From Balanoglossus misakiensis (taxonomy: Eukaryota > Animalia > Hemichordata), in the NCBI GenBank assembly GCA_040954595.2, contig CM082583.2, forward strand, positions 5,330,849-5,394,848: 64,000 bases of DNA, in the 5' to 3' direction. Shown here piece by piece: positions 1 through 64,000 of the stretch (positions are counted from its first letter, which is position 1; every line of letters starts with the position of its first letter). Both the position numbers and the translations under genes were made by a program. A model generated the notes under the pieces. The model saw nothing but the letters and a program-made list of their open reading frames with translations. It was not told where the DNA came from and did no database searches.

Positions 1-52
1 TTGCGTATTTCACGAAAATTTATTGCTCGCTAAAATAGCCTGTTTTACAGTA
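1..52. mobile_element. Probable right end of a TA-flanked MITE (...TTTTACAG-TA), truncated by the window edge
   Basis: TTCACGAAAATTT...CTCGCTAAAATA...TTTTACAGTA resembles ends of TACTGTAAA-type non-autonomous DNA transposons of marine invertebrates; the partner end is outside the window. Confidence 0.4.
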
Positions 53-125
53 GTCACACCTTGTACCTCTTTATGAAGTAAAACTCTTATCATTCAGTAC
101 CATTGCTTTTCCATGCGCTTCTTAC

Positions 126-323
126 CTGAATGCCTGGCTGCGAGGAAAAATACAACCGGAGTGCCTCCGGGCTGCTCCGGACCCGGACAGAAGCCCTCTC
201 GGCCGGGAAGTTGGGATTCAGCAAGTCATGGAATGGTTCATTGGTGACGTCGTTGCCAAACAGGGAGAAGTAGAAGAAGAAGCCGCCATCCCGGGCTGGT
301 AGCGGCATTGTAGATGGCACTAA
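126..323 (-). CDS. CEP120: CEP120 coding exon 5
   Basis: [51 protein letters not shown]...PGIQ; TTGCAG acceptor, GTAAG donor. Confidence 0.94.
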
Positions 324-3003
324 CTGCAAAATGTCACAAATGAAAATAAAAACATGGAAGGTCAATATTACCATTGAGTTAGTAATCTGTGATAGGACAC
401 ACCACAGTGAACTTCAAGTATCATGCTGCATAACTTTCAAAATATTGACAACATGGGAAACATAGTTTTACTGCTATGGCCTACATATGAGAGACAATAA
501 GTCAGAATGTTATACCAGAACATGTCATTCAAGATGGCACTGACGTTTGCCTGCAACAAAGGAACAGGTGAATCACCATGATAAAAGACTCCATCAACAA
601 CGTGTTACCAATTGTATTTTCTGATCCAAAGGTCAGGAACACACACCTGAGCCAAGTTGGCTGCAAATCCAACAGTCACCGACACCACAAACATATCCGT
701 GCACTGGTCAACCGGTCCAATCTGATAATATCCTTCCATGTCATTCAACACTGGTAGCAGAGACTTGGGATCCAGTTCCTCATCATTTTCCGGGACTTGA
801 AAGAGTAAACAAAGTAAAAAGGTGACATTTTATGAGAAAAACTTCACAACAGTGCTGACCGGGCGAGTGTTCCTTCATTCATTGGTGCAACAAACTATTA
901 TGGACGCAGTTCCAGCAGCTGACACTTTGACAGTGTTGCTTTCTGATATTACCACATCGAAGAATCACTTATTTTAATTTGAAATAAGTAACTGTTAAAC
1001 TGGGATTTATGTGGAAAAATATGTGCTATGTCTGGCTGTTATCTTCTCTTGCCTGCCCATCACAAAACAATTTCCAGGGTATTGGCAGCCCATTACCTTG
1101 CCCTTTCCTTGGTGGTGCCGGCCTGGCTTTGAAACTCTCCTCCTGTGTCTGGCCGTCATTTTCCAAGCTGATACCAATTCTGAGTTCTGGCTTCAGTCTG
1201 GCATACTTTGTGTTCAGTAATGGGTACCATCTGGATTGCTGGTTATGTGTAGAAAAAAAAAAACGAGCAAATTTTAAAAAAAATCTAAAATTAAAGGGGG
1301 AAGAACAATACATACAATATCTTTTTGAAGAAAAACGCTTGGTATACCAGTAGTACAGTTAAATATAAGAATACAAGACCCAAAGTACAATGTTACCAGG
1401 AATATTTTGAAAGGCAATTTCAGAGAGGAAAGACAGCAAGAGACCACCACCTACCACTGGTACTTTGGCGGGCGTTTCTTCTTGGAAAGCCGCAGTCCTC
1501 AGATCCAGCATCACATAGCCAATGTTCTCCCTTGCGCCTGTCACCAAGTCGACGGCATAGCACTGCAGTTTGATAGGTGTTCTCTGCAGCCGGTGCTGGT
1601 GCAGCGCCTTTTTGCTGAGCTCCCAGGCCAGTTCTGTGGAGAACTCGGGAGACTCCGTGTGCTCGGATGGATCCGTCGCCAGGAACTCTCCATCAAACCG
1701 GGTTTCCACCACGAGCTGGTGTTTCGCTCTCTTGGGGAATCTCCTACCTAGTCTCGTAAAAAGTGAAGAAAAAAAAGACCTTTTTGGTTATTTTCAATAA
1801 GCTGGCGATGATTGTCAAGTGAATTATTCATCCAATATTGTCTTCGAGTTTTTCGAATTATTTTTTGATAGTGCTTGAAACCATGGTTGGACAAATTAGG
1901 CAGTCTGGGAGGTTCCATTAACATGTGACCAAATATTCAAATTGTCTGCTCTTTCAACAAACATTGAGTACTCTCGCGTCCATGTGAAGACATTAACTAT
2001 TTGACTCCCCACTTACAAAAGTTCTGATGATGTACGAAAAAATGTTCTTTTTTTTTACACATGAAGTCATACAGGTGATAGAATAGTATTTCCACAATTA
2101 CTAATAAAAATGATGTGATGTTGACTATGACTTTTCTTTAGGTGAGGACAGAGGTTAATTTTGAACCCATTTTTGGAGAAGGCAATTGAATTTGATTGGC
2201 CAAGGGATAACAACCATGTTTAAAAGCATGACTTTAGTTTAAAGTTCATGTATGAGCAAGTTGGCACATGCACAGCCCAAATAAACAACATGCAATAGCA
2301 TAGGAGTGTCAAAATTGTGAAGTTTTTAAAAACCACCCAATTTTAACGTTAGGAATCGTGTTTTTTTTACAGGGACATACAGCATTATTTTCTGATATAG
2401 TTTTACTGAGCGATGTGTGAATGCCTTGTTTTCAATTTTCACTCAGTTTCACAGAATCAGTCAATTAGAAGTCTGTAGTTTGATAAAAAGTTGACAAATC
2501 TGGGACGAGAAGACTGGCTACCCACTCGTTTCTTTGAGCAGGTATTCGCTGACAACATTTTGAAGGGTGTCTGATTTGTTTTCGTTATTTTTCCAAATAA
2601 ACACGCGTACCGCATAGTAGCACATCACAGACTGTGGTGTGACATGCTCACACATCAGGCTCATAATGTCATATAAAATATTGTGCAACGAATAATGCAA
2701 ACGATTGTTCTTGTTTTAGCGAATTGAACATAGACAGTGGTATACAATATTGCTTGGAACTGCATGGTGTAAATGGAACTCACGTGGAAACGATCAAAAT
2801 ATCATTTTCTGATTTTAAAAGAATGAAGCCTCTCAGGCCAGGGAAGCCCTCCAGTGTACTGTGTGTTATGTGTACGACGTTGCGACATGCATCCACACGT
2901 ACAGGACAAAAACAGTGCTATTTTCTTGCAAAAATAATTTGAAATTTAAAACCTTACCGTCAAGAATGGATACAACTACCAGATACTGTTCCCTGATAAC
3001 CAT
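126..3003 (-). CDS. CEP120: Centrosomal protein of 120 kDa, 5' part (C2A and start of C2B domains); gene continues past the left window edge
   Basis: Exons 3003-2958, 1747-1455, 1238-1097, 795-647, 323-126 splice with consistent phases (GT-AG). Translation [107 protein letters not shown] matches the CEP120 N-terminus as I recall it. Confidence 0.96.
647..795 (-). CDS. CEP120: CEP120 coding exon 4 (not in ORF track)
   Basis: [49 protein letters not shown]; uncommon AAG acceptor, GTGTGT donor; phases fit both neighbours. Confidence 0.9.
1097..1238 (-). CDS. CEP120: CEP120 coding exon 3
   Basis: [26 protein letters not shown]...[12 protein letters not shown]; CAG acceptor, GTAATG donor. Confidence 0.92.
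1455..1747 (-). CDS. CEP120: CEP120 coding exon 2
   Basis: TAG acceptor; [21 protein letters not shown]...[17 protein letters not shown]; donor GTAGGT (an alternative in-frame donor 9 nt earlier is possible). Confidence 0.9.
2958..3003 (-). CDS. CEP120: CEP120 coding exon 1
   Basis: ATG at 3003-3001, [15 protein letters not shown], donor G|GTAAGG. Confidence 0.9.
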
Positions 3004-3500
3004 GATCGCTTTAAATGTTATAAATGGCTGGAAATGCAGGAAAAAATGCGAGCTGACACATTCAACGGGTAAATTTCGAAAACAGCCGCCATATAAGGTC
3101 AAAGGTTAAAGGTAATGCGGAAGTGTTTTGGTGAAATCGGCTGATCCATGACGTCACGAGTGATTCTCTTACTCTCGAATAACCACAATGAGTTTTGGAC
3201 CTGTTTCTTGTTCAGAATTACTAAGTATGAAAAGAAGAATTTTAAATTGAATGATTTTTGTTGCTAAATCTACCACACGTGAATTTTATAAGATTTTACA
3301 CGTTGTTATTGTTGTTTATGAAAGTCCCGCCCATGGCAACGAGAACAAACTGAGCATGCGTGGTTGATTCACTCAGCTGTCGCGTATTTTTATCTATTTT
3401 GCGTCGGTGACACGGAAGAACGTTACCAAAAAACTGGAGTATAGTTCTTTTATTCTGAATTTTTGGGCGTAAATTGTGGTCAATTCAACGTTAGTCCACC
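3004..3500. promoter_or_regulatory. Bidirectional promoter region CEP120 / CSNK1G
   Basis: Start codons diverge 958 bp apart and the region is CpG-enriched. YY1-like GCCGCCAT ~3085, DR1 AGGTCA-A-AGGTTA 3096-3108, CRE TGACGTCA 3149-3156, RFX half-site CCATGGCAAC 3331-3340, NRF1-like GAGCATGCG ~3352, ETS CGGAAG ~3412. Transcription starts not determinable. Confidence 0.7.
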
Positions 3501-3961
3501 TTCTTAAATACCTGAAGTTGTTAGCTCCTCCGAATTTATCGACTGAGGGTGTGTCTTTTTACTTCGGCGGAGCGATCCATACTGTGCGAGAAGGCAGTAA
3601 GTTCCTTTTCCGTACCGTCGTGTCAGTGAGAAATGTACGTAGGGAACATAAAATTTAACAATTCCGCTAGCAGTCGCGCGTTTTAGGGATTTCTGGAAAT
3701 CGTCTACTTTGGATGGTGTACCAATACCTTCTGTTGTATTTTGGATCCGTTCTTGGATATATATTTTCGGATATACCGTCCGATCGCGGGTCATCAAGCT
3801 CGAGAGCCATGTCGACCTGACTGTACCAATCGAGGGATATACTGTGATTTCACCGAGAAACAACTACGGCCAATTCAAAGACAACTCGGCGTTCAAGTAA
3901 CGGGTAGTATTATTCCGATAGGCGATTTTTCTTGTGTTACAAAATAGTGTAAACTGTCACA

Positions 3962-4148
3962 ATGCAGAGTAACAGAGACAAGGAAAGGGAGCGAGCGGAC
4001 GACAGACGAAAATCTCGTCCGAGTGGAGGAAGAATGCATTCAGCTGGTCGAAGCAGCAACTCGAGTAACTCCGGCGTATTGATGGTGGGCCCAAACTTCA
4101 GAGTTGGCAAAAAAATCGGCTGCGGGAATTTCGGGGAGTTGCGTTTAG
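3962..4148 (+). CDS. CSNK1G: CSNK1G coding exon 1
   Basis: MQSNRDK...[26 protein letters not shown]; donor GTAAGT. Confidence 0.95.
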
Positions 4149-7100
4149 GTAAGTGACCACCCTTTTGGCGTGCCACTGCTTTGTTATGAATGCTTCTAAA
4201 CATCCTGTAACGCGTAGACAGGAAGAAGCTTCTCTGTCGCGTATGTATGGTATGTGCCAAACGGAGTCGGTGAGAGGTGAACTGTTCAGTGCTATGTAGA
4301 AAACGTGCGTGACTCACGGCGTTTTTATAGTTCTCTGAAACGTATTAATTTCCTGGTTTTATGTATTGTTTATATCTACAGGTAAAAACTTGTACAACAA
4401 TGAACATGTGGCAATAAAATTGGTAAGTATTCGTTGTTGATGTTTACCGGTGGACAACGTGAAATATACAAGTCATCCCTGTAATGGAATAATTGGTCAT
4501 TGTGATGAGCTGAAATTACATCCAGTCAGTTTTGGTAATGTCTGTTCTTATGCTTCCAGCGTCCTGTTGTTTACCTCCTGCATATTTACATACCCCTCTT
4601 TCCCCTTATCAACAGGAACCCATGAAATCAAGAGCCCCCCAACTACATCTGGAGTATAGGTTTTACAAGATGCTTGGCCAAGCCGGTACAGTAGATTATT
4701 CGCATTGTTCAATTTGTTGTTTTGCACAGTTGTTTTGTCAAACACCCCCATTCACACCACTGACTGCAGTGTACAGTAACTGTATGCACATGTGAAGAAT
4801 AGCAACTAGTGCCTGTAGCCTAATGTATATATTCATTGGTATGGATATCACACACCCAGTCTGGTCCGACTGGTTTGACATAACAGCTGATTTGAATCCT
4901 GTTATGCAGCATTAGATTACTGGCTCTTGACTTGGGACTGCCAAAATAGTATCATTGGTTAACCTTTAAAAATGAATGGAATTCTGCTATTTATTAGGCC
5001 ATGAATTCCTTCGACCTTGACAAACCGCCAGACACGTGTGTGTTCAACCACATCTTATGATGTTCAGTTCAGGAGACGTATTATCTGAAGCGGTCCAATG
5101 GATGTTAAAATGGAGAATCCTGCTGTAAAATTTCTGGTATGCAGCCAGTGTGGAATCAGTGTAAACAGGCTAAATATGAAGTGTTTTTTAGAATGTTTCC
5201 TCAAGAGTCTAATTTACAAGCATATTGATCCCTTTACTAAACACAGTGTTACATATATGCAGAGTCTGTTTATATTGGGAGTTGAAATTGACATGGCAAT
5301 CTGCGCCCTTTTTATGCTCATATCTGTACACACGTTGGGTGACCTGTTGAGTGTTCGGATGTGTCATTTGTTTAACAATTCAAACTTTTCACACTGTCAT
5401 CGCCGTTTATACAGTCATTGTTTGAGATTGACTGCTGTTGCAGCTGTTCTGTTCAGGTAGTCTCACAGGGTAACAATGTCCACAGGTACGTCATCTGAAA
5501 TGCGGAAGAAAAGATTAGGTAGGTTTCTCTGCTGGGCAGTGGCAATGTCATCACCATAAAGTGGTGAAGGTCAGTGTTCTCCCCAGAAAAATTAAAGAGT
5601 ATCAGCCAATACCTCTTAATTTGGGAAAAACAAAAGAAGCTATTTATCGTAACAATTAATTTTATTGTTATGTAAATTAGCTGATACTGTATCAGAAGTT
5701 CCTTTTCCAACCATTAAAAAAACCCAGTGATATAAAAGTGAGTGTGGTGCTAGTGTCTGGTTTCAGTAGCGGAGAAATAATACCCCGTATTGAGTTTTGA
5801 TTGGAGAGCGAGAAAGGTAAAAATATTGCCCTTGAGATGAAATCCAGCAGAAGAAAAAAAAACTGCAGTGACCTCACAGTGTGAGCTGTGATTTCAAGGC
5901 TTTATTTCCCTCTGTCATGCCGGTAGATTGCCAGAAACTTTAAAAATCTGTTCATATGCTGATTGCTGTGTTGGTGGTGGTCACAGCTACTAGCAGTATG
6001 TGGGTTCCCTTCTTTTTGCCTACTTGCACGCAAATTGTATATGATCACCTACCTACATGTACATGTACATTAGCAACACTGACTGGTGTCACCCCCCTAC
6101 CACTTCGGTGATGGAACTTGAAAGCTTGCAGGGAATTTATAAATTTACAGGGGTTGGTGGAGATGGGGGTCAACAGTCTTCTTCATCTCTGATAGTTATT
6201 AATGTGAATTACATGCATGTGTGGCTAAATTGCGTTTAATTAGCGATTGGGCATCATGTCCTTACAGTTTGATGAATGAATTTTAACGAGCCGTGATTTC
6301 CAATGTGCAGGTTCTCCTTGCTGAGGGCAACCACCTTGAAATGGTCTTCTTGGTGTTCACTCATTTACATTAGCGTCATGTCAGGTCCCGTGAGTAAGAG
6401 TTCAATATAAAGAAACTGATGTGTAACTTCCATGATGCATATTGTGTGCACAAAGGGTCATTTTACACGGTGTCTAGATGTCGTTGTTACCCGGTCAGGG
6501 CATGATTGTGTTTCTGTTGGCCATAGTCTGGTTGTCAGTCAGCAACTGTGTGCAGTCACCTCTGTAAATGAATTAAGCAATAAAACACTCCCAGCCATGG
6601 TATACCACGAGATTTTGACCAGTTCACGACATATACGCACGAGCGATAGCGAGTGCGTATATGGAGTTGAACTGGTCAAAATCGAGTGGTATACCATGGC
6701 TGGGGGTGTTTTATTGCTATTATATTATGCCAGTATATTGAAACTTTGCATAAAACATTTTAAAAAGGCATTTTCTTTGACTATGATATATGACTGTGGT
6801 ATATGGCTAATATATCACGGTCACGTGTCGTGTCTCGACCAATCAAATAGCGTGATTTACACCATCAATATACTGGTATAATATAATAGGGGATATTTCC
6901 CGGTGGTTACCCAGAGTAATGATGTCATCGACACGGGTCTGTGTGGTTTCCTTTGCATTTTTGCAGGAGTCGTGTCAAGAGCCCTGTTCCTCTAGGGGTC
7001 GTGACCCCGTCTGCCGAGGCCCTTTCAGATTTCATGTGTGCAGTAATTACAGATGTTTAGTGGAAAACACTGTTACTTTGCTACTACTACCCCAGTGTGT

Positions 7101-10100
7101 GATTTTCACATGTGAACCGGGGAGTTGAGGACCCGATTTGTATCAGATGTAGGTGCTTTTACTTCACTTCTGGCTGTTCTTGAAACGGTGACATGTGTTC
7201 ACTGTCTCATCTTCTTCTGTAAAGCACCAAACTTTGTCACTGAAAGCTGACGTTTTCAACAAACCCGTCCACGCGCAAACAGGATGGTTAAAAGAAAGTG
7301 AAATGCACAAATCTACTGAGCATTTAAGTATGCTGCAGCCAGGGAAAGTCAACCTAATAATGGCAATAGGAGTGTAATTGTTTGTAGGTTTGAATTACCG
7401 TGGTTAGACATTTATGTCTTATCTGACACTGATAGGGTTACTCTAGACCCTTGGTAGTGTGTTGAGAATTGTGTAACCCCTGTCTGAATGTAACACTTGT
7501 GCATCTGGTTGACTGGTATATCTGTCTGCCTGCCTGCCATTTTTCATGTTCTATCCCCCATTGTGGTGCACTCTTTCTTGCCCAGGGCTCGGAACACAGC
7601 TGTGTGGAATCGAAACAGTCGTTTCCACTGTCTGTGGTTGTTTTCCCAACAACAGTGACTACTGACTACCAATATTGATTGATCAGTCACTTGTTTGTTT
7701 ATCAACGGCACACATTGTTCCAGTTATGATGCAGTGATCCTGCATTCATATGTGATTATTGGATCGCGCCATAAAAGTACAATGTGTCCACCTCCTCTAC
7801 ATGGAGCAGAGTATCAGTTACTGGTTCTGTTTTCTTATTCCATGCGTACGACATCATGACCCTGAGACAGCTGTACGGAGTTCTGACAGTGGGAGGAGAC
7901 CAAAAGGTATGGCTATTTGACCTTAAAAAGGGCACTTTGCCTGTCACACATACATGTACGAACATCCCTGAACCTGGACAATGTCACGAATATTAATGTG
8001 CTGGTAAAGTGCACCGAGGAAATCATCCCTGTGGACTTGTGAAGTCAGTGCTTGAGTAGTTACACTGCATGTTATCTATTCAGAATGCCTAAATGTAGTA
8101 ACACACAAGTGCTTGAAATTCCTTCAGAGAAAAAAAAAGAGATATGGTTCAAGCAAAGCACATGGAAGACCTCTTTTCAGGTAGCAATGTGTCGCATGTA
8201 CATGTGAACCGATCAGTCTAATGCGATGTGATTCAACTAATATCATGATGGAAATATTTTCCTCTCATATTCAGTGTTTCGTGCTGACCATTGGAGGGGG
8301 GGGGATTGGGGGAGGGATTTCTGTAAAAAAGCCGTTTTCTTGGTCTCGCTTTATGCGTGTCAGACAAACACAGTCACTGACTCTATTTCTGCTGAATCTA
8401 ACACCTGGATTTTTTTTACTGCAAGCAGATACTAATGTAGATGTTCTGAGTGGATATATAACGTCAGAGTCGTATCTTTGACAGGCTGTGAGGTAGAAGT
8501 CGATAAAACCTGCATGAGCATTTTGATAATGTTACCTAGGGTATATTGATCAAGGACATTGGCAATTCTGACGACTTAGTTCGTTACAACTTGCAGTGTT
8601 GTCAAATTTCAATACATACAATTAATTAACTGTGAAAAACAAATTTGCATAGTCTGTTCTAACCGTGATCTTGTGTATAATATAATTTTTACTGTATTTT
8701 GGTAATTTTTCATGATATGAATTCATTAGAGGGATAATTAAACCATGAATGCAAAATTCGTCATATTAGGAAATTACATAGAAAATGATTGTACACCATT
8801 ATTAGTTATGTAAAAAAAAATCATATTAGGGCCGTTGTGTTGTAATGTGTTGAGGAAATACTTAGGTTTTAAACAGTAGCCTGAACTGAGATAATATGAA
8901 TGATTGGGCTGAGGAAGTTTATATAGAGTTTCCTCTTTTTTTTTCTAAATCGCTTTTTTGACAGACAGGCTTATCTTGCAATCTATAATGTATTACCGTC
9001 AGCTGTTCAAGGTAGTCCAAAGGATTGACAGATCCGGGTAGCTCATATCCTGGTTTCTTTGCCGTGTGTTTTACTCTTTTGGAATGAAGGTGGTTTGCCC
9101 CATTTTGTTGTGAAAGAAATGCAGCGTATTTGCAATGAAACAAACACCTTTGCCATGATCATCGGCTGGCTTCATTGCAGGACGTGTGTTTTGCCATAGC
9201 AAGTTTATTGTTAACCTATAGACTGCTACCAGCAACAAATTAATAGAGGTGTGTATTTGAAATAAACTGTGTAGATGTAACACAGACAAACAGATGGATG
9301 GATTCTGTGCACATGCTGCTAAATTAGCCATGCCAGGTTGGCAATGGCAATGCTGACCTTTGAACTCTGCTGAGTGAACCATCTTTTTTTTTCTGTGACC
9401 TCCATCCATATTGCCCAGGACATCACAGATTATGTCATAATACTAAATACATGTAGTATTATTCTTGTGAAGTACACATTTGCATAAATTATACATTTAT
9501 GTATGCGAAAAATTCCTCTAATAGATGGTAAATAGATATAATGGTAAAATTGCAGTATTATATTTAAGCAATAAAACACCCCAAGCCATGGTATACCACG
9601 AGATTTTGACCAGTTCAAGACATATACGCACGAGCGATAGCGAGTGCGTATATGGAGTTGAACTGGTCAAAATCGAGTGGTATACCATGGCTGGGGTGTT
9701 TTATTGCTATTATATTATGCCAGTATATTGAAACTTTGCATAAAACATTTTAAAAGGGCATTTTCTTTGACTATGATATATGACTGTGGTATATGGCTAA
9801 TATATCACGGTCACGTGTCGTGTCTCGACCAATCAAATAGCGTGATTTACACCATCAATATACTGGTATAATATAATAGAACACATTCCATGTCATATCT
9901 TATTCAAAATTAATTGTCAATTTCAGGGCAGTTCATCTAGGAGATTTGTTACAACCATGTATAATTTCATGTTTATTAATGTTCTGCCTTTGGAAATCAT
10001 TAGTGATACTGTATGTAGTTCAGTATGAATACCTTTTAAAGTACAATACACCTCGGTATTTGCTGTTATGAGAACACTTTGGGGGGTTCAGATGTTTTGT

Positions 10101-13100
10101 GGTAAAGTGTTTTCAGTTGTCATGGGGAAACACACATGTCAGACTCTCCCTGTGAGTAATTTATGCATGCGTTTTCTTTTGTAAATGAATGTAGTAGTGT
10201 TTATTTTAACATCAGCGCTCAATATTGATAACCATCTATGTGCCTTGTAAAATACTACAGACCTAATTAAATAGTCCTTAGTGAAAGATGTGCAATTTGC
10301 ATATGTAAGCATGTGTCAATTTACAGGCTATAGTTCATGTTCACAAGGAATTTGCAGCACTCATGGTTTGAATTTTTGTTAGTGACATATACTGAAAAAT
10401 AAAATTGTAAAAATTTAAGTTAAAAAAAGTAAAATTGTTCCCAAAATATATATTATTATTATACATCTAGTGCCGAGAACAATAGATTTTGGCGTGCAAT
10501 AAAAAGCCGTACGGAACGGTACGTACGGAACGCGCGTTAAATAAGCCTTAGTTTCAAGGCGCCCCAAACTCACCGTGTACAGGTATGCGCTGTTATGCGG
10601 ACGGTTTCAAGGCGCCCGCATTCCAACGCACGCGCACGTACGTAAACAAAAAAGAAAGATGGCTGCTCACTGAGCGGTTTTCGATCGATTGTATCGGCAT
10701 TTTGGGCGTTTTGAAAGCCAAGTAACATGCAAAACAAGAACTATCGGAGATGTAAGATGTATAATAATAAGGTTATTACGAAAATACCGCAAAGTATGCA
10801 CTCGGACATTAGCGCAGCGCATCGCCCTCCGCTACGCGTCGGGCGATACTCAGCGCTAATGTCCTCGTGCATACTTTGCGGTATTTTCGTAATAACCTCA
10901 TAATACAAGAATTCACGAGCAGTGAAATTTCAGTAATATACAGTTGGGAAAATATAGTAGTTGTGAGCTTGGCGATAATATTTTTGTAAAATGAGTGTTT
11001 GATATTGCGACTGAAGCATCATATTGAAGTACTCGTTTAGTTATTTTTATGTGTAGGTCGAAGTTCATGACCAATGGAACAGATCACTTTGCTTCAAGTA
11101 TTGAATAATGGAACCCTGTTTTTGTGTTTTCTCTGTTCAGGTGCAAATTGTTTATTGCCATGCTTTACGGTGCTCTCCCAAGGAATTGCTGATGGTGTGA
11201 TGGCTAAATTACATAACAATAGAAGTAATTGTTATGTTGATGAAACCCTGTTGTTTTTGCCCAAATTAAAGAAGTGGTGGCCACCATGCTGTAATTGCCC
11301 TTGGGGAGAACACTGAAAAACTGTGCTGTGGATTTTGGTAAACATCTGGCAGTACCACTAGAATTAGTCCTTGAAGTTGAATAATTGTTTGGAAATGGGA
11401 TTGTTTGTCCAGTTCTCTAGTCTAGAAAATTAACAGCTACTGTGAGCAGATATCTAGTGTGAAATCCCTTTCACATTATTCTAGAATGAACTGGGCTCAA
11501 TATACATGTAAGGTAATACGTAACAGGTGAAATTGCATTGAGGTGTGGATCATGACACTCCCAGCAATGGACGAGGGGGGGGGGGGGTCACCAGGGTCTG
11601 TGATCCACAGTATTGATGTGATTAGTAACACAATATCAAAATGTGAATGTAAACAGCCTGTGTCAAGACTGGTATAAATCATTTAGCTGTTTGCTAAATT
11701 TACATTGTATAATGATGAGCATTTCAGAGTAATTATGTTTCAGGAGACATTACAGTGCTATGTGTGTCCTGTGCTGGCTTGGTACCTCTGATTTGCAGCT
11801 GTGCGCATGCCACAACCCCGCCACTCCCATATTATCACGCCACATTGCATGATGCCCTGTTACAACATAACATATGAGCCAAACTCCCCATTGTTCAATG
11901 TGTTGTCTGTTTCACGTGCATATATGTGCTGTAATGTACGTACACTTGCTTGATAATGATATTGCCTCTGGGTTGGGAAGCCCCAGCATTTCACGTGAAA
12001 CGCAATGCCGCGCACGTTGTGTTGCCATGATAACCCGTGAATTTCTGTGATCTCCAAGGCCGCGCGGGATTTCCATTCATAACGGTTTGCCAACCTGTAT
12101 TTTCACAAATTGTTTCGTTGCCTGATATTATCGTTCTGCTTGAATGGACTCTGAACGGGGATAATAAGGCGAGGTTGGAATCATTGCAATTTTGTCCGGC
12201 AAGAATAATAAAGCTTGTAGTTCTGCGATGGAGAAGATAATTAATGTGACATTGGTTAAATGTTATATATAAAATGTAAGCTATAATGTGAACATGTTAG
12301 AGGTCATGCATGTGTGGCCATTACAATATAGCATAAAAAGCAACTGACATCTTCCTAAAGAATGTGACTGTTTCAATACGTTCTGATAGCTTGATGTGAA
12401 CCTTATGCAGGGATGAATGCAAATTTGGCATACTTTCACAGGTTACCTTGATTAAAATTGTTTAATTTATCAATTTTCCTCCAAGGTTGAATTGGATATC
12501 AATCATGTTTGGCAAAACATGTTGTGTAAGTGTAGGGGAGGGGTGAGGATGAGCTGGGCCCATACGGCATCATGGCTAGCCAGCTCATTGGTCAAGAAAT
12601 TAGAGAGAGTGATGGCAAGAGCTATACACGTAATGCATAGTACAGGTCATTTCATTTGATTGTGCCTGTGAAGTTAATGAAAATAGTGCAGTGGCATGTC
12701 TGCACTGCATAGCAAACGAGGGTAGGCCTACACACAGGTAATTCTGACTCTGATCGTGCCCTCAGATTTTTTGATATGTGATACCCGGTGTCTGAATGTT
12801 TTTAGCTGGTACTGTTACTATAAGATTGAATTAACAGATGTTTTGTCTGGATTCAGTGGCCATAGGGTCTGGTTGATTAAGTATTTATTTGGGGGATCAA
12901 GTTTTGCATTGGTGGATGGGAGGTGTAACCCCTTTGTCCAGCCCAATTTTAGTTTGATCCCATTCTTTTTCGATGGCAAGGCTGGTTCATTTGCAGGGAG
13001 AATAGGGCGGAATGGTCCAATCTTTACCGTTTCAGCAGGTGTCCATGGTCGTGCTGTTTGATCGCATGGAAACGTGCTCAGGGTGTTGAAAAATCCTACG

Positions 13101-15759
13101 AAATTAGCTTGTTGCAAAGGATGGCATCAGTATAAATTATTCTCATCAAGTTTTTCTTTCCAATATAGAACCCCCTTCAGGAATCTGCATAAATGTGTGG
13201 GGGTCTAAAACTGCTGAGACAAAAAGGCCACTCATTTATGTAGATTTATTCATTACAAAAGTAAGTAAAGGGACATGACGTGTGGGTATTTGTACCGGTA
13301 ATGTACAAATAAAAACGAACTACATGTGAATAGAATATATCTTGAGGTATGTCAGAAAGAATGTGTTTGTAATAAAAACAGAAACAGGCTACTACATCAG
13401 TAGATTTGCCCCCACATAATTTCACAATTTCCATAACAATATTCTCCTTTTCCAGTACAGAATGTGAGTGTAGTACCCCAGCCTTGAGAGGTCTTATATA
13501 AATTCAATGTATCAATGTGTACAAATCAATCAAACGGTCCATGGATTTCTAATAATCAAACAGGGCACTTTAAATGGAACGAATACTGTACTTGGAGGCA
13601 GGATGCCCTGACAGGTAGCCATGGTAACACACATAATTAGGAATACTTGAGTAAATGTGTGTATAAATGTCACTATTTGTCAGCAGTGTGTCTGTTTGAT
13701 ATACTCATTTTATAAACTGGTAACTGACAGTGAAGCCCTGTAAGATTTTATAGCCGAGAGAAATTGACATTTGTACATTCCTTACAAATATTCCTGTCCT
13801 TGATGGAATATAACCGATGCAGTCAACACTGTATTTGTGTGAAATGTACGTGTGCATCATTATTTGAATTAATTGCTAGGTCTGGTGAAATTCACATGCC
13901 CCCATCATCATGCCCCATTGGCCAGGAACATATCGCAAATATTCTCAAATGCAGAAGTTCTACAGTGCAGTGATATCATTGTAGGAGTTACATGCTGTAG
14001 GATGTTTATTATTAACTTATCAGATAAAAAGGATAGCACCCATACTATCCTTTGATTGCCCCCTGTCTTTTGAGAAAAGAAATCAAAACACTTAAGAGCT
14101 TAATGGACAGCCAGGTAATGATCAGGGGAAAGAAAGGTGAAACCATTTTTCTGCAGTGACAACACTGTGTAGTGACGGTTCATTTCCTGGTGAAGGCGGG
14201 TATCAATATCATGCACAGCATGGCAATGAAAGGAAAACAAAAAAAAATCTGGAAGATAAATCATGTTAACCTTTAATAAATACTGTCTGTATTACTTTCA
14301 GAGTTGAAAACAAAATCAGAAATTGCTGACAATGTTCGAATATAATTGCCAATTAATTTTTAACGTTTATGCATGTGTAGATGTGGTGGTTAACTTTTTG
14401 GACGTGAACCCTGTAAAAAAATATGTCACGCATTGATTCACAGCAAAGTGATCTATTATAATGCCGTGTAGAAATAATTGATTCTGTTCTGCAAGTAACC
14501 AGATTTAAGGTCAGTGGTTGTAAATTGAAATTTATGCCCAGAAGTTATGGCATTGTTACGGTATAATGTGCAGGCGTGGTCTGTATATAGATCCATTGGT
14601 CGTAAAGCCTTGGATATTGTGTAGCTGTCCATTGTAGGTTTCCTGTGTATGGTTTTCCTCCCTGGCAACTGTGTATTTGTTTGTTTCTGTTACCGTGGAC
14701 ATTCGGGAACAGATGATGATTTGTGTGTATGAACAGTCGATGTGTGTCTGAACAGTCGGCAGTTTTGTGTGTGCATGTAGTTTTTTTTTCAAGTTTGATT
14801 TCAGGATTTTTAACCCTTCCCCCAGTTATTCATATCAAACAAGTTCCTGGTGATTAGATATACGATGAGCTAAGTTGAAAATATTGCCATTTCTTTTAAT
14901 TGTGGAGTTTGGGATTCTAATACAACCTCCTATCACACAACCTGTACTGTAGGGGGGCACCATAGTTTATGGAACATTTACATACATGTAGGTCTGTAAT
15001 TGTGAATTCAGCAGGTTATGGTATAACAAAACTGCTGAGTCGGCATTTTGGGCCTAAATATTATGTGAATACTGTAAAACAGGTTAATTTCACGAAAGAA
15101 GCGTTCCTTTCATGGGGAAAAAATTATTGCAAAACCTCAGCTCCCACAAATTGTTTCTGCTTTTGAAATCTTTTAAAGTCTCCCAGCGTGCTTCGTGACA
15201 GTGATAAGGCCATCCTCAATTTCTTCAACTTCAAATCAGTTCCTGGGAAGATAGTTTTAAGAACACACGCACACCACTCACAGTGACCTCATCAGTTCTC
15301 TGTTCATTATTATGAAAGGAGGCTGTCTTATCAGGGCGACTGCCACGACCCCATTCCTAAGGTAAAGGTCACAAAGCCGGGAGAGGTCACCCCAAAGGTC
15401 ATTCATCTTATCTGTGAGGAGAGAGTGCATAAAACTGCGAGGTCGTGTCAGCCTATTTTGTATACAGCCATTTTACAATGTGCAACACGATATTCCAATT
15501 CATAATCGCCCTTTAGAAATTCTGAGATTCTCTGCGTAATAACCCAGAGCTCGCATCTCCTTGGTAGTGTCAATGAAAGGATTTTTTTCTTTGAAAGCCA
15601 CATATGCAGTTCATCTCAATTTCTCAGTCATTGAAAGATGCCAGGGCCTGGCTGTCATGTTCTGACAAGTCAAATGATACGCTTTGACTGATTCTAGGCT
15701 GAATCTGAATTGCCCTCACGGTGTAGCTTTTCAGCGGTGGCCAAAAGATGTGTGCCTTA

Positions 15760-15795
<36 letters not shown>

Positions 15796-18700
15796 TCAAT
15801 AATAACCCATCAGGGATATTTTTACTGCCCGCTGAAAATGTTCTTTTTCTGTGATGAGGCTTCGGTGTGATGTTTTTACAATGTACATGTAGCAGAAAAT
15901 GTATGCCTCTTATTGCTGGACATATCTTCCGCAAAAAAAAGTATGATACAAAACAGTTGATGTTTAGTGCATTTCCCCAGTTGTGAGAGAATGTAGGACA
16001 CCATGCCTGCGTGACCATGTGCTAGGATGCCACCAGGATACATGTAGATAGTGATGCTCTTTGCTTTTTGTTCACTTGCCACACCCATCGTTTCCACAGC
16101 AATAGCAATGAGTGCAGTTAAACATGACACAGTTGCTATAAATGGCCACAAATAGCTGGTTTAAATACAGTACGGAGATCATCTCTAATGGTGTTGGTGT
16201 CGCCACTTCATAGGAGATGTATGTCATAAATCATCCGACTTGTCAAAACTGATCGGGTCAAGTTCATTTGATCTGTCAGTTCGGTGGGGGTCTCTATATC
16301 ATGTTTTACGTTTCAAAAAACAACTAAGATAATGTAAACATACTCGGTATAAAAAAAATCACTGAATGCTCTGAAGGGGAAAATTGAAATTGACACAGAG
16401 TGCATTTATGAATGTGTTCATTTCAAGAACATGCGAAACACACATGTAGCAGTATAGCTTCCTGCTGTGTTTGATAGGCAATGGCTGATGTTTGTTTTAT
16501 GCGTCTGCATATAACCATTGCCATGCGACCTATTTTTTTCAGAATGGTCAATATCGCCTTTTGTTTGGAGCTGTTTGTATTCCGTTGTGATGGCATTTTA
16601 AGCACAATCAATATCTCCTTGTGGCCTTGCTTTGACTGGGTGATGGGTATTGTTGTGCGCGAGACAATGGACTCGGGTGAGTTCATCATTGGAAGGTCTC
16701 GCCCAAAAAGATCACTTTGACATCAGTGAGCAGCTATATTGAATAGATATGGCATATTACTTTCTGGAAAAGGTGAATTGAATCACTTACGTACGTGTTA
16801 AAAAAGTCCGAGGATGTTCATGTTAACGTGGGCTACATGTAAGATCATAGAATTATAACGGATGTTGAAAATGTTTATTTTTTCTCTGGCACAGTTGTCT
16901 GGTGATGTCAGGTCCCACGATTGCAAGGTTTGTATTGTCATCAGCATTTAGCCCCACTTTCAGCAAGTTATGGGTCCAACAATGAGCACTTGGGTCAAAC
17001 CGAATCTTCTATTGAAATGGATATACTACATGTACATCGAATTATCATATTCAAACACCACAGGGCAGCGGTGAAGGTTGCATCAACACACCTGGGAATG
17101 AAATTGGCTTTGCCAATCCCCCACATACAGTAAAGAACCAAGGTCTCACAACGCGACGTTGTCGGTGATACATGTACACTGTCCGAAATCAGAAATATAT
17201 TGCCGAAGGACAAAATGATTGATAAATCTTTAAAAAAAAGGGGGAACTGATGAAAAGAAAGATTTGTTTGTGTGACCGCTGTCGCTTGGTTGTTTGTTTG
17301 CTTTCAAGGTGGGAACAGTCTCAGGTGAATGGTTGCGTCAGTCCAGAGGTTAGTGGTCACAGCGACGACGACGTCATATCAACGCGGAGTTAATTGCAGC
17401 AAATTTCCCCTGCAAAGCGACACAAAGCCCCCAATGCCTTCAGCGCAGAAAAAAAAAACGACGCATGAAAAAATAGGGAACGTCCACGTGATTCACGCTG
17501 TTCTCAGGGTCATATCTTTGTGCGCCCTGCTGTCTCGTTTGATTGGCCCTTTGAAAGCGTTGGTTAGGGAGAGGGAAGTGAAAGTAACCGTGATTTCTTT
17601 TTAACGACGGTGTTGTTGATTGCCCCCCTGTCTCAGGGACCTAAACAGCGATACCTTCGTGCCGGCCGAGGCTTTGAAGCTTTGCAGCGTAACAAATCTT
17701 GTTACTGCAAATTCAAGGATGCTTATGAGACTGTTATTGAAGATCATAATGCAGCCACTCACTGCCTTCTCAACATTAATGTATCCCCAACTAGAATCAA
17801 CAAGAGCTGATTAAGACCAAGCTGAGGACATAAATATTTGTAAATTTTTCGTGTTCGAAATATCTGAGAATGGCAGGGGGTGAGGCAGAGTGTTCATAGA
17901 GTTCGTTTTGTGAACTCTTATTTTTCTCTCTCTCTCAGGTGAATGGACTTCCCTGTGACAAAACTAAAAAGGCGGTCACGTTCAAAGTGAGTGTAATATA
18001 TGAACTGTGATATACTGCCCTCTAATAGGTCAAAAACAGTAGAGAGCCAAAAATGAACGCACAAAAAGTCGAAAGTCCAGTTTGTTTTGCTCTTTAGCTG
18101 ACATTAATAAGTAAACCCTAGACTAGTAATAAGCCAGTTTTCCCTGGCATTCTGTGGTCTCCCAGTTTGAGTGCTGCTTTTATTGGAGAGTAATCTCCCA
18201 GCAAATAAGCCGTTTTCTGTGCGATGTGCTCCGGAGGGAAAAAAAGATGCATGTGGCATATCTGAAGATATCAATCACTCATACTACCTTTTTGCTACTG
18301 CTTTGGCTGGCCGTCGTTAATTGATCGTGCACGACATAAGAAGGGTCCACTGAGCTTGAATTTCTCGAACACGATTAGTGGATTACAAGCGTTGAGGAGG
18401 CTCCGACTGCTTGTCGGTCGCCTGGTCCCCCCCGTGTGAGTTTCATTTTTCGTGACAAATTGGCTGTTCAGGCAGCGAGCTCGAACACGCAGTGGAACAT
18501 AACACTGGGATAATGACTCTGGGTCTTGTTCGGGGCCTTGAAAGTCGATTCATTAAGATTTTTTTTTTCACCCACGGCGTGTATTACAGCCTGGCTGCTT
18601 GGTTCACTCGGATTCACTGGCACATGATTATATACAGCAACATGTCAGGTACTCGTCTGCCTGAAGAACACTGGATACTAACTTCAGCCAAAGACATGTC

Positions 18701-21700
18701 AGTCACAGTTATGATTTGTCTTGTTGCTAATCCAATCTTAGTGGGCACATTGGTGGCTTTTGACATCATGTCATAATTTTACTACCAAAGTGCATGTGTA
18801 AAACCATGGGGCAAATGTATGCCCAGTACCGTAGCACACAGTCACCTTTGTAACTCCCACTCAGATGAATTTCATGTGGAATTTCTGATGAAGCTAATAA
18901 AATATTGCCTGTAAATTATGATACATGCGGCCTTCAAGTGGGGGGGGGGGGGATGGAAAACAGATTGTTTATCTGTTGTTTGATGTTCTTGGGGGCAGGC
19001 AGGCACAATTTCAAATTATCCTCCCAGTCTAAAATAAAAGAAGGCTGAATGTGGTGGTAGAGGTTTATAAATCGTGTATTGTTGCCTTATATGTATTATT
19101 TCTATTTCACAAAAGTCAGAGAAAAGGAGAGTAGATTATCTTCAGTAAGTTATGAACTCTCATGGGTAGTAAATAGTGTATGGAGGGGTATGATCGTGTT
19201 GAACACATTTTTTGAAAGACAACCGTATGAACTATGCATCCAGATTTTGGGGGTCGGTGTACTAAATGCAACAATATTCAGTGGCTGCAACTGCTTAAGC
19301 AGGGGTTGGTTGCCCCCACCGTAATAGAAAATAATATTTCACGTTGTTTCAGCACATAGATTCACGCAGCATAAACTTTATGAGACGAGGAAATTGATGG
19401 CCGAGTGTGTAGCACACTACTGGGTTTATGGAACAAGACGTAAAATTGCGTTGACCCTTTAAGAACAGTCATTTACGGCAGTTACATAATTTATCGCGTA
19501 TTTCATCTCGCGAAGTCAATTTATGCAGTAATGAGTTCTTCAATTGAATATCGATGACAGTGTGTGCCGTCCAGGAACTCGACTGCAGGATGTGACAGCT
19601 TTATCACCGTGTTTGCCAGGTACACCACACCCTTGGAGCACCGTGGTGAGTCATCGTCGCGTTTTTCTGCTATTGCTAAACAATCCAGGCTGCCTGACCC
19701 TTCACGGCAAACGTCTACAGGTGCACGGGTCTCCGCCAAAATCCACAATCGATCAAAATCGAAGGTTGAACATGGCCACACGCTGCAGCTCCTGTGATAT
19801 CGCCACAGTGCAAATATCGGGAATGCCTTCGCTGCTTTCTCCGGCTATTTCCTCAGAGCCCCAGAGTATTTGATTTACGGAAGACAGCTGATCGATGAGC
19901 ATACGTAGTGTAATGCCTGTTGTAAGGTTGCGCGTAAAACTGATCGGCCATCTTTGGTCGGACGCTCGTGTTCTGGTGTCGCGGGTTCACCTTGTCAGGC
20001 ACGATGGTTACGAGTCTGTGTTTTGAGATATCCCACCATCAAATCCATTATTTTAACACCGAGAATGCCATCGTTTTTGCCCACCACTGCATTTTTATGG
20101 CACTTATTCCCTCTGGCCTTTATCGCATAATACATAGCAAAAATTGATATTCATGTCATGGTGTCCTTGCCACTCAAAACCCTCCTTCAACACCTACAAG
20201 ATCAATAATGTTTCTGTTCAGTTGCACTGCATCAAGCCATAAAAAAATAGCTCACCTTGAGTGGTGTCAATATTTATGTTTTTAAAAACAACAACACATC
20301 CATCATTTGTCATATTGTGAATAATAAAAGTAAAAGAGAGGATGTTGAACTGGGGGGAAAAACAGCCATGGTAAACACGTGCTGTGTACAGAACAGATAA
20401 ACTGAATGGCAGATTTGTGGATGCAGAGTCTACATGTACACAGGATCCAACTGTATTACTTGACCACAGCTGGCTTACTAAAGATATATTGATGTGTTTA
20501 CGGTGACTGTGACACAGTACGTTTCAGTCTCGGGTTGTCGTGACTTGCAGCGTTTGTGAGATTTCTGTGAGATTGAAAGATTTCTGTACTCCGCAGACGT
20601 CTTTTCCTAAGAACCTTCTTGAAAAAAGCCTGTGGTACATGTACTTGGCAAGATTCGTGCCAAGTCGGCGTATTCCCCCCGCCATGTACAGTACACGACG
20701 TCACAATCACAGAACACTGCAGAATCAGATCATCATTTTTTAATCGGGCGGTAAAGCGGAATGACCGATTACGTCAAGTAACGTAGGTGTATATAATGTT
20801 GCATTTACAATGTAGATGTCTATTAAATATTTGATGACTGGTGTAACTGAAGCTTGCTAGAAAGATTCTATGCTGGTGGAAAAAGTGGTGTAGACAACAG
20901 ACACCATTGTACTGTCATTTCTTTATTGTCAACTGAAAGAATGCCTAGGGTTGATATTTCATGTGCCCTCCTCTTCAAATTTTTGCAAATTGTCTTGTGA
21001 TAATACCCATGTCCTCTCATCAAAGTGCACAGCATTTTGAGCGACCTATTACACTGAACATACATAGGCAACCCTTTGTGAAACAGTTCAGTGACCAGTG
21101 AAGGTTTTAATGGGAGGTGTTATGTGAGCAGGAGACATGAATTGGTGGCATTGGACAGTACATTAATTCCCATATGACAGCTCTTATCTGCTCCAACCCC
21201 AGTTTGTTTGCCAGTATAATCAACGGAACCCCCCCCCCCCTCCCTCCACCTTTTCTAATTCTCCAGGGAAGTGTTGTAAGCAGAACTTGAACCCCACACC
21301 ACCCCTTTTCCAGCTGTCTGCCCACCATGATACTGACCAGATTGGCTTGGTAGCCAAATATTTAATTTGTGTGTTAAAACTGTCACCAGCATGGTTTGGT
21401 CTTAATCCATTTTCTATGAGAAAGTCGGACCTCTGCACAGGGAAATGAGCGTGAAAGGGTTAAACTCGGTACAGAAAAGATGTCAGCAAAGGTTAGACGG
21501 TGTCTGTGCATGTCCAGACTGGTAGACAGATCCATTGAATTACATTTGAAGAAAAAAAACACCTGTAGGTACTTTGGAATTGTTCCCAGACATGAGAGCA
21601 AACAACAAAATGTTAAGTAATTATCGATTACATTCCAGTAGTAAAAAAGTTATTAATATTTAAAAGAAATTAATATTAGCACACCACAGTTAGCAAATAT

Positions 21701-24700
21701 ATAAAATACATGTCACATGCCCATGTACATTGTCTCTGGTCTTTTGTTTTGAAGATGGTGACTATTTATCAGTCATCCCTTTAAATACAGAAACGCACAC
21801 CGGCAATAAATTATGCCGTAACCTTTGACCCCGCCAGGTGACAGTATCCGGCTAGTGTCACGCAGCCACTTCAGAAAAGACACGACCGGGTGCGTTGTTT
21901 GTCCAGTCTAGAAACAGAACGATAAATGTAGAATCCCAATCCAATCTTGGTCACGCTGTTATTGTCGGCGTGCTTTGTGGAAGTAAAGATGTTGAAAACA
22001 ACGTAAGCAAGTTGCAATTCCCCGTGGTTTGAGTGAGTGGACGACTTGGGGGCAGAAACGCGAACGAAGTTTGCGATGTGTGTCTGAAATTGAAACAAGG
22101 CTCCAGCGTCCCACGCGTATACCGGGGACTTTGAATTATGGCGTCATAACAGTTTAATCTCAATTTATTTGGTACGGATTTCTATAGAGGAAGGCAATTA
22201 CAGCATAATGAGCGGTGATCATTGCCATGGCAACATGCAACAGTTTGGTGTTGTTTTGCTACCATGGAAATAAATTGCAAGACCGTATATTTTAATTCAA
22301 TTCAGGTTTTCATGATAGTAAAATAAAAATTAAATTGTTTTATAATTGTTGTGTCCATGTACAACTGAACATACATGTACATGCTTGTGTGTATAAGTTA
22401 TATATATGCGAGTTTATCATAGCATTGACTATAGGGAGTCAATTTTTCCCCAACCAAATCAGTTTTTCTTGAAAACTTCATATTTTTGGTGTAAGCCTAA
22501 GATTATACTTAAAATTAAATCAAAGTTTTGCCAGAAGTGTAGGCTTCGTAACATACCGGTAAGTGATATTAATTAAGAAAAATAAAAACATGGGCAGAGC
22601 ACGACATATGTAATTTCACTCAGAATGCCACCAAGAAACCAAACAAAGATATATCTGGTTTCCCCGGAGTGAAATCAACACCAGTCAAAAACTCAGGATT
22701 TATGTCATGTTTTATAGTGCACCCCTCTGCTCCTTTCATAATTTTCACCCCTTCGACAGTAAACACAGTGTATGCTGAAAAGAAAATGTGTCCGGCGAAA
22801 ATTGGCTGACGTGATGAGACTCATGCGACTGTATTCATCAGGTTCGGTGTACTTCAACCTATCATTATCGGTGAGAATGTCACCAGAATAAATCAGGGCG
22901 ACTTTAGTTTATGTTACGATGGGCCTTTTGTCATTGAAATGGTCTTGAAGCACGCCACAGCCCACGTTTGATTGAAGCGCTCAAGAGTAACCATATGTTT
23001 CTTTTAAAAATGCAAGATTTGAATAGAAATTCTGATTTTCAGTCGTTTATTGTTCAACTTTTGCGAACTGCAACTGTATCGCAATGGCATCTGTGTGTGG
23101 GTGCCCTTCTGAACCTCAAGAACTGTAAATAACTTAGCTACTGACAAGAAATTCTACAATGAAGCTTTAACGCCTTTTGAATAATTTTTTTTTTTTAGCA
23201 CAATATTGATAATTTTGACAGCGGGAGATATTTTTCGAGGGCATCTGCAAAGAATTCTTTGGAAAGCGGAGCGCGCTGACACTACAAGCAACATTATTCC
23301 CTGGCATATAGAGACTATAAACTACACAAGCATAATATTGAAGCTGGCAGAGCGTATCAAATGTCAGAGGCTAATAGACTCCGAGTATCAAATTGAGCCG
23401 TTTGTGATGCAAAAGATAACTGATGCTTCACCTTGAACTTGGGCCGGCTGCGAAATATCAATTTATTCGCGGGCTCAAATTCAATTTTGACTTCACAACA
23501 GTTCCATTGTCGGTTTATGTACTGTAATCAATAAATTTTCGTGAATTTCCTGGCAAAAGGAAAGAAAACGTGTGCTTCTTGGATAGACCGAGTGTTGTGA
23601 GATCGCTGCCGATCCCACAGTGCTGAGTGGTTATGCCTGCCATGAATAAATGTGTGATTGTCAGGAATTTGCAAGATGCTATGGTGAAAAATTATAATGA
23701 TCGACAGTCTTCAGAAAAATGGACTGTTTTCTGCTGCGACCAACTCCCACTTAGGCTGCATTCACAAACACCTCTGGAGGGGGGGGGGCGGGAGAATTCA
23801 ATTTTTTTTACCGTTAATTTTCACATGCCCCCCTCAACAACCCGAAATATTTTCAAATCCCCCCCTTCCGAACTGCTAAAATTTTCAAGTCCCCCCCCCC
23901 ATTTTCTTTCACTCAGCAAAACACATCACCTATCTATCTTGTAAAAAAGAAAAACAGCGCTCCCATGAAAAGAATTTGAAACTGATGTTTCCCCTCATCA
24001 GTGGGTATTAAAACTGAACATTGTTTTTATTTTTTAAGTATCTGTATTCTGTGTTGGGAGACATTGTAAACCAAGAATTGAAGGGGGTGGGTTTGGGAGG
24101 GGGTGTCCCCCTCCCACGTAAGAAAATTTTATAAAATACAGAGCTCAAAGCTGCATTTTAATGAACCTGGCAAAAGCACATTAACTCAACTACGGTATGT
24201 TGGGGAGGACAAATTTAACCGCCGTTATCATGGGGTGGGGGCAAGTCCCCTGACCTGGGACACTAGATAAACCAGTCAATGTTTGAAAGGTGTTGATAAA
24301 TGGAGGGGGTGGGTGTGGGAGGGGGTGTCCCCCTCCCACATTAGAAAATTTTGTAAAATAAAGGGCGCGAAACTGCATTTTTGTGGACTCAAAATAAATA
24401 TTTAGTCGTCAAAGTTTTCAAGTCCCCCCCTTTCAGTCCCTAAATTATTTCAAATCCCCCCCCCTTACATACCCTCAATTTTTTCAAATCCCCCCCCTCA
24501 ATTCTCCTGCCCCCCCCTCCAGAGGTGTTTGTGAATGCAGCCTTACATTGCATTGTTCGCGTGTGGTGCATTTCGAGCTATGTCCTGGGAATGGGATGAG
24601 AGATTTGCTTCTTTGATATCGTAACTTGGTGCCTCGTTGATGTCAAGCTGGTTGCCTCAGTCTGTCTCGAAACGGACTGTGCATGTCGCAATCCGGCTTC

Positions 24701-27700
24701 AGTTCTCAGACAGTAAGAGGCATGTGTAATAATAATGATAGGGTTATCAGACACCTGTTCCAAAGCTTCCTTCTGTTCCTCAGCGACAGTCTTACCAGGA
24801 TGCCAACCAAATCCCCTCCACGACAGCCATGCTTTAACGTATATTGGCCGTCAGCTCATCAGAGTCAATCCACCACAGACTGGCAAGTTGACTTTGGATA
24901 GCCGTGTTTAAGGGCCCACCACACACGGCAATCAAACATGAATATTATAGCCCATAGAAATGCCAGAAGTCATTACCTTTAGAGTCGTGAAATGAAGGAA
25001 ATATAACGAGTGCCGATGATGATCAATTGAGAATTCAGGTTTTGTGAAATACACCAGTCGCACCCATCTCCCCTAATATGATAATAGTGTGCATTCCGGT
25101 CGGAGATTTATCAGTGAAAACTCGAAATAGAGATAACCTAGCTGTTCCAGGCTGGCTCAGGGTTCAAAGGTCACAGTAAGGTCAGAGTGCGTGTGGATGA
25201 GTGGCAAAACATGCTCTCTGCAGCCCACGCTACAGGAATGAATGTAATGTCTAATGAAATTAAAGAGGCAATTGTGAAGAAGTGCAGGCTGATAGTGATT
25301 TGATTAGAAACACACGAGATAGTCAAGGTAGGGGAAGGGACAAGATTGGCTCATTAGGGTACCACTTCCTAATGAGGTTAGACAAATAAGAGATGCCTTG
25401 AGGACTTGAACACTTGGCCTCCAAATGAGAGACAAGGGCAGGCTGCAACTTCCCAGTTGATCAGTTGACAAAACTTCCGAATTTCCACTTGGAGCCACTC
25501 AACAATCAAGCCTTGCAATTTTCATTACATATTTAAAATATATAAAAATATGTAAATATCTGTTTAATTAAGATGCGAACAATGTGAAGGGAGTGTTTCC
25601 ACCACCAAAAAAGGGTAATGTACCATGATGTATTCATTATACCAACCCGTGCATGCAACGGTCGAAGATTTTTGAAAAACCATGGTCTTGTACTTAAATA
25701 ATGTCACGGTGACCTTAAAATGAGAAAAAATCACTAAATTTTGCAAATTTATTCATTGCAAAAGTGGAAGGACGTGACGTGAAAGCTGTAGAATTTTAAT
25801 ACGGTGCCATAATGTAGAATGTAGGTTATAGCTGTAGGCCTTTGTGTAATAATGAAATGAAATAAATTAGAACGGCATCCTTGCATGTGCTTGTTTATGG
25901 CTATAAAAGCCGCCGTGACATTTATATTACGTTTCTTTGTTAAATTTTGATAAACAGGATTGGATGGCAGACAATCTGATAAATTCTTGACTGGATATTG
26001 ATGATGGATCTTCACTGCCTCTTATGTGTGATAATGGTGAATTTAGGCCGTATTTGTGAAATGACCACTGATAATGTATGAAATTACAAATAAATTTCTC
26101 TCCACAGAAGAGATTTCACAAGTTGTCCTATTTTAATACAAAACTGTGCTTCACCACTGATACTGGCATTTACAGCGCATTTTATTTCTTGATTAAACCT
26201 TAGTATTATAGCATTACGGTAGACTTATTTAGATATCATTATAATCTTCATGATTCTGCGTAGTTTTGCTGTGAATCCCATTAGTGACAGCTTTGGGCTT
26301 GCCTCACTTTGTAAACTACGTAATTGCGCAGTCTCTTCTGTCAGGGGTAGAGCTCACGGTAATTTATATTTGCCACATTTCCATGGCGACCGCAGCCTGT
26401 TTTGGTCTGATACGGGTGACAGGCCTGGCGAGGGGGTGGTATAGTTGTTGTAAAAAGCAGATGATGGCACCCACACATGAATTAACTTGTTTTTCCTGAG
26501 GAGATGAATTTGACAAGACGATTTTTTTTGCAAGAAGCGAAGATGAGCTATGATGTTTGGCCTTGTTGGATAATGAGTCGTGAGGGAATGGATGACAAGT
26601 TACCATGGCAATCGGTGTTTCCCATAATGCTGTACAAGTCAACTGCAAGCTAGCACGACGATTGTGTTTGTTGGTAGCGTTAACTTTCTCCTTTACGGTG
26701 TTGATCTTCTCCGCGCTAGTGTAGTTTGGTATCCTAATTCAACCGCCGCACTGATCATGCATTCCTTGCGGTGACACACAAAGTAATTATGAGCCGAGAT
26801 TTTACCCGAGATAGCCTATCGGCGGTTCACAGTCTGTAAGCTGGCTCAGTTGATTGTATCTGTGGAGAGATCCTTTGAGCCGTTCTGTATTTGCACCTTG
26901 TTTTAGTATCAGAGCATAATAACGATGATCCTTGTTTGACCCACCAGAAGTTTGGGTTCGAATATGTCGAGAGTCTGTGATTGTAACAGACGCGACTTGA
27001 TTTCACATTTTGGGTGTGACTTTAACATGTACAGACCCCTAGAGAAAGCAGAAGTGTGGGCAGTGTTAACCTCTCGGTCCACACATGTCATGGAATGTTT
27101 TCCTCCGTGTCATATCAGCTGTAGAACCACAAATGGGAATCTTGTGTGCAAAAGCTCTTCTTCATATGTGGGCTGGTGGTTCATCAAAACAGTCCTTGGC
27201 GAGAACCACATATCATTTGTTGGAAATTTCTATCAATTGGTTTATTTTTACCATCAAAGAAGAACACATCTTTTGATCATAAAAAAAATTCTGCATGTTC
27301 TGTCCATTTTAATGAGTAGCTGTTATTGAGTCTGATCACAGATTTCTCTGCATTTTGTAAGGAACTGTCCTTTGCATACTGTCTGTGCGGCTTGTTGCCA
27401 TGGCAGCGGCTGCAGTTCCTGGAACTTGTTGCATCCCCCGGCGTGCGTACCAATGCAGCGGTAACAATGGGGTTTGTGGCATGCAGGGCAGAACTGATGT
27501 TGCCTGTGGGTGAATTTACCAGTCCTCCCCCCCCCCCCCCCCCCAGTAGTGTTTTGGCTATGGGTTTTACATGCCCATGGCAGGGGGCAGGCTGGCACAT
27601 TACATTTCTAAATGTCATTCTGTCTGTGTTCTTGATCATCGCGAAGTCCAGATCGGCTCCCACGCATTCCCTTGGCGGTGTTAACACCTCTGGTTACTAT

Positions 27701-30700
27701 TGAGTTGCCACGGCGATACCTGGTGTGTCTCATCATCGTATGTCGCAAACCATTTGTCGTGATCATCTTCTCCGAGGTGGCGAACTTGTAGTCGTGTAGA
27801 TATAACAATTGATTTGCTTTCGTGCTGGGAAATGCTGACCTTGCTAAATAAAAACACCAAAAGCATAGCAGCTGTAATTTACCTGCCAACCTCACTCTGT
27901 TATCAACCAAATGTTTGGATATTTATGTACCAACCCACGCCAATATAGACATTTCCTTTGCAAAACTTTGAATGTCATAAAAAATTCTGATATCCACATA
28001 CGGTGGAATGACTTTAAAAAAAAAACATTTCTGACTCAGTGACAGGCACCTTTTAAACCAAAACTACGAAAGCAAATTGCAGCTTGTTCAAGTTGAGTCT
28101 TCTTTCCAGGGCAGTCCAAAAATGAAACATCAATAAATTTCCACACTGTTTTATCTCTTCACCGTCACCATGCTTGTCTTTTTCCTATTTATCGCCAGTC
28201 TTGATAAGTATCTAAGACGTAGTCAGACGCTTGTAAGAAACAACAAGAGATATACATTCAGCTTTGCTGGTAATCAGCGTCTCCAATCCAAGGAAGACAG
28301 AAAAGTGTCAGCTTTTGACATCCGCACGCTGCTCTCAAATAACAAGGGATGAGGATTTCATAGAAGAAGAAAAAAACACTCAAAGTATTGGTTTTCTTGG
28401 AATTGAACTTTGTGTTAATGATCTCAGGTGTCGTCTTGGGTATCAATGTACTTGAAAAGCCCAGTGAGAGATGACTGTGATTTTACTAATGTGTTTTCTT
28501 TCTCTCTTCTTTTTTTTGTTCCATTGCAGAGGGTATACCGCAGGTGCATTATTTCGGTCCGTGCGGGAAGTACAATGCAATGGTGTTAGAATTATTAGGC
28601 CCCAGTCTAGAGGATCTCTTCGATCTGTGTGATAGGACGTTCACGTTAAAAACAGTACTCATGATAGCCATTCAACTTGTAAGTATATTACTGAACCACT
28701 ATACGATTTCCTTGATGCCATTATTGAATGTGCGTGTGTGTGACAAAAATTGTGTTTTTTGGGACACAGAAGTTATCTTTTGACAAATGCAGTTGAATAC
28801 ACTATCTGTGGCAACAGTTATTTGACAAACACCAATTTAATGTTAAAAAGCAGAACAATTTAATTAACATCATTCTGATCATTGGAGTGTAACAAAAATA
28901 ACCAAGTCATTATTTTTCACCTGGAATTTGCCTCCACTATTTTCAGTGGAAATATACATGTAGTATTTCACATGTGAAAAATTTTTGATTCTGATCCTGT
29001 ATCTGTCGCTACCTGTGATGTTCAGTCATAAGATAAGTTTCCATCACGTGACCAGCTCTCGCTGACTCTACTCTTCTCAATCTGTAGGCAGTCAAGTTCC
29101 TGGCGTCTCATTGTAATGACACGCACTCATTTTGGCCTAGTTAACCATTCTAACCACCTTCCGACATCAGTCATATAGCCAGGCCTGTTTTGCATAGTTA
29201 TTATTTTATCGACGGTGGCATTGCATACCGATGGAGTCGATAGTGCCGTGCTGAGCCGTCCCCCCAGAAAATCCCGAGGCAAGCCCTGGCGATTTGCGTG
29301 ACAGGACATTGAATGATGTGTCTCGTGGCATTCAGCCTTTGAACGTGTAAAAGCTTCTTTTTTTTCGGTTGGAGACAATCATCTCAGTGTAGCGCTCTCA
29401 CAATATTATCTCGCAGTCATTATTCAGGCAGGCCATCAAAAATGACCTTCAGGAAGTCTGAAGAAACAGGTCATAGCCAGCATGTGTATAATGCGATGAT
29501 TTTGACTTAGATACACATCTATAGTATAAGATAGTGGGAGACAAGAATGCCTTCAGTCGTTCGTGAAATAATGCTGCGTTGTAGTCAGGATTTGAGCAGT
29601 TTGTGGTCCCTCTGTAGGTGATGAACAATTTACGGGTTGATGTGTATTATTTATGGCCAAGATTACAAAATGGGTCTGTATACTTGCACCTGATTGTAGC
29701 TTAGCAACTCAGAACAGAACAGTTTCTGTTAGTCTTGGCTTTTCACCCATTGGTTCCCCAGTTTCTCCATATTAGAGGCACCACAATAAAAAAAATCGAT
29801 TTTTTTTCTCAATTTTTCCCCCTGCCATCCTGCAGATAACAAGGATAGAATATGTCCATAGCAAGCACCTTATATACCGGGATGTGAAGCCGGAGAATTT
29901 CCTAATCGGCAGGCAGTCGGCGAAGACACAGAGCACGATTTTCATCATAGATTTCGGTCTAGCGAAAGAGTACATTGACCCGGAAACGAATAAACACATA
30001 CCATACAGGGAACACAAAAGCCTAACGGGAACTGCAAGGTACATGTCCATCAACACACACTTAGGAAAAGGTGAGTGCCTCCGACTATATCATAGTTTTT
30101 TATCTCCTCAAGGGCGTTTACGTCAAACGCTTCCATACCTTAAGTAATGGCAACGCGGATACATTCAGTGGGAACAGGGGAACTGATGCATTGCGTGCTT
30201 GAAATCCTGCATGACTTGCCACCAGAGACGAGCCATGTCCGCTGTCTCAGACGCAGAGGTCGTGTGTTGTCTGTTGACTTTTGAATTCCTGTGTGAATGT
30301 CACATTGACACCAGGACTGAAGGTCGCTGTTCCTGGCGATCACATAGCTGAACTTTACACATGGAAACCAGGGTGAAAGGGACTGCAGGGTTTCTCACAA
30401 CCGCTGTAGCCCGAACCGAGAATAATCATTTGGACAGGTTTGTGAGAGCCAAAGACATTACATATGGTGGTTCAGGTTGTTGATGTTTTTAATGGGGGGA
30501 AAAGATACACTTGGGAGATCAAGTTGAGCACAAGTTCTGAAATGATAAATCCGAATTGTACGATTCATCCCACGTTCTAAATTCTGAAATCACCACTTTT
30601 AGTTGTCACAAGATCTTTGGCAACGAAACATGCGATTTTGATTTACTAGAGAAAAGAGAACAAGTCGTATCAAACAGTGAGATAGGAAATGTGACAATTC

Positions 30701-33700
30701 CCTGCCATATCTCTTTTAATAATCTGAGAAATGATTCAGGATATTCTGGTTTAGTCATTTAAATGCAATTTGTAAGTTACACTGCTGGAATTTGCATTTG
30801 GTTCGCGGAGTGGAGATCAAAATGAGCTGCATAAACTTTTGACCGTTTTGGAGAATTTTCCCCAGGATTTACGACCCGGGGCATCTCGCAGCCTCGCAAG
30901 TCCACTTAGTACCTGTCATGTAAAATGCGTGGTTGCGAAAACACTGCAGCATTGCCACGGCAACCAACCGGCTCACTGTCAGTGGTTGTCAGTGCAGTCA
31001 CCTCGCGCATTACGAGGATGAGGCTTTTAATGTTGGTGGTTTTTTTCTGCCTTCCCAGTCGCTCTGGGATCGGGAGAGACGTGACTGTTGAGCAGTCACT
31101 GTAAAAAAGCTGCCTCGTGGCCGCACTTTACCTGTTGCGGAGATTTCCACGGGTAATACCTCGTGGGAGGTGTTACACTTTGGATTAAAGATTGTTGTAA
31201 TGAAGTTCTTTTTCTTTTTTTGCTCACTTTGTTGATTCCAGCAGTTGCGTACACATGAGAGTTGCGATGTCCAACTCCTCAGAGGCAGTGAAGACAAAAC
31301 GAAAACGTTACCTTCTTAGATCTCACAATTCGAAACGCACAGCCATTTCCCATTTGACAAATCTCTGGTAATTCCCAGCGTCTCAGAAAAATCTGAGGAA
31401 CAGGTTGCATACTTAAACACTGTTTGACAACAATGTAATAGATGAATTATTAAATCATGCCTACCATGGGAACGAGAGTAAAATTGATATGAAATCGACT
31501 TTTGGGTATCATTTGGAAAATGGCCCAGATTATCCCCCACTCACAGGATGATGACATTACCAATGTGCAGATCTGTGTCATAATTCCAGGTCACAGCCCC
31601 ACTGCTGTCGTACTGATAAATCTTTGTAATTTCTTTCCTCCAACCAGAACAAAGTAGACGAGATGATCTTGAAGCCCTCGGCCACATGTTTATGTACTTT
31701 TTACGAGGAAGTCTACCATGGCAAGGCCTTAAGGTAAAGTACCTGCGATTTGCCCGCATCTTTTTGTACCTTTCACCATTACATCGCCATGGAAACGGGC
31801 GTTCTTCTGTTGCGCTGGCGGCAGCCTCGATTTCAAACTGATGCACACTCATGAGTGTTTAATTCGTCTCGGCTCAGGAGGCATGGCCGCCACGATTATT
31901 TAGTCATTGCACCCCTTTCCGTAGCCAGCAAGGATCCGGAGAATGTACGATCACAAGGAGTGTGTTTAGGAAATCACTGCTTGCTGCGACATACAATAGT
32001 AGAGTGGGAGGAAGAAACCAGAAAACCCAACTGAAGATTTTTTAGCTGTTTGTATTGAAGGAATATGTTTCACTGCGATCACTATTAACATTTTATGGGC
32101 ATTTGAAATGAATCGCATATGGCGTGGGAGAGAAAAAGAAGCTTTCCCCCAATTATTGGAAGATTTCGAAGGATAATAGTATGATGCAGCAGTGCACTTC
32201 AACGCAGGATATTATTCTTTGCGTGATAGATACACATATTTTTGAAGAGGAAAATTGGATTACGAGCCAATAAAATCAGATGCATCATGACTTCAGATCT
32301 TTTTTTCCATCAAAATGAACCCTTGCTCCAGTAGTTTCATTTTGGTTTGCATCAGATTAGGGTTTGTTTTTATGGGGTTGTAAAAGTCAAGAGAGTGCTT
32401 TCGAGTAAATGGACGCTCGGAGAAGTAGTTGACTGCAGTCAAATCAAATTGTGTGAAAAGAGTAACAGTTGTTTACTATCCTCTCGGTGTGCAAATGTGG
32501 TCACTGTTTTCTGAAGTGTGAAACGAGGTGAATTAAAAAAGTACAGCAACCTGGAAAAAATTTGGAATTTAGTTTCGGATGAAAATTGTGAGACTGTTGT
32601 CAAACCATGAGGTGTTAAATCTCGCTAGAATGGCGATTCTCTTCACTGGATAGCAGAAATGTTGTTTGCTATCTGCCATTGTAGATACATGTAACTTAAA
32701 TGCTCAGTGAAAATTGCAGTCACATTGTGTAATTTTGGAACAGAATTTTACGTTACAAGATGTTGACATATAATGAGGGCATCGTCGATCATGCAACGTG
32801 ACAAGCTGACTGCAAAAATTCATTCGTTTTTTTTTCTCAGTTCAGCCTGTACTTTTTGAGCATCTGGTAGATTCTAAGATTTCTCAGAAATACGTGTTTC
32901 TGGTTTATTTATTCTTCATGTGTGCTCTTCACCCCGCAGGCTGACACACTCAAAGAGAGGTATCAGAAGATAGGAGATACGAAGAGAGCGACGCCGATAG
33001 AAGTACTATGTGAAAATTTTCAAGGTACACGAGAAGTGGTGCCCTTGAAATTCAGTCGCATTGCAATGAAGCCTTTTGTGTCGTATAATGATGTGTATAT
33101 ACTCTGCTTTGTGTCTGTAGCCTCTCTGTGAAAAGGGCCATTCTCGATGATAAATTTACCTCACAAACAATTCTCTAGGCAAAATACATCCCAGCTTTGG
33201 CTTGGTCAACAAATTTTAATGAAAGTTGCTCTGCAGCCATCGTTTCCTTCTTTCAAAAAAAAAAATTTCAGATTCCATGGAGCCAACAGACACGAGAATC
33301 CTTTCGAAAAATTATCGGTGATTGATTTATTTATTGATTCTTTTCTTTTGCTTCGAATTCATTTTAGAAATGGCAACATATCTGCGATATGTCAGGAGAC
33401 TTGATTTCTTTGAGACGCCTGACTACGACTATTTACGTAAGATATTTTTAGATTTAATGGACCGCAAGGGGTGGAGCAATGACTTTGAGTTCGATTGGAC
33501 TGGGAAGCAGTTGGTAAGTTGTCTCTGAATGTTGTCGAAATCCTGGGCTTCGGGTGGGCGGTTGATTCCATTGTTTGGCGCAGGGGAGGACAGCTTGTCC
33601 TGTTGTTTGAAACGATCATCGAAGTACACTCTGAGAACTTGGCTGTGACAAATCTACGTATTTTCACATCAGTTTGTCATCACTGAGAAAGTTTCCTCTC

Positions 33701-35871
33701 TCCTCTCTTGACAGAATACGCCGGTCGGTTCATTACATTCCACAGACGGGGGTGCCATATCACCAATGCCAATACCAGGCAGGGACAGGCACCAGCCAAG
33801 GGTAAGTTAAAAAACCCTGCATATAATATACCTAATATATTCCTGTTTGTTCTACGCTTAAAATTCATTTGATATTGTCCAGAATTCTAGTAAACAACTG
33901 AATATATTATGAAGAGTGCTGTTCACAGAAGCGGGACAAAGAAGTGTTGGTTGTCGAGCAGCAAACACAATCCACCGACTGTATTATGGTTTGTTTTTTT
34001 CCTGGCCAGAATGAAAAGACTTCTCATTGAAATTTGAGCCCGAGTCTGAGTCTGAAAAGTCTGGGGTGAAGTCCCTTTGCATCACTCCCATTGTCAGGGG
34101 AAACAATTTAACATAACTCCTGACCATTTTGTCCTTGCCAACCAGTACGTCAACTCAGGCTTGTGGTCTCTTTGAATAGACATCGGCTCGTGTATGTCAT
34201 GCAAGGGTGATGTGAGCCGTGGGAGAAAGGGCAATGTCCTCAGGTGGTATGGGCCATCAGTATCACGAGTAGTACATATCAGATCTTTGGATCTCTTTTC
34301 AGAAACACGTTTTTTTTTCTGCAGTTTTTTCTCCCTGAAGGGAAAGTTAGAAATGATGAATCTATTTTAGCTCATTTATACGTCTGTCACCACAAAGAAC
34401 AGAGAGACCTTTGTATGGTACCTCCAAATGCTGCATGCGTTTTGTGAGACGTGTGTTTTCTGTGTACTGTGAACTGTGGTTGTTAGAGCTTACACTTTCT
34501 TGTTGACATAACATATGACATGTTTTTAGTCATTGTATACCAGAAATTATGCCACAAGTATTCACATGTCCTAACCATTACTGTGGGCTAAATTTTAAAT
34601 GGAGTCGCAGCCTCTAATCCAAATTTTTGAATGGGCTCATGGGCTCATTCTATCTTTTTAACTCTCCTCATTTTCATTGTTTGTTCCCTTTTTAAAATTA
34701 ATATACTATTCAAAGAATATTAACTTACTATGGTGTAAAGAACATGCTTCACTTGCAGCAGACAGAGATAATATTATTGAGATCAGTTCGCTATTATGTC
34801 ATGTATCCTTCGTATGTGGAGTTAGTTGCTGTCGCACAGTAATTCTTCCCTTTGGCAGGTACGCAATATTTTGTAGGAAAAATATAAGTTATTCAACTAA
34901 CCTGGAAAACTCATCTTTTTGTTACATTGCAGGATCGCATCAACAGACCAGGGGCGTGGGGCGAGCAGCACCAAGCCCTTCACAATCAGCAGAACTTGGC
35001 GCCTCACCTGACGCCCGCCGACAGACTGGGCGGCTCGTGCCAGGTGGTCAGCTCCACCAACGGGGAACTGGCCACGGACGACCCGACGGCCGGTCACTCC
35101 AACGCGCCGATAACGCCGCAGGCCGAAGTGGAAGTTGTAGACGAAACAAAGTATGTGTAAGTCTCTCTGTCTCTCTCTCTCTGTCTCTGTGGCTTTGGGT
35201 CTCTCTCTCCCTTTCTTTCTTCATCCCATCTTGACATCTGCCGGGCTGCGTTCAACTGGGTGTACATGTACATGTAAGTCAGATCTGCATGAGGAACTAC
35301 ACACGCGCACATAGTGTAGATTGCTTCACTCTCAACTTCTCCTTTTAACATGATCATCCTTCACACTTCTGGTGGCTTTTTTCCCTCATTGCATGACTTT
35401 GTTAAAATCTAAAACTTCAGTTACGGTTTTGGTATTTGTGTCTTCCACTGAATTTATGACTTTCTTCTAACATTGTCACTTATGACTACTGAGCTGTTGA
35501 AAACATGTCAGAATATAATATGTGTCGCTGCCCCTAAGGTTATGACAACAGCAAACTTCTGTGATGGGCATCGTAGCATCATAGTGTGCAATGCTGGACT
35601 TATCGCCGAAACGCCGTTGATAGTGTCACAGCGGTTTTACTAGTGCAGATATAGTGCTGCAGCTGGCTGACCAAAATTAATATAAAGTCCTCCATGATGT
35701 TATGAAAAACTTATATCATCACGTTATCATTTTGATTGACATCAGAGACTGCCAATCAGTATCATCTTCCTCATCAATGACCGTCTCTCACTCTTCCTCC
35801 CTCCCACCACCGACAGATGTTGCTGTTTCTTCAAGAGAAGGAAAAAGAAGAGCAGCAGTCGACGCAAGTGA
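3962..35871 (+). CDS. CSNK1G: Casein kinase I gamma (gilgamesh orthologue), complete, 11 coding exons, 1359 nt / 452 aa
   Basis: Exons 3962-4148, 4382-4422, 4616-4685, 28530-28678, 29836-30070, 31648-31733, 32940-33024, 33368-33513, 33715-33801, 34933-35150, 35817-35871. CK1 motifs [58 protein letters not shown]; gamma-specific C-terminus [13 protein letters not shown]. Confidence 0.98.
4382..4422 (+). CDS. CSNK1G: CSNK1G coding exon 2
   Basis: [14 protein letters not shown] (catalytic Lys); CAG / GTAAGT. Confidence 0.95.
4616..4685 (+). CDS. CSNK1G: CSNK1G coding exon 3
   Basis: [23 protein letters not shown]; CAG / GTACAG. Confidence 0.95.
6573..6889 (+). mobile_element. Palindromic non-autonomous element, family A, copy 1 (143-nt hairpin plus 25-nt inverted-repeat pair; possibly Crypton-like)
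   Basis: Hairpin 6576-6718; second IR 6717-6741 / 6865-6889; near-identical copy at 9564-9879; no TSD. Confidence 0.85.
9564..9879 (+). mobile_element. Palindromic non-autonomous element, family A, copy 2
   Basis: About 5 differences from copy 1 over ~317 nt, same orientation, unrelated flanks. Confidence 0.85.
10453..10898 (-). mobile_element. Palindromic non-autonomous element, family B (16-nt IR pair plus 129-nt hairpin)
   Basis: IR TTATTATTATACATCT 10453-10468 / AGATGTATAATAATAA 10755-10770; hairpin 10770-10898; CpG-rich spacer with direct repeat GTTTCAAGGCGCCC at 10551 and 10604; no TSD. Confidence 0.8.
15763..15794. repeat. Poly-C tract (32 nt), longest of many C/G homopolymers in the window
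   Basis: Directly visible. Confidence 0.9.
21374..21463. mobile_element. ~90-bp TTAA-flanked mini-element (piggyBac-like ends), degenerate
   Basis: TTAA...TCACCAGCATGGTTTGGTC...CCATTTTCTATG...GTGAAAGGG-TTAA; similar to 47147-47239. Confidence 0.6.
23754..24542. mobile_element. PIF/Harbinger-type MITE, 789 bp
   Basis: ~45-bp TIRs GGCTGCATTCACAAACACCTCTGGAGGGGGGG..GGAGAATT; TTA duplicated on both sides (23751-23753, 24543-24545); internal ~55-bp repeat at ~24085 and ~24305; no ORF. Confidence 0.9.
28530..28678 (+). CDS. CSNK1G: CSNK1G coding exon 4
   Basis: [50 protein letters not shown]; long pyrimidine tract, GTAAGT donor. Confidence 0.96.
29836..30070 (+). CDS. CSNK1G: CSNK1G coding exon 5
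   Basis: [25 protein letters not shown]...IDFGLAKEY...[17 protein letters not shown]; GTGAGT donor. Confidence 0.96.
31648..31733 (+). CDS. CSNK1G: CSNK1G coding exon 6
   Basis: [29 protein letters not shown]. Confidence 0.96.
32940..33024 (+). CDS. CSNK1G: CSNK1G coding exon 7
   Basis: [28 protein letters not shown]. Confidence 0.96.
33368..33513 (+). CDS. CSNK1G: CSNK1G coding exon 8
   Basis: [49 protein letters not shown]. Confidence 0.95.
33715..33801 (+). CDS. CSNK1G: CSNK1G coding exon 9
   Basis: [29 protein letters not shown]; strong ACAG acceptor and GTAAGT donor, phase 0-0. Confidence 0.88.
34933..35150 (+). CDS. CSNK1G: CSNK1G coding exon 10
   Basis: DRINRPGAW...[36 protein letters not shown] (CK1gamma C-terminal signature). 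Confidence 0.93.
35817..35871 (+). CDS. CSNK1G: CSNK1G last coding exon (palmitoylation / polybasic membrane anchor)
   Basis: (K)[20 protein letters not shown]. Confidence 0.95.
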
Positions 35872-38800
35872 CTGGTCCCGCACGACTACGAGCTTGGCAG
35901 CCTGCTGGCCGGAAAGGCTTCACCCTAAGAAGTCATGGTGCTTTTCTAAACTGAAGGCAATGTGTGACAGATTTGCAGAAGGAGAGAGAGAGAGTATATC
36001 AATCCAGAAATGTGTTATTAAAAAAAAACAAAGCATTCAAGTCCTTGGCTTTTTCCAGCAGTTTTTACAAACAGAAGACAGTGTGAAATTATCGCAGAAA
36101 TTCATAATATAAAAACTCAAACTTTTTTTTTCTGAAATAAAGAACTGCCAAATTTTAACCAAAGCATCATCATTTAATTTTTGTTGCCCTGTCTTCTTCT
36201 TTTTTTTCTTTGTGTGTTGGGCGGGTAATGTAAAGATTTCAATGGTTCCAGAAAACTTACTTCAACCTGAGAGAGGTTAACAAATTGTGTAATATTTAAA
36301 AATTGGATGGAAAGTGGAAAGCTTTGAAATGTATTTAGTCGGACGCATTCTAGGAGTTGTTGGGTTTTTTTTCGTTTCCTCAGAGCCAGCTGACAGTGTT
36401 AAATGTAGAAAGACTTGAAGTTGGATTTACACTTTGATGTAAGGAGTTTGCTTTGCAGAAATGTTGACAGCTTGGCTGTGATGATCATTCAGATCGTGGA
36501 ATGTATTCCTCTGCCTTGTGTAGAATTCTTTTTGGGCGCTGCACATGATGTGCTAAACATGGCGCCAGTGATAGAACAAAAAATCACAGATTCATCATCA
36601 ATGAGGTGAGAACAGAGGGTACTTGTATGCCTGAGTCTCAGTAGCACATCTGTAGTGTAGTATTCAGAACCCAACTTCACACAGTCAGGCTAAATCAAAA
36701 AATAAGTTTCTTGTACAGGTATGATCATGTTTTATCAGCAGACAATTTATTTAGTTGTACATATTACTTTTTTTTTTTTCAAAAACCAGCACAGTTGTGC
36801 TATAATGGCTGTTTACAATAGACATGGAAAACCGCTGTTATCTGATTTTATTTACACTGTCAATGTGAAGAATTTTGTAGTGTATTTTCTTTTATTTGTC
36901 CTCCTCCCCCTTAAAAATGGGTTGTTTTGTAGATTTTATCTGTGCAGCCACAAAAGACTGTGTCTGTGAGATGTACCTGGAGTTGTACTGTTCACAGATA
37001 TGGCCTAACAGTAGACCATTTTCAGAGCTCGACGAGACCCTGTATGATCTCGCGTGGCTAAGCAGTTTGTATGGGTGAACATTCTTATGTGACACAGGAC
37101 ACAAACAGCACATGGTCCGTCCATCAATAAACGGCACAAAAGCTTGACTTGTATAAAACTTAGCAGGAAACTCCTTGCTAGGTTATGAACCAAGTCCTGC
37201 GAGATCTCGCAGTGAGCGGAAAATCGTCTATTGAAAGCTCTGAAACGGGCTGAACATGTTGTGTTGGCAGGCCTAGAAGATGTGGGGAGGGACAGTTCAC
37301 AGCCAGATCTTTTCTCGAAGCGTTTAGTTTTCTGGGTTCATATTCTTAGCAAAGGGAACGTCCCCAGCAACATTTCTTGACACATTTCTGATCTGTATAA
37401 AGATTTCCACGAATAATTTGAATCATATATTTCCAGCTGTTGTAAATTTCAGTGAATCGTTATCAGTGAGTGGTCAACTTTTTTTATAGGAAAAATAAAA
37501 CACGAAAAAAAAAATATCACTTCCTCAACTTTGCCACGGAGAACATTTATCCTTGATGTTGAACAAGCCCTTGCTATATATGACGCACCAGAAAGCATTT
37601 AATTTTCACGTCTCGTGATCACCAGTTGAAAACAGTTATGGTCAGTGACTTAAAGCGGTCACATTGTCAGTATTCTTAAGTAGTCTTTAATTCAACAGAA
37701 CATGTAAAGTATTCAGTCTGTAGCGGTGTGCCACCCAGCTCACCGACAAAAATAATGCTTGTACATAAACACAAACGTTTCAACATTCTAAGATTACCTT
37801 TCAGCCAGTCTTGGATATTTTTAAAAAAAAGATAAACAGGAAAATGTGACATTCTTGTTGACCTCACAGGAGGAAATGAAGTTTCAATGACAGAACCCAT
37901 GAGATGATTTTATAGGGTCTGTGTTGTGTTCGAGAGTAGCCAAGTCCAATCTATGTCTTACATTTATAAGCAGTGAGCCTGCAGGTAGTTTTTATATAAA
38001 ACAGGGGGCACGGTCATGAAGTAATTTTTTCCAGTCCTGGTGACTGGATTTCTGAGATATAAGCTACCCTTTATGCAGCACTGTACAGATCAATTTACTC
38101 TGAAAACAAAAAATTTATAAAATCATGTGTTATTGACGACGAGCCCTGGAGACAAAACTCCAGACTGAAAAGGTGTACTAGTATTTGTAATTCTTTGACG
38201 AACATCACTGTGTCTAATTTGTCGGATGCAGTGACATAAGTACATGAAGTAGAATGTTGTGAAATGTCGCACCTTTTATTTTCCATGTTTTTAAGAGACA
38301 AATTTTTGCTTGGCGATGTTTTTTTCCTGCCAATATGGCTCTGTACATCGTGTAAACACCATGTTTTTGTCTTGTGTTTAAATAAGTACTGGCAGATTTC
38401 GGAGCGTTTTGAACATCACTGTACAAGTGGCTGTGCTTTTGAGAAAACATGCTGACCTCTATACATGTGTGTATTTCTTTTTTTTCAATATCGACTCTGT
38501 CTGCTAATGTGTGCTTATTTCCAATTGCTACAGACCCACCTGTTTGTCTTGTAAAGACACTTTTTCTGCTTTATTAGTCCCCATAGACATAGTCCACAGG
38601 ACGTGTGTATTGGGTTCTATCTGTGTGCCGTCTGTCTGCAACCATGCCTGGGCTATAGGTTTCATTCAAACTGTGTACATAAACGATGTACATATCCATA
38701 TCAATAAGTATGCGATTTGATTAAATATGCCCAATATGATTCCATTCAAATCTGGTGCAAGACTGTACTTTGCTGTACATCCATGTATGTGTATCCCCAG

Positions 38801-41490
38801 TTTACCTTGCAGTAAAATCCAATATGGCCACCGAGTGGCCATTTTGTAAACTTGGTACAGGGACAATAATGCACTAAGTATGCATGCATGTGGGATTCTG
38901 TGGCATGACAACGTGATCTGACATGGCTTCTGTTGGTTTTAAATATTACCCGAGGATATACTTTATTACAAACATTTCATTGCCATTTTGCAGACATTTT
39001 GAATGATTTCATATGACACCATTATTCCCTGCTATTTCGTAATCCACCAATTCACCAGGGACTGTGTCATTGATAATGATCTGTTGGATAAGACCTAACA
39101 AAACTCAACAATGCTGAATTTTTACAAGTCTGTATCTCCCCTTAGCACCCGCAAAGATTTAGAAAGAAGCTGGCTACTAGCAAATGCTAATCTTCACCGC
39201 CACAAAGCAAGACATATGAACCGCAATAGGGTTAGGGATTTTAGTGGTTTAGAGGAGTCCCATTTTTGATGTGTAGAATAGCAAAATTTGAAACCCAAAC
39301 CTGAATGTGCTGTAAGGGAAAGTGTTTCCCCTTCTTAGGTGCTGTTTTTCGTGCATATGAAAATTTACTGATTTTCCCTCTTTGCCAAGCTCAAAAATCG
39401 TTTTGTTCCTGTCATCCATCAGTTACCATTATGCCTCATATCCTTGAGATATTTTGTTAATGGAGACGTTTTGTTGTCCTTCCACCTGACAAATCATTCA
39501 AAGTGGAAGCCTTAGCACTACATTGTTTAATATGCCTTTTGATTCTACAACTGAAAATAGCCAACAAGCAACAGTTATGTCAATATGCACGAAACTCGCC
39601 AAGTAGGTTGTAGAGTTGCCACAGACTTTTTGAACAGAACGATGCATAGTTGTCTCACACAGAAAATGTGTGCATTTTTAATGTGAAATGTAAATAAACG
39701 TTTGAACACAACACAATGAAGCATTCTTTTCTTGATGTTGGTTATTTTCAGTTGTCTTGTTTGTTTGTTTCTGTTTCGTCATTATTACAATGTGGATATT
39801 GTGAACACCACTGTGCAGGGGACAGAGATTGCCTTGCACACTGTGTACGACAAAACCCAAGCTCAGAGTTGCAGTCTTGCATTTTCACAGTTTTGTGTTC
39901 ATTTTTGTGCGCAAAATAATAGCACCCCCCTCATTCCAAGGCCATGCCTACATACGGAGAGTAAGACGGCAAACAGTTCTCTCGGAGTAGTCCTATGTGG
40001 TTAGCATGGCAACTGAGTGTCATTTCGAACAAAATTTACCAAAATGAAACGAAAAGCAGGCAACTCCGCGTCCATCTATTACCCCCTTGCACTGCATTAA
40101 ATTGAGATGTTCTCAAAAGGTTTCTGTGTTAGTTTTGGCTGAACTATTTACATCTTAGGGGTGGACTGGACAGCCCACTACAGTGCACTATATATTGCAA
40201 CAGTGAATCGTATCACGACATGTTTGCAATAGTCCACGTGATTCTAAATATTTTGTCCATGTTCTTGTATAGTAACATGTTTTCTAACATTTGAAATCGA
40301 AGCAACAGAAAGTTTTGGTGAAACTGATCAGAAAGATTGACATATTGTCACTATTATTAATATATGTATATGATTGCTTTACTGTTGCCATGGCAACTTG
40401 CATTTTGATTCTCACTGGATGGTTTTCATTTCAAATCCAGAACGTCTTCTGTTCGTAAAAACAATATCCAGCTCGTCTGTCTTTTTTGCTGTATCATACT
40501 TTGAAACTGAAGATGTTTAATTTTTTATCGTCCATCTTGAGTATTAAGAGAAAATTCCTTTTCTGCAGATTTTTTTCCTCTGGTTTTTATTTCTGAGATT
40601 ACCGCTGTACAGAAAAAAAGTGGGGAATGGGAACTGGTGTAGTCTTGTACATGTATCTGAATCACTGTCTTATTTTGAATCGTTTTATGTTGTGTAAAAG
40701 AGGAGTTTGAAAAGACGGGAAGATGATACGCAGAAACAGAGGGTTGGGGGAGGGGGGAGGCTACCGTGTCCAGCAGAATTTTGAAAAGAGAAAAACTTGT
40801 AGATAGAACATGTTCAAATAAAAAACAACTGTGCTTTCATGGCTGTTGTTGTTCTCTTTAATTTCAAGAGTCCCCATCAGCTTTCTATCTTGCAAATTAC
40901 GGCAGTCCAAACAAGCCTTTAGGTGGCTGCAGTTTTTTTCCAATATGCATTTTAGCACCAATCTCTCCACCTGGTTTAGGGTCACCCCCTTGTGCAACAT
41001 CCCTGTGGTTGATGGACCCATGGAGGGAAATAGGGGTAAAGTGCCCAAAATGAGTCTTGTCTATATACTATTGAATGGATTGAGTGCAGCTCCAACTTTG
41101 AAAGTGTATTTGTAGTTCGCAGTGGATGCCATGCTCTGTACGACCTCAGAGAAATCACCAGTGATTATACATTTTCACAGGTTTGGAGGTGAAGACATGG
41201 TTTTAACTACTTCCTGTTCATTCCCTATATGGCCATAGAGGGCTCAGCTCTCTACAAGAGTACCACATGCCACATGCAACTGAACTCTGCGCTATACACA
41301 TGATACACTACATTGTAGAACTTTGTCCAACAATAACCAGTTGCAATGAGAGCAGTAAGAACACACACATAGCATACCATTTTGATTTTATAATTTTATT
41401 GATAAAGGCTGTTGTTTACTTTAACTGTTGACAAAACACACTAAATTATATTCTAAAAAATCCTGTATAAAATAAATTCTGACAGCACAA
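35872..41490 (+). other. Probable long 3' UTR of CSNK1G
   Basis: T/G-skewed non-coding sequence after the stop. Candidate AATAAA at ~37494, ~39693 and 41471-41476; the true end is unknown. Confidence 0.45.
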
Positions 41491-42896
41491 ATGATATATT
41501 CTCACGACTGAAAATGTCAAAATCCCATCAACATTTCTTGTTTATGTTAGAACTTACATCTACAAAAGCAAGTTGGCAAACCATACGAGAAAGAAAAATC
41601 ATTATGTTAGAATTTTGTGACCAATGACAACTTCAGAATTAGTCAAAATAAAGTGGTTAAAAACACAAGACTTTACATGGCAGTGCAAATATTATTTAGG
41701 TGAGTCTGTTCTCAGAGTCCGACAGTATGGTGATGGCAGTGACGAGCTTTCTTGTAAAAAACCATAAAGTCTTGTTCTGAGAACAGGCTTCATTGATGGA
41801 AATGTTCACCTTCAGATAAAATGAAGTAAATTGCATTGTAAGACTTCTCAAATTAAATTTTTGACAAAATGGCAGTGGAAATAGTCCTCTATCACGAACA
41901 AATCGAATTTCAATCAACTATGTTTGCAGCAAAGGTTTCACAAAACAGCAAGAGTGTCCAATTAGACTATTTTACGTTTGTTTAGAGTTGGAAATCTCAA
42001 ACGGTGATGAAAACGGTACTATTTAAAGAGGAAGCAACGAAACCGTTAGAAATCAAAATGCTCTGTCGTGTAAATCAGCCATGGAAATCTCTCACACTGG
42101 AATAAAAAAAAAATCAGCTGCATTCTTTTTTAAAGACACATTCAAAGATAAATTAAATCTACGAACACTCCTGACAGTAGTATTTACATAGCTGGGATTT
42201 GAAAAACCATAGAAAAAAATTGTTGTAAAATGTCAAAGGCAAGGAAGGGACACAGGCACCTTATAAAGTACTTTGAAGTGATTCACAATTAATCTGGCAA
42301 GAGATAGACCTTGATGACTGACATGCGTGGGGGAGAGGGGTCTTTTCCAGTTTCATCAACAAAACAGCTATGAACAATGTCAAGTGACAAAGAGGAAATA
42401 GCCACTTGCATGGTCTCATCTTGATGAGGAGGATCCCACACTTAAACTTTAACCAGCTGAGTTTCAATTTGAATTCTAGATCGCCTTGAATATTGTTCCC
42501 GCCTGCCCTTCAACATCTCACATTTTGAAAAACAGGATGTGTTGCTTTCTATTGCTTCGCATTTCACGTTGAAAACACCCTTTCAAAAAAGGTCTTCAAG
42601 ACTTACTTGGCAGTGTTGCTTGTTGGTGGGGAAAATATGCTTTTTAAAAGCGCACAATAAGAGTGTGTTAAACTTCGTGTACGTAAAGTGGCTTAACAAA
42701 GTATGTACATGTTTGTATGGGTACGCATCTCATGCAAAACTAACGGGCGTTGCACTTGAGCATTCTCTGATATTGCTAAATTAATAACTGAACGTCTTTT
42801 CTGCAAATAATTTTACAAGCAGTGTAATTACTATTAGACAATATAACAGTACTGAGAGACTGATAAAAGTGAAGTGCGGAAGATGTGAGATATTAT

Positions 42897-43011
42897 CTAT
42901 TCGTCATCGTCTTCACTATCTGTTGCAGCATCTTCTTGGTGGAGTGTGGTAGTTTCTGTAGGAGTCGACGGCGAGCTACCTTCACACGCCGACGAGATTC
43001 CCTCTTTGCAA
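42897..43011 (-). CDS. PCLAF: PCLAF last coding exon (acidic tail)
   Basis: TTTCAG acceptor, phase fits; CKEGISSACEGSSPSTPTETTTLHQEDAATDSEDDDE-TAG. Confidence 0.82.
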
Positions 43012-44504
43012 CTGAAACAAAGATAATTTGGTCGTTATCACATTTAAAGATTTGGTTTCATACTTTTGCTGATTTTAATACACCTGTATTGGCCAGGTCT
43101 GGTTGGAATGTACTGTGTGCAACTATTTTCATTTCCGATACACATACCTGTCACTACTGGTACTACTTCCACTGCTGCATGCATATTCATTAGGCTCTGC
43201 ATTCTCTTTATCCAGTTTCCTCTTACCACCGGGTGACATTATCACAAACTGATTGATTCCTTTTTGCCACGACGGTGTTGGTCTCGGACAGACACTGTTG
43301 CCACCTGCATATTTGGCTTTTGCTCCTGTCGAGGGGGGAAATGGATTTATTTATAATCAAATGTCAACTATATAGCATTAAATTTAACTGGCCACTCCAC
43401 TGTTCAAAAAGAACTTTTTCTTGAATATGTTCTGACATACCTGCTTTTCCTGGTGATGTGAATGAAGCTGCTGATGGACTTGCTAAAACTTTCCTTGGAG
43501 CCTTGGCAGCTACGGCTAAAAAAAAAAACAGACACACACAGCAAAGTTTACAAGTATGCAAGGTTACCATGGAGATGGAAGTTACCAAGCACAGTACTGT
43601 ACTGTACAACAATGTTTCCTTTCAGACTACTGCCTACTGGTTTTATGTTTTTCCTCTACTGTCTATGGTATTGATTGCATTCTTTTGACTGCAGTGAACT
43701 GTATGGACACTCAAAGGTCAAGTGGTGACCCTGGTCCAATTCATCACAACCAATTTGTTTTGTGCATATGCATACAGTGATCAGATGTGTGCAAGTGTCG
43801 GGTGGGAAAGGTCACGAATGATGATCTGACCCAGGGACACATCGGAAAATTTGTGATTTTCTCACTGTTTGAGTAATCTTAAAACCCATATATTTTAACA
43901 AAACATGAAAAACTCTGATAGTGTTCCATGTACCAGGACTGGAGTGTTGCAGCTGATTTTGGCGCGCCTTTCGAGAGTTGCCTTTTCATACGCAAAAATC
44001 GCGAAAAACACTTCACACTTCAGAGAAATTTGACTCATATATGTTTTGAATCAGACTAGCCGAAAGGTGAGTTTACGAGTTTGAGTTTTAAAGGCATGGG
44101 TAGGTCGGAACACAGTCAACAGGGGCGTGCTTCATTTCAACGCAAGGCACGTACACAAGAAGTTGCAGCTGCCGGTGTCATGCATCACATTATGTGACAT
44201 TGTTTTCGGATTACACTCCCTTTAAAATGACTTCCAGCTGAGACCTGCGAGAGGTGTACCCGCCCATCCGTTGGAAGCATTTCGCAAAATTGTTCCAACG
44301 CGATTTTCACAGGAACGCTTGATTTTCTTTCAGCCAAACTGTGCCATGTCATTCGTACACTTGTAATCGACATGACAGCCACAGTGTCAATGTTTATATT
44401 TTGGGGTCAATGTTGTTTGAAGACATTCGGCGCGAGAAAATATGGTTAAATGTGTTTGACACGTTACCTTTTCTTCCACATCCGTCAGCTTTGGTTCTCA
44501 CCAT
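42897..44504 (-). CDS. PCLAF: PCNA clamp-associated factor (PAF15 / KIAA0101), complete, 4 exons, 134 aa
   Basis: Exons 44504-44468, 43515-43441, 43325-43148, 43011-42897 give MVRTKADGCGRKAVAAKAPRKVLASPSAASFTSPGKAGAKAKYAGGNSVCPRPTPSWQKGINQFVIMSPGGKRKLDKENAEP...DSEDDDE*. Family motifs MVRTKAD, APRKVL, KYAGGN, PTPxWQKGI (PIP box) and KEN box; head-to-head with TRIP4. Confidence 0.95.
43148..43325 (-). CDS. PCLAF: PCLAF coding exon 3 (PIP box, KEN box)
   Basis: GAKAKYAGGNSVCPRPTPSWQKGINQFV...DKEN...SSD; ACAG / GTATGT. Confidence 0.92.
43441..43515 (-). CDS. PCLAF: PCLAF coding exon 2
   Basis: AVAAKAPRKVLASPSAASFTSPGKA; TTTTAG / GTATGT. Confidence 0.93.
44468..44504 (-). CDS. PCLAF: PCLAF coding exon 1
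   Basis: MVRTKADGCGRK; donor GTAACG. Confidence 0.93.
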
Positions 44505-45306
44505 CTTGATGCTATATTCCCTATTGGATGACAAAAACGTAAACCTGATATTTACAGCCGAAAATGCCAACACGATTAATGCCTACCCTGTACTGTGGAC
44601 GTGAACACACACGCTGATGAACCGAACTACGCGCGCTTTTCGTCAATTGGCCGGAAATCCCTCAAGAATTCGGATGGTTTTATTGATCTTAGAGGGGGGT
44701 CCCTCTTAGGGGTCCCTGCAATTTATTGTGCAATTATTTTCTAAGTAATAATATAGCTATTTTTGAATTATTGCTGAAAACATATAAGGAATTATAGTTA
44801 CTTTTTGCAAAAGTGTGGATGTTCCTTGTAAAATATACCAATTTTTAATGGCTATAATAATTCATGCTCGTCCACCCCTACATTTAATATGATCGCGTCA
44901 GAAGAACTTTGACCTGGAATGAGACATTTCTGTAAAATTGCATATAACGTGTAAATTCGGGACGAGAATACTATAAAGTGGAGTGTTTTTAAATTCATAG
45001 GGTTATGCAATCGTGGTCAAGTGTTTGCAATATCTATTCTTCGTTAGTCTTCGTACATCTCCGCACATACGTCATTGCAACCGTTACTTCCGGTTTATCC
45101 ATTGTACATTTCCGGTGTTTCAATATTGTGCAATATTTCCCTATTTTACCGAGTGTACGACTGTATAAATGGCTTGACTCAGTTTTGCAACCCACACCCA
45201 TCACATACGGCGACGCGTTTGTGAGATTTTCTTGTGTTGTGTCTCCTGAACCTTGAAAAAATCGACGTGGCAGAATATTGCCAGACTGAGTCACATCTTG
45301 AAGAAA
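44505..45306. promoter_or_regulatory. Bidirectional promoter PCLAF / TRIP4
   Basis: ATGs diverge ~800 bp apart. GCGCGC, ATTGG (CCAAT) and CCGGAA at 44631-44656 on the PCLAF side; paired ETS sites ACTTCCGG / ATTTCCGG at ~45086-45115 on the TRIP4 side. Confidence 0.7.
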
Positions 45307-45398
45307 ATGTCTTCTGCTACTGCCCCGAATCTCGTAAAATGGTGCTGCGACGAGTTGAGCAAACTTCTGGCAGTTCAGACGCCGGACGACATTGTAAG
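45307..45398 (+). CDS. TRIP4: TRIP4 coding exon 1
   Basis: MSSATAPNLVKWCCDELSKLLAVQTPDDIV; donor GTACGT. Confidence 0.88.
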
Positions 45399-48300
45399 GT
45401 ACGTTGACACAACATTTCCAGCATAATGTGTTTTGAGTGTACTGTCTCCGTCAGTTGTATGTACTTAGAATTGTATATCCGAATACGGTAGCGAAAGCAG
45501 GAAGTACGAAATGTACATATCTGAAAGTGAAACCGAAATCTCTGTCTGTTGATGAGTGAAGACATCAATAACAAGACTGTGACCAGGAGAATGCGAGTTT
45601 GACATTCATTCATTCATATTCATTCATTCATTCATTCATTCATTCATTCATTCATTCATTCATTCATTCATTCATTCATTCATTCATTCATTCATTCATT
45701 CATAGCATTGTTTGAAGTATTCTTACATTCAGCCTATTCACATCTGTGGTATCAATTCATTCATTCTTGTTCACGATATCAGAGAATTTCCAGCAGGGAT
45801 TTTCATTGTTGCAGTGTATTGTCATGCAAGTAGAATTTTGGGGCTAAAAACAATCTTTTTCCCCCATTTTATACTTGAAACTAGATATTTTCTAGAAATT
45901 GATGATGCTACTGACCTGGAAGATTACATGCTGGATATTTTAGATGGTACAAACCCCAAACATAGAAACTTTATCGATGAACTTCTGCGGAGAACTAAAA
46001 ATGTACGAAGACAACCAGCTGTACCTGAAAATGTGCAAGTGTACAGAAAGACAGGCGATGATCATTCACACACAGGTGAAAGAACAAAATCAAAGAAAAC
46101 GAAAAATAAACCAGAGAAGCAAAAAATTGATCTGATGAAGATGCCTGTGTCAAGAATGCCAGGGGACCCACCTGTCAAGGTTAGTGCTCATTAAGAATGT
46201 TTTAATTAATGCCTGTTAATTGGTTCATTCATCTTTGCGTACTATGTGGGCCATTGCTACTGCCACTGAGAAAAAAACTTGCAGGTAAATACAGTGAAGT
46301 ACATTTCTGAGTGTCTCACTTTGCTAATTTTCAGAATTTACAATTGATGTGTTCAGACTGTTCATAGTTGCAGTTTTGTTGGCCACAAAATATATGCCTT
46401 TTGTCAGTGAAACCAGAGTTGACAATGACAAGTAACAAATTGCATGATATTGTCATCAGGATGAAGATTATCTTGGGAGTGCTGCTCCAGCCAGTCAGCC
46501 AGCGCCAGCCCAGCAAACCGTCACGAAGAAGAAACAAAAGTACCTTCCCTTGTACTCTCAAGAGGGCCAGGCCAAAAGCACTGTCCACATTCCAGGAAGG
46601 CATCCGTGTGAGTGCCAGGCACAGAAGCATGGACTGGTGAACAATTGCCTGAAGTGTGGGAGGGTTGTGTGCAATCAGGAGGGGTCAGGCCCATGCTTCT
46701 TCTGTGGTGCATTGGTATGTACTGTGCTGCCTTTTCTTCAGTTCTGAGAAAGAAGTACTTTACGTATGATGTCAAATCATCCCATTTTCATGAATATACT
46801 GAAATCACAGACTTCGATTCAACTCAGATATTCTCCTGCCCCCCCCCCCCCCCTCTCCAGGTATGCACACCTGAAGAGCAAGAAGTACTGGCCAGAAATT
46901 CTCACAAGAGTGAAAAGCTTCTGAAGAAACTGATGGGTGACCACCTCATCAGTGACAAGTATGGTGCCTCGGTCCAGGCAGAGTCGGCCAAAATGAAGGA
47001 GAATTTTCACCTGGCTGTACAACACAAGGACAAACTCATAGAGTATGACAGAAACAGGTATAATGGAAGAATGACGCTCTCAATCTCAAATTTTAATTTC
47101 TCACCTCTAAAGCATGTGTGTTATGAGTAAGTTGAAACCTGGGATTTTAACCCTTTCACCACCATTGTTTGGTCCACATCCATTGTTTTCTATGGTGAAG
47201 TTGGACCAGTATAGAGAGAAATGGTGTTGAGAGCGTTAAGTGAAGTAGCTATGAATAATACTAAGTTTGTTTACAATTTTATCTGACAGGTAATAATTCC
47301 TACAGCCTCAGTTGAAACTCTGTTGGTTTCTTGAATTCTTCATGCATGATCAGAGACGTTCATGAGTCTGGTTGTATCTACCTGCGATCGCGCATACCCT
47401 GCTTAAGTTGATGCCTGATTTTTCTTGTTTAATTCCAGTGTGCGAAGGACCCAAGTGATAGATGATGAATCTGATTACTTTGCAACCGACTCAAATCGAT
47501 GGTTATCCAAGAAGGAGAGAGAAAAGTTGAAGAAGCGAGAGGAGGAGCTGAGAGAACTTCGGCACGGATCGAGGAGGAACAGAAAAGTCACTTTGGACTT
47601 TGCTGGCAGACGAGTCCTGGAGGATGATGAAGCTGTTCATATGTATGACAGGTGACCAGTGTTTAAGGCATTGTTTGGTAGCTACAACCATAAAATCTGT
47701 GTTAGAAGATGATGCGTGGCTTAGGAAATTTCGGAGATTTCCCTTAGTCAATTCTGTGGTATCCACATGCAGTGTTTAGTGGCCACTTTTGACAATTATA
47801 ATTTATAGCGACACAAAGATTGCTTTGATTGAAAGTTTCCAAGCGAGGTTGTGAGGATTAGTTTGGATCTGACTTAATTAGAAATTTTGTGTTTGCAGTT
47901 ATTTAATCACAGAATGGTTTAGACTTTTGTGTGTATTGTAAACCAAATTTGAAGTCTCAGTTTTTCAGTTAAATAGCTCACATTACATTCCTGTTTATCT
48001 TTCTGTCTGATAGGAATGATGCTGTGGTCCAAGCTGTTAATTTTGGAACTGAATCCAGCCAAGCTGGGGAAAAGCCCCATCATGACAACGCTGAATTTAC
48101 ACTTATCAACCCCAGCATCTCACAGCATGCACCAAAGGTAAGATCCCTGTCTCATACCCTGTGCAGAAACTCTAATGTTTAATGTTGATTTTTTGTATAT
48201 TTGAGCCCAGATGAAAATTACTCTTTTGAGTTGAACAGTTAATAAGAATTTTTTTCCATACAGTCGAACCTGTCTATAGTGGCCAGTCAAGGGTCTTTCC

Positions 48301-50477
48301 TAAACTGGCCTTTATAGACCAGTGGCTTTTATATAGAGGTTAATTAATGCACACGTGAATTGCTCAGGGACTGTAACAAAGTGGCCACTATCTGGGTGAC
48401 CACTATATAAGGGTGGCCACTAACAGAGGTTTGACTGTACTGTTTTCAAACCTACAACGTTCTCCACAAATTAGACAAACTCTGTCTGATCTCCAGCAGC
48501 AGTTGTATAACTTTGACAACTTTCATTTAATGCATTAGTTTATTGACGACAAGAAATCCTCAAGACAGACAAGAACTGGAAGGTCTTCACCACCGCTGTC
48601 TGAATCGGCCAGGAACAGAGGAGCGCTCCGCATTCAGGACAGGGAACTGATGGAAATGTCGGACGAAGGCATGGCATTGAGTATGCACCAACCGTGGGCG
48701 TCATTACTCACGAACGGAATTAAGATGTAAGTGATGGGAAGGTGGGCAGAAGTGGAGGGAGGGGGTGAAACACGCACAGGTTGGCAGGCTAGGCTAAGGA
48801 GAGAGGGAGGAGGCTACAGACACAGGCAGACAAACAAACAAGCAGAGAGAAGGACACACATTTTATGAAATAGATATTGAAATGCACAAAACTGATCTTG
48901 TGTCAAAGTTTATTGTGATGTACACCAACCAGAAATGTGTTTTTATTTCAATGGTAGACACGAAGGCCGGACATGGTACAGTTCACACCGCGGCAGGCTT
49001 TGGATAACGGCGGCTGCCAAGCAGCCTACAAAACAAGAAATCATGGAATTGGAGCAAATACACAGAGCAATGCATCCAGGTAAAGTGTATTCATTTACAG
49101 TTTGCACTGATTTGTTCAGGCCAGGCCTTGTCTTTTCATTCCTAAAGTGATCTCCTAATAGGACAGACTTCAGGTGCTGGTTTACGATGATGGTAGCTTC
49201 TGAACATGGTGGCAACCAGCAATCCAAAACAGTTGAAAGCAAACGGTATTGAGTGGCTGCATTTTATGTCATCACAGGTGAAGTGACATTCCCTGAGCAG
49301 TATCCAGTCAGCTGTCTACTTGGATGTGTTGATGTGGTGGATTGTCTTTCGCAGGAGCAGTACAGAGAACAGGTAATGATGAACAGGAAAAATGCTGTGG
49401 AAATGTGTGCAATGGCGCCCTCAGTGGCCAGCATATCAGATTCTGTCTTTTCAGTAAGCAAAAAACAGCATGCATGCTCAACGGAAACAAAGGTGTCTAA
49501 TGTCCTTAACATCTGTTGTTTATTTAATTTTATTGCTAACATTACAAATATCTTATTCACAAGTTCCGTTGGCAATGCATCCCCTATCGTTTTGAAGTGC
49601 CCTGGATATAAACATTTGTATAGGGTCACATCAACATGTTTATGCCTACTCTGGCATTTCATGATAAGAGCAGAGTATATTTTGACTCAGACTCTGAGAT
49701 ACAGAGTGTAACAAAAAAATTAATGTGACAAAGCTGCAAAAGTGCTGAGAAAACAAAATACCAGAGGGTAGTTAGTGAAATTTATTACATGTAATGTAAG
49801 CCACCCTGTTTACCGATCACCCCCCCCCCCCCTTCAGCTGCATGGATTGTGTCACACCTGTATAGTGGTGATAGTATGTAATTTTTTCTGTTCATCATCC
49901 TCTTCTCCTTGTCTTTGCTGACAGTTCCCAGGTGGCGAGTCATCCTCCCCTTATGTTTTTATTTGTGAAAATCCCCAAGAATTAGTCGTCAAGTTTCCAA
50001 TCAAAGGCCAGCACAAAATATGTAAGTATCGCACACTAAACAGTTTATGTATGACATTGATAAGCGTGGTGATTTTGTTTTACACTGTAATCCAATATGG
50101 TAGATGAGTTGTCAAATTAAATCATACTTGGTTACAAGTTTTCCCCTATGTCTTGAATGTCGAATATCTTCTTGAACGGAAGAATTGTAATAGCGCCATC
50201 TTGTGGTTCAAATTATAAAGTCTTTAAGAGATGTCCAGACAATGGGAGAGAGAAAGGGTTGATGATGTTTTGTGTGGGCCGTGCAAACATTACAGCTGTC
50301 AACTCATTTGTATCCATTTAGTTTCTATGTAGTAGATGTTGCATTGTTAGCGATAACAAAACGCTTGACAGTAAGGCCCTCACGTCTTTTTTGTGTTACG
50401 CCTGTTTTTTTATTTCAATAGGGAAGCTGGACCCGCACATACACCAGGCAGCGAAGAAAGGACTGCGGAGGAAATGA
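45307..50477 (+). CDS. TRIP4: Activating signal cointegrator 1 (ASC-1), complete, 11 exons, 1734 nt / 577 aa
   Basis: Exons 45307-45398, 45885-46179, 46460-46714, 46861-47057, 47439-47651, 48014-48137, 48539-48726, 48958-49079, 49278-49372, 49925-50021, 50422-50477, all phases consistent. C2HC5 zinc finger (GRHPCECQAQKHGLVNNCLKCGRVVCNQEGSGPCFFCG), RRTQVIDDESDYF, ASCH domain (LSMHQPWASLL..GIK.HEGRTWY..HRGRLWI...KGQHKIWKL). Confidence 0.97.
45603..45703. repeat. (CATT)n microsatellite, ~25 units, in TRIP4 intron 1
   Basis: Directly visible, one interruption. Confidence 0.97.
45885..46179 (+). CDS. TRIP4: TRIP4 coding exon 2
   Basis: YFLEIDDATDLEDYMLDILDG...PGDPPVK; donor GTTAGT. Confidence 0.88.
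46460..46714 (+). CDS. TRIP4: TRIP4 coding exon 3 (zinc finger)
   Basis: DEDYLG...KKKQKYLPLYSQEG...GRHPCEC...PCFFCGAL. Confidence 0.93.
46861..47057 (+). CDS. TRIP4: TRIP4 coding exon 4
   Basis: VCTPEEQEVLARNSHKSEKLLKKLM...AVQHKDKLIEYDRN. Confidence 0.94.
47147..47239. mobile_element. ~90-bp TTAA-flanked mini-element (piggyBac-like ends)
   Basis: TTAA-CCCTTTCACCACCAT...ATGGTGTTGAGAGCG-TTAA; same family as 21374-21463. Confidence 0.65.
47439..47651 (+). CDS. TRIP4: TRIP4 coding exon 5
   Basis: VRRTQVIDDESDYFATDSNRWLS...KVTLDFAGRRVLE. Confidence 0.94.
48014..48137 (+). CDS. TRIP4: TRIP4 coding exon 6
   Basis: NDAVVQAVNFG...LINPSISQHAPK; TAG / GTAAGA. Confidence 0.87.
48261..48437. mobile_element. 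pogo/Tc1-mariner-type MITE, 177 bp
   Basis: TIRs CAGTCGAACCTGTCTATAGTGGCCA / TGGCCACTAACAGAGGTTTGACTG, TA duplicated at both ends. Confidence 0.88.
48539..48726 (+). CDS. TRIP4: TRIP4 coding exon 7
   Basis: FIDDKK...LRIQDRELMEMSDEGMALSMHQPWASLLTNGIK. Confidence 0.92.
48958..49079 (+). CDS. TRIP4: TRIP4 coding exon 8
   Basis: HEGRTWYSSHRGRLWITAAAKQPTKQEI...HP. Confidence 0.93.
49278..49372 (+). CDS. TRIP4: TRIP4 coding exon 9
   Basis: EVTFPEQYPVSCLLGCVDVVDCLSQEQYREQ. Confidence 0.94.
49925..50021 (+). CDS. TRIP4: TRIP4 coding exon 10
   Basis: FPGGESSSPYVFICENPQELVVKFPIKGQHKI. Confidence 0.94.
50422..50477 (+). CDS. TRIP4: TRIP4 last coding exon
   Basis: WKLDPHIHQAAKKGLRRK-TGA. Confidence 0.93.
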
Positions 50478-50795
50478 AGAGGAGATGGTCGCACGCAGCA
50501 AAATATAAAGTGATAAAATGAGAAGAATAAGAAAAAAAACGGCGATGGAAACGTGACAGCTTGATAAGATATTTGCATGCCCCGGGCATTGCAGGTAGAC
50601 GATGAAGGCTATTACCGGTGGGAACGCCACGGCTAGTTGGGATATCGGTTCGCTGTGGGGACTTCTACAGATTTCTGTCCAATGTGATCGTGCCACACCA
50701 GACTGAGACAAAATCTACCCGGATGGCAGTAAATTTTGCGGCAACACCATTACATTGACGGTTGTCAGTGGTACCGTACTGCAGTGCTCTATCAA

Positions 50796-50801
50796 AATAA
50801 A
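50796..50801 (+). terminator. Candidate polyadenylation signal of TRIP4
   Basis: First AATAAA ~320 nt after the stop; a second lies at ~50919. Confidence 0.5.
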
Positions 50802-53800
50802 AGATTAGATGGAGCCCTACTCTTACAGACCCCCCCCCCCTCCCCAGTACATCCACACTTTTGCCACACAAAAGGTCTGACAAAAAAAAGAGGGGCCTTG
50901 GTTTTCTTGGTGAAAAAAAATAAATTTAATAATCATATAGCCGGAATGGGAGGTAGTTTTAATAGTGTATTCCGACATCATTGTTCGCACGGAGAACGCA
51001 CGCACAGGAGGCTTCTGTTGCCATGTGGACCACAATGGGTTTTTCTCCCACAGCCCACCATCAGTGCATTGCTGACTGCAGTCGCATTGCCATTGTTTGT
51101 CGTGTGGACACTGCCATAGACAACCCCCCGTGACTGCCAGTTTGTGTCTCCCAGCCTACCAGCAGATGTTGCACTGTAGAAAGAAAAAAGAAAGCAGGAA
51201 ACCCACACCATCGGGAAAATCGGGAACCCCCCCCCCCCCCCCCCCCATCAGCTCTCATGCATTTCGCGTCAGCTTTGAAATGATCAGTATGCACAGACGA
51301 CACTTTTTTTTATGACGTGAATCATTATTTATCATCTCTATCTGCCGTTCTGTTCTGAGTAAAGACAGACGGCAAAATTTGAAATCTGTTTCCTTGGCGT
51401 CAGTCGTATTTGTTGAATGTTATTTTTTGAATCAGCGTAGATCGTTTCCCTCCAAAATCTCAACACCGCATGCATTTTTTATCACTGCAACTGTCAGCTT
51501 TATATAATTTGATTACCGCCAATCGCAAATTTGCGTAGAATACTTAATTTTGCTACGTTGTTTCCAATGGGGTTGTGTTACCCCAATGGTGGTTGGTTGT
51601 TACTGTCATGATTACGTGCGCACACAGACCACAGCTGTGGGATTAGCGTCTGCCTCAAATTTCTGGGAGAGAATAATATGTAATTTTTTTTCTAGAATTA
51701 ATACCCTCAACTGGGCAATTTTATACATGCTCAGGATTTCATTTTTTTTCCTGAAATTCAGAGAAATTTAAACGGTGAATCAAAGGCCGGCAACTTGACT
51801 TGTACTGAGGGACCGGCCGTACAATGCCAGAGTCGCCCTGTTGAGGGTTTAATCTGATGATAATCACATGCTTCACTCCTTAATGAAAGTTGATGGATTC
51901 TGGGGATATGCACTACAGTCAGCCTTTCGTTCAAATTGTGATAAAGTTCTCCCTAAAGATTTTCAGAAAATCCACCTCTGAGCGGGCGTGTAGTCAGACG
52001 ACGACAGCAAAGCCGGTTTTCAAATCCATTTGCTTTCTACCTCTGCAAACTGTAAGCGCTTCCGAGTATTAACCCATCATCTTTTTTTTATTTCTGCCTA
52101 TACTGTGTGAAATGGGAATTTCCTGACTGATCTATCAGAGAACAGTTTGTCTTGCTCTCAAAACCCATGCAGCTATACAAGATGGCACGAACGTTATCAA
52201 CAATCCTCCGTTCCCAGAACTGAACGCACAAAACAACCACGGCAGAATCCTCTGAATTTTGAGTGAAATCCACCCGACAATGGGGGGATTTCCACTTAGC
52301 AATCTGCCTGGGTTTATTGAGCGCGAGCGAACAAAATTTTAGACTTCCAAGGGTCAAAGGTCACCATTAATAGTCACTGTGCCTCCCAGCTCTGTGCATT
52401 CAGTTGGGTCCAGATTAAAGCTTACTGTTCCAAGTACGGTTTTAGATCACCGCGTGAAGCCACGCTCGCAGTGACAGTTTTCTGTCAGAAATTGTACATT
52501 TGCGATCGTTGTTGACAGGAAAAGAAATTCCTGTCGGGTGAAGCAATTTATAGTGATGTTGTTTTAGAGTCGTAAAGAGGACTGGAACCGTTAAGGTTAA
52601 TAGAAAGACATCAGACACAGAATACCAAGTGTTTGATCATGTTGGATAGTTCATATGTAATCCTGGTCACACACTTTTTCACACCACTGTATAACACCAG
52701 AAACATTCAATGGGGTAGTTGCTTTATTTCAGGCCTGCAGCTCTGACGACAGATGAACGTTTTATTTTTGTTGACGTTTTATGGCAAAGAAAGAAAAACA
52801 ACAAAAGCACAAAGGACATGCAAGCCAGGCATTTTGCTTGCACGCCAGGTGTAATAGTGGGGGTTTTTTTTCAGTATAGAACGAGGTCTGGCATGGTTAC
52901 CGGATACCGCCAAGTATAATGTTGCAAGAAACGGCAGAAAGCCAGATTATCACACCCCAGTCTCGTGATCAGAAGAAAAAACACCAAAACCTGTTCTGTT
53001 TTGCGTTCAGATGGCAGTCTGTTTAATTCTGCAATTTTTTTGTCTGTAGCCTGTGAGGCAGAATTCAGCCTTGTTCTGGAGCAAAACGTTCAGCTTGTAA
53101 AATTGGCATCAGTCTTACCATTGTGTATAAATCTGCAGTGAAACCCAAACAAAGCCAGCGGAGCCCACCAAAACAGCTGCAACCTGAGGACAATGTTTCC
53201 CACCAGACAAAAATAAACACCACTGAAGCTATAGATATATACTGGCAATACCAGGACCAGTCGCATATACAGCAACTGTTCCCAGCGTTTAAATGTGTGT
53301 GTGTGTTTTAATGTGTAAATATTAATTGTAGACCATTCTCAAGGGAAAAGCGGTGTTTTGAGAACACCCGAAGCTGATGTCGTGGTGTGTGTACGCGTAA
53401 TGTGTCCAATCAAAGCCACTCCACTCGCCCTGCTTCTGATAAGCAAAATAAAAACGACTGCACGGTGCCTCAATTAGCAGCAGGTTTCAGTTACTGGACT
53501 GGAACCCAAGTGGAACTCGTCTATGCGTGAAGTTCAAATGTCATGTAGACTTTTTACGTACATAACTGGTTAATTACGTGGAAAAAAATACAATTATTTC
53601 GTCCCATCTACTCCAGAGCAGTCACGTCTGAATCAAATATGGTTGGAAATTTTTATTTAAAAAAAATAAATGGCGTGAACATCTGTTAAATATATTCGAA
53701 GTGTTTGTGAGTATTCTGAGTGAGTGCCCTATCATCCGATCAGCACTGCTTTTTGAAGACCGGGGCAAATAACCTTGACTCCTGGCTGTGCAATTTACAG

Positions 53801-53938
53801 CACCGTGTCCTTGATCAGACGTAGACTGTTGACAGCTGCTGTGAATTAAAAGCGGCTTGAATAAACTGACTGCACGAGAAATTTCAAGTCAATCTGCTAT
53901 ATCCTTCAATGAAATCAAGTTATTGTGTTTTCTTCCTA

Positions 53939-54154
53939 TTAAAGGGACAGTGGCTGTTTGCTTGAATTCGGTTTTTCGCACAATGGCGATGCTGGCTGTA
54001 ACGCGCGTGTTCGGGGGCTGTGTGGGGTAACCTTAAAACTGGGCATTTCATAATACTGTGGGGAATTTAATGAAGAAACTGCAGCGGACAATAATACATA
54101 TATAGGGGGAAAGTATGAATAGCTAAAAATTACAGCTAGCTACTGGGGCTTTAA
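53939..54154. mobile_element. TTAA-flanked MITE with imperfect short TIRs (Kolobok-like)
   Basis: TTAA-AGGGACAGTGGCTG ... AGCTACTGGGGCT-TTAA. Confidence 0.5.
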
Positions 54155-57100
54155 ATATAGAATGTTGGAGTATGTCATTAAAGACGTAATTCAAATTTGT
54201 GACAGTTTGTAGTAATTTTAAAGATTCTCCGACTTGGATTAATAGATTTTTTCATTCTCTTACTTTTTGACCATGCACGTACTTAGCATACAAAATATAT
54301 GTATTCTTCTCAGTGAGCTCTTTATTTTATTGATTTTTTATGATTGTCCTTCCTTGTCAAAGCTATAAACATATTCTGGCTGACTTTAATAATTACATCT
54401 CTACACTACGAACAAAAACAGAAATAAAGGTGATTGTTTTGAGTCGCTAATGTTCTTCGACGAGAGACTGGAATATAACACAGACGAATCAGAGAACAGT
54501 GTATAATTGAATTTATGTGTCAGGGCCCGACCTCTCTTCTGTTGGCAGGAATAAAATGGCATCTTACTGATAAATCATCGGATGCCGATAATAAGCAGTT
54601 CTCGGCATCCTAGCTTCGCCGCTTCTGAAATGTAATGTCAGTCAGAAGGCTGATCTTTATGATGGTCCTTCTGAGCTATTTGTATCTGTCACAAATCCCT
54701 CCCCCCCCCCCCTCACCTCCAACCGACAGATGATCAAAACAGAGTACATGTATAGTCAGTGTGTGATTCAACAACACACATACATAAACCTGTGTTCGGT
54801 GTGACATACCCATTTGTACATTGCTATCAATCACTATCAATTTTTCGTAATGGGAATAACTCAATAAGAATGTGTGTAATCAAATAAATTACTGAGAGAT
54901 GGAGAGAGAGAGCTTGGAAATGAAAATATTGAAAACAGACTGGCCTGCTTTGGATGATTTTCCCAGTCGATCAAAAACCAAGAGTTAAAATAGACCATGT
55001 TATTTCCAACCTATTGCATTTTGTAGAGATTAAATAGTGCTAGTACTTTATTGTGGCATTGTCAATTTTGCATATTTTCCATGTCCTCAGATGCATTTGT
55101 TTTATCTCCTAATTTCATATTTATTAGCAGAAACAACTGGCATCTCATTAAGATGTACCCCCCTCCTGGTATATTTATATAGCATTGTTGACATGTTTCT
55201 TAATTGTTCTGCAGAAAATTGCATTGGCTTGATCTGCATCCCTTCATTTGTAGTTTTTCATTCAGACCAGTTTAATGCACAATGAAACATTTTGTTATTC
55301 TTGGAAAGGATAGTTTCAACCCAGTATTCCGCTGAAAGCCACCATTCATCATTTGTGGCACGTGACTTGTCATTTTTTGCACCGGTGAATGCAAATAGCA
55401 CACTCGCGGGTGGCATGCTATGCATGCATGTACCTGCAAAACTCTTTCCTCGCCCAGGCTGTAAATTTAGAAAAATTATTTTCCAGGCATGCCTATAAAT
55501 GTACACACATTGTGAAGTCTATGGAATGTGAAATAAGATGCTGTATACTTCATAGTTGAATTGACTTTTAGACAAAAAATTTAACAGATTAATGAATTTT
55601 TGCCACAGGCAGATATCATGTTGCATTGTTACTAAGACCAACGTGCGCAAGCTCTGTTGTCTGACTCTGAAAAAAATGAAAGCCTCCAATACCATTTATT
55701 ATTTTATGCAACATAGTTCAAGGCAGAATTTTCCCACTTAATTCAATAGTAAACATTTTCTGTTTGTAATTTTATTAAAATTCAATAGCTAAGTTGGATG
55801 AATTTCCCTTATTAAACTGTCAGAGTATTTATAGTGATGAAATAATTATGAAACCAGGGGAAAGGTTTCTGTTTATAGCCAATAATATCAAAATAAAAAT
55901 TTTATCGGATCATTGCAGATCTGTAGGACGTGATAAATACCTAATATCTGTGATTATAAGTTTTTAAATTTTAATGGCAATGCTCAAAACTGTAAGATGT
56001 GGGTAGATTAATAATTTGTATGATGTTTTCCAGGTTACAAAATATAAGCAGAAAAAGGATAAAGTTAGATTTTCAACCGAAAACAATGTTCTAAGTCAGT
56101 TACTAAATTCTCTTTTTTTGATATGGCTGCATTTAGGCAGTTGTCAAAATGCCAGATTCTGTCCGACACTGGTGTTTGTAATGCAGGGTCTCCATAAAAC
56201 ACGACACATTGAAAATTAATCACATTCTTGAAGGTTTTGGGGCCAGAAATCATAACATTTGGTCATTATTCTCTGAATGCAAGATTATGTCTCACGCATG
56301 CCTAATCCCAACGTTTCTTGAAATTTTAAGAGAATGAATAAAATGGAGATTTATTATATTTTATGACTGAAATAATTGTGATCATTGGAATGTAGATAGT
56401 AAATTGTGGTCCTGTTTACGCCAACGGATATGAGCTGAACAAATTGAAAAAATAAATGCAGCAGAGAGACAAATCAAAGACGGAAAAATGCAGCTAGCTG
56501 TCAATCAAACACGACTTCTTTCTCTGTAAATGTTTTCCCGCCAAAATTTATGTCTATGGAAATTAAGTTGACTCTTCCCTTTCCCGCCAAAATGTTTTAC
56601 TAAAACGACCTTCCAATAGCCTTCTTTCAAAATAATGTAAGAAAATTTTTAGAAAATATATGAAATTAATTCTATCAATTTTTTTTTTAATGTTTTTCTT
56701 CTAAAAGCTACTCTTTCTGAATTTAGACCTTTTTTCTGTCTGTATATTTTTGAGCAGAAATGGTGAGAAAAGATCCAGAATTTCACCATAAAGGTGATAT
56801 TTTTCTCTCACGTACTGCACACCTCATCACATTCAATGTGTAGGACAAATTCTCACATTAACTGGGAAATATTAAACACAGTGGCATGATGAATAAATAG
56901 CAGGTTGTTGGAAGTGGCTGTAGATGGAAGGCATAATAGATTAAGTATTAAAAGTAATTCGCCCAGCAATATGGACAATGGCCTATTTATTGGCTCTAAC
57001 TCAAATCCAGTCGGATGAAAATGGAATAATTGAAGACGACCATATGAAATGTGATTATCAATTGTAATTTGTGAATTAGTAATGAGCTGAGCGGCCTGAT

Positions 57101-60100
57101 GGCCTGTCTGGTTCATCAACTGTGGATCTGCCCCGATGAAAGCTACATCATGAAAATTTACAGTGTCGCAATCCGCTAAGCTGGGATTGAAATGCAAGGC
57201 TGCAGTGCATTCATATATTGATGATCACAGCGAGAGGAGATCCAAAATAACAATTTCGATGGGCGACGGTGGCATCACTATAATACGTACAGCGATGCTA
57301 TTTCTGTAGGGCTCACTGACAGATCAAAATAATTCTACCATCAGTACTTTGGTCATGTATGCCCTCAGTATATTTTGTAACTAAACATTGAAAACATCAT
57401 GAAAGGTTTCTGTGTACACCCTCTCATCATGTGCATTCAATGATCATGCCTGATTATTCCCATCTTTCTGGATCAGTCGGGGAAAAAAACGTCAAGCTCA
57501 GTGTCGGTTGACTGCGTTGCCATGGCAATGCATTGAATCAAACCATCATCTAGAGAGCCGCATTAGATTCTATATATCATGTGTTGGTTTTCAAATAGCA
57601 CTAAAGCTTCTGTTTTCACTATGGATTTTTAATGGATATGGTTGGTTGACATGTCAATATTTAGAAGAATATAAAACTGCCCTCATTTTTCCTCGATTGA
57701 TGGTGTTTCACTGTATCCTGTAGTTTTCATTTGATTTAGGGTGAAGTACCACTGGAGACCCAAAAAAACAGTCTTTTATTCAATTTATTGGATGGGAAGA
57801 ATTGCTTTCAATTTATAAAAAAATACAGAAGAATATAAATATCACCTTTTTGTTCAAGACCACATGTTGAGAATTAAAATGTTTCTCAATGATTCTAGCA
57901 CAGAATTAAGTTGCCACTTATTATTTGTGATTGTGATATCATATTCAATTCTCAATCCTCTAATATGCAAGATGTGACACCTGAGTTTTATTCTATTTAT
58001 TTTTTTAAAGTAGGGATCAAATATCAAATGACTTGATGTATGAAACTTGGTGTCCATGAACACCCGATAGACGGAGAATTTTTTTTTTTATCGGCCTGCT
58101 GTTTTCTGTTCAGCTGAAAGTATAGGGCGCGGATACGATTTAAACGGTGAAATATAGAAGAGAGAACATCAACCAGGGCAGAGTGCAGAAAAATCTAATA
58201 AAACACTGTCTCGATACTTTCCATCATTTTGTTGCCGTATATTGATTGCTGTTTGGGGTTTTTATTTCATCTTCAGGCCGACCGTTTACTTCGAGGCGCA
58301 GTCTCGTAAAAAGCACAGATGGCCATAAATCTACAGAGAGTGCGCGGGTCCGTCGCAAATTGCAAATCGGACTCTCCAACCCCATTAGACTGCAATGATG
58401 CAGATTTCAACAGATCAACAAATTACAGCATAAACACCATGATAAAGACTGCACAGGGGTTGTCATTATTCTGGGCAAGATACAGAGCCTTGATCAGGAA
58501 TGATCAAGGAAGCTATAGCCTCTGGGGCAAAGAAATAGATGTTTTATTTGCATTTAACGTTAATATTTCTGTTGGAGTGTGTGAATATTTAAAACATGGA
58601 GAAATCAAAAGCTGTAGCTGCTCTGAGTTTTATATTTATCATGACTTGTCGTAATTTCACAAAAAATGTGATTTTCGGGCAATTAATTGTTGTTACTGAA
58701 AACTGATTTCTTATATAGGTTATTATATTTTTATTAATACCAAGAATTTGCTTTGTATACTTATCTGTGCATGTTTGCCACAATTGTGTTCTTATTTACA
58801 AAGCATTAAAGATGATTTTCAACCAGGCCCTGGCACGTTAAAATAGCCTTTAATTCTCACAGCTCAGCATCTTGACAACACCCTACCCACCCCTGTCCTG
58901 TTGTGGGCGAACCCTAAAAGATTCAACCTGATAAAATAGTCTTCTCCAAACCAATTCGATATTTCACATGCGTATCCAGGGATGGAAACATTAGCCCCTT
59001 GCTTTCTCAACAGTGCTCGGGTGTAGTCTGGGTCCGATTTCAGTTGCGTTGGCTGTTTGGTAGATAGGTGGTGTGACCCTGCAGCTGAAATTTCATCCCT
59101 CCAGCTCTCATTAAATGGGATTTCTACTCTTACATTACTCAAATCTAGACGATATTACTTTGCCTTCAGACCCCTTCTCTTCCTGTGAACTGCGTCTGCC
59201 CTTGTGCATATGTGCTAGCCATAAAGGGAAAAGAAAAATTTCATTTTCTGGCCTGATTTTTGCATGCGTGGTATTGCCAGCAAAATTCAAGATTCTTGAT
59301 TATCCGACAGAGAAACAGCAACTCACAGCTCACAACAACAATTCAAAATCTGCCCAGAAGATATCTTTGTAATTTTCTTCAAGAAATTAAAAAAAAAAAC
59401 GAATCAAAACACCATAGGTGCTGTATTGAAGTTCATACTGTCCTACTGAAATAGAAGCGTGTTGAGAAGAAAAATAGCTTTCTTAAATGTCAGAAGAAAA
59501 TAATAAGAATTATGAAAACAGATTTCCCAAGATTAACAAGAGCACTGAATACGTATACGGTAATACTCTCCAGGGTGAGCTATTTTGAATGATTACCCAC
59601 TCCCCCCAACTTGAAAATTTTCTTCATTCTAAAAGTGCAGTCATTATCTTTTCTGTCTCTCATGAAGTATTTAAGAGGAAATCACTAAAATGGAAAAAAT
59701 GCATGTATATGTAAAAAAAAATGGAAGTGAAATAATCAGAGATTTTTTGTATGTACGAGAGGAAATATATATCCTTGATAATGTGGCCTTTTGAAATGCT
59801 CTGGGAGCCAAGGGTAATTGATGGCTCCCAGCTTTGATATTAAGATTTCAGTGCAAATACAATTTGTTAAATGGTTCAGACAGTACAGAGCTGGCTTGAT
59901 GATATGAGTACCTCACAGCTGCTAGGTGTTCAGAAGCTAGATCAGCTCTCTCTCTCTCTCTTTCTCTCTCTGTAATTCTCTCTCTGAAATGCACAAACAC
60001 ACACGCACACACGCACATGCACACTTATACAGTTTTCTTTCTCTGCAGTGACTTGAAAAAAAACAGTGGCCTAAGTCATGTATTCAGAAACATTTCTCAA

Positions 60101-60897
60101 CGCAAGAGGTTCCGCCCTTCGAAGCTGAAGAGTAAATTGCATTTCAGGGGTGTCTGAGCAGTGAACGTTTTAAAGTCAGAGACAAGGGATATGCCACTCG
60201 GCTGAGTGAACAAGCTGTTCCCTGAATGTCTGAGAGAGAGAGAGCTGAGCTTTAAAGCGCAGATTGTAGGATGTCGCTACGACGACCAAATCAGAGTCAG
60301 CCAGCGTTAATAACGCTTCTGTGCATCCCGAAACGAATTACACACAGTATGCATAATGCCTCACCGGTTGACGTTTTACCGAGAGTTCTAACATGATTAC
60401 TAGTGTATTCCACACTGTAGGCGAGAAACGTAGACATTTAAGATTGCCGTAAGGACATCGCTCTTTCTCCTTATAACATTAGGCATGCAGTCTGGGCATA
60501 TTTTGCACAAACCTATTTTTTTTCTAGGGGGGGGGGGGGTCCTTACACGAAACGCATCATGACCACTGTGTCAGGTCCCCATGGAATGACTACAAATCCC
60601 TAAATGCTCTAGACCCTAATTTAAATCCCGAATTTTCAAAAACAATTAGAGTCTAAATGATTCTGTTTTTACCGCCTGATTGCACCCACTGTGGAAAAAA
60701 GTATTTTTTTTTTATCTTGACTGTGAATTTTTGCATTTCATTGCCCGATATATTCCTAGCCATAATCTGTATGTTCAGCCGGTGAATCAATCTAGCTTAA
60801 AAGTCATTTTTCCCCAGCTGAAAATGACTAATAGCCCCATTTCACAATAATATTGCATAAACTACATCTTCTTTTTATATACCAAATATGATAGTCG

Positions 60898-61021
60898 CAG
60901 TTGCAGACTACTGAAAATTTTCCTAATTTTTGCAATATTTTAATCTTTTCAGGGAAAACAGTTGCAGATGACTGAAAATTTTCCTAATTTTTGCAAAATA
61001 TTTGAATCTTTTCAGGGAAAA
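60898..61021. repeat. Tandem duplication, 2 x ~62 bp
   Basis: CAGTTGCAGA..ACTGAAAATTTTCCTAATTTTTGCAA..ATATTT.AATCTTTTCAGGGAAAA occurs twice. Confidence 0.9.
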
Positions 61022-64000
61022 CTGCTTTAAATTATTCAGATGTTTCAACCATTGAAAATATCAGCTCAATTTCCCCCGGGGATTAAATCTCCTGAAAAAA
61101 AATGCAGAATGAGAAACTATATATAAAGGCGGAATCAGAATCGACGTTTCATCCAAGTTTATCATATTTACCAGGAGGGAACTATATCAATTATGATGTG
61201 GTTGCAAATTTCCCTCTCATTAAAGTCGAAAATTGAGGGCTTTTTAGCACTAGATGACAAGACAAATGAGCTATCATGAAAACAACATCCAAAATTTTCC
61301 CAATTTCTGGTGATTTTAATAATTCCTGACAGTTGTTAGGGGTGCAACACAGCATGCCGATTTTTCCCCCCTGCGTGCAGTATATAGCTCTGAGGCTTAT
61401 AGGTGCCCATATTACTTACATTCATATCACATTCTCCATTTACCGAACGCCGCGTGAATCCCAAATTACCCAAATAGTCTGCAACCGACTGTCACGAGTT
61501 TATCTCAATAAATTTTTCATAAACCATCAGAGAATTTTCAAATTTGATCTGATTTTTTTTTTCTCCGGCAAAGTGTCGATCTACATTTTAATTTTCCCTG
61601 ACATAATGGCAACCTTGACTTCACAATAATTGCACAAATTGTTGTAAAATCGTTTTCCTGTGAAAATTACACATTTACTCACCAGGTAGATGAACATATA
61701 TCAATGTAAATACAGTGCTGTAATGAGGATAAATTATTAACAATTACGCCTTAAAATCTGATGGAAGATTTCTATAAAAAATTAATTTCAGTCATTAAGT
61801 ACATATTTTGTCAAAAGGTAAAAAAAAGCTAGTCTTTAGAATTTTGCTTGTCCAAAATTATTATTAACCTACCAGAGTTGCTGTTGAGAAACCTTTTTTT
61901 TTTCCTGTTCCCTTTCTTTTGAACTTTCTACTGCCCTTTCTTCCCACCCACATTGGATTTTCAACGGACACAGTCCAACTCCTTATTGCTATGGAAACAG
62001 TGATTAGCATAAACCCAATCCTACACTTTTCAGATGGAAGACTTTTTGGGAAAGCAGTGATTATAGTTTGAAAAAGTCTTCAAGCCCTAAATTCATGATT
62101 ATATATCTATAAAATTCTGTCAAGGTTTTCATGCAGGGCGATCATTTTTATATCTAAGAGAGGGACAGACAACCAAATTCATTGTATACATTCACATTGT
62201 GAAATATCAACTTGAATTAATTTATTTGTTCTTTTGTGTTTTGTGTTGTATTGTTTTGAATAATCTTAAAACTTCCTTTCAAACCACATTCAGCATAAAG
62301 AGAGCTTGTCAGCCTACACCAAACACAGTGTAGGGGAAAAGAAAAGTTGTCAATAAACTACCATAAGCAGTACCGTTGGTTTTATAATGAGCATCAGGTT
62401 ATACACGTCAAAATTGGAGATTTGGTGATTTCATCTTTGTTCGGCTCTGAGTGTTCTTTGTCTGGGCTGAGCAACTTGAATAAAAAAAGAAGGCTAAAAA
62501 TTGGCTCTACAGTCGTTAAGTGTTCACAGTGGCTGTGTGTGAACACTGGCAGATGTACACTTCAACACACAGCTCCATCTGAGAAACAAAGTCTGCCAAT
62601 AAAGCTTTAAATTTCCGATGTACACATGAATGAAAATCTAGCAATATTTAACACTAAAAAATGTACATGAGGACACTGAGTCTCCATTTTCATGCTCACA
62701 GAATTTGAGTGTGTGGTGTATAAGGCAGAATTTTCACAGCAGCTTAGAAGTCAGTGATCTAAGAGCAGCAGCTACAGTAATAGCTTCCACCATGATTTGA
62801 GGGGAACAAAATGCAAAGGGGTCTCCAGAGGCCGGGTAATCAAATTAACAATTAATGAGAGACCCGGTCTCAATATCTCAAAGGCCGCTGTTATTCCCTT
62901 TTCCATGAAAGCTTTTTTTTTGTTCCTCAATATCATAATGGTACTCATCCCCAGGAGGTCAGACTGGAAATTTTGTGGGCTGCGCAGAGAGGAGAGATAT
63001 AGACTTATGAATTCTCTGTACTATCACATACTTACTAATAATACCACAAGCCACAGCTCAGAAAAAAAATCAGCCAGAATTTTAATCTGACTTTAGCCTT
63101 TCTTCCATTGTATACTAGACACTCGTATCTGCATTTTCATCCTTGCAAAAGAAATTACAGACATGCAGAACGTGCCTGAATGCTGTGCACACTTGTGATT
63201 TTACATTTTACAACAAAGAAATTCTGGCCATCTGTAATTTTTTGCCCTCCGCAATTTTAAAGCTTTATCAGGTAAACAGCAAGGATATCGTCTGCCACTT
63301 TATTTCCGCAGATATTTCACTGCATGATTTGTTCAAATTCTGTCGACGAGATTTAGCTCAAAAAGTAAAGTCAAAAGAAATGTTAAATTGTGTTTAAAAT
63401 GTAGACTTCATTTTATTGTCAATATTAGTGGCATACAAATCAATTTCCAAGAGCTAAATTTGACACAGATGAGAAATGGCTGACATTTTTTTTAAAACAC
63501 TGACGTTCACTTCTCTTTAAATCTGTTAGACTATGACTCAAGATGATGTCATTTTGGAATGGATGTGACAATAAAATTTCTCTTTCGAGGGTGTGATCCC
63601 AATTTTCATTTATGACCATACGGAGTCTGCAGTCATTTATTTAATCTCCAAACAAAGACCATTTTTCATTTCCTTTTTTGGAGAGAGGGTGGGGGGGGGG
63701 GGGCATCAGTGACAAACTTAGATTTGTCGATTCTGTGTCACATTTGGCTAATAGGACAGATATCACGGGCAGATTTATGAGTTAAGAGTTATTTTATTGT
63801 TAGCAATTGGGAAAGCAAATTTCATTTAATGTGTATATCTTTGACCAATTTTAGACTGAATGGCTGCCAGTAATTGAGAAAACTGAATGTATAAATGTGT
63901 AAGAAAGCTGTTTGTATTCTCGGAAGGGTAGAATAGCTCACTCTTATTTAAACAAAATGTATTGATCTTTTAAATTTAAATTGAATCCTGTACACTTGAT

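Follow-up and report, generated by a model that had tools for sequence, protein, structure and literature searches.

The 64,000-nucleotide window of Balanoglossus misakiensis DNA analysed here contains two copies of a short element, family A, and an element of a second family, B; their features are collected in Table 1. The two A copies, A1 and A2, are 98% identical. Public contigs include an empty A1 allele from which 314 nt are absent, with three letters assignable to either side, and contig depth steps up at both A1 boundaries. The summed contig depth was 1.7e5-5.5e5 over A versus 77 over the flank, which is not a copy number. The A1 insertion was shown to be recent, to lack a duplication, and to have an AAT-like target; its scar is a shared AAT trinucleotide, not a true duplication. 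Among the flank contigs listed for run X1, AAT was retained at the right end in 17 of 17 cases and at the left end in 9 of 18. Copy A2 is without an exact target duplication, because its left flank is ATT and its right end is AAT. Family A is young, very abundant, and insertion-polymorphic, and its sequence holds ten TGGTATA-like motifs that are a candidate protein-binding motif. The right end of B lies in TATAAT, like that of A, and no empty B site was seen in public contigs.

Table 1. Coordinates of the family A and family B features in the window.
Feature	Position	Strand	Basis
Family A copy 1 (A1), 314-nt element	6574..6887	+ (GA strand)	Empty allele; depth jumps at both ends
A1 target trinucleotide AAT, left flank	6571..6573	+	Kept in empty allele
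A1 terminal hairpin, three GA/GA tandems, GATA loop	6576..6718	+	Fold and coordinate check
A1 internal mirror of both ends	6686..6741	+	Complementarity counts; layout of the DIRS ICR
A internal imperfect palindrome with 2 of the 10 TGGTATA-like motifs	6793..6825	.	Sequence inspection
A1 right end, pairs with mirror, terminates in AAT	6865..6887	+	
Family A copy 2 (A2), 313 nt	9565..9877	+	Flanks ATT left, AAT right
Family B element, about 449 nt	10454..10902	- (GA strand)	Depth and contig ends
B terminal hairpin, two GA/GA tandems, GTA triloop, one variable irregular loop	10770..10898	-	
B internal mirror of both ends (32/32 and 15/15)	10755..10801	-	
B right end, pairs with mirror	10454..10468	-	

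Hairpins, strand marks, and the internal mirror

The terminal hairpin of A1 was found to be nearly perfect, in agreement with the original prediction. Apart from a single G.T wobble close to its base and a bulge of 1 nt, its interruptions are GA-opposite-GA tandems (6609-10/6684-85, 6628-29/6664-65, and 6641-42/6651-52), and it is capped by GC-GATA-GC. The same hairpin had been expected in A2, where two tandems are indeed clean but the middle loop is 2x3 rather than 2x2 because of a C>A change. Read on the minus strand, the B hairpin has the architecture claimed for it: the GA/GA loops are at offsets 32 and 58, a C-GTA-G triloop forms the cap, and a single loop is irregular; in run X1, a loop variant that is still GNA made up 25% of the depth, and the irregular loop was variable (about 44%). 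All of the 2x2 loops, three in A1 and two in B, are GA/GA. The probability of this outcome, with one strand used per family, is 1.6e-5 for symmetric loops only and far lower otherwise, a post hoc figure for two families whose caps may share ancestry. Every GA/GA tandem lies in a C-GA-S/S-GA-G context with the same outer C-G closing pair, and the first tandem is 33 bp from the element end in A and 32 bp in B. The polarity is also consistent as described earlier, the GA strand being the one on which the hairpin precedes the second inverted-repeat pair in both families. The proposal that the mismatches are not decay was upheld: they represent the family consensus, with no variant row for the 12 GA positions (553 and 631 contigs). 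Family A is too young and uniform for the GA positions to show more conservation than the stem. Sheared G.A tandems and GNA or GNNA loops are stable in single-stranded DNA, and the GATA loop of A falls outside the GNRA rule for RNA loops.

The hairpins of A and B yielded folding z-scores of -16 to -21 on either strand, and 0 of 200 shuffles were equally stable. The next-best hairpin in the 64 kb (stems of 16 or more pairs) reached -18 kcal/mol, and none came near A or B; Rfam gave 0 matches in 6000-11500. The claim that only one strand can fold was not borne out, as the predicted energy of the TC strand, -61 to -66 kcal/mol, is only 1.8-4.5 weaker than that of its partner. This predicted gap, 2-5 of about 65 kcal/mol, is an underestimate because the energy model gives little bonus for sheared pairs; despite that underestimate, the 60-bp stem of the TC strand is predicted to fold. 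The 1999 DNA parameters returned output identical to that of the 2004 set and thus provide no independent check. Since both strands are predicted to fold, the mismatches would serve to label one strand and not to prevent folding.

The ends of A and B pair with an internal mirror and not with each other, so that neither family has a terminal inverted repeat pair. In both, the two ends are complementary to adjoining segments of one mirror, which in A1 consists of the complement of the left end (32/33) followed directly by that of the right end (22/23). A and B thereby match the definition of the DIRS internal complementary region, a segment matching both outer ends. Such a contiguous mirror is useless for plain double-strand excision, but in a single strand it would juxtapose the ends, which argues for a folded-strand step; self-pairing of the ends fits the same step.

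A recombinase element with a related hairpin end

No recombinase gene is present in the 64-kb window. A metagenome scan (48 of 64 parts) yielded at least 116 loci; 120 matches were folded, of which the top 30 were inspected and 90 were judged by energy. Two loci, L071 and L054, match A in alignments at the cap as well as at both ends. L071 is a teleost element, cut at its 5' end, whose recombinase gene is frameshifted (split over two frames) and is followed directly by a hairpin homologous to that of A. In Pfam its protein matched DUF3504 at E 3.9e-5 and phage integrase at E 8.6e-4, scores that fall short of the curated thresholds; a protein to which it is 68% identical carries both domain annotations. 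A profile match reached E 1e-75, and the encoded enzyme is a DUF3504 tyrosine recombinase with R-H-R-Y residues. The partner enzyme envisaged for the end of A is thus found in another species, for the hairpin end only. Over that end, A1 and L071 are identical at 85 of 141 positions, a result equaled in 0 of 1000 shuffles. Stem pairs were the same in 35 cases, changed on both sides in 21, and changed on one side in none, a pattern of two-sided change that also arises through arm homogenisation in any palindrome. On these sequence grounds A is a non-autonomous CryptonA, because its hairpin end is homologous to the end of a DUF3504 element.

A fold search with the recombinase model, which cannot separate double-strand from single-strand enzymes, returned Cre as the closest structure (Z 18.9), followed by IntI4 (14.7), and solved structures searched by sequence yielded weak matches to QRICH1, XerA, and integrases. 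Motif scans of a viral collection (5, 1, 1, and 1 loci) and of prokaryotes (6 loci) produced chance matches without the hairpin, and protein-based locus searches of the viral collection found nothing. For B, no enzyme link was found, one viral-collection scan giving a chance match.

Readings of the mechanism

We regard A and B as gene-less mobile elements and consider the chances evenly balanced that a recombinase acts on one folded strand. The GA strand would be exposed at a replication fork or in a cruciform, where the GNA/GNNA cap and the sheared GA/GA pair would nucleate the hairpin. A second helix would place the right end beside its left counterpart along the uninterrupted mirror, and a recombinase provided in trans would then unite them through a single strand exchange. 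The product would be a rod-like single-strand circle, with the donor strand pair left intact (copy-out). Within the 3-nt overlap, one strand of the rebuilt junction duplex would next be exchanged with a genomic W-W-T/A target, and replication would resolve the product, as happens with integron attC and CTX phage. The strand used would be marked by the GA/GA tandems, which would also keep the duplex from perfect palindromy. This folded-strand reading, which we judge the best of those considered, is supported by the five of five GA/GA loops, their common polarity, and the same outer C-G closing pair. Against it stand the almost equal folding of both strands, the double-strand action of Cre, and the two relatives from the metagenome scan: L071 has GA/GA at the cap only (half of it imposed by the search pattern) and AA/GC in its other 2x2 loop, and the decayed L054 has no GA/GA.

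A classical Crypton route, in which a double-strand circle is excised and inserted, is unlikely. It is the proposal published for Cryptons in the available part of PMC3212892, and would make the palindromes arrays of duplex binding sites or a synapsis-aiding cruciform, with GA/GA as the cheapest interruption. The one-strand GA/GA at every interruption, the GNA caps, and the contiguous mirror are left unexplained by this route, even though the 3-nt overlap scar suits any tyrosine recombinase crossover, the L071 recombinase model has a Cre-like fold, and the ten motifs in A could be duplex sites.

A DIRS-like route appears improbable. Here a reverse transcriptase acting in trans would turn a transcript into first-strand cDNA, whose ends the mirror would splint to form a circle for insertion by the recombinase. 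The ends, mirror, and gene order resemble those of DIRS-1, the junction trinucleotide is as proposed for DIRS, and the GA strand of L071, like a first-strand cDNA, is antisense to its recombinase gene (one case, expected 50% of the time by chance). Conversely, A and B are too short for a reverse transcriptase, and CryptonA elements are listed at 1.2-2.3 kb and described as recombinase-only in the part of PMC3212892 that was available.

We think it quite improbable that the tandems are a neutral residue, left where folded arms are homogenised and repair overlooks sheared G.A tandems, which would accumulate unneeded. The arms are otherwise near-perfect and co-varying, the extra tandems are absent from the fish copies, and family A is so uniform that selection would not be visible in it. 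Even this process requires one particular strand to be folded in vivo, and it does not account for the closing context that A and B share or for their similar first-tandem distances.

The original prediction also held A and B to be unrelated, a view that is now doubtful. Their local alignment score was reached by 257 of 300 shuffles, and B is not significantly similar in sequence to either A or L071; however, the best alignment is exactly the cap, and the cap type and end layout are common to both. A and B are more likely cousins, because the B cap is of the L071 type and the families share an end layout. They are probably distant relatives, not independent inventions, and B is likely of the same kind as A (CryptonA-like). 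Helentrons and HINEs have termini common to a Rep/helicase element, whereas the link seen for A is to a tyrosine recombinase. That B represents a different system, either HUH/Helentron-type or unknown, and converged with A on single-strand folding is very unlikely: its lack of similarity and of an enzyme link is set against its L071-type cap, a mirror layout as in A, and the shared TATAAT end. An origin as a MITE of a DDE transposon was rejected for want of terminal inverted repeats with a fixed target duplication, as was a DIRS retrotransposon proper, since A and B (314 and about 449 nt) carry no reverse transcriptase/RNase H, GAG, or long inverted LTRs.

Relation to known systems

Animal Cryptons are reported to be without terminal repeats, and a circular-DNA model is cited for them, in the available part of PMC3212892; CryptonA elements of fish and of an acorn worm (Saccoglossus) are reported in the available parts of PMC3212892, PMC5753468, and PMC13465315 (Glomhopper), in which the word "hairpin" has 0 occurrences. 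No description of the combined hairpin, mirror, and GA/GA design was found in the open-access literature, which was screened mainly by listing. The Crypton mechanism has so far been proposed by analogy only, as a double-strand circle. The recently active 314-nt A element, with its exact ends, target, and strand marks, makes a mechanism testable with oligonucleotides and one protein. If the folded-strand reading is true, animals would possess a tyrosine recombinase system of this type that links the end structures of Crypton and DIRS, with hints at the ancestry of domesticated DUF3504 proteins (ZMYM2-4, QRICH1, and KCTD1) and of the human Eulor5/6 relics. More tentatively, and with a little short of even confidence, we suggest that animal CryptonA elements are to eukaryotes what integrons and CTX phage are to bacteria, with a Cre-like recombinase that cuts and joins a folded single strand, a mirror as splint for the two ends, and sheared G.A tandems as strand marks, and that the DIRS internal complementary region is the same device inherited.

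The likeness to CryptonA consists of the DUF3504 recombinase of L071, the lack of terminal inverted repeats in A and B, the lack of a true target duplication in A, and the abundance of short non-autonomous copies, whereas the hairpin, mirror, and GA/GA rule are absent from the published Crypton descriptions, as far as their available text extends. DIRS-1 has an internal complementary region that is essential and intermediates that are single-stranded (PMC7192593, available part). According to the same partial text, it resembles A and B in that the outer ends adjoin internally, inverted, near the 3' end of the gene, and in its junction trinucleotide and tyrosine recombinase. In contrast, DIRS elements carry long inverted LTRs and encode GAG, reverse transcriptase, and RNase H, whereas A and B span 314-449 nt and their relative is recombinase-only. 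Integron attC (PMC5027507) and CTX phage attP (PMC3458562) act as folded single strands, according to the available parts of those reports, and like A and B they are imperfect palindromes, served by a tyrosine recombinase, in which unpaired features tell apart two foldable strands. These systems differ in being bacterial and in marking the strand by extrahelical bases rather than tandem G.A; they have no sequence relation to A or B, and IntI is not the closest fold.

Terminal hairpins and internal mirror

The coordinates originally predicted for the terminal hairpins of element families A and B, and for the GA/GA tandems within them, were exact on re-examination. In the hairpin of A1, one of two family A copies in the window, a stem of 63 pairs is interrupted by three 2x2 loops, each of them GA/GA, as well as by a single 1-nt bulge and a wobble, and it is capped by a GATA loop; that of B, read on the minus strand, contains a pair of GA/GA loops, one irregular loop, and a GTA triloop. 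The outer closing pair is C-G in all five GA/GA loops (three in A1, two in B). The second copy, A2, is 98% identical to A1, and its middle loop is 2x3 through one base change. For each hairpin, none of 200 shuffles was as stable on either strand, and the chance of five out of five 2x2 loops being GA/GA with one strand per family was ∼1.6e-5 in a post hoc estimate under the most generous null.

The second inverted-repeat pair is half of an internal mirror of both ends in A and B. The 3' hairpin arm of A can pair with the left end at 32/33 positions and leads directly into a stretch that can pair with the right end at 22/23; the B mirror matches the hairpin end at 32/32 positions and the right end at 15/15. 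Because the mirror halves are contiguous, a single strand would fold as two abutting helices, with both ends adjacent on a continuous partner.

The elements sit inside a long intron of a gene that, from its motifs, we take to be casein kinase 1 gamma-like, arranged head to head with CEP120, a neighborhood presumably as in the human genome. The CEP120 exon shares 89-90% identity with the proteins of Ptychodera flava and Glandiceps talaboti, against at most 80% with the other matches listed, which makes an enteropneust hemichordate the likely host.

Features of the window surrounding and including families A and B
Feature	Position	Strand	Remarks
CEP120	123-1748	-	exon at 1455-1748
Casein kinase 1 gamma-like gene	4088-33500	+	exons around 4.1-4.7 kb and beginning at 28.5 kb
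Pair of old, inverted 137-nt repeat copies	5571-5704, 11180-11316		72% alike; flank the A and B cluster
A1	6574-6887	+	
A2	9565-9877	+	
B	∼10454-10902	-	extent from contig evidence
MITE-like element, ∼790 nt	23753-24543		terminal inverted repeats of 46 nt, 93%; internal direct repeats
Exons presumed to resemble TRIP4/ASC-1	45706-49711	+	

Strand folding and contig variants

Predicted DNA energies for the GA strand (whose hairpin carries the GA/GA loops) and the complementary TC strand were -67.6 versus -64.1 kcal/mol for A1, -67.5 versus -65.7 kcal/mol for A2, and -65.5 versus -61.0 kcal/mol for B. Sheared G.A tandems and GNA loops confer extra stability on single-stranded DNA; since the energy model credits GA/GA with only 0.4-0.5 kcal/mol per loop and the GNA loop of B with nothing, the true gap probably exceeds the prediction. 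The mismatches had been proposed to let one strand only fold, but the TC strand is predicted to keep a long stem too; on these energies, GA/GA mismatches can mark a strand and stabilize its tip without blocking folding of the other.

Contigs from three runs (X1, X2, and X3) of one sample cover the stretch. On A1, 553 and 631 contigs aligned, 338 and 400 of them at least 99% alike. The complete nine-row variant table held no variant at the 12 GA positions of A1 and only one inside its hairpin. GA/GA is thus the family A consensus rather than a product of decay, but the family is too young for selection at these positions to be measurable. An empty A1 allele, present in one contig each of X1 and X2, joins 6570 to 6885 and skips 314 nt, with three letters (AAT) fitting either side. 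Among the flank contigs listed for X1, AAT was retained at the right end of A in 17/17 and at the left in 9/18; A2 has ATT on the left and AAT on the right. The scar fits a crossover between an AAT carried by the element and a similar trinucleotide at the target rather than a duplication made by a staggered cut.

B is abundant as well, with 819 and 528 contigs, and varies more than A. No variants fell at its GA/GA positions among the 40 of 67 variant rows listed, which end at 10859; variation affects ∼44% of depth in the irregular loop and 25% at the middle base of the hairpin loop, where GNA is kept. The contigs examined showed no empty B allele. A diverged B end (26 differences over 10706-10902) continues for several hundred bases in high-depth contigs (X1 record 4, depth 2271; X2 record 13, depth 702), which suggests that a B subfamily was amplified inside another repeat. 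Run X3, which is small (28 million letters) and whose DNA nature is only guessed, had 15 A>G places on B (10684-10859), versus two in X1 and X2. These changes fall on both arms, and no T>C changes at partner positions match them. If X3 is RNA, this pattern would represent A-to-I editing of the B hairpin, with the TC/UC strand folded in transcripts.

A recombinase-linked relative and the class of the elements

When metagenomes were scanned with three short A motifs, 116 loci matched, two of them true relatives (L071 and L054). Another, L095, is a near-perfect 124-nt hairpin of short repeats, a chance match without the GA/GA cap. In L071 the hairpin follows immediately downstream of a gene for a recombinase, whose coding sequence is divided between two frames; its product has the R, K, H-x-x-R, H, and Y residues that an alignment of 68 proteins shows to be conserved. 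Against Pfam it matched DUF3504 and phage integrase, both below cut-offs, and 38 named homologues of 39 listed are teleost DUF3504 proteins (52-70% identity). The structure model of P0001, a full-length homologue (pLDDT 86.9), matched Cre best (Z 18.9, rmsd 3.9, 299 aligned), followed by XerA, IntI4, and XerH. No recombinase fragment was found within the 64-kb window.

The A1 and L071 hairpins are identical at 85/141 positions, a match equaled in 0/1000 shuffles, and 21 of 56 aligned stem pairs are changed on both sides, none on one side. The L071 cap, half of it imposed by the search pattern, combines GA/GA with C-GAA-G and a 3-bp stem and is of the same type as the B cap; the GA strand of L071 runs antisense to the recombinase gene. 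The other 2x2 loop of L071 is AA/GC and the decayed L054 hairpin lacks the GA/GA tandem, which, like the imposed half of the cap, speaks against a universal GA/GA rule.

The feature is real and the transposon class a known one. Given the homology of its hairpin end to this DUF3504 recombinase element, A is, judged by that end, a non-autonomous CryptonA; B would be assigned to the Crypton kind by design only. The families were originally considered unrelated, but they align best at the cap and TATAAT occurs in the right end of each, so a distant relationship is more likely than two independent cases.

Candidate mechanism and known systems

A recombinase acting on the folded GA strand is the likeliest mechanism, with roughly an even chance of being right, and we infer its every enzymatic step. 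The GNA/GNNA cap would nucleate the hairpin, the mirror would splint both element ends, one strand exchange would release a single-strand circle, and another would insert it into a W-W-T/A target, the insertion being resolved by replication. A recombinase working through a double-strand circle is the foremost competitor, though rather unlikely; the available text of Kojima and Jurka cites a circular-DNA model and reports no terminal repeats in animal Cryptons (PMC3212892). A DIRS-like cDNA route is less probable, a neutral repair sieve is doubtful, and movement of B by another enzyme is very improbable.

The open literature yielded no description of the A/B end design. In the portions available, a 2018 review describes termini common to salmon Cryptons and human Eulor5/6 without mentioning a hairpin (PMC5753468), and a 2026 Glomhopper paper mentions neither hairpin nor single strand (PMC13465315). 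The end design and the probable, inferred folded-strand mechanism are apparently new to print.

The A/B mirror has the same layout as the internal complementary region of DIRS elements, which, according to the accessible part of one account, is essential in DIRS-1, where intermediates are single-stranded and the target is believed to be set by a trinucleotide at the junction (PMC7192593). Like the A and B hairpins, attC sites have two foldable strands told apart by unpaired features (PMC5027507, in part), and their recombination is resolved by replication (PMC3458562, in part).
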